NCBI GenBank assembly: GCA_903885525.1
Contig: CAISJA010000295.1
Span: forward strand, 1-35,214
Reading direction: 5' to 3'
Length of the DNA stretch: 35,214 nucleotides
From: an uncultured Opitutaceae bacterium
GTDB taxonomy: Bacteria; Verrucomicrobiota; Verrucomicrobiia; Opitutales; Opitutaceae
The position numbers and the translations under genes were made by a program. Under the pieces are notes generated by a model. The model made no database searches and was not told where the DNA came from. It saw only the letters and a list, made by a program, of their open reading frames with translations. Below, one piece after another: positions 1 through 35,214 of the stretch (the stretch's first letter is position 1; each line of letters opens with the position of its first letter).

Positions 1-585
1 ATCATCGCCTTCATCGCGCAAAAGCTGTTCGCCGGGCTGTCGGCCGACGCGGCGGCCCAGCATTCCGGGCCGGTCATCTCGATTGCCTTCCTCGTGCTCA
101 ACATGGTGGGGTTTATCCTGCCGTCGCTGGTGCTCGAGCCGGTCGCGGAAAAGATCGGGCGCGTAAAAACCCATGCGCTCGCCTGCGGGCTGATGGCGCT
201 CGCCTACGCGCTGGTCGCGTTCCAGGTGCGCACGCCGCTGGCGCTGTACGCCTGCATGGCGCTGGCCGGGGTGGGCTGGGCTTCGGTGGTCAGCATCCCC
301 TTTGCCATCATGAGCGAACTCGTGGACCAGCGCCGCATGGGGCTGTTCATGGGCATCTTCAACCTCTCCGTCGTGCTGCCGCAGCTCCTCGTCAGCGTGT
401 TCGTAGGGAAAATCGTCAGGGCGGCGGCCGACAAGAACGTCATCTTCCTGATCTGCGCCGGGACGCTGGCGGTGTCGGCGGCGCTCTGGTTGCTCGTCCG
501 CGACCGCTGCTCCCCCTCCGGAGCCGGGGCCACCCGGGTCCCGCCGGGCATTGAGCCCCCGTGCCCGGCGGCCTGCCGCCGGTGA
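1..585 (+). CDS. MFS sugar transporter (MalT/SLC45-like, maltose/sucrose type), C-terminal part, 5'-truncated by window edge
   Basis: Frame is open from base 1. Several TM helices; 'EKIGRVKTH' loop and 'MGLFMGIFNLSVVLPQLL' motif typical of this MFS subfamily. Confidence 0.8.
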   Translation: MIAFIAQKLFAGLSADAAAQHSGPVISIAFLVLNMVGFILPSLVLEPVAEKIGRVKTHALACGLMALAYALVAFQVRTPLALYACMALAGVGWASVVSIPFAIMSELVDQRRMGLFMGIFNLSVVLPQLLVSVFVGKIVRAAADKNVIFLICAGTLAVSAALWLLVRDRCSPSGAGATRVPPGIEPPCPAACRR

Positions 586-817
586 AAGTTTTTGGCCGGG
601 GAATTCCGCCCGCTGCCTTCCGCGCGCAGGCGCGCGGGTGCGGACGCAGGTGAGGGTGTGTAGGCGCGCAGGTGCCTGCGGGTACGGCGGCGGTCCGGCG
701 TGGCGGGATGAGCGCTCGTCCCGGGGATGACCGGGCCGACATCGGCCTTGCCCGAGGGGCGGGCCGGCACTGTTTTTCAGTCGTGCGTGCCAGGCGCGAA
801 TGGTGTTCGCTTCGCGC

Positions 818-1660
818 ATGCTGATTGGCCCCGCCGGACTGCGCGCCCACCTTCATGATCCCGCCTGGGTCGTCTTCGACTGCCGGCACGACATGGTTGA
901 TCACCATCGCGGCGCCCGCGTCTATGCGGAGGGGCACGTCCCCGGGGCCTTTTTCGCCGCCGTGGAAACGGACCTGGCCGGGGAAAAGACCGGGCACAAC
1001 GGCCGGCATCCGCTGCCGCAGCCGGAGACCTGGGCCGGTTTTCTCAACCGCCACGGCGTCACTCCGGACACGCAGATCGTGGCCTATGACGATGCCGGCG
1101 GCCAGTATGCGGCCCGCCTGTGGTGGCTGGCCCGCTGGCTGGGGCTGACCAAGGTGGCGGTGCTCGACGGCGGCTACGGCGCATGGCTCGCCGGGCTGCA
1201 TCCGGTCTCGACCGAGCCGGCCGGCCCGCACGGCACCGGCACCGTGGACGCCCGGCCGGACTGGTCGCAGGTCCGGACCGCAGCGGACATCCAGCGCGGC
1301 ATGGCCGACGGCAGCCTGGTGCTGGTGGATGCCCGCGCGCCGGAGCGCTTCCGCGGCGAGACGGAGCCCATCGACCGCCTGGCGGGGCACATCCCCGGTG
1401 CGCGCAACCGTTTCTTCAAGCTCAACCAGAACCCCGACCAGAGCTTCCGTCCGGCAGCCGAGTTGCGCGCGGCATTCACGGCGCTGCTCGGCGCCGTGCC
1501 GCCCGCCGCCGTCGTCCACCACTGCGGCTCGGGTGTCACCGCCTGCGTCAACCGGCTCGCGATGGACTACGCCGGGCTGCCGGGTTCCGCGCTCTACGTC
1601 GGTTCCTGGAGCGAGTGGATCGCCGATCCCGCGCGCCCCGTGGCGACCGGCCCCGCCTGA
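818..1660 (+). CDS. sseA: Tandem rhodanese sulfurtransferase (3-mercaptopyruvate/thiosulfate sulfurtransferase); alternative start at 800
   Basis: GHVPGA, GRHPLP, AARLWW, LVDARAPERF, GHIPGA, active-site CGSGVTA and C-terminal YVGSWSEW rhodanese signature. Confidence 0.9.
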   Translation: MLIGPAGLRAHLHDPAWVVFDCRHDMVDHHRGARVYAEGHVPGAFFAAVETDLAGEKTGHNGRHPLPQPETWAGFLNRHGVTPDTQIVAYDDAGGQYAARLWWLARWLGLTKVAVLDGGYGAWLAGLHPVSTEPAGPHGTGTVDARPDWSQVRTAADIQRGMADGSLVLVDARAPERFRGETEPIDRLAGHIPGARNRFFKLNQNPDQSFRPAAELRAAFTALLGAVPPAAVVHHCGSGVTACVNRLAMDYAGLPGSALYVGSWSEWIADPARPVATGPA

Positions 1661-1889
1661 AGGCCGGCCATGCCGCAGTCTCACTAAGCGGCACGGGAAA
1701 TGCCCGTTTCGGATTCCGTCTCGGCCGAGGCGACAAATCCGGCGGCCGGCGCAGGGGCAACCCCTGGCCGCACCGAGGACCGCCAGTCAGGACAGTGAAC
1801 CGGTTCGGGGCATGCCCCCGAGAGCCGCGGACGGCATCCACTCCCTGCGGCAAACCGCGGCGAAAACATGCCGGCCCGATTCAGCCGCC

Positions 1890-2177
1890 CTAGCTCCGCC
1901 GCTTCCGGACGGTGCCCTTGGGCTGGAGCAGGCCGTGCGCGATCCCGAACTCCACCGCGCCGAGGACGAGAAAGCCCGGATACATCGACTTGCGGCCTCG
2001 CCACCAGATCGTCTTCAGACGCATGAGGGTGAGGGCAAAGCCGCTGCCGCGGGCCTTCATGAAGAGGAGAAACTCCTCCTGCAGGGCCTCATCCTCCCGC
2101 AGGGCGCGGAAGACCGGGGCCAGCCGCTCCTCAAGGTAGCGGCGTTCCGCGTCGGTAAGGGTGCGGGTCTTGGCCAT
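1890..2177 (-). CDS. Hypothetical protein, 95 aa
   Basis: Natural-looking, non-shadow composition (MAKTRTLTDAERRYLEERLAPVF...). Fills the gap divergent from the SPFH gene across an AT-richer intergenic stretch. Confidence 0.6.
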   Translation of the reverse strand: MAKTRTLTDAERRYLEERLAPVFRALREDEALQEEFLLFMKARGSGFALTLMRLKTIWWRGRKSMYPGFLVLGAVEFGIAHGLLQPKGTVRKRRS

Positions 2178-2328
2178 GGCGCGGAGGATGGCCTGGGAGG
2201 CCCGAAAATCAAGCGTATTACGGATGCATCATACCATTACATTAAACGTACACCTTTCCACTACACTCCGGCTTGCCTCCGCGCGAGTTTTCCGGATGCT
2301 CCCCGCCGCTCCCCACCTGGAGGCCCCT

Positions 2329-4149
2329 ATGTCAACCTTCACCCTCATCCTCCTCGCCCTCGCGGCGACCGTGCTCGTGACGGCCGCCCTCAGTTACAAG
2401 GTGCTCATCCGTCTGCTCGGGCTCGTCATCATCCCGAACAACGGCGTCGGCATCGTCACCAAGAAATTCGGCTTCGGCGGCGCTTCCACGCTGCCGGACG
2501 GCAAGATCGTCGCCCTCCACGGGGAGGCCGGCATTCAGGCCGACACCCTCGCACCGGGCCTGCACTTCGGCCTCTGGCCGTGGCAATACTCGGTCGCCAT
2601 CGTCGGTTTCACCACCATCGACGACGGAAAGCTCGGCCTCGTCGAGGCCCGCGACGGCGTGCCGCTCTCCGGCGGCCGCGTGCTCGGCCGCCAGGTCGAC
2701 TGCGACTGCTTCCAGGACGCGCGCGCCTTCCTCAGCCACGGCGGCCAGCGCGGCCCGCAGATTGCCATCATCCCGCCCGGCACCTACCGCATCAACACGT
2801 CCCTCTTCAACGTGGGGGTCGCCCCCGTGCTTGAGATCAAGGACAACCGAGTCGGCATCGTCACGACAAAGGAGGGCGCCTCGCTGCCGGCGGGCGAGAT
2901 CGCCGGCGCGACCATCCCCGGGCACAACTCCTTCCAGGATGCGGAGACCTTCGTCCAGACCGGCGGTTTCAAGGGCCTCCAGGAGCAGGTACTCCTTGCC
3001 GGCCGCTACTACGTCAACCCTCTCTTCGCCACCGTCGAGACCGTCGACATGACGGAAGTGCCGATCGCACACGCCGGCGTCGTCATCGCCTTCGTCGGCG
3101 AGGTCGGCCGCGACGTGACCGGCGAAGCTTTCAAGCACGGCAACCTCGTCGAAAAGGGCAAGAAAGGCGTATGGGTCGAGCCGCTCGACCCAGGCCGCTA
3201 CGCCATCAACCCTCGCACCCACCGGGTGGAAAACGTGCCGACCGCCAACGTCGTCCTCAACTGGGCGACCGGGAAGTCCGAGGCGCACCGGCTCGACGAG
3301 AAGCTCTGCACCATCACGGTGCGCTCCTCCGACGGTTTCACCTACAACCTCGATGTCAGCCAGATCATCCACATCCCGCGCAACGACGCCCCCAAGGTCA
3401 TCGCCCGCTTCGGATCAATGGACAACCTCGTCACCCAGGTGCTCGAGCCCACCATCGGCAACTACTTCCGCAACGCCGCGCAAAACTCCGACGCCATCGA
3501 GTTCCTCAAGAGCCGCACGCAACGGCAGGAAGACGCAAAGCGCCAGATCAGCGCCGCGCTCGAGCAGTACAATGTCGGCGCCGTCGACACGCTCATCGGC
3601 GACATCACCCCGCCCGCCGAGCTGATGAAGACGCTCACCGACCGGAAGATCGCCGAGCAGGAGCGCGTCACCTACGAGACGCAGCGTCAGGCCGAGATCG
3701 TCCGCAAAGAGCTCGAGCAGGCCAAGGCCCAGGCCGCCACGCAGGCCAAGGTCGTCGACTCGGAGCGGAGCGTTGCCATCGCCGATTTCGCCGCGCAGGC
3801 CGCCATCAAGAAGGCGACCGGCGAGGCCACCGCCCGCCGGACCATGGCGGAGGCCGACGCCGCCGTCATCACCATGACCGGTGACGCCGAGGCGCGGAAG
3901 ACCCAGGCCATCGGTGGCGCCGAGGCCGGCGTCATCAAGCAGAAGGCCGAGGCGATCAGCGCCGATTCCTACGTCGCCATCGAGGTGGCGCGCGCGCTCG
4001 CCGCCAGCGGCCAGAAGCTGGTGCCGGACATCGTGGCCGGCGGTTCGGCCGGCGGCTCGACCCTCGTCGAAATGCTGATGGCCGGACTGCTCAAGGATGT
4101 GGTCGCCGCACGCACCACCAAGGACGGCCAGACGTCGTCGCACCACTGA
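2329..4149 (+). CDS. SPFH/band-7/flotillin family membrane protein with N-terminal repeats (606 aa)
   Basis: GGAGG RBS at 2319-2323 before ATG 2329. N-terminal TM helix, 'ITVRSSDGF' SPFH core, 'LVTQVLEPTIGNYFRNAAQ', then an Ala/Glu-rich flotillin coiled coil. Confidence 0.88.
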   Translation: MSTFTLILLALAATVLVTAALSYKVLIRLLGLVIIPNNGVGIVTKKFGFGGASTLPDGKIVALHGEAGIQADTLAPGLHFGLWPWQYSVAIVGFTTIDDGKLGLVEARDGVPLSGGRVLGRQVDCDCFQDARAFLSHGGQRGPQIAIIPPGTYRINTSLFNVGVAPVLEIKDNRVGIVTTKEGASLPAGEIAGATIPGHNSFQDAETFVQTGGFKGLQEQVLLAGRYYVNPLFATVETVDMTEVPIAHAGVVIAFVGEVGRDVTGEAFKHGNLVEKGKKGVWVEPLDPGRYAINPRTHRVENVPTANVVLNWATGKSEAHRLDEKLCTITVRSSDGFTYNLDVSQIIHIPRNDAPKVIARFGSMDNLVTQVLEPTIGNYFRNAAQNSDAIEFLKSRTQRQEDAKRQISAALEQYNVGAVDTLIGDITPPAELMKTLTDRKIAEQERVTYETQRQAEIVRKELEQAKAQAATQAKVVDSERSVAIADFAAQAAIKKATGEATARRTMAEADAAVITMTGDAEARKTQAIGGAEAGVIKQKAEAISADSYVAIEVARALAASGQKLVPDIVAGGSAGGSTLVEMLMAGLLKDVVAARTTKDGQTSSHH

Positions 4150-4174
4150 GCGACGTGCAACGCAACCTTTCCCC

Positions 4175-4204
4175 GGAGCCAGGCGGCGCGCTCCGCCCGG
4201 CTCC
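4175..4204 (+). terminator. GC-rich stem-loop downstream of the SPFH gene
   Basis: GGAGCCAGGCGG-cgcgct-CCGCCCGGCTCC near-perfect inverted repeat; no U-tract. Confidence 0.3.
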
Positions 4205-4426
4205 TGGGGAGACGTTGACCGAGGTGAGCCGGCTGCTGGGGGGCCGGGGATGGCGACGGCCGCAGGAACAATTTGGCGGCACGTTCGCCGTGTTTGACAG
4301 GTACGGACACATCCATGCTTTTGCTGCCCCCAGGCTCCCAAGGTGTCCGGCACCTCCCCCGCCCTGACAGGGATCGTTTCGGCTTTGGCGTTGCGCCGGC
4401 AGGGTGCGCGGGCAACCGTTGCCCCC

Positions 4427-7252
4427 ATGAAACGACGTGCGCTTGGGCCGGCCGCCCAAGCCGGCTGCGACCGCAATTTTTTCCGGACCCGCCGGCCTTT
4501 CCGCCTGGCGCTTTTCGCGGGTTTGGTGCTCGGCCTGGCCGGGGTGCCCGCCCCGGCGGCAGTCCCGGCAGTCCCGGCGCAGGACGAGCCGTTCGTCGCC
4601 CTCCTGCGCGCCTCCGGGGCGGAGGCCCCTCGGGACGCCCGGGCGCTCTGGCTGGATACACGCGAGGTGCGCTGGGCTGTGCCGGCGGGCACCGTGCGGG
4701 TGCGGCTGCTCGGCACGGACGAAGCCGGGCTGCGGGTGGCACCCGGCCAGGCGGCCACCGGCGAGAAACAGGCGCTGACGCTGTCCGCCGCCCCGGAGCC
4801 TCGGCTGCCCGAGCCGGCACGTTTTTCGCATGTCACTGGCACGATCTGGCGCGTGGCGGATGCGGAGGCGGCGCTCCTGCCCGGGCTCTGGCGCGGGCAG
4901 CTCGTGCTCGTGGCCGAAGATGCCCACGGGCGGGTGCTCGCCGCCACCGGCACCCAGCTCGCCGGCGCACTGGATGATTATTACGCCCCGGCGGCCACCG
5001 CCCTCGCCTTGGGAGCGCGCCGGGCCGGCCGGGGCACGGCCTTTGCGCTCTGGGCGCCCACGGCCCGGTCCGTCTCGCTGTGCCTGTACGACAACGCCAC
5101 CGGCCCGGCCCACACCGTCCGGCCGATGGAGCGCGACGCCGCCAGCGGAGCCTGGCGGCTGACGGTGGCGGAGGACCTGCACGGGAAATACTACCTCTAC
5201 CTGGTGGAGGTGTTCGTCCCTGGCGTCGGCCTGGTGCGGAACCGGGTGACCGACCCGTATTCGCTCTCCCTTTGCGCCGACTCGGCGCGGAGCGCGATCG
5301 TCGATCCCGACTCGCCGCTGACGCAGCCGGAGCGGTGGCGGGCGGACCGCTCCCCGGCCACGGTGGAGGCGGCCACGGACCTGGTGGTCTACGAACTCCA
5401 TGTGCGCGATTTTTCCCGCGACGACCGGACGGTGCCCGCCGTTTACCGGGGCAAGTACCTCGCCTTCGCCCAGGCCACCAGCGAGGGCCTGCGGCACCTG
5501 CGGCAGCTGGCCGGGACCGGCGTGACGGACGTGCACCTGCTGCCGGTGTTTGACTTTGCCTCCGTCCCCGAGCGCCACCCCGAGGAGCCCGTCCTGCCGG
5601 CGGGGGCGCCGCCCGACAGCCCGGCGGTGCAGGCGGCCCTGGCGCCCTACCGGGAGCGCGATGCCTTCAACTGGGGCTACGATCCCTGGCACTTTCTCGC
5701 GCCGGAAGGCAGTTATGCGATCGATCCCGGCAACCCCGGCGGGCGCATCCGCGAATTCCGCGCCATGGTGCAGGGCCTCCATGCGGCGGGCCTGCGCGTG
5801 GGCATGGATGTGGTCTACAACCACACGATGGCCGACGGCCAGGATCCGCGCTCGGTGCTCGACCGCATCGTGCCGGGCTACTACCACCGGCTCGATGCGA
5901 CCGGCCGGGTGGAAACGTCGGCCTGCAATTCCAACACCGCGCCCGAAAACGCCATGATGGCCCAGCTGGTCATCGATGCCTCGGTGGTCTGGGCCCGCGA
6001 CTACCACATTGACTCCTTTCGCTTCGACCTCATGGGCCACCTGCCGCGCGCCCTTCTGGAGCAGCTGCAGGCGCGGGTCGATGCGGCGGCGGGGCGGCAC
6101 CTTTTCCTGCTGGGCGAAGGGTGGAATTTCGGGGAGGTGCGTGACGGCGCGCGGTTTGCGCAGGCCGCGCAGGCCGGCCTGGGGCACAGCGGCATCGCCA
6201 CCTTCTCCGACCGGATGCGCGATGCGGCGCGCGGCGGACATCCGGGCGACGCCGGGCCGGAGCTGCTGGCCCAAGGCTGGCTGACCGGCCTGCACTACGC
6301 GCCAAATGCCGCCAACGCCGGGCTGGACCGTTCGCGCGAGCTGGCGGACGCCGCCGATCTGGTGCGGAGCGGACTGGCCGGCACCCTGCGCGGATATCCG
6401 CTGCAAGGCGCGGACGGGCGCACCCGGCCGCTGGCGGAGTTTGCCGACGGCGACCAGCCCGCCGGCTATGCGGCCGAGCCGGGCGAGGTCGTGAACTACC
6501 TGGAGAACCACGACAACCAGACGCTCTTCGACAACAATGTCCTGCGCCTACCCGCCGGCACCCCGCGCCACGACCGCGCCCGCGTGCAGGTGCTCGGCAA
6601 TGCCCTCGTCGCCTTCAGCCAGGGCATCGCCTACTTCCACGCCGGACAGGAAATCCTGCGCAGCAAATCGCTTGACCGAAACAGTTTTAACTCCGGCGAT
6701 GCCTTCAACCGGATCGACTGGACGCTCTGCACGAATCATTTCGGCGTGGGCCTGCCCCCGTCCGACGACAACGAGGCCAGCTGGCCCCAGATGCGGCCGC
6801 TGCTGGCGCGGGCGGCGGAAATCGCCCCCGCGCCGGAGGACATCCGCTTCACCTGGGAAGCCACGCTCCGCCTGCTGGCCGTGCGCCGCAGCTCCACCCT
6901 GTTCCGGCTCCGCACCGCAGACGACGTGGCCGCACGGCTGCATTTCCTGAACACCGGGCCGGCGGCCTGCCCCAGCGTGGTGGTCGGGCGGCTCGACGGG
7001 CGGGGTTATCCCGGCGCAGGATTCGCCGAAGTGCTCTACGTGCTGAATGCCGACATCGTCCCGCACACCCTGCCCCTGCCCGGCGAGGCGGCGAAGCCCT
7101 GGCAGTTGCACCCGGCGCTCACCGCCGGCACCGACCCCCGGTGGCGCGAGACGCGGTTCGATCCGGCGGCCGGCACGCTCACCGTGCCGGCCCGCACCGT
7201 CGCGGTGTTTGTCGTGCCCGAGCCGGCGGTGGCCCGAGCCGGAGCGGAATAG
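4427..7252 (+). CDS. pulA: Pullulanase-type alpha-1,6-glucosidase (GH13), secreted
   Basis: FALWAPTA (CBM48), YELHVRDF, FNWGYDP, DVVYNH, FRFDLMG (nucleophile), GEGW (acid/base) and YLENHDN motifs. N-terminal signal-like segment. Start uncertain (4343 or 4427). Confidence 0.9.
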   Translation: MKRRALGPAAQAGCDRNFFRTRRPFRLALFAGLVLGLAGVPAPAAVPAVPAQDEPFVALLRASGAEAPRDARALWLDTREVRWAVPAGTVRVRLLGTDEAGLRVAPGQAATGEKQALTLSAAPEPRLPEPARFSHVTGTIWRVADAEAALLPGLWRGQLVLVAEDAHGRVLAATGTQLAGALDDYYAPAATALALGARRAGRGTAFALWAPTARSVSLCLYDNATGPAHTVRPMERDAASGAWRLTVAEDLHGKYYLYLVEVFVPGVGLVRNRVTDPYSLSLCADSARSAIVDPDSPLTQPERWRADRSPATVEAATDLVVYELHVRDFSRDDRTVPAVYRGKYLAFAQATSEGLRHLRQLAGTGVTDVHLLPVFDFASVPERHPEEPVLPAGAPPDSPAVQAALAPYRERDAFNWGYDPWHFLAPEGSYAIDPGNPGGRIREFRAMVQGLHAAGLRVGMDVVYNHTMADGQDPRSVLDRIVPGYYHRLDATGRVETSACNSNTAPENAMMAQLVIDASVVWARDYHIDSFRFDLMGHLPRALLEQLQARVDAAAGRHLFLLGEGWNFGEVRDGARFAQAAQAGLGHSGIATFSDRMRDAARGGHPGDAGPELLAQGWLTGLHYAPNAANAGLDRSRELADAADLVRSGLAGTLRGYPLQGADGRTRPLAEFADGDQPAGYAAEPGEVVNYLENHDNQTLFDNNVLRLPAGTPRHDRARVQVLGNALVAFSQGIAYFHAGQEILRSKSLDRNSFNSGDAFNRIDWTLCTNHFGVGLPPSDDNEASWPQMRPLLARAAEIAPAPEDIRFTWEATLRLLAVRRSSTLFRLRTADDVAARLHFLNTGPAACPSVVVGRLDGRGYPGAGFAEVLYVLNADIVPHTLPLPGEAAKPWQLHPALTAGTDPRWRETRFDPAAGTLTVPARTVAVFVVPEPAVARAGAE

Positions 7253-7356
7253 TCGCGGCACCACAGCCGGTTCCCGGCACCGCCGGCGCCGGGAGCGCGC
7301 CGGAGCGCCAACGCGGCGGGCTGGAAGAGCGGCCCGGAAAATGCTAGGGTGGCGGC

Positions 7357-9168
7357 ATGGCCCTCAACCGTTTCTCCGTCCCTCCGCTGCACGAAGTCAC
7401 CCGCACACTGGCCGCCGTCGCCATGGGGCGCGAGGCGCCCGATCTCGTCATCACCGGCGCCCGCCTGCTCTCCACCTACACCGAGCGGATCCACGCGGAG
7501 CGGGAAGTTTGGATCAAGTCGGGCCGGATCGCAGCGGTGCAGCCCGCCGGGACCTTCCGCCCCGGCGCGCGCGGGCGCACGCGGGTCCACGACGCGCGGG
7601 GCGGCATCCTCGCTCCGGGGCTGGTTGATCCGCACATCCACATCGAAAGCTCGATGATGACGGCCTGCGCCTACGCCGAGGGCGCGCTCCTCAACGGCAC
7701 GACCACGATCTTCTGCGACAGCCATGAAATCGGCAATGTCTGCGATGCCGCGGGCATCGCCTGGATGCTGGAGGACGCCCGCCAGGCGCCGCTCTCGATT
7801 TTCCTGACGGTGCCCAGCACGGTGCCGGCCACCTCGGCGCGTTTCGAGACGGCGGGGGGCGATCTCACCCCGCGCAAGATCGGCCGCCTGTTCGACCGCT
7901 GGCCGGAAGCCGTGGCGCTGGGGGAGAAGATGGATTTTGTGCAGGTGGCGCTGGGCGATGCCCGCAGCCACGCCGTCCTAGCCGAGGCGCTCCGGCGCGG
8001 CCGGCCGGTGAGCGGGCATATCTACGGCCGGGAATTCGTGGCGGCCGGGGCGGCGAGCGGCATCACCGACACCCATGAATCCATCGACCGGGAGATCGCC
8101 CATGATTTTTTGGAAAACGGCATGTGGATCTTTCTGCGCGGGGGGCCGCCCACCACGCCCTGGCATTCGCTGCCGCAGGCGATCAAGGCCGTGACGGAGC
8201 TCGGTGCCAGCCCCAAGCGGGTATGCGTCTGCACCGACGACCGCGATGCCGACGACCTCTTTCTCTTCGGGCTCGACTGGGTCGTGCGTGAGGCGGTCCG
8301 CCACGGGCTGAAGCCGGAGACCGCCTGGAGCCTGGGCTCGCTGCATCCCGCCACGCGGTACGCCCAGGACGGCGAAATCGGCGGGGTGGCGCCGGCCCGG
8401 CGCGCCGACCTCGTGCTGCTGAACGACCAGCTCGAGCCGCAGAATACCTGGTATGGCGGTGCCCTGGTGGTGGAAAACCGGAAAATCACCCCGCTGCTCG
8501 ACCGCGCCCTTTCCCGCCGTTACCGCTACCCGCGCCAGGCCTACCAGACCATCAAGGTGGCGCCCCGGCTGCGCTTGACGCCCGCGCTGCCGGCCGGACC
8601 GGTCACCGCCCATGTGATTCGCACCGCGCTGCCCGGTATCATCTTGTTCCACGACCGGGTGACTCTCGGGACCGGCGCGGGGGCCGCCTGGCCGGAGCTG
8701 CTGGAGCGGCACGGGCTGTGTTTTGTCACGGTGGTGGAACGGCACGGCCGGAGCGGGGCCGTCGCCCACGGGCTGCTGAAGGATTTCGGCCTGCGGGAAG
8801 GCGCGGTCGGCAGCTCGGTCGGCCACGATGCCCACAACATCATCTTGGCCGGCACCAACGAGGCGGAGATGCAGCTGGCCCTGCGCACCATCCGGGCGAT
8901 GCGCGGCGGGGTCTGCGTGGTGCGCGGCGGCCGGGTGGTGGCGAAGGTGGCGTTGCCCATCGCCGGGCTGCTCTCCGACCGGCGCGCCACGGTGGTGGCC
9001 GAGGCCTCGACGGACCTGAAGCGGGCCTGGTCGGAGGCGGGCTGCACCCTGCCCTACATGGGGTTCAACCTCATCCCCCTGTCCGTCATTCCCGAGATCC
9101 GCATCACCGACCGGGGGCTTGTGACCGTGCCGGAGATGCAGATCGTGCCCCTGTTCGAGCCGGCGTGA
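7357..9168 (+). CDS. ade: Adenine deaminase (amidohydrolase family, Ade/AdeC type)
   Basis: [33 protein letters not shown] and SSVGHDAHN motifs; 603 aa. Confidence 0.88.
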
Positions 9169-9221
9169 CGCGGGGGTGCCGCTTCCGCTCCGGCCCGGAA
9201 AGCAGCGGCGGACCGGGGCGG

Positions 9222-12200
9222 TTATTTTTTCCCGGCGGGAGCGGCCGGGCCTTGCTCCAGCAAGATGAGCCGGCTGGCTTTGCTTTCCAGCGCGGTTTCC
9301 AGCGCCTGCAGGGCGGGATAGTCCTGCGGAGCGACGAGGGCCGGGTGGCGCTCGTAGTCTAGGTGCAGCTCCCAGCGGTCCGCCGTGGCCGTGACCTGGG
9401 AATGGATGCTGCCGGCCCCGGCGGGGGCGGCCTGGTCCTGGCCGCGCGGAGCGATCAAGACCTGGCGGAATCCGGGCGGCAGCCGGAGGACGATGTCGAT
9501 GGCACCATGCGTGGCGGCGTCCACATACAGCGGCAGCGTCCGCTGCCCGGTGATGGTCGGGTACAGGCGCGGCAGCCGGGGCAGCTCAAAATACAGGTGC
9601 CGGCCGTCCACCGTGCCGTAGTCCGGGATGACCACGCCGTACTGCACGCTGCCGGGATAGGAATCGAACGCCGTGACGAGGTCCGAGGTCGGCTGCGCCC
9701 CCTGGGCAACCTGGCTGACCAGCTCCTGATGGTAGCGGCGGCGCTCTTCGGGCGGCAGTTCGGCGAAGAACTTCTTTTTCTCCGCGTAGGTTTGGCCGGA
9801 ATACTCGGTGCGGATCTGCAGCCGGGCGGTGCCGGCGTCGTCGAGCTCGATCTGGTAGGCGGTGCTCTGCCCGTTTTCGTCCCCCTGCGTGGCACGGATC
9901 TGGGCGGTGCTCTGGTCAGCCAGCCGGATGGCCAGGGCGCCATCGTGGGCGGTGCTGCCGGGATGGGCGTACTGATCCGTGTCGTTCAGATAATAATCCC
10001 GGCCCGCGATGGTCACCTCGACGAGCACGTTTTGATAGTCGGACGGGAAGGGGAAGCGGCTCAGGACTTCCTCAAAGGCCGGGATGGCGGGATGGTCCGC
10101 CACAAGGATGAATTCCGGTTGGAGGCCGGCGGCCTGCAACAGGGCGTGCAGCAGGATCGCGCGGTCGGCGGCATGGCCGTAGCCGTCGGCGAGCGTGGTG
10201 TCGGCGGCGGAGAGTTCGCGCAGGGGCAGCTCGGTGAAGGCCGGACCCGCCAGGCGGATGGACCGGGCGACTTCGTCGCGGATGGCGAGCATCGCCTCCA
10301 GCGGGCTGCGGCTGGAAGCGGTCAGGGTCTTGGCCAGGGCGCGGGCGCGGGCGGACTGGGCCGACCGGTCGAGCAGGGTCTGCTGCAAGGTGGCGTAGTA
10401 CTGGTGCGGGTCGCCGACAAAGTAGAGGCTGCCGGCGGTGTAGGCCCAGCCCGGCGGCAGCGCATAATCATCGGGCAGGGCCGGCACATCGTTTGCCTGC
10501 CAGAGCCAGACCGGATCGCCGTTCACCGTCTTGGTTTCCGCTGCGACGAGACCGGCAGGTCCGCGGGTGAGGGTCTGGACGGGCAGTCCGGCGGGGGCGC
10601 TCAGCTCGTAGGTTTTCCGGCCCAGCTCGTCGCCGCCCTGGAAAGGCACAAACGTGCCGAGGAAGGCGCGGTCGTGCTCGGTCAATTCGACGTCGAGCTC
10701 GATGGTCGAGCCGAGGTCCACGCCGGGCAGGTTGCCGACGAGCACCTTGCCGCCGGTGTAGCGTTTGGCGGAGCCGTTCCAGCCGGCGTCCATCAGGTTG
10801 ATCTCGCCGGGGGAGATTTCCTGCCGCTGGCCGGAGGGGGCAACGACCGCGGCGCGGACGATCCGGGCCTCATCCACCGCCGGGTTGTACTCCAGCTTCA
10901 CCTCAGACTCCTTCTTTTTCCCGTTGTACGTCAGGACCTGCTTGACGAGGTGGACGCGGTAGACCGCGCTGTGGGCGTCCTTGATCCGCACCTCGTGGCG
11001 CTCTTCAATGATTCTGGTGTCGGGCTGGACCGGGGGGGGCGGCGGGGCCGCCTGGGCGGTGGTGAAGCCCGCCGGGGGCGCGGGGGCGGCCAGCACCGGC
11101 GCCTTGCGGTCGTCGCTCTGCAGCTCTTTCAGGACCCGCTTCAGGCGCAGGTACTCGGCGGGGCTGAACTCCACGGTCTTGAGCTTTTCCGTGCGTTGCG
11201 CGGCCAGCTCGTGGTTTTGGAACGTGAAGGAACGCTCATAGCTCAGGCCCTCGTCCTCCTGCCGGGTGCCGGCGGGCAGGGAAACCGCCCCGGTGAAACC
11301 GTCCGCCACCCGCAGCGTGATGGTCTCCTGCAGGCCGCAGGCCGTGAACGTCTGCATCGGATATTTGCGCTGCTCCAGGCCCGTGCCCCCGAGGATGAAG
11401 TTCACCAGACCCATGCCCTTGCCCAACCAGGGCAGGGTCACGACGGCCTGGCCGCTGCCGAAGGCGGTGGTGCTGGGCACGGAGAAATCGAGGGAGACGT
11501 GCAGCCCCGTGGCGGCGTCCTGCAGGTTCTCCGGGGTGATCCGCAGGTTTGTGACGGCCAGACCCGGCAGAATGTCGCGCAGGTTGGCCTCGAAGAAACG
11601 CTGCCGGTCGTCGGGCTTCATGGCGTTGAAGGCCTGCCGGTAGATGCCGTCGTTCACGCCCTCGAAGGCCAGGTCCGCATGCCCGTCCAGGGCGCCGTCG
11701 GCCCGGAGGCTGCCGGTGGTGCGGATCTTCATCAGGTTCTGCTCGGGCGGGATGACGGGGGTGCGCCGCAGCACGTCGCCTTCCGGCCGGCAGACCAGGT
11801 AGCTCTGATCGCTCAGGTAGCTGGGCAGCAGGTCCCGGGTGTTCTCATCGGTCGGATCCATCAGGAGGTAGTCGCCGGGATGCACTTCCACGGCGGCGAT
11901 GGCGTGGTTGAAGGAAGGGCTGGGGACCTGCGGGTCCTCCTTCCGGCCCACGCTGACGAGCACCGGGTAGGCTTTCTGGCCGGCGGCCCGGAGCAGGGAG
12001 ACGAGCAGCGCGGCCTTGTCGCGGCAGACTCCATATTTTTTTTCGTAGGTGAGCCGGACGTCGTGGGGCTCCAGGCCGGGACGGTCGTGTTCCGGGGTCA
12101 GGCCCATGTAGCGGATGTTCTTGGAAACGTAGTAGAAGATGTCCTGGATTTTCTCCCGGTCGGTGGTGGCGCGGGCGGCCAGCGCCGCAGCCTCGCTGAG

Positions 12201-13073
12201 CATGGCCGGAGTGGTCGCCGCCAGGTGGGGCTGGCTCAATTCCCAGTACCACCGCGACACCAAGGCCCAATCCGGCGAGGTGCTGACCGAGAGATGCTGT
12301 AGGACCTCCTCGTAGGGCGGCATGGCCGGCTCATCATACATCTGGGGGACATTGTTGGCCTCCCAGCGGTACACCGTCTGGCCGCCGGCTTCGGTCGTCG
12401 CGCTGGAGACCGTGCCGGGAATTTCATGGCGCAGGGCGATCTGCCGGAGCGGGCGGCCGGCCGCCAGGTGAAGCTCGATCGAGGCGTGGCGGATGAAGCC
12501 CCGGCCTTCGAGCGCGAAATCCTCGGCGTATTCCCCGGGGATGAAGGGCCGTTCCACCTTGGTGCGCACCACGACATGCACGAGGTCGCCGATTTCCAGC
12601 CGGGGAACGTTCACCTGCAGCAGCTTTTTGTTCGGGTCATAGATGTTCGCCTGCATCTGGCTTTCGTCGATGCTCACCTTGGCGTTGGCGGCGATGTCGA
12701 CCGGCACCACCTGGCCATCCGGGCGGATTACCTCAAGCTGCGACACCGTGGCGAGATCATATGGCTCCTGGTAGGAAGCGGTCTGCACGGTGTTGTTGCG
12801 GCGGCCTTTTTCGGTCAGCACCTTCACAAAGGTCTCGTCCACCATCTCGCCGGTGCCGTCGGCCCGGATGGTGCGCCAGGAGGAGGATTCCACCGTGGCT
12901 TCGTCGCAGTCGGGCAGTCGGGCCTGGGTGAGGGTGGCGGCGGCGGCCAGCACGGCCTTGAGGTCTGCCGGGGCGGGACCGGGCTCCGGCGGGGCGGTTT
13001 CCGCCCGGAGCGAAACCGCGGCGAGCAGCACCAGCCAGGCTGGCAGAGGACGGAGGCGGGAAGGGATGGTCAT
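9222..13073 (-). CDS. Exported protein with two DUF3857 + transglutaminase-like modules (about 1283 aa)
   Basis: Signal peptide MTIPSRLRPLPAWLVLLAAVSLRA. Module 1 has YGVCRDKAALL, FNHAI and LMDPT (Cys-His-Asp). Module 2 has YGHAADRAILL and YLNDT. Confidence 0.85.
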   Translation of the reverse strand: MTIPSRLRPLPAWLVLLAAVSLRAETAPPEPGPAPADLKAVLAAAATLTQARLPDCDEATVESSSWRTIRADGTGEMVDETFVKVLTEKGRRNNTVQTASYQEPYDLATVSQLEVIRPDGQVVPVDIAANAKVSIDESQMQANIYDPNKKLLQVNVPRLEIGDLVHVVVRTKVERPFIPGEYAEDFALEGRGFIRHASIELHLAAGRPLRQIALRHEIPGTVSSATTEAGGQTVYRWEANNVPQMYDEPAMPPYEEVLQHLSVSTSPDWALVSRWYWELSQPHLAATTPAMLSEAAALAARATTDREKIQDIFYYVSKNIRYMGLTPEHDRPGLEPHDVRLTYEKKYGVCRDKAALLVSLLRAAGQKAYPVLVSVGRKEDPQVPSPSFNHAIAAVEVHPGDYLLMDPTDENTRDLLPSYLSDQSYLVCRPEGDVLRRTPVIPPEQNLMKIRTTGSLRADGALDGHADLAFEGVNDGIYRQAFNAMKPDDRQRFFEANLRDILPGLAVTNLRITPENLQDAATGLHVSLDFSVPSTTAFGSGQAVVTLPWLGKGMGLVNFILGGTGLEQRKYPMQTFTACGLQETITLRVADGFTGAVSLPAGTRQEDEGLSYERSFTFQNHELAAQRTEKLKTVEFSPAEYLRLKRVLKELQSDDRKAPVLAAPAPPAGFTTAQAAPPPPPVQPDTRIIEERHEVRIKDAHSAVYRVHLVKQVLTYNGKKKESEVKLEYNPAVDEARIVRAAVVAPSGQRQEISPGEINLMDAGWNGSAKRYTGGKVLVGNLPGVDLGSTIELDVELTEHDRAFLGTFVPFQGGDELGRKTYELSAPAGLPVQTLTRGPAGLVAAETKTVNGDPVWLWQANDVPALPDDYALPPGWAYTAGSLYFVGDPHQYYATLQQTLLDRSAQSARARALAKTLTASSRSPLEAMLAIRDEVARSIRLAGPAFTELPLRELSAADTTLADGYGHAADRAILLHALLQAAGLQPEFILVADHPAIPAFEEVLSRFPFPSDYQNVLVEVTIAGRDYYLNDTDQYAHPGSTAHDGALAIRLADQSTAQIRATQGDENGQSTAYQIELDDAGTARLQIRTEYSGQTYAEKKKFFAELPPEERRRYHQELVSQVAQGAQPTSDLVTAFDSYPGSVQYGVVIPDYGTVDGRHLYFELPRLPRLYPTITGQRTLPLYVDAATHGAIDIVLRLPPGFRQVLIAPRGQDQAAPAGAGSIHSQVTATADRWELHLDYERHPALVAPQDYPALQALETALESKASRLILLEQGPAAPAGKK

Positions 13074-13316
13074 GGGAAGAGGTGGGGTGGCCGAGTGCCG
13101 ACTCGGCCGGTCCGGCCGGGTTCCTTCGCCCGGCAGGGAGAGGGCCGCCACTCTGGCCAACCGGAGACCGGGGCGCAAGGTTACAGCCTCAGTGCGTGCC
13201 GCGGGTCGCACCGGGGCTGGTTCCGGAAGGCGCGCCGGAAGCCGGGCCAGCCGCAGACCGTTGGCTGGCAGAGGAGAGGGGGCAGATGCCGGCCCGGGAG
13301 GGGCAGGCCGCCGGAC

Positions 13317-13547
13317 ATGGCCTGGCCCCTCGATTTAAGCAGTGCGGCAAAAGTGTCGATTCTGGATGAACAGTATGGTCGGGATGCCGCCGCGACCAAG
13401 GCGGAGTTGGTGCAGTCCTACAACACGGAGTTGGGCGAGCTCCAAACGGAGCTGGCGCGCGTCCAGGGTCAGGAGACGGGCGGGACCGCCCCGGCGGCCA
13501 GCCTCAGCCAAGGCGGCGGCGGACAAATTTTGAACCAACAGGCTTGA
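13317..13547 (+). CDS. Small hypothetical coiled-coil protein (76 aa)
   Basis: MAWPLDLSSAAKVSILDEQYGRDAAATKAELVQSYNTELGELQTELARVQGQETGG...GQILNQQA; GC3-rich codons; lies in an otherwise empty gap. Confidence 0.45.
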   Translation: MAWPLDLSSAAKVSILDEQYGRDAAATKAELVQSYNTELGELQTELARVQGQETGGTAPAASLSQGGGGQILNQQA

Positions 13548-13588
13548 ACGGCGGGGTGGAGCGGAAGGCCCAGCCCGTCCGGATTACT

Positions 13589-16500
13589 TCAGCCGAGAAT
13601 TTTTTTCAGGCTCTCCAAGTCGAGGACGCGGGCCAGGCTCTCCTCCTGCACGATCGAGCCGGCCAGGGTGGCCTTCTCCCGCTGGAGGGTGCGGATCTTC
13701 TGCTCGATGGTGTTGGCGGCGAGCAGCCGGTAGGCCGTGACCGGGCGGGTCTGGCCGATGCGGTGCGTGCGGTCGATGGCCTGCGCCTCCACGGCGGGAT
13801 TCCACCACGGATCGTAGAGGATGGCGTAGCTGGCGGCGGTGAGGTTGAGCCCGAAACCGGCGGCCTTGAGCGAGAGCAGGAAGACCGTCTTGGTGCGGTC
13901 GGCCTGGAATTGCTCGACCAAGGCGGCGCGGTTTTCCGTGGCACCGGTCAGCATGAGGTGGCCGATGCCAGCGACGTTGAGCCGCGCCCGGATCAGCTCG
14001 AGCATTTCCACGAACTGGCTGAAGACGAGCACCTGGTGGCCCTCGTCGCGCAGCTCCTCCAGCCGCTCCAGCAGGGCGGACAGCTTGGCGCTGGGCAGGT
14101 CGGCGTGGGCGGGGTCAACCAGCGCGGGGTGGCAGCAGATCTGGCGAAGCCGGAGCAGGCTGGCGAGGATGTTGAAGCGCACGGCATCGAGCGCGCGGTC
14201 GGTGTTCAGCCCGAGCAACTGGGCGCGGGCGCGCTTGAGCTCGGCGTCGTAGAGTTTGCGTTGGGCGGGATCGAGTTCGACGACGAGTTCATCCTCCGTG
14301 CGGGCGGGCAGGTCGGGCGCGACCTGGAGCTTGGTCCGGCGGAGGACAAAGTGGCGGACGCGGCGGTGGAGCCGGCCGGGCGCGGTGGGATCGCCGTCGC
14401 GGTGCTGACGGCTGAATGCGGCCGCAGTGCCGAGGAGGCCGGGTTGCGCAAAGGCGAGCAGGCTCCAGAGGTCGAGCAGCCGGTTCTCGACCGGCGTGCC
14501 GGTGAGGGCGAGGCGGTGGCGGGTGACCAGGGAGCGGGCGACGGCGGCCGTCTGACTGCCCGGGTTCTTGATGAACTGGGCCTCGTCGAGGATGACGGCG
14601 TCCCAGGTCTGCTGCCGGAACCAGTCGGCGTTGAGCCGGAGCTGGGTGTAGTTGGCAATGAGGAGGGCCGGGCCGGGCGGGTGCGGGGCCTTTTCCACCG
14701 CCGTGGTGAAGGCTTGCCGCTCGAGTGACGGCGCGAAACGGGCGCATTCCGCCAGCCAGCCGTGGACGACGCTTTTCGGGCAGACGACGAGCGCCCGGAA
14801 TGGGCGCGGGCCGGCGGGGCTGGGAGCGTGGAGCGCAGGGGCGGAGGCGGAAACGGTCGGGGCGGCCGGGGCCGCGGCGGCGGCGAACTTACGCGGGCGG
14901 CCGGGCTTTTTCCGGGGGGCGGCCTCCGGGGTGTCGGACACCGATACCCCAGGGACGGGGCTCGGCGGCCGGACCATGGCGGCCACGGGCTGCCCGGCGA
15001 GGTGCAGGAGCCAGGCGAGGGTCTGCACGGTCTTGCCGAGGCCCATGTCGTCGGCGAGGATGCCGCCCAGACCGTTGGCGGCGAGGTGGACGAGAAAGTG
15101 GAAGCCTTCGCGCTGGTAGGGGCGCAGCTCGGCGGTGAGGCCGGCGGGCAGGGCGGGCGTCGCCACGCTGGCCAGCTCGGCGGCGCGGGCGCGCAGCGTC
15201 GCGGCCAGCCGGGCGTCGCGGGATTCGAGGGCGTCGGCTTCGCCGGCGAGCTGGAGGGCATGCAACCGGTGCGCCACCGGCTTGCCCGAGGCGGCCAATT
15301 CGTCGGCGTCGAGCCCGAGGCGGGTGAGGGTGTCGCGGGTCTCGGCCGACTCGGCGATTTCCAAGCGGCGCCAGCCGAGGCGCGGCAGCTGCACCCATTT
15401 GCCGCGCGCCTTGAGGAGCAGCGCGATTTCCTCGGCATCAAGCGTGCTGTCCTCGACGCGGAGCGCGATGGTGAGGTCGAACCAGTCGCGGCCCGCCTCG
15501 CCCGGTGCCGCCATGGCCGAGAAGTCGAAGTGGGCGCGCAACGGCGGGCCGGAGAGTTCGGTGAGTTCGCCCTGGGCCTCGATGGCCAGACCGGGCGGGA
15601 GCGAAGCGCGCCAATCGAGAAACAGCTCCGGGAAATCCCGCGGGGTCGCCCGGCCCCAGGTCTGGTTCCAGGCATTCCAGACGAGTTTGAAGTCGGCAAA
15701 ACGGGCCCCGACGACGTTGGCGGCGGCGAGGTCGAATTCAAGGATGGGATCGTCGGGCCCGCGCAACGGCGGGGCGCCCTTCTCCGTCCATTGCCAGCCA
15801 CCCTGGCCGCTCCAGTGCTGGACGCAGGACGGCTCGTCGGCCCGGGCAAGCAGTTGGGCGCAGAAAGTGCGGGAAGCACCCGGATAACCCGGTTCCTCCA
15901 GCCAGCAGCGCAGCAGGGGATGGAGGGCCACGCGGCGCAGGCGCGCTTCGAGGCTCGTGGGCAGCCGGACCCCGATCTGGCGGAATCGGGTCAGTAGCGC
16001 GGAGTCGGCCAGCGCGGCGACGGGCAGTTGCCGCTGTGGCGGCGGTGGTGGGCCGCGATGGACCCGGCCGGCATGCAGGTAATGCGGTTCGGGCTGCTGG
16101 AAGAGCAATATGGCCGGACCCCACGGCCGGCCCTCCGGGGCGACGAGCCGGAGGTCGAGATGCTGCGGATGCGCCGGGTTGGTCACGGCCTCAAGGATCA
16201 GCGGCTCCGGCTCGACGCGCCAGGGCGAGCCGTCGGGCAGGACAATGGCACCGTGGGCCGGTGGGTAGGCGAGCACGCGGGTGACCACCGCTTCCGGAAG
16301 GGGCAGGCGGGGGCTGAGGTAGTGGTGGTGGTTCCGGCACTCGGCGGCGAGGGCGTTGGCGAGGGCGGCGGCCGGGGCCGGCAGGGAGGCGAAATCGGCG
16401 GGGCCGCATTGCGCTAGGTATTCCAGCCACCGGGCCACCGGGAGTCTCCATGGCTTGTTGCCCGCCGGTTGGATTTCAATCCGGAAAACACCCGTGTGAT

Positions 16501-17380
16501 CGAGCTGCAAACGCAGGTCGGCCGGCGGGTCGGCCAGTAAGCGGGCCGGGACCGCCGGTTTCGCCCCGGCCGGTGTGGCGGGGCCCAGCGCGCGGCGCCA
16601 CTCCGCGATTTCCCGGGCGAGCAGCCGGTCGGCCAAGCGGCGGGCGAGATCGGCTGTGTTCGTCAGCGGGCGAAAAACCTCGGGAATGGGCTGGCCGGCG
16701 CGTTCGGCATCATAGGCGAGGTACTGCCAGAGCTCCCATGGATTGGCCGGCGGCCGGTCGCGGTCGAACCAGTCGGCATAGACGAGGCCGTGCTCATCCG
16801 TGTGTTCGGGCGAGGCCGTGAAATCGTGCTGGACCAGCATGTAGGCATAGAGCCTGTCGTAGTGGCTCTTGTAGTCATGATACAGCGCCGAGAGCTGGCC
16901 CAGCCGGTGCAGCTCGTCGGCCGAGAGCGGCCGGCCGAGCTTTTCCGCGAGCACCGGGGTCCATTGCTCGCGGAAGCTCAGTTTGCGCAGGCGCGGCGGC
17001 TCGGCGGCGGTGGCGAGGGGGGCGGTGGCGGCACCCGGGCCGACCGGCCGGGGGGAGCCGCGGGGCGGCAGGCTGGCGGAGTCGCGGTCGAACTGGCGCA
17101 CCCAGGCCAGCCCGATGGCGTAGGCGTGCTTGCAGGAAAATTCCACCGGGCAGGTGCACCCGGAGATCCAGCCGCCCTTGTCCCAGAACAGGCTGGTCTC
17201 GTAGGCGACAGAGCCGTGCACGGAGGCGCTGACCTCTGTGCCCCGGGAGGCCAGGTTGTGCACACGGCCGGACTTGAAATAGGAACGGCCGCGGGTGGCG
17301 GTGGCATTGTCGAATTCATCCAGCCAAGTGCACAACGCCGCGACGGCGGGCGGCGAAGATGGGGAGGAGGAATCGGGCAT
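13589..17380 (-). CDS. SNF2-family helicase/ATPase with N-terminal SWIM zinc finger
   Basis: SWIM motif CTCPVEFSCKH. LRPYQREG, GILADDMGLGKT, VILDEAQ, LTGTPVEN, LVFSQF, SLKAAGFGLNL, DPWWNP and QAIDRTHRIGQ motifs. Start MPDSS at 17380 preferred over 17590. Confidence 0.93.
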   Translation of the reverse strand: MPDSSSPSSPPAVAALCTWLDEFDNATATRGRSYFKSGRVHNLASRGTEVSASVHGSVAYETSLFWDKGGWISGCTCPVEFSCKHAYAIGLAWVRQFDRDSASLPPRGSPRPVGPGAATAPLATAAEPPRLRKLSFREQWTPVLAEKLGRPLSADELHRLGQLSALYHDYKSHYDRLYAYMLVQHDFTASPEHTDEHGLVYADWFDRDRPPANPWELWQYLAYDAERAGQPIPEVFRPLTNTADLARRLADRLLAREIAEWRRALGPATPAGAKPAVPARLLADPPADLRLQLDHTGVFRIEIQPAGNKPWRLPVARWLEYLAQCGPADFASLPAPAAALANALAAECRNHHHYLSPRLPLPEAVVTRVLAYPPAHGAIVLPDGSPWRVEPEPLILEAVTNPAHPQHLDLRLVAPEGRPWGPAILLFQQPEPHYLHAGRVHRGPPPPPQRQLPVAALADSALLTRFRQIGVRLPTSLEARLRRVALHPLLRCWLEEPGYPGASRTFCAQLLARADEPSCVQHWSGQGGWQWTEKGAPPLRGPDDPILEFDLAAANVVGARFADFKLVWNAWNQTWGRATPRDFPELFLDWRASLPPGLAIEAQGELTELSGPPLRAHFDFSAMAAPGEAGRDWFDLTIALRVEDSTLDAEEIALLLKARGKWVQLPRLGWRRLEIAESAETRDTLTRLGLDADELAASGKPVAHRLHALQLAGEADALESRDARLAATLRARAAELASVATPALPAGLTAELRPYQREGFHFLVHLAANGLGGILADDMGLGKTVQTLAWLLHLAGQPVAAMVRPPSPVPGVSVSDTPEAAPRKKPGRPRKFAAAAAPAAPTVSASAPALHAPSPAGPRPFRALVVCPKSVVHGWLAECARFAPSLERQAFTTAVEKAPHPPGPALLIANYTQLRLNADWFRQQTWDAVILDEAQFIKNPGSQTAAVARSLVTRHRLALTGTPVENRLLDLWSLLAFAQPGLLGTAAAFSRQHRDGDPTAPGRLHRRVRHFVLRRTKLQVAPDLPARTEDELVVELDPAQRKLYDAELKRARAQLLGLNTDRALDAVRFNILASLLRLRQICCHPALVDPAHADLPSAKLSALLERLEELRDEGHQVLVFSQFVEMLELIRARLNVAGIGHLMLTGATENRAALVEQFQADRTKTVFLLSLKAAGFGLNLTAASYAILYDPWWNPAVEAQAIDRTHRIGQTRPVTAYRLLAANTIEQKIRTLQREKATLAGSIVQEESLARVLDLESLKKILG

Positions 17381-17788
17381 GGGGGACGGAAAAGGCAGCC
17401 GAAAAGGCGGAAGGATGGTTAAGGGTTCACGGCGGCAGAGCCAGCCAAAGATTGCATAAGCCATCCACTCGGGTGCGCAAGCGTCGGAATCAGCCGGGCG
17501 GCCCCACGCGCCTGGCCGGCGGCTGCGGGGCGGCAACGCCCCTGCACCGCACGTGCTCCGGCCGGCCGGGCCCGGGCCGCTTTTTCCCACTCCGGCGAGG
17601 CGGCGCGCCGGTCATGCTCTCCTGCCCGCCCGGACCGACCCGTGACATCCAGGCCTGGCCTCAGGCAGGGGCCGGGCCCGGCGACGGCGAGAACGGCAGG
17701 CCGTCGGATTTGCCGGGGGAAACGCGGCGCGAATCCAGTTGAGAATCACATTTGTTCCCGTCAGGCTCCCGCCTGTTCTTTGGATTTT

Positions 17789-18081
17789 GGGCCTATAGCT
17801 CAACGGTTAGAGCAGAGGACTCGGTTTCGGGTCGGCGGCAGGGAAACCTGCCGTCAGTCAGGTGTAAATTCGGTGAACGGCCTGCCCGCCAGGGCGACCC
17901 AACGCCGAGCCAAGCCCGTGCGCAAGCGCGGTAAGGTGTAGAGACCATAATCACCCACCTAATCCGGCAACGGGATGGTGAAGGCATGGTCCAGACCACG
18001 CACGGCAACCCGCCGGCGGCGAAAGCCGAAGTGGTAAGCATAATCCTTTGGTTCTGGGTTCAAATCCCAGTGGGCCCACCA
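17789..18081 (+). tRNA. ileX: tRNA-Ile2 (CAU, lysidine-type) interrupted by a group I intron; exon 1 at 17789-17821, exon 2 at 18039-18081
   Basis: Joined exons give a 76-nt cloverleaf GGGCCTATAGCTCAACGGTTAGAGCAGAGGACT/CATAATCCTTTGGTTCTGGGTTCAAATCCCAGTGGGCCCACCA. Acceptor GGGCCTA/TGGGCCC, anticodon stem GAGGA/TCCTT, loop CT-CAT-AA, encoded CCA. G1-C72 (not fMet); C4-G69 and C5-G68 are TilS determinants. Confidence 0.9.
17822..18038 (+). ncRNA. Self-splicing group I intron (IC3/Azoarcus-like), 217 nt, no ORF
   Basis: Exon ends in U and intron ends in omega-G. P1 GACUCG/CGGGUC with a U-G wobble at the splice site; P2 with a GAAA loop; P element AAAUUCGGUGAA; Q element AACGCCGAGCC; R element GGUGUAGAGACCA; S element AAGGCAUGGUCC; P7 GACCA/UGGUC; P9 hairpin CGGC-GAAA-GCCG. 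Confidence 0.93.
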
Positions 18082-18960
18082 TCCAACGACTCGATCGATC
18101 CGTTTTTGTCGATGTGCCCATCACTTTGCCCAGCGGGAGTGCTGATGCTTCTTTTTCGCGCCGGACGCTCTCATGCTTCCTTTCGCGCAAGTGCTTGAAT
18201 GTGTTGATCTAGCTCTGCGCAAAAAGGAGCATCCACCAGAGCCTTATTCAGCGGCTCTATGCATCCGTCCTTAGCGGTAGATAAAATGTGCGAAGAGAAT
18301 CGTGCAGGGCTTGGATGCCCCCAAGATTCGCGTGACCCGCGAGGGGCGCCAGGTCGTAAGCGACGCAGATTTCGAGGTCCTTTGAGGCCATATAATTCCC
18401 GTGGATTAGAGCTTCAGGACCTCGTCGTAGTTGAACGTCTCCTCGAAGTATTCGCAGTTGGCGAAGAAGTCGAAGAGCTTGAAGGCCTTCTTACTGGGCT
18501 CCTTCACCCCATCCCGGATCGCCTCGTCGAAGAGTTGCTCACGGAAGTCGTGCTTCCGGGTGCCACGCCCCTTGATCTGGATGAAGTCCGTCGGCGAGAA
18601 AATCGGGCGGAAGAGGCCAAGGTTGAGGATGTCCGGGCAGTCGTAGCCGAGTGAAGAATGGCGGCGGAGGAAGTTGGTTCAGCTGCCGCACCGCCGGAGG
18701 AAGACGAGTTCATCCCATTGCTGACATCGGGTGTGGCCATGATTCATCCGCCAGACGGAGGGCAATGTCACGTATTACGTGACGATTGGCTTGGGGGAGC
18801 CGAGGTGGGGCAGGCGGACGGGGGGCGCAGAAATTTGATTTGGGAGCTGAAGGCGGAGGGGCGTTTGGGGCGTGCCTTGGCGTGATTTTCAAATCAGGGG
18901 CACCCTGACTGGGTCTGGCTTGGTCGTTGTGGTTGGGCAACGGCCTGGCCTTGGACCGAG
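18082..18960. mobile_element. Degenerate genomic-island remnant downstream of the tRNA
   Basis: GC drops right after the tRNA 3' end. TGCCCA direct repeats (18115-18132) resemble integrase arm sites. Contains a truncated hsdR fragment and no intact ORF. Confidence 0.5.
18406..18651 (-). pseudogene. hsdR: Internal fragment of a type I restriction enzyme R subunit (HsdR, helicase motifs V-VI)
   Basis: Not in the ORF track. Hand translation: LGYDCPDILNLGLFRPIFSPTDFIQIKGRGTRKHDFREQLFDEAIRDGVKEPSKKAFKLFDFFANCEYFEETFNYDEVLKL*. No start codon; in-frame TGA just upstream. Confidence 0.75.
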
Positions 18961-19088
18961 CGGCCGCCGGCGCGCCGGCCGAGCGGTCACACCGGCGGCA
19001 TCCTCCTCCGTGAATACGAGCCGGACTTTCTCAAACCGGGCCGCCGGGAGCGTCTCGGACACCTCGGGCTTGGTCCACCGCGCCCCCG

Positions 19089-22000
19089 CTAGCCCAAGGG
19101 CTGGACGCCGATCGTGCCGACCAGGAACCGGCGGTAGTCGGGGGACTCGACGTGGGCCAGCTGGGCCTGGGCGGCGGCGAAGCGTTGGTGGAGGTCGAGG
19201 CGATTGGCGATGGGCTGGTGGTCGGGGGCGGCAAGGTACGCTCCGAGCGTCCGCACATGCCGCCGCCACAGCGCCTGGTCGGCCACCTGCTTGGCTTCGA
19301 GGCGGGCAGCGTACCAGTCGCTGGCCAGCAGATACTCGCGGGAGAAGAGCGCGCGGAAGGCGGGAGTGTCCAGGGTGTAGCCGGCCGCGGAACGGCCGTA
19401 GGCCATGATCTCCAGGAGCGCCTGCAACGGGGGGCAGGCCAGGCTGATGGTGCCGTCGGTGAAGTAGCTGAGCGCCACGCGCTGGTGGGTGGCGCAGATG
19501 TTGTCCATGCCATCGGCAAACACCGCGGGATCCTGCTTTTCGGGCCGGAGCATCTCCTCCGTAAAGATCGACGAGGGATGCGTGAAGACGCGGCCGAGGA
19601 AGACGCGGCCGAATTTGGCGGTGATGCGATACCCCAGCCGGCTCGCCAGCACGGGGCGGCCGGCCCACTCGAAGTCCTGGCAACGCTCCAGATATCCGTT
19701 TGCGAGCAGGAAGTCCGGTTCGCGCTCGGCCGGCTTCATGCGGCACCACAGCTCGGGCACGAGGAGGCTGATGTCGTGGTTGACGCGCATTTTCGGGCCG
19801 ACGTAGCCGGCGGCGGAGAGAAACGCCGGGTGCCCGGTCAGGATCTGCGCGACCAGCGCCGCATTGAGGTCGAGCAGCGCCGGCAGGGCGTTGAACGGCC
19901 CCTTGGTCAGCGCCCCTTCCGAACCGGCTCCCGTGGTGGAAGGCGATTTGCCGGTCATGGAACTGATGTACTCCATGAACAGCTCGGGCAGCTCAAGATA
20001 GTGCAGCGGATTGAAGACCGCGAGGGAGCGGATATTGGCCTGCGGCTCCGGCGGGTTGTTGCGGCGGCCGGGAACGACGGCATCGACCGGGGTGAGCACC
20101 GGTGCGTCCGCCGGCAGGCGGCGGAAAAGGCGCGTCCCCATGCGGGCCAGGTGGACGGCCCGGGCATCGGCCAGGTCCGGCCGCACCTGCAGGTAACGGG
20201 GGTTTTTCGAGGGCTGGCCGTTCACCAGCCGCGGATGGGCGGAGGAGACAAAATACTCCGGGCCGGCGGGGTCGGTCGCGGCCGCACGCACGAGCGCCTG
20301 CATCGCGGGCGAAAACGGGGCAAAGCTGATGGCCTCGTCGATCAGCTCCCGGGCATCCGCCTGGTTGAGGGGCTCGAAGTTGGAGATGAAATTCCCGGGC
20401 TGCGCCATTTCCCGCTCGGTCGTCCGATCGTAGCCGCGATGAATGGCGTCGTCCGGGCGCTGGAATAGCTGCTGCTCGCAGTTCTGGGCGAACTTTTCCG
20501 ATCTCCCGTCCCGCCCGGGCAGCGCGTCCCGGAGGGCGGCCGCGGGCACCACGACCGAGGCCGTGATGTCGTCCTCCATCTGGATCTTGGCCGCGGGGTG
20601 AAAATCCTCGCGGAGCCCGAACACGCGCCAGGCCCCGTCGACGGCAAAGCCCACCCGCACGTAACTTGCGGTCAGCTTGCGGTTGCCGCACTTCAACTCG
20701 TGCCCGGGCTGGCCGTTGATGATGTCGACCGAGAAATGTGCGCGCCAGTTTTCGCCCCACGCCGTCGTGTAGTGGCGTTTCACCACGAAGACGATTTCCC
20801 GCAGGTAGCGCGGGATGGCGCGCAGCCAGGCGTTGTACTCGTCCGAGTAGTCGAGATCGACCGGCGTGAGGAGCTTGATGACCGATCCGAGCGAGCGCTC
20901 GGGACTGAGGATGGGGCGGGAGTCGGTCCCGTGTCTGGCCGGGTCGCGGAAGCGGTCCCCGTAGTCGCGCCCGATAAGCTCCACCACGCGGTCCAGGTCA
21001 TTCTCGAAGTCCGCGATGAAGACCGGACCGGGCAGGATGGCATCGGAGATGGCCTTCGAGATTTCGGATTTGCCGCCGCCGGAGACCGTGCAGGGCTTGT
21101 GGCAGAAAAGCCCCTCGGCGACGGTTCCGACGATGTGCCAGGCCGTGTGCCCCGGCGGCTGCACCAGGCTGATCTTGTAGCCGGATGGACGGACATAGGT
21201 GCGGCCCACGCGGAAGGGCAGGCTCTGCGCGAGGCCCTGATGGATCCAGGTCAGGCGCTGGGTGGGCAGGTCGAAATGCACGTCTTCCGGGACGTAGAGG
21301 ATGTCGGGATACCGGCGGTCCAGCGCATATCCCTCGGGCTTCACGTCGAGCAGCGAGGCATAGCGTTCGGCGACATCGGCGAAAGAGTACCCCCGCTGCT
21401 GCACGTGCAGGTTGCCGCAAAACTCCTCGCCGAGATCGTAGGCGGGGTAGGTCAGGGCTCCGCCGGCGTGCTCCTCCTCGGCCAGTCCATAGAGGTTGGC
21501 GGAGTAGCTGATCTGGGTCTTCACCTCCTTCTTGCAGTACCCAAAATAGTTGTCCGCAATGATGGTGACGATCACCCCGGAGGCGTCGCGGGCGCAGACC
21601 TTGAAGGCGGAGCCGCCGTTGTAGAGCTCGGTATCGGTCTGCCAGCACATCCCGTCCCGCCGCTGCCGGGGGGTGGCCTGGTCGAAATGGGGCAGGCCCA
21701 GGGAGCGTTTGGTCAGGGTGGTCAGGTGCGGGGCCAGGATCACGCCCCCGGTGTGGCCCGTCCAGCCGTCGGGCCGCAGCGCCAAATCGTTGTCCGGCCG
21801 GCGGGGGTCGCCCGCATTTTCAAAAATGGACTCCACGAAATCGAGGTTGGCCACCAGGGAGCCCGGGGCAAAAAACCGGATTTCCAGCCGCTTCTCCGTG
21901 ATGAAGCCCGGCACGGCCGGCACGACCAGGGGCTGGAGGAGCAGGGAGACAAAGCACGCGGCCTCGGCCGGCTGCCCGCCGGTGTAGGGCAGCACCAGCA

Positions 22001-22433
22001 GGTCCCGCGGTGGGCGCAGGGCCTCGGTCAGCAGATGGACGAAGGTGCTGGCGGGCACCTCGAGCTTGTCGTCCGGCACGGGCAATCCGCCCGCCGCCAG
22101 GTGGAAGACGCCGCTGGTGGTGCGCCGGTCATTGGCCGGATTGTGCAGCACGCCGTTGCGGAGCCGGTAGCTCCGCAGCAGGGGCGAGGTGTGGGAATCG
22201 CCCTTCTCGGGGAGCGACAGCTTCCGGGCCAGTCCCGGTTCATCCAGCCCCAAGGCGTTGCCCGGGAGCCGGGGCACCGGGCCGCAGGCTGAAAAGGCGC
22301 GGTCAAGGTAGGCCTGGATTCTCTCATCGGTGGGGCAGGACCGGCCGCCCGGCCCGCCCTCCCCGCTCGCCAGCAGGCGCAATCGCTGGGCCACGGCTTG
22401 GGGCAGAGGGGAACCGGAGAGTGTGGGAGGCAT
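19089..22433 (-). CDS. PPi-dependent phosphoenolpyruvate carboxykinase (PEP carboxytransphosphorylase type), about 1114 aa
   Basis: GVLHNPANDRRTTSGVFH, TIIADNYFGYCKKEVKTQISYSANLYGLAEEEHAGGA, CHKPCTVSGGGKSEISK, KIQMEDDITAS and SMTGKSPSTTGAGSEGALTKGPFN motifs, which I recognise from the Propionibacterium/Entamoeba PPi-PEPCK family. Confidence 0.82.
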   Translation of the reverse strand: MPPTLSGSPLPQAVAQRLRLLASGEGGPGGRSCPTDERIQAYLDRAFSACGPVPRLPGNALGLDEPGLARKLSLPEKGDSHTSPLLRSYRLRNGVLHNPANDRRTTSGVFHLAAGGLPVPDDKLEVPASTFVHLLTEALRPPRDLLVLPYTGGQPAEAACFVSLLLQPLVVPAVPGFITEKRLEIRFFAPGSLVANLDFVESIFENAGDPRRPDNDLALRPDGWTGHTGGVILAPHLTTLTKRSLGLPHFDQATPRQRRDGMCWQTDTELYNGGSAFKVCARDASGVIVTIIADNYFGYCKKEVKTQISYSANLYGLAEEEHAGGALTYPAYDLGEEFCGNLHVQQRGYSFADVAERYASLLDVKPEGYALDRRYPDILYVPEDVHFDLPTQRLTWIHQGLAQSLPFRVGRTYVRPSGYKISLVQPPGHTAWHIVGTVAEGLFCHKPCTVSGGGKSEISKAISDAILPGPVFIADFENDLDRVVELIGRDYGDRFRDPARHGTDSRPILSPERSLGSVIKLLTPVDLDYSDEYNAWLRAIPRYLREIVFVVKRHYTTAWGENWRAHFSVDIINGQPGHELKCGNRKLTASYVRVGFAVDGAWRVFGLREDFHPAAKIQMEDDITASVVVPAAALRDALPGRDGRSEKFAQNCEQQLFQRPDDAIHRGYDRTTEREMAQPGNFISNFEPLNQADARELIDEAISFAPFSPAMQALVRAAATDPAGPEYFVSSAHPRLVNGQPSKNPRYLQVRPDLADARAVHLARMGTRLFRRLPADAPVLTPVDAVVPGRRNNPPEPQANIRSLAVFNPLHYLELPELFMEYISSMTGKSPSTTGAGSEGALTKGPFNALPALLDLNAALVAQILTGHPAFLSAAGYVGPKMRVNHDISLLVPELWCRMKPAEREPDFLLANGYLERCQDFEWAGRPVLASRLGYRITAKFGRVFLGRVFTHPSSIFTEEMLRPEKQDPAVFADGMDNICATHQRVALSYFTDGTISLACPPLQALLEIMAYGRSAAGYTLDTPAFRALFSREYLLASDWYAARLEAKQVADQALWRRHVRTLGAYLAAPDHQPIANRLDLHQRFAAAQAQLAHVESPDYRRFLVGTIGVQPLG

Positions 22434-22859
22434 AGGCAGACGGCCCTCGGGCAAATCGCTTTTTGAAGGGCCGTACTAAGACGAGCATGAAACAGATTCT
22501 GCGCCAGCCGCGAGGCCAGTTGCGCAAATATGCGTCATCATGGTCCCTGGCGTGATGGTTCGGAGGCCGGGCCGGATATGAATCGGGGCGACGCGGCAAA
22601 GTTTTCCTGGGGTGAGGGGTTGCCCGTTTGGGGGCGATGCCCCGGATCCGGGCAGCAACCGTGCCCGCGGTGATTCCCGCAGAGGAACCGGGAGTGTTGC
22701 CCCCTTGCGGGGAGGATGGCCGCCGCCCAACCGTTGTCCCCGGCGTCGACGAACCGCCACGGCAGGAAGGGCATTTTTTGCCGGAGGTGCCCGCCGACCG
22801 GAAAATATTTCGCACCCGTCAGGGCAAAAAACATCCAAGTATTTGCATAACATAATTTA

Positions 22860-22886
22860 ATATTCCGAGAAATTTTCTCGGCATAT
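22860..22886. promoter_or_regulatory. Palindromic candidate operator in the divergent promoter region
   Basis: ATAT-t-CCGAGAAA-T-TTTCTCGG-c-ATAT, next to an AT-rich stretch (22841-22864). Confidence 0.5.
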
Positions 22887-23172
22887 CCTAAGCTTTTATC
22901 GGGCGGAATCCACCTGCCAACGCGGATGGATCCGCTCTTTTGGCTCCGTCTGACCAACCATCCTCCTCCCTGTCGATGCCGCCAGGCTACCTTTTCGCCC
23001 ACGCCTTTTCCCGCCCGACCTATCCACCATTCCACCCGGTGCCAGCCCACTCCGCCCGCATTCACGCCTGCCCGCAGGGGCCCGGATTCAGCCGGGGCTC
23101 CGGCGGGAGCCTCGCGCCTGCGCCTGAGGCCCGCGTCTCGTGCAGGCGCGGATGCGGCATCCTCCTCGCGCC

Positions 23173-23757
23173 ATGAGAACAAAGGAGCGCCCCGGCATCG
23201 TCCACGGTCTGGCTTGGAGCACCGCCTCGCTCTGTCTGGTGGCGGTGCTGGACTTCGTCACCGGGTATGAAATCCTCCTTCCGTTGCTGTATCTCGTGCC
23301 GGTCGGCCTCGCCGCCTGGTACGTGGGGCGCACCGGGGCCTGGGCCTTCGCCCTGCTGTCCGCCCTCACCTGGTTCGCCGACGACCTCACGGGCGGCCAC
23401 CGGTACGCCCACGAGTGCATCCGCTACTGGAACCTGCTGATGTTCCTTGGCTGCTATCTCAGCGTCGGGCTCATTTTGGTCCGCCTGAAAGCGAGCCTGG
23501 AAAAGGCGCAGGAGCTGTTGCGGGAAAAAACGGAGGCCCTGCGCGCCCTCGACTCTTCCAGCTCCAAGATGCGCCAGCTGGAAGGCAGCTTCCAGACCGT
23601 CTGCGCCTGGACCAACCAGATCAAGGACGGCGACGAGTGGGTTGATTTCCAGGTGTACCTCGAACGGCACCTGAACATCCGGCTGAGCCACGGCATGTCG
23701 CCCGCGGGCCTGCAAAAATACCGCGCGGCGGAACGGCGCGAGCGCCTGCTGCAGTAG
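23173..23757 (+). CDS. Small membrane sensor-like protein (4-TM DUF4118-like domain, coiled coil, degenerate Cys/His C-terminal domain)
   Basis: LDFVTGYEILLPLLYLVPVGLAAWYVG TM signature; coiled coil; C-terminal VCAWTNQIKDGDEW...LSHGMSP. Confidence 0.7.
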   Translation: MRTKERPGIVHGLAWSTASLCLVAVLDFVTGYEILLPLLYLVPVGLAAWYVGRTGAWAFALLSALTWFADDLTGGHRYAHECIRYWNLLMFLGCYLSVGLILVRLKASLEKAQELLREKTEALRALDSSSSKMRQLEGSFQTVCAWTNQIKDGDEWVDFQVYLERHLNIRLSHGMSPAGLQKYRAAERRERLLQ

Positions 23758-23814
23758 TCCAGAAGCGGCTCTCGGCGCAGCGCGGGCCCGGTGGAAACCG
23801 CCGGGTGCGCGGGG

Positions 23815-24912
23815 TTATTTTTTCTCCGGACTCAACGGCTCGACGAGGGCTCCGTCCGTCAGGGCGTCGCTCGGGTTGGACACGAGGACGGTCCCCTCCG
23901 CCAGGCCGTCCACGATTTCGATCTGGGTGCCGTAATCGCGGCCGAACTTCACCGGCTTGAGCCTGATCCGGTTGCCGGGCTCCACGACGGCCACGAGGTT
24001 GCCGTCGGCGCGGATGATGGCGGCGTTGGTCGGCACCAGCAGCGGCGGATCGACGGGCACGAGGAGGAGCCGGACCTGGGCGAACATGCCGGGCAACAGC
24101 TCGCCCTGGCTGTTGGGAATCTGGATTTCGGCCTGCAGGGTGCGCGACACCGGATCGAGGGCGCCGGCCACGCGGCTGACCTTGCCGGGGAAAGCCCGGT
24201 GCGGATACTCGTTGACCAGAATCTCGGCCGGGAGCCCGGCGCGGATGGAGCGGACATAGGTTTGGGGAATGCCCACGGTGACGCGCAACGGGTCCCGCTG
24301 GGTCAGGCGGAAGAGCATCAGCCGGCTGGCATCGGTGGTGATGAGGGCGCCGGCATCGGTCGGCCGCGCCGCCACCACGCCGTCGAACGGCGCGGTGACT
24401 TGCTCGAAGCCCTGCAGCTGGGTCAGGCGGCCGACCTCGGCCTCGGCGGCGCGGACGCTCGCGGCCCCGGCCTGGGCGGCAGCCGACTTCTCCTCCACTT
24501 CCTGCCGGGAGACGACGTTCTTCTCCGCCATCTCCTGCCAGCGGGCGGCCGTCGCCTTGGCCAGGGCGGCATTGGCCTGGGCGAGGGCGAGCGCCGCCTT
24601 TGCCTGGTTCAACTGCTGGTCCACTTCGGGGGAGTCGATGACAGCGAGCACCTGGCCCGCCTTCACCGCATCGCCGAGATCGACATTCCACCGGGCGAGA
24701 TAGCCGGTGGTGCGGGCGTAGAGGGCCGCCTCCTGGTTGGCGAGCAGGCTGGCGGGCAGCACCAGCTCGGAGGCACCGGGGGCGCGGCGGGCGGTGACGA
24801 CGTTGACTGGCCGGGCGGCGACGGGGGCCTCGGCGGCACCGGCGACGGCGGAAGCCAGGGCGGCGGCGGCCAGGAGAGAAAGCAAACGGGAGTGGGACGG
24901 GGAACGGTTCAT
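23815..24912 (-). CDS. RND efflux periplasmic adaptor (MFP)
   Basis: Signal peptide, LYARTTGYL, GDAVKAGQVLA, VTAPFDGVV, LDPVSRTL and LLPGMFAQV motifs. Confidence 0.92.
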   Translation of the reverse strand: MNRSPSHSRLLSLLAAAALASAVAGAAEAPVAARPVNVVTARRAPGASELVLPASLLANQEAALYARTTGYLARWNVDLGDAVKAGQVLAVIDSPEVDQQLNQAKAALALAQANAALAKATAARWQEMAEKNVVSRQEVEEKSAAAQAGAASVRAAEAEVGRLTQLQGFEQVTAPFDGVVAARPTDAGALITTDASRLMLFRLTQRDPLRVTVGIPQTYVRSIRAGLPAEILVNEYPHRAFPGKVSRVAGALDPVSRTLQAEIQIPNSQGELLPGMFAQVRLLLVPVDPPLLVPTNAAIIRADGNLVAVVEPGNRIRLKPVKFGRDYGTQIEIVDGLAEGTVLVSNPSDALTDGALVEPLSPEKK

Positions 24913-24943
24913 GGGACGAAAAAAACGGCGGTGGGGGAAAGGA

Positions 24944-27900
24944 TCAGTTGTTGTCCGGCAAGTGGGCGTCGTGGAGCTCCTCCAAAATGGTCTCCTCCGG
25001 ACGGTGGGCGGCCTGGCGGCGCAGGGTGGCGTAGACGGCCGGGACGAGGAAGAGCGTGGCGACGGTGGCCACGAGCAGGCCGCCGATCACGGCGCGGCCG
25101 AGCGGGGCGTTCTGCTCGCCGCCTTCGCCCCAGCCGAGCGACATGGGGAGCATGCCGATGATCATGGCGAGCGCCGTCATCAGCACGGGGCGGAGCCGGG
25201 TGTGTCCGGCCGCGAGCGCCGCGGCGCGAGCGTCCTTGCCCTCCTTGCGCTGGTCGTTGGCAAAGGTCACGAGCAGGATGGAATTCGCCGTGGCCACGCC
25301 CACGCTCATGATCGCGCCCATCAGCGAGGGAACGCTCAGCGTGGTCCGGGTCAGCAGCAGCGCCCAGATGATGCCGCAGAGGGCGCCGGGCAGGGCCATG
25401 ATGATGATGAACGGGTCGAGCCAGGACTGGAAGTTCACCACCATGAGCAGATAGACGAGGAGGATGGCGAAGAGCACGCCGTAGCCGAGGCCCGCGAACG
25501 AGGCGTCCATGCTCTGCACCTGCCCGCGCAGCTTGATGAAGCTGCCGCGGGACAGCCGGGGCTCGTATTCCTTGATCAACTGGCGGACCTCCGCGGCCAC
25601 GGAGCCGAGGTCGCGCTGGTCGACGTTGGCATAGACGTCGAAGACCGGCTGGATGTCGTAGTGGCTGACGACGGCGGAGGTGACCGTGCGCTGGACCGTG
25701 GCCACATTCCCGAGGATCTCCGGCGTGTTGGTGCGGGCGCTGACGCCGATGGGCGTGCCCTGCAGGGCCTCGATCGAGTCGAGCCGGAACTGGGGCGTCT
25801 GCGTGGCGATCAGGTACTGCACGCCGTTCTGCGGGTTGAGCCAGAAATTTGGGGCGGACTGGCCCGAGCCGCTGAGCGCGATCAGCAGGTTGCCCGCCAC
25901 GTCGCGCTGGGTCAGGCCGAGCTGTTCGGCGCGGGCGCGGTCCACGTTCACCAGCAGCGAGGGGGCGTTGACAATCTGGTGGACATGGACGTCGACCGCG
26001 CCGCGGATCCGGCTGATCCGGGACGACAGTTCCTGGGCGAGGGCGTAATTGGCGGCGCGGTCGCGGCCGGCGATCTGCACGTCGATCGGCGCGGGCAGGC
26101 CGAAGTTCAGGATCTGGCCCACGATGTCGGACGGCTGGGTGAAGAAGACGTAGTCGGGGAAGTCGTGGTTGAGACGGGCGCGGATCCGCCGCACGTAGGC
26201 CCAGGTCGAGGCGTGTTTTTCCGGATTGAGCGAGACGAGGATCTCGCCGTCGGCCGAGCCGATCGTCACGGAATCGCTGAACGCCAGCGCGGTGCCGCCG
26301 GCGGGCAGGCCGATGTTGTCGAGGATCGCCACCAGCTCCTCTGCCGGGATGACTTCGCGGATGACGGTGTCGACCTGGGTGAAGACGTGCTCGGTCTCCT
26401 CCAGACGCAGGCCGGCGGGCCCGCGCACATGGAGGCGGAACTGCCCGGCGTCCACCAGCGGGAAAAAATCGCGGCCGAGGAAGGGCAGGAGCAGGCAGGT
26501 GGCGAGGACCACCCCCGCCGCGGCCAGCATGACGGTGCGGCGATGCCCGAGGCACCAGTCGAGCGCGCCGGTGTAGGCGCGGCGCAGGCGGGTGAAGTGG
26601 ACGTGGAAGCGGACGTGGATCCGCCAGAAGAGGTCGCCGCGCGGGGCGTGGGGATCGGCGGGCCCGTCCTCCCGATCGTGGAAGACCGGCTGCCCGTGGA
26701 GCAGGTAGTGCACGAAGGTCGGCACCACCGTCCGGGAGAGGAAGTAGGACGCCAGCATGGCGAAGATGACGGCGAGGGCGAGCGGGCCGAAGAGGAACTT
26801 GGCGGTGCCTTCGAGCAGGAAGATCGGCACAAAGACAATGCAGATGCAGAGGGTCGAGACGAAGGCGGGGACGGCGATCTGCTCGGCACCGTCGAGGATG
26901 GCCTGGATCAGGGGCTTTTTCAGGCCGAGGTTGCGGTCGATGTTCTCGATGGTGACGGTGGCATCGTCGACGAGGATGCCGACGGCGAGGGCGAGGCCGC
27001 CGAGGGTCATGGCGTTGATCGTCTGTCCGCAGAGATTGAGGATGATGAGCGAGCAGAAGATGGAGAGCGGGATGGAGAGCGCCACCACCAGGGTGTTCCG
27101 CCAGGTGCCGAGAAAGAGCAGGATCATGGCGGAGGTGAGGAAGGTGGCGATCAGGGCCTCCTTGATCACGCCGTTGAGCGCCGCGCGGACGAAGATCGAC
27201 TGGTCGAACTGGGGATGGAGTTCGAGCTCCTTGGGCAGGGTGGAGGCGATGCGGGGCAGCACGCCCTTGATGCGGCTGATGATGTCGAGGGTGGAGGCGG
27301 CGCCGCTTTTCAGGATCGGCAGCAGCGCGCCGCGCGTGCCGTTCTGCCGGACGATGTTGGTCTGCGGGGCGCTGCCGTCGCGCACCTGGGCGACGTCGCG
27401 CACAAAGAGGGTGGTGCCGTTGACCACCTTGACGGGAAGGTCGTTCAGCCCCTTCACGAGGTCCGGGCTGCTGTTGACCATCACAGCATATTCCCGGTCG
27501 CCGATCTTGGCCGTGCCGGAGGGAAGCGTGAGGTTCTGGAGGTTGATCGCGTTGGCCACATCCGTCGGGGTCAGCCCGTTGGCCTGGAGCGCCCGGGGAT
27601 CGAGGTCGACCTGGATCTGGCGGACCTTGCCGCCCGAGGGCAGCGGGACCGAGGCGCCCTGGACGGTGGCGAGCTGGGAGCGCAGGAAATTGAGGCCGAT
27701 GTCGTAGAGCGCCTGCTCCGAGAGGGTCTTGCTCCCGAGACCGAGCTGGAGGATCGGCACGTTCGAGGCGCTGAAGCGGATGACCAGCGGCGGCGTCGCC
27801 CCCGTGGGCAGCACGCGCAGAATCGTCTGGTTGATGGCGGTGACCTGCGCCACCGCCGCATCCACGCTGGTGCGGGGCTGGAAGAAAACCTTGATCACGC

Positions 27901-28168
27901 CGGCGCCGGGCAGCGACTGCGACTCGATGTGCTCGATGTCGTTGACGGTGGTCGTCATCGCCCGCTCGCTCAGCATCACGATGCGCTTCTCCATGTCTTC
28001 GGGGGAAAGCCCGTTGTAGACCCATAGGACGGTCACGACCGGAATGTCGATCGAGGGGAAGATGTCCTTGGCCATCCGCAGCACAGACAGGGCGCCGAGG
28101 ATCAGGATGAACAGGGCCATCACGGTAAACGTGTACGGACGGCGGAGGGCGAGGCGGACGATCCACAT
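24944..28168 (-). CDS. RND efflux permease (AcrB/CzcA family), about 1074 aa
   Basis: True start MWIVRLALRRPYTF at 28168; the track's 1826-aa ORF is over-extended. DIFPSIDIP, GILVDDATV and RLRPVLMTALAMIIGMLP motifs. Confidence 0.95.
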   Translation of the reverse strand: MWIVRLALRRPYTFTVMALFILILGALSVLRMAKDIFPSIDIPVVTVLWVYNGLSPEDMEKRIVMLSERAMTTTVNDIEHIESQSLPGAGVIKVFFQPRTSVDAAVAQVTAINQTILRVLPTGATPPLVIRFSASNVPILQLGLGSKTLSEQALYDIGLNFLRSQLATVQGASVPLPSGGKVRQIQVDLDPRALQANGLTPTDVANAINLQNLTLPSGTAKIGDREYAVMVNSSPDLVKGLNDLPVKVVNGTTLFVRDVAQVRDGSAPQTNIVRQNGTRGALLPILKSGAASTLDIISRIKGVLPRIASTLPKELELHPQFDQSIFVRAALNGVIKEALIATFLTSAMILLFLGTWRNTLVVALSIPLSIFCSLIILNLCGQTINAMTLGGLALAVGILVDDATVTIENIDRNLGLKKPLIQAILDGAEQIAVPAFVSTLCICIVFVPIFLLEGTAKFLFGPLALAVIFAMLASYFLSRTVVPTFVHYLLHGQPVFHDREDGPADPHAPRGDLFWRIHVRFHVHFTRLRRAYTGALDWCLGHRRTVMLAAAGVVLATCLLLPFLGRDFFPLVDAGQFRLHVRGPAGLRLEETEHVFTQVDTVIREVIPAEELVAILDNIGLPAGGTALAFSDSVTIGSADGEILVSLNPEKHASTWAYVRRIRARLNHDFPDYVFFTQPSDIVGQILNFGLPAPIDVQIAGRDRAANYALAQELSSRISRIRGAVDVHVHQIVNAPSLLVNVDRARAEQLGLTQRDVAGNLLIALSGSGQSAPNFWLNPQNGVQYLIATQTPQFRLDSIEALQGTPIGVSARTNTPEILGNVATVQRTVTSAVVSHYDIQPVFDVYANVDQRDLGSVAAEVRQLIKEYEPRLSRGSFIKLRGQVQSMDASFAGLGYGVLFAILLVYLLMVVNFQSWLDPFIIIMALPGALCGIIWALLLTRTTLSVPSLMGAIMSVGVATANSILLVTFANDQRKEGKDARAAALAAGHTRLRPVLMTALAMIIGMLPMSLGWGEGGEQNAPLGRAVIGGLLVATVATLFLVPAVYATLRRQAAHRPEETILEELHDAHLPDNN

Positions 28169-28381
28169 AGGTAGGTTGAGGGCGGGAAACCGTGCACAGT
28201 GACGACTTATCCGGAATCGTCCAACGGGTTCTGCGGCCTCCGGCCGGAAATATCCTTGCGTTGTTCTGCCTTGCCCCCGGTCCATCCCCCGGCGTTTCCT
28301 CCCGCCGCCGCTACGGGCCTTGACCCGCCCCGCCGGTTGCCCTTCCTTGATCCGCGCCGCCCGGGCTCCCGCAACAACCTC

Positions 28382-28771
28382 ATGGCCTCCATCCTCCTCA
28401 TCGACGACGACGACGAACTGCGCACCATCGTGGCGATGATGCTGGTCTCGGCCGGGCATGTGGTGCGTGAGGCGGCCGACGGCAGCGCGGGGCTCCGGCT
28501 CTACCGGCAAAACCCGGCGGAGATCATCATCACCGACCTTGTCATGCCGGAAAAGGAGGGGCTGGCGGTCATCATCGAGCTGCGCAAGATCAACCCCCAG
28601 GTCCGCATCATCGCGATTTCCGGCGGCTTTGCCTTCGACTCGAAACTCTACCTTAGTATGGCCCGGAAGCTCGGCGCCGACCAGGTGCTGCGCAAGCCCT
28701 TCCGGCCCGAGGAGCTGAAGGCGGCCATCGAGGCCCTGCTCCTGCCACCCCCGCCGCCGGCCCCGGCCTGA
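28382..28771 (+). CDS. Single-domain response regulator (CheY-like receiver)
   Basis: MASILLIDDDDELR, IITDLVMPEKEG, IIAISGG and LRKPF motifs. Confidence 0.92.
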   Translation: MASILLIDDDDELRTIVAMMLVSAGHVVREAADGSAGLRLYRQNPAEIIITDLVMPEKEGLAVIIELRKINPQVRIIAISGGFAFDSKLYLSMARKLGADQVLRKPFRPEELKAAIEALLLPPPPPAPA

Positions 28772-28795
28772 GCTGCCGCGCGAGCCGATCCTGTC

Positions 28796-29935
28796 ATGCC
28801 CCCCGCTCCGGACGCTCCCGACCCCATGCCCCGGCTGGCGGCAGAATCCTCCGCTCCCGCCTCCCGCGCCGCCCAGGCCTCCCCGGCCGGACCGCCGGCC
28901 CCGGAGCGCGGCCCCGTCCCCGTCTGCCAAAACTGCGGCGCGCCGTTGCATGGCGCCTACTGCCACCGCTGCGGCCAGCACGATTTTGATTTTCACCGCT
29001 CCTTCTGGCATGTCCTGCTGGAGGCGCTGGAAAGTGTTTTTCATTTCGACGAAAAATTCTTCCGCAACCTCGCCTCCCTCCTGTTCCGGCCGGGCCGGCT
29101 CACGGCTGATTTCAACGCCGGCCGGCGCGCCTCGCAGGTGCCGCCGTTCCGCCTCTACATCTTCGTCAGCTTTCTCTACTTCCTGTTCGCCTTCCTGCAT
29201 CCCGACCGCAAGGCGGAGCTGCACGAACAGGTCCGCGCCCTGCCCGAAAAGATCGCCACCGCCCACCAAGCCGTCACCGGGCAGGCGCCGACCCTGGCTG
29301 GCCCCGCGGCCAAGGAGCAGCGCAACGCCACGGCGGAAACGCTCCGCCAGCCCGGCCCCTCCGCCGATCCAGCCCCGGCCACCTCCACGGCCCCGGCCGT
29401 TCCGGCCGAAGCCGACCCGCCGGCCGCCGCCGCAGACGACCCGGCATCCCTCACCCTTGACCTCGGCCCGCTCAACGGCACCTGGCTCGGACAGCTCATC
29501 ACCGTCAAGCTCCGGCAGGCGCTCGCGCAACAGCACGAGACGCTGGAGGCGATCCTGCACGCGGTGCCGAAGCTGCTGTTGCTCTGCCTGCCCCTCTTCG
29601 CCCTCTACACCCGGCTGCTTTTCCGCGGCGGCGGGTCCTATTTCCTCCAGCACCTCGTCGGCTCGGTGCATGTTCACACCTTCTATTTTCTCTGGCGCCT
29701 GCTCAGCCGCGGGCTGGTCTTCCTTACCGGCCTGGCCAGCCTCCGCGCCGCCGGGTGGGTGGACACGGCCGCGGAGCTTTGGCTGCTGCTCTACCCCGTC
29801 CTCATGCTGCGCCGGCTGTATCAGGAAACCTGGGGCCGCACCCTGTGGAAAAGCGCCGCCCTTTCCTGCCTCTACGGCCTGACCCTGCTGCTCGCTTTTT
29901 TCGCCACCTCGCTTGTCGTCATACTGCTGCGGTGA
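28796..29935 (+). CDS. DUF3667 domain membrane protein
   Basis: CQNCGAPLHGAYCHRCGQ zinc ribbon, 'LLFRPGRLTADFNAGRR...PPFRLYIFVSFLYF', C-terminal TM helices. Start 28796 or 28826. Confidence 0.85.
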   Translation: MPPAPDAPDPMPRLAAESSAPASRAAQASPAGPPAPERGPVPVCQNCGAPLHGAYCHRCGQHDFDFHRSFWHVLLEALESVFHFDEKFFRNLASLLFRPGRLTADFNAGRRASQVPPFRLYIFVSFLYFLFAFLHPDRKAELHEQVRALPEKIATAHQAVTGQAPTLAGPAAKEQRNATAETLRQPGPSADPAPATSTAPAVPAEADPPAAAADDPASLTLDLGPLNGTWLGQLITVKLRQALAQQHETLEAILHAVPKLLLLCLPLFALYTRLLFRGGGSYFLQHLVGSVHVHTFYFLWRLLSRGLVFLTGLASLRAAGWVDTAAELWLLLYPVLMLRRLYQETWGRTLWKSAALSCLYGLTLLLAFFATSLVVILLR

Positions 29936-30119
29936 GCCCCCGCCCGCCGGGCGCCGGGCGCTTTGTTTCCAGCCCGGCTCGTCCGGCCGAGCGCGCGCGA
30001 CCACCGCGTGGAAACCGGAGCCAGCTTGTCGACGTTTCCTGACATAAACGGCGCATCCGCCCCTTGTCCTTTGTCTCCGGCCGAGGAGCGGACAGAAACG
30101 TCGGGGTCGGAAAAAACTT

Positions 30120-30779
30120 ATGGGAACGCCAGATTTCTCCGTGCTGCACATCGAGGACGATCCCCTGTGGGCCAGCCTGGTTGCCTCCAATCTGCGGGGC
30201 GCGCCGGGGATCAGGGCCTGCTGGCAGGCCGCCACCGCCGCCGAGGGGCTGGCCCTGGCCCGGCAGCACCAGCCGGACCTCGTCGTGCTGGATCTCAATC
30301 TGCCCGATGCCCGTGGGACCGACCTGGCCAGCGATCTGATCCTGCAGTTGCACCCGCCCCGCATCTTGCTGCTCACGGTGCGGCACGACGCGCTGACCCT
30401 GCATCTGGCCGGGCAGACCTCCATCTCCGGCTTGCTCTGGAAGGAGTCCCACCTCCCGGCACTCCTCCCGGCGGTGCGGGCGGTGGCGGCCGGGCAACAC
30501 TATTTCCCCTCCGAGGTGCAGTCGGCGATGCGGGAGCTGCGGTAGTCTCCGCACGCTTTCTACAAGATACTCACCTCCCGCGAGCTGGAGTTGATCCCGT
30601 ATTTCGGCCGTGGATTCACCGACGCGGAGATCGCCACGCTGTTTGGATTCACCGAACACGCCGCCCGCTCGCACCGGCAGCGCATCATGCAGAAGCTCGG
30701 CCTGCACCGCAGCATCGACCTGATGCAGTGGGCCATCCGCATGGGCCTGGCCGTGATCCCTCCCGCCTCCCGCCATTAG
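30120..30779 (+). pseudogene. NarL/LuxR-family response regulator interrupted by an in-frame TAG at 30543-30545
   Basis: Receiver (HIEDD, VLDLNLPD) continues in frame past the TAG into SPHAFYKILTSRELELIPYFGRGFTDAEIA...HRQRIMQKLGL, a LuxR HTH. Confidence 0.85.
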
Positions 30780-30908
30780 AAAGCGCCCCGTTTGAAAATC
30801 CAGACGCCGCTCAGGTGGATTTTCCCCGGGTCAAGTTTTTCTTTGCGTGAAATTTCATGCTCCAAACGGCTTCAGCCGCGAGAGCACCCCGGCATCGTCG
30901 CGTCTCGC

Positions 30909-32117
30909 ATGCCCAGCACGTCCCAGTTGCTTCCAGCCCATTTGGCGGAGGATACCTTGGAGAGCCTCTTTGCCGCCCACGGCCCGCAACGCCCTTGGGT
31001 GTATTGGCTGGTGCTGTGGGGGACACTCAGCGGGCTGGCGGCGCTCCCTCTGGTCAAGGTGGATCTGTCGGTGCGGGCTGCCGGGCTGGTCCGCCCGGCC
31101 ACCGAGCGGGTCGAGTTGCGGGCCGCCTATGCGGGCCGCGTCGCCCAGGTGCTCGCCCATGAGAACGACCGCGTCCGCGCCGGGCAGCCGCTCCTCGTCA
31201 TCAGTTCCCGCGACCTGGAAGAACGGCTGGCCCGCAACCACCTGTCGCAGCAGGAAAAGGCGGAGAGCATCGCCGACCTGAACAAGCTCACGGTCGATTC
31301 CTACAGCCTCGGTGAGGGGGCGCTCCCGCACCTCGCCGGGCTGGCCACTGCGCCGCTCCGCCAGGATCTGGCCCAGTTCCTGACCCAGCTTGACTCCTAT
31401 CGTTTGGCGGCCTCGAAAGCCGCCAACGAGCTGACCCGCTACACCACCCTGTGCGCCAAGGGCATCGCCACCACCCAGGAGCTGGACAACGCCCGCTATG
31501 AAGCCGAGCGGCTGAAAAAGGAATCGCAGCTCCTCATCGATCAAACCCTCTCCCGCTGGCAGACCCGCCTCCACGACGAGCAGACGGCCCGGGCGGATCT
31601 GGCCTCGGAGGAAAAACGCCTGCTGGAGGAGATGACGCAATACACCCTCCGCGCCCCGATGGACGGCGTCCTGGTGGGCTTCACCGGCGCCAGCGCGGGA
31701 GGCTACGCCCCCATGGGGCAGTCCTTCGGGGCCGTCTCGCCCGAGGACACCCTCCAGATCGAAACCTATGTCTCCGCCAAGGATGTCGGCTTGGTAAAAG
31801 TTCACCAGCCGGTGCGGCTGCAGATCGACGCCTACTCCTACACCCAGTGGGGGACGCTCGATGGCACGGTCGAGAGCATCTCCGGCGACATGTTCGGCGC
31901 CGGTGGCACCGCGCCGGCTGGAGCCGTGAGCGGCGTCTTGTTCAAGGTCGTCATCAAGCCCCTCCGCACGACCTTGCGGCTGTCCAATGGCGTGCAGGGC
32001 GAACTCCGCAAGGGGATGACGCTCAATGCGCGTTTTCTCGTCGCCCGCCGCAGCCTGCTGCAAGTCCTCTACGAGGATGTCAGTGCCTGGCTCGATCCCC
32101 GGGCCAACCCTGCCTGA
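30909..32117 (+). CDS. HlyD-family secretion adaptor (bacteriocin/T1SS accessory)
   Basis: N-terminal TM, ENDRVRAGQPLL, coiled coil, LRAPMDG, RLQIDAYSYTQWGTLDGTVESIS and LRKGMTLNARF motifs. Start MPSTS at 30909. Confidence 0.9.
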   Translation: MPSTSQLLPAHLAEDTLESLFAAHGPQRPWVYWLVLWGTLSGLAALPLVKVDLSVRAAGLVRPATERVELRAAYAGRVAQVLAHENDRVRAGQPLLVISSRDLEERLARNHLSQQEKAESIADLNKLTVDSYSLGEGALPHLAGLATAPLRQDLAQFLTQLDSYRLAASKAANELTRYTTLCAKGIATTQELDNARYEAERLKKESQLLIDQTLSRWQTRLHDEQTARADLASEEKRLLEEMTQYTLRAPMDGVLVGFTGASAGGYAPMGQSFGAVSPEDTLQIETYVSAKDVGLVKVHQPVRLQIDAYSYTQWGTLDGTVESISGDMFGAGGTAPAGAVSGVLFKVVIKPLRTTLRLSNGVQGELRKGMTLNARFLVARRSLLQVLYEDVSAWLDPRANPA

Positions 32118-32120
32118 GCC

Positions 32121-34252
32121 ATGCCGAACTTTCGCCAACGCGATGTCACGGACTGCGGGGCCGCCTGCCTGGCCTATGTTTTCCACCACTACCGGCTGGA
32201 GGTTTCGCTGGCCTTGCTCCGCCGCAAAATCGGCACCAACCAGCAGGGCAGCACGGCGCTCGGGCTGGTGGAGGGGCCAGAGCCTTTGGTTTTACCGCCA
32301 AAGGGGTGAAATGTCCGTTTGAGAGTTTGGGAAAACTCGAACTTCCTGCCATCGCGCATATCCGGCAAAGCAACCGGGCGCAGCATTATGTGGTCGTGGT
32401 GCGACTCGGCAAAAAATCTCTCCGCGTCATGGACCCGGCCTTGGGCAGGGTAGAAAAATGGCCGCTCGACAAGTTTCGGGGGGAATGGACCGGTGTGCTG
32501 GTGTTATTGGCTCCAGGTCTGGAGTTCCAACCGGGCAGCCGGACCAAGTCCGCGTTCAGCCGGGTGTGTGAACTGTTGATTCCCCAACGGGGCGTCCTCC
32601 TCCAGGCCTTCATCGGGGCGGTGCTGGCCACGGTGCTTTCCCTCTCCACCTCGATCTACGTCCAGAAAATCGTGGACAACGTGATTGTGGACGGGAACCG
32701 CAACCTGCTGACGCTTCTGGGCGTATCCATGCTGGTGGTGCTGGTGTTCCGGCTGGTGCTCGGCTGGTTCCAGTCGCGGCTCATGTTGCGGACGGCCCAG
32801 CAGATCGACTCCGCTATCATTCTGGGGTATTACCGTCACCTGCTGAGGCTGCCTCAGCCCTTTTTCGACACCATGCGGGTCGGCGAGATCATCTCGCGGG
32901 TGTCGGATGCGGTGAAAATCCGCAATTTCCTCAACGGCACTTTCCTCAGCCTGCTGCTTCAGCCGCTGATCCTGGTCTTCGCCCTCGCGGCGATGTTTTT
33001 CTACTCCTGGAAACTGGCCCTGCTCTCCCTGGCCCTGCTGCCGCTGAACCTGCTGGTCTATTTTGCCGCGGACTGGTTGAACAAGAAATATCAGCGGCTG
33101 ATGATGGAGCGCGGGGCGGATTTCGACGCCCAGTTGGTCGAGTCCCTGAATGCCCAGCCGGTCATCCGGGCCTTTCGCCTGGAGGGGCACATGGGATTGC
33201 GCACCGAGTCCCGGCTCGTGCGGCTGCTCCGCCCGGTCTGGGATGCCGCCAACAGCGGGTTGCTGGTGGGCTCCCTCGCCAGCTTCATCACCCAGGCCTA
33301 CATGGTGGGCTTGCTCTGGATCGGTGCCTCGCAGGTGCTGCAAGCCAGCCTGACCGCCGGCGAGCTGATGTCGTGCTACACCCTGGCCGGCTACCTCACC
33401 GGCCCGATCACCTCGCCCATCGGGATGAACGCCGCCATCCGCGAGACCCTTATCGCCACCGAGCGCCTGTACGAAATCATTGATCTGGAGTGCGAGCAGG
33501 ACACCGGGACGGTGGAGCTCGCCCCTGAAACGCTGGGCGACATTCGCCTTGAAGGCGTCACCTTCAAATACCCCGGCCGGCTGCCGGTGCTGCAGAACCT
33601 GACGCTGACGATTCCCGCCGCCAAAATCACGGCCCTGGTCGGCGAGTCTGGCTGCGGCAAGAGCACGCTGCTCGCGCTGCTGCGGAGGCTGTACGTCCCC
33701 GACGCGGGCAAGATATTCATCGGCGAAACGGATATCCAGTACGCCAGCCTCGCCTCCCTGCGGAAGAGGGTGGCCATCGTCCCCCAGCAGACCCAGCTGC
33801 TCTCCGGCACCGTGCTGGAAAATCTTGCCCCGGGGGAAATCCAGCCCGATCTGCCGCGCCTGCTCCGCGTCTGCCGCGAAGTCGGTATCCTCGAATTCAT
33901 CGAAACCCTCCCCCAGGGCTTCCAGACGCCGTTGACGGAGAACGGCAGCAACCTCTCGGGCGGCCAACGGCAACGCCTCGCCATCGCCCGAGCACTTTAT
34001 ACCGAGGCCCCGATCGTCCTGCTCGATGAGCCAAGCTCGTCGCTCGACATGCGGGCCGAGCACTCGCTCATGGAGTTGCTCCTCCGACTGGGGCAGCAAG
34101 GGCGGACGATTATTTTTAGTGCCCATACTGAATGGCTCTTCGAAGCCGCAGACCAAGTGGTTGAAATAGTTAATGGGCAGGCGCGCATGATGACAGAAGG
34201 AGTAGCTTTGGCGCGACAGTATGGGCCCCAAGACAAGGAGCCGCCGCATTAA
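32121..34252 (+). pseudogene. C39 peptidase-containing ABC transporter (PCAT) with a 1-nt frameshift at about 32274-32276
   Basis: MPNFRQRDVTDCGAACL (C39 Cys) lies in one frame. QHYVVV, VMDPA, the TMD, GESGCGKS, LSGGQRQR and LLDE lie in another. One base added in GAGGGGCC restores a 710-aa protein. Confidence 0.88.
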
Positions 34253-34415
34253 AAACAATTTTTGGCGCATCTGTTTGTGGCAGAATCTCTCATGCCGAGT
34301 GGTTCTGCAGTCCTCGCTTTCAGAAAATGATACAAAAATAAAAGCAACATGAATGCATGCCATATAAAATTTGCCTTTTCTGGCAATCCAGCCAGAACAA
34401 ACCAAGGATAAAACC

Positions 34416-34661
34416 ATGAATGAGTTATCAGAATATGATATGTCCAGAATATGTGGCGGAGATTGGGTAGATATAGCATCCGGTATCGTGGGTGTAGCAG
34501 TCGGTGTCGGCCTAGCCGCCACCGGCTTTGGGGCATTTGCCTCCGGAGCCGTGGGAGTCATTGCCGCAGACGCCACAAAAGACGTACTGAATGAAGTCCG
34601 CAATAGTCCGCCATATAGACCAGGAATGGATGATCGTTATCCTCCCATTATTACCAACTGA
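34416..34661 (+). CDS. Double-glycine-leader bacteriocin/microcin-like precursor (81 aa; 15-aa leader + 66-aa core)
   Basis: AAGGA RBS at 34404-34408. MNELSEYDMSRICGG|DWVDIASGIVGVAVGVGLAATGFGAFASGAVGVIAADATKDVLNEVRNSPPYRPGMDDRYPPIITN; adjacent to PCAT and HlyD. Confidence 0.85.
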   Translation: MNELSEYDMSRICGGDWVDIASGIVGVAVGVGLAATGFGAFASGAVGVIAADATKDVLNEVRNSPPYRPGMDDRYPPIITN

Positions 34662-34667
34662 AGCACA

Positions 34668-34704
34668 ACTGCAAAAGGCTGCTTCGTTCTCAGCCTTTTG
34701 CAGT
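34668..34704 (+). terminator. Perfect 14-bp stem-loop between the precursor and the next ORF
   Basis: ACTGCAAAAGGCTG-cttcgttct-CAGCCTTTTGCAGT followed by ATTATTTT. Confidence 0.7.
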
Positions 34705-34712
34705 ATTATTTT

Positions 34713-34916
34713 ATGTACACACCAAATTACAAAATAACAATCCCGTTATGTATAGTTTTAGTTATAGTGACATCAGTTCTAAAAGACTACGCGATATCGG
34801 CTGGCGTGATACCAGATATAAAATATCGCTATGCGTTCTTTTCCGTATTTATGATTTTTAGTTATGCGTTTCATCGGGCGATAAAACTCGGATCAATAAA
34901 ATTATTTAGAAAGTAG
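34713..34916 (+). CDS. Small 2-TM basic protein, candidate bacteriocin immunity protein (67 aa)
   Basis: MYTPNYKITIPLCIVLVIVTSVLKDYAISAGVIPDIKYRYAFFSVFMIFSYAFHRAIKLGSIKLFRK; AT-rich, directly downstream of the precursor. Confidence 0.55.
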   Translation: MYTPNYKITIPLCIVLVIVTSVLKDYAISAGVIPDIKYRYAFFSVFMIFSYAFHRAIKLGSIKLFRK

Positions 34917-35085
34917 ACGGGTCATTAGTGACGGTATGATCAGGGGTTGTAGGTACTACTATTAATATATTTCAGTCCCGTTCCGCAGGGAGTGAATATG
35001 ACGCTGCAACTGCTTGCATAGGGGTGGATAATAATTTAAACTATTGGTATACAGATAGATGGTACGCTTTCTGCTGATCGACGGC

Positions 35086-35214
35086 ATGAGTACAGATCAG
35101 CCCAGTTTTTCGATGAATCCGAGCGGCTTGCGGCGCTCTCGAAATTGCATGATCCTCTGGAGCAGTTGAGCCGCTATATAGATTTCGAGCAGTTTCGCGC
35201 TCAGTTGGACGAAG
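35086..35214 (+). mobile_element. IS5-family transposase, N-terminus (runs off window end)
   Basis: MSTDQPSFFDESERLAALSKLHDPLEQLSRYIDFEQFRAQLDE matches the 'Q.(G/S)FFD...RL..LS...DPL..L...IDF..FR' N-terminus of IS5-subgroup transposases. Confidence 0.75.

What the first reader, a model, noticed from the sequence alone, without database searches (positions are those of the whole stretch)
17789..18081. tRNA-Ile2(CAU) split by a group I ribozyme between U33 and the lysidine-target C34
Seen: two tRNA halves separated by 217 nt with all group I hallmarks (exon-terminal U in a P1 U-G wobble, P/Q/R/S elements, P7 GACCA/UGGUC, omega-G at 18038). Splicing yields a complete 76-nt tRNA with CAU and Ile2 determinants. 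Established: the classic Azoarcus tRNA-Ile(CAU) intron sits after the anticodon (36/37), while the 33/34 site is known from cyanobacterial tRNA-fMet. Inference: this is an Azoarcus-like core at a different site of tRNA-Ile2, probably in a different phylum, with its own IGS (GGGUC pairing to exon GACU). AUA decoding would then depend on self-splicing before TilS can modify C34. Standard annotators would probably miss this tRNA.
Basis: partly seen in the sequence, partly recalled or inferred. Interest (0 to 1): 0.9.

Follow-up and report, generated by a model that had tools for sequence, protein, structure and literature searches.

The report
Split tRNA-Ile2 with rRNA-type boxA leader
A 217-base intron of the self-splicing (group I) type splits the gene for the tRNA that likely reads the isoleucine codon AUA, at a site that is common in bacteria; the unusual part is that in this bacterial family the split genes, but almost never the intact ones, begin with the short signal found in front of ribosomal RNA genes, which likely recruits the cell's anti-termination proteins to get the intron transcribed and folded.

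Summary
In detail: exon 1 17789-17821 (ends U33), intron 17822-18038 (ends G), exon 2 18039-18081. The joined exons equal intact genes in 3 relatives, and the group I fold covaries. It is the only Ile2-type gene in this 86%-complete assembly, inferred to be Opitutaceae. The 33/34 site is not rare: 35 of 79 mapped public loci are non-initiator tRNA(CAU) genes from at least seven phylum-level groups. The scan found this intron class before on other DNA, including another Opitutaceae genome.

What looks new is the leader. GTTCTTT, the core of this family's rRNA-operon boxA-like site, lies 3-11 nt before the tRNA at the predicted transcription start. It is present in 31 of 32 genes with 33/34 introns, 12 of 12 with a separate 36/37 intron lineage, and 2 of 98 intact genes. 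Pyrinomonadaceae introns carry their own boxA-like motif in loop L1 (31 of 47). Rhodocyclaceae show none (0 of 12). Likely mechanism: NusB/NusE antitermination and folding help for the intron-bearing pre-tRNA. Neither splicing nor Nus binding was tested.

The parts
17739..17767 (+). Predicted sigma70-type promoter: -35 TTGAGA (17739-17744), 17-nt spacer, -10 CAGGCT (17762-17767)
   Evidence: a promoter-like site 5-8 nt before the motif in 19 of 43 split genes against 14 of 1408 control positions. The stricter consensus scan did not list it. Predicted only.
17775..17784 (+). boxA-like leader motif GTTCTTT(GGA); its G lies at or next to the predicted transcription start
   Evidence: Matches the genus's rRNA leader and spacer motif GTTCTTTGAAA at 9 of 10 positions. 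The two 10-mers occur once each in the assembly: here and in the rRNA-leader-like end of C255. Present in 43 of 44 split and 2 of 98 intact family genes.
17789..17821 (+). tRNA-Ile2(CAU) exon 1, positions 1-33, ending in U33
17818..17833 (+). P1: exon GACU paired with guide GGUC (17830-17833), with the U33-G wobble at the 5' splice site
   Evidence: Invariant in 28 of 28
17822..18038 (+). 217-nt ORF-less group I intron: P2 17834-17855, P3 17861/17955, P4 17869/17909, P5-P5a, P6-P6a, P7 17941-17947/17987-17992, P8, P9.0, P9.1, P9 with GAAA, omega-G 18038
18039..18081 (+). tRNA-Ile2 exon 2, positions 34-76 (C34 is the presumed lysidine target), with encoded CCA
18406..18678 (-). Short remnant resembling a type I restriction R subunit; likely scar of an element integrated at the tRNA 3' end (context, not part of the intron)
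   Evidence: Weak NCBIfam NF046051 match, E=0.0028, far below cut-off. G020 shares the downstream stretch.

Best explanation
A 217-nt group I intron sits between U33 and C34 of this assembly's only tRNA-Ile2-type gene and likely removes itself by guanosine-initiated self-splicing, and the boxA-like GUUCUUU at the predicted start of the precursor likely recruits NusB/NusE so that the intron is transcribed by an rRNA-type antitermination complex. Shown: the anatomy, the junction, the conserved fold, and the tight co-occurrence of motif and intron in this family. Inferred from group I chemistry: exogenous G attacks after U33 (P1 U-G), omega-G 18038 marks the 3' site, ligation restores CU-CAU-AA, and only then can TilS modify C34 for AUA decoding. 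Inferred and untested: NusB/NusE bind the leader and, with NusA/NusG/SuhB, keep Rho off the ~220-nt untranslated insert and/or hold the 5' exon near the polymerase until the 3' exon appears. An intact 76-nt tRNA would not need this, so the motif is kept only while an intron is present. The intron itself looks like an optional mobile passenger that the host has accommodated, not a switch. My odds: about 0.95 for the intron and splicing part, about 0.55-0.6 for the Nus part.
For: Intron. Motif and intron: 31 of 32 (33/34), 12 of 12 (36/37), 2 of 98 intact, 0 of 30 intact genes of other families; further-upstream windows 0 of 440 and 1 of 976; same direction in 13 of 13 genera holding both states. 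The one exception, G206, has the motif on a displaced duplicate 5' tRNA fragment about 150 nt upstream. The two intron types are separate lineages, and the Rhodocyclaceae relatives of the 36/37 lineage lack the motif, so it tracks host family plus intron. The 7-mer is a sharp island in unconserved flanks (note that the rows were chosen by the motif) and matches the core of the four motif sites per rRNA operon in this genus. Independent lineage: Pyrinomonadaceae introns have TCTTTGA in their first 20 nt in 31 of 47 against 4 of 1116 later windows, mostly with a GAAA tail like their rRNA leader GATCTTTGAAAAC. Rho and NusB are encoded. A B. subtilis boxA-like RNA, AUGAUCUUUGAAA, binds NusB (PMC13753749); position-4 C is critical (10.1101/091223) and is kept in all 43; rRNA complexes act as RNA chaperones (PMC8632103).
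Against: Neither splicing nor Nus binding was shown; RNA libraries gave only relatives' contigs and no spliced joint of this gene. The 3' half of boxA is not kept in this family (after GTTCTTT: G 29, T 9, C 5 of 43; next base G 25, A 7). The motif is at the predicted +1 with no hairpin before it, unlike the rRNA leaders. The link is not general: Rhodocyclaceae 0 of 12 split genes although that genome's rRNA leader has boxA, Phycisphaerae order 1 of 6, initiator-tRNA introns 0 of 44 upstream and 2 of 44 inside. Kin are not independent, so the counts overstate the number of events; promoter, leader and intron may travel together on integrative elements. The motif can also be drawn paired to exon 25-32.
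Confidence: 0.58

Rival explanations
1. The intron is real but the leader motif is a hitchhiker: one promoter-leader allele was carried around with the introns by integrative elements and has no role of its own.
For: The tRNA gene is an integration hotspot: duplicated 5' fragments in G005, G206 and Rhodocyclaceae loci; integrase matches in 5 of 84 flanks of split genes against 0 of 95 of intact ones (the two query integrases came from split loci, so this is biased); patchy distribution over genera.
Against: Everything around the 7-mer has diverged, and its distance to the tRNA varies from 3 to 11 nt. Two separate intron lineages share it. Intact second copies in G010, G195 and G256 lack it. 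A similar motif recurs inside the intron in another phylum.
Confidence: 0.14
2. The motif works by base pairing, as a temporary stand-in for the 3' strand of the anticodon stem (GUUCUUUG against exon C25-C32) or against the CCA trailer, steering precursor folding without proteins.
For: An 8-pair duplex with two G-U pairs can be drawn against the exon. Several leaders are complementary to the CCA trailer (G000, G005, G015, G289, G418).
Against: Predicted pairing probability to exon 25-32 has median 0.00 for 33/34 and 0.05 for 36/37 nascent RNAs. No U-to-C change improves the wobbles in 43 genes. In Pyrinomonadaceae the motif is unchanged in 6 genes whose exon has A29, and keeps a GAAA tail with no partner. 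Rhodocyclaceae genes with the same exon bases lack it.
Confidence: 0.1
3. The motif is an initiation or 5'-processing signal (initially transcribed sequence, pause site, nuclease or RNase P leader site) that tunes the amount or timing of the precursor and only resembles boxA.
For: Its position is fixed relative to the predicted promoter, not to the tRNA, and only the first 7 nt are strictly kept.
Against: It does not explain the identity with rRNA-operon motifs that are not at start sites, or the L1-loop copies in Pyrinomonadaceae, which lie behind the 5' exon. None of the 36 ARAGORN calls in G000 has GTTCTTT upstream.
Confidence: 0.14
4. The gene is an elongator tRNA-Met or a dead copy, and the insert does not splice.
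For: ARAGORN labels it Met. No isotype-model score or splicing assay was possible. The assembly is 86% complete, so an intact Ile2 gene could be missing.
Against: Separate Met and fMet genes exist, and the acceptor stem matches tRNA-Ile(GAU). All catalytic-core positions are intact and covary.
Confidence: 0.04

Closest known systems
Bacterial tRNA group I introns at anticodon-loop position 2 (33/34): fMet.2Ug, and new types among the 21 of Williams 2020 (bioRxiv 10.1101/2020.01.27.920355)
   Same: U33 as the -1 base, omega-G, compact ORF-less ribozyme in a CAU tRNA; 79 such loci mapped here, 35 in non-initiator tRNAs.
   Different: Very short P1 hairpin followed directly by P2-GAAA; own long-branch clade; boxA-like leader. 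The text I read names only four classical types; whether Ile2.2Ug is among the 17 new ones is in an image table and supplements that I could not see (earlier scan notes say it is).
Azoarcus pre-tRNA-Ile(CAU) intron (Ile2.5Ug, 36/37; 205 nt per PMC13168695)
   Same: Same tRNA, similar size, P2 GAAA loop, similar P3/P4/P7 sequence, receptor-like loop in P8 (compared with the 205-nt Rhodocyclaceae intron L467).
   Different: Site 33/34 with its own guide; different P5 loop; P9.0-P9.1-P9 3' domain; not grouped with L467 in the tree. The Rhodocyclaceae 36/37 genes have no boxA-like leader (0 of 5).
rrn-operon boxA and the NusB/NusE antitermination complex (also before suhB and CRISPR arrays per PMC13753749 and 10.1101/091223)
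   Same: Same 7-8 nt core as the host genus's rRNA leader and spacer motifs, C4 kept, placed ahead of a long untranslated RNA; Rho and NusB encoded.
   Different: Sits at the predicted +1 of a single tRNA precursor, has no upstream hairpin, 3' half relaxed, and is present only with an intron. I found no paper on boxA with tRNA introns.

Membership tests
Group I intron | U-G wobble at the 5' splice site in P1 | tested here: met
   28 of 28
Group I intron | Terminal omega-G | tested here: met
   G18038; invariant in alignment A1
Group I intron | P3/P7 pseudoknot with G-binding pair and bulge; P4-P6 domain | tested here: met
   P3 invariant (uninformative for covariation), P7 with one compensatory change, P4 and P6 paired 98.5-100%
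Group I intron | Match to Rfam Intron_gpI | tested here: not met
   No hit at gathering or E<=10. Williams 2020 states that the Rfam seeds held no bacterial intron, so this is weak evidence against.
Group I intron | Guanosine-dependent self-splicing | not testable with these tools
   RNA runs gave only relatives' contigs, no spliced joint
Subgroup IC3 | Compact core without P5abc or P7.1, GNRA loops L2 and L9 (features recalled) | tested here: inconclusive
   Architecture fits; no subgroup models available; tree position unresolved
tRNA-Ile2 | CAU anticodon in a body with Ile identity, distinct from Met and fMet | tested here: met
   Acceptor pairs 1-4, 7 and A73 as in the genus's tRNA-Ile(GAU); separate Met (C470) and fMet (C508) genes. 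C4-G69 and C5-G68 present (determinants recalled); position 29-41 is G-C, not the recalled E. coli C-G.
tRNA-Ile2 | TilS encoded | tested here: met
   TIGR02432 over cut-off
tRNA-Ile2 | Lysidine at C34 and charging with Ile; isotype-model score | not testable with these tools
   No tRNAscan-SE, no bench data
boxA | 5' core matching the host's rRNA-operon motif, with C4 | tested here: met
   GTTCTTT in 42 and GTTCATT in 1 of 43; both forms occur in the genus's rRNA operons
boxA | Conserved A-rich 3' half | tested here: not met
   Variable in Opitutaceae leaders, as in two of the four rRNA-operon sites; met in Pyrinomonadaceae L1 copies
boxA | Lies in the transcript, upstream of untranslated RNA | tested here: inconclusive
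   At the predicted +1; start site not mapped
boxA | Binds NusB/NusE and blocks Rho | not testable with these tools
   NusB and Rho genes present; binding untested

The most novel reading that the evidence does not exclude
Bacteria co-opt the rRNA antitermination and chaperone machinery for self-splicing introns: a pre-tRNA that gains a group I intron also gains a boxA (at the transcript's 5' end in Opitutaceae, inside loop L1 in Pyrinomonadaceae), so a 'protein-free' ribozyme depends in vivo on Nus factors, and supply of the AUA-reading tRNA is tied to NusB/S10 availability.
Probability: 0.5. Interest if true: 0.72.

Novelty: new variant of a known kind. Interest (0 to 1): 0.48.

Why it matters
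The split gene alone adds one more example of a common intron class and a reminder that default annotation loses or mislabels tRNA-Ile2. The leader link, if it holds, would add intron-bearing tRNA precursors to the short list of Nus/boxA targets (rRNA, suhB, CRISPR arrays). It would show how hosts absorb the cost of a long untranslated insert in an essential tRNA, and give a small system (about 310 nt, one point mutation) for testing whether the rRNA transcription complex chaperones ribozyme folding in cells.

Tried and rejected
Rfam scans: no group I hit. Other intron-split tRNAs in G000: the ARAGORN -i calls I opened (C332, C434) show no group I core, and three core motifs co-occur only at C295; the other -i calls were not opened one by one. 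RNA evidence: 24 runs with small word shares; 4 laid; only 80-95%-identical relatives' contigs, no spliced joint of this gene; inconclusive. A sequence-only model over 150 phylum genomes found only G000 but scored 20 candidates per genome and missed the known fragment in G160, so it says nothing about absence. A core-motif scan of 401 phylum genomes found no tRNA intron outside the family among 13 genomes hit, so the motif could not be tested on another tRNA of this phylum. Conserved synteny around the gene: not found. A neighbouring homing endonuclease: none among the 36 window ORFs scanned. An intrinsic terminator at 17762-17784: rejected, because the hairpin overlaps the predicted -10 element and the bases before the motif are unconserved. 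An alternative junction shifted by one base fits the letters but breaks the U/omega-G rule. Exon-pairing role for the motif: disfavoured. General boxA-intron rule: rejected. Three long 36/37 calls were artefacts of duplicated 5' fragments and were dropped (8 to 5). A recalled 2025 survey of tRNA introns in Patescibacteria was not found in the library.

Full report
Observation. The window holds a 5' tRNA half at 17789-17821, a 217-nt insert at 17822-18038 and a 3' half at 18039-18081. Default ARAGORN and Rfam miss it; ARAGORN with introns finds it and labels it Met. In four close relatives the same mode mislabels the gene as Glu or Lys, because the intron starts with a false anticodon. The joined exons are identical over positions 1-73 to intact genes in 3 of 94 family genes compared, so the 33/34 junction is fixed by natural empty alleles. 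Across 28 homologues (28 of 32 aligned), 56 named pairs are 96.9% paired with 22 two-sided changes, none of 500 shuffles reaches this, and slid controls fall to 25-45%. P1 with its U-G, P3, the P7 G-binding pair and omega-G are invariant. Splicing itself is inferred.

Identity and host. The assembly (2.7 Mb, 67% GC, 86% complete) has separate Met and fMet genes and no other Ile2-type gene among 36 ARAGORN calls; tilS is present. The acceptor stem matches the genus's tRNA-Ile(GAU) at pairs 1-4 and 7 and at A73. AUA makes up 472 of 23,315 Ile codons and occurs in 300 of 1,207 roughly called ORFs. Named public records with the same exon and intron type are Opitutia, Opitutus, Opitutaceae or Verrucomicrobiota, so I infer Opitutaceae.

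Distribution. A scan for G directly before a CAU 3' half stopped at 120 loci; 79 could be mapped as 33/34-split genes, 35 of them non-initiator, with titles from Patescibacteria, planctomycetes, Acidobacteria, Chloroflexota, Betaproteobacteria, Bdellovibrionales and Verrucomicrobiota. In the family, 32 of 251 sampled genomes hit the intron (27 of the 30 loci returned were complete 33/34 genes) and 12 of 251 carry a different intron at 36/37 of the same tRNA. Most relatives are intact (82 of 121), and three genomes hold both forms. The two intron types are separate: the 33/34 set is one clade (100/100) on a long branch of unresolved position, and the 36/37 set has an extra P7.1-like insert and groups with Rhodocyclaceae 36/37 introns (99/99) (84 rows, 20 of 34 initiator-type rows left out). 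Williams 2020 (whole text read; Table 1 and figures are images; supplements not seen) lists 21 types, four of them classical. The string Ile2.2Ug is not in the searchable library, but earlier scan notes place it in that catalogue. The site should be treated as known.

The leader. Split genes begin with GTTCTTT 3-11 nt before the tRNA: 31 of 32 at 33/34, 12 of 12 at 36/37, against 2 of 98 intact family genes and 0 of 30 intact genes of other families in the order. Further-upstream windows give 0 of 440 and 1 of 976. All 13 genera with both states show the same direction. The exception, G206, has a duplicated 5' tRNA fragment upstream that carries the motif. Five intact genes have GTTCTTTG within one mismatch, which may be relics of intron loss. 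The flanks are unconserved except for traces of a promoter: a promoter-like site ends 5-8 nt before the motif in 19 of 43 genes against 14 of 1408 control positions, which puts the motif's G at or next to +1. The rRNA operons of the genus carry the same core at up to four sites, two with the tail GAAA (4 leaders and 3 spacers read). In G000 the 10-mers GTTCTTTGAA and GTTCTTTGGA occur once each, in the rRNA-leader-like end of C255 and here. Rho (two copies) and NusB are encoded.

Other lineages. In Pyrinomonadaceae, 31 of 47 split genes have TCTTTGA in the first 20 nt of the intron (loop L1), against 4 of 1116 later windows, 0 of 47 leaders and 0 of 20 intact leaders; most keep a GAAA tail like the family's rRNA leader GATCTTTGAAAAC, and six keep the motif although the exon has A29 (the Ile2 or Met identity of these tRNAs was not tested). 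Against a general rule: Rhodocyclaceae 0 of 7 (33/34) and 0 of 5 (36/37), Phycisphaerae order 1 of 6 with 0 of 22 intact, initiator-tRNA introns 0 of 44 upstream and 2 of 44 inside. The patterns for these lineages were chosen after seeing a few examples, so they are exploratory.

Mechanism. Shown: anatomy, junction, fold and co-occurrence. Inferred from group I chemistry: two transesterifications restore the anticodon loop before TilS can act. Inferred and untested: the leader is a boxA. In E. coli, boxA loads NusB/S10 and suffices for the complex that blocks Rho, and a B. subtilis boxA-like RNA AUGAUCUUUGAAA binds NusB (PMC13753749, passages). C4 is critical (10.1101/091223, passages). The complex holds the 5' end near the exit channel as an RNA chaperone (PMC8632103, passages). 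A precursor four times longer than a tRNA, untranslated and needing to fold, is a plausible client. Weak points: the 3' half of boxA is relaxed, the motif is at the very 5' end, and other Rho-bearing lineages manage without it. Pairing to exon 25-32 can be drawn but has median predicted probability 0.00-0.05 and shows no covariation. Hitchhiking on integrative elements is real as a transport route but does not explain a conserved 7-mer in randomised flanks. Kin are not independent; the evidence amounts to perhaps three lineages (two introns in Opitutaceae, one in Pyrinomonadaceae), not 75 events.

Literature and novelty. A search for boxA, group I intron, tRNA and antitermination together gave 2 papers: one read in passages does not link them, the other was seen only as a listing. 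Searches listed boxA papers; the two I opened have no mention of tRNA or intron. PMC13168695 (passages) was used for the Azoarcus intron's size. The library lacks most subscription papers and a recalled Patescibacteria tRNA-intron survey, and no earlier scan note held all the words of the boxA query. Verdict: the intron is a new member of a common, probably catalogued class; the intron-linked boxA-like leader is a variant that I did not find described. Interest 0.48; about 0.72 if Nus dependence is shown.

Noticed in passing
L011:1501-1817 (G018) and L240-L250: A second intron lineage sits at 36/37 of the same tRNA-Ile2 in the same family, with an extra helix between P7 and P3; seven genera hold both intron types.
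   Followed up: yes
L345 (G206), L040 (G005), L462, L463, L467: Duplicated 5' tRNA fragments upstream of split genes or on another contig suggest integrative elements that supply a new promoter and 5' tRNA half, a possible transport route for ORF-less introns.
   Followed up: partly
L237 (G160): A decayed 3' piece of the intron with a mutated exon 2 follows an ORF end that looks integrase-like by eye.
   Followed up: no
L238 (G253), L402, L438, L439: Related group I-like introns in other tRNAs (Asn-like, a Lys- or Asn-like and two Thr-like genes); the automatic site calls for these are unreliable and none has the leader motif.
   Followed up: no
L342 (G686), core near 1501: A group I-like core with no tRNA found around it in another family of the phylum.
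   Followed up: no
window 17780-17785 and 18081-18086: The leader bases TTGGAT are complementary to the last A of CCA plus the trailer, extending the acceptor stem; seen in several relatives but not in all.
   Followed up: partly
window 19089-22454 (-): A 1,121-aa ORF with no Pfam or NCBIfam match; by eye it resembles PPi-type PEP carboxykinase-like proteins (recalled, not tested).
   Followed up: no
G000 C488 and C470: Two Rho-like genes, one in a 787-aa open frame.
   Followed up: no
L333 (G256): About 22 kb of defence-island-type genes (PLD, TPR-GreAB-C-PIN, HNH, NERD) lie between a split and an intact copy of the tRNA-Ile2 gene.
   Followed up: partly
L358-L405: Many Pyrinomonadaceae 33/34 introns come in about 250-370 nt and about 600-650 nt forms; the long form probably holds an ORF.
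   Followed up: no
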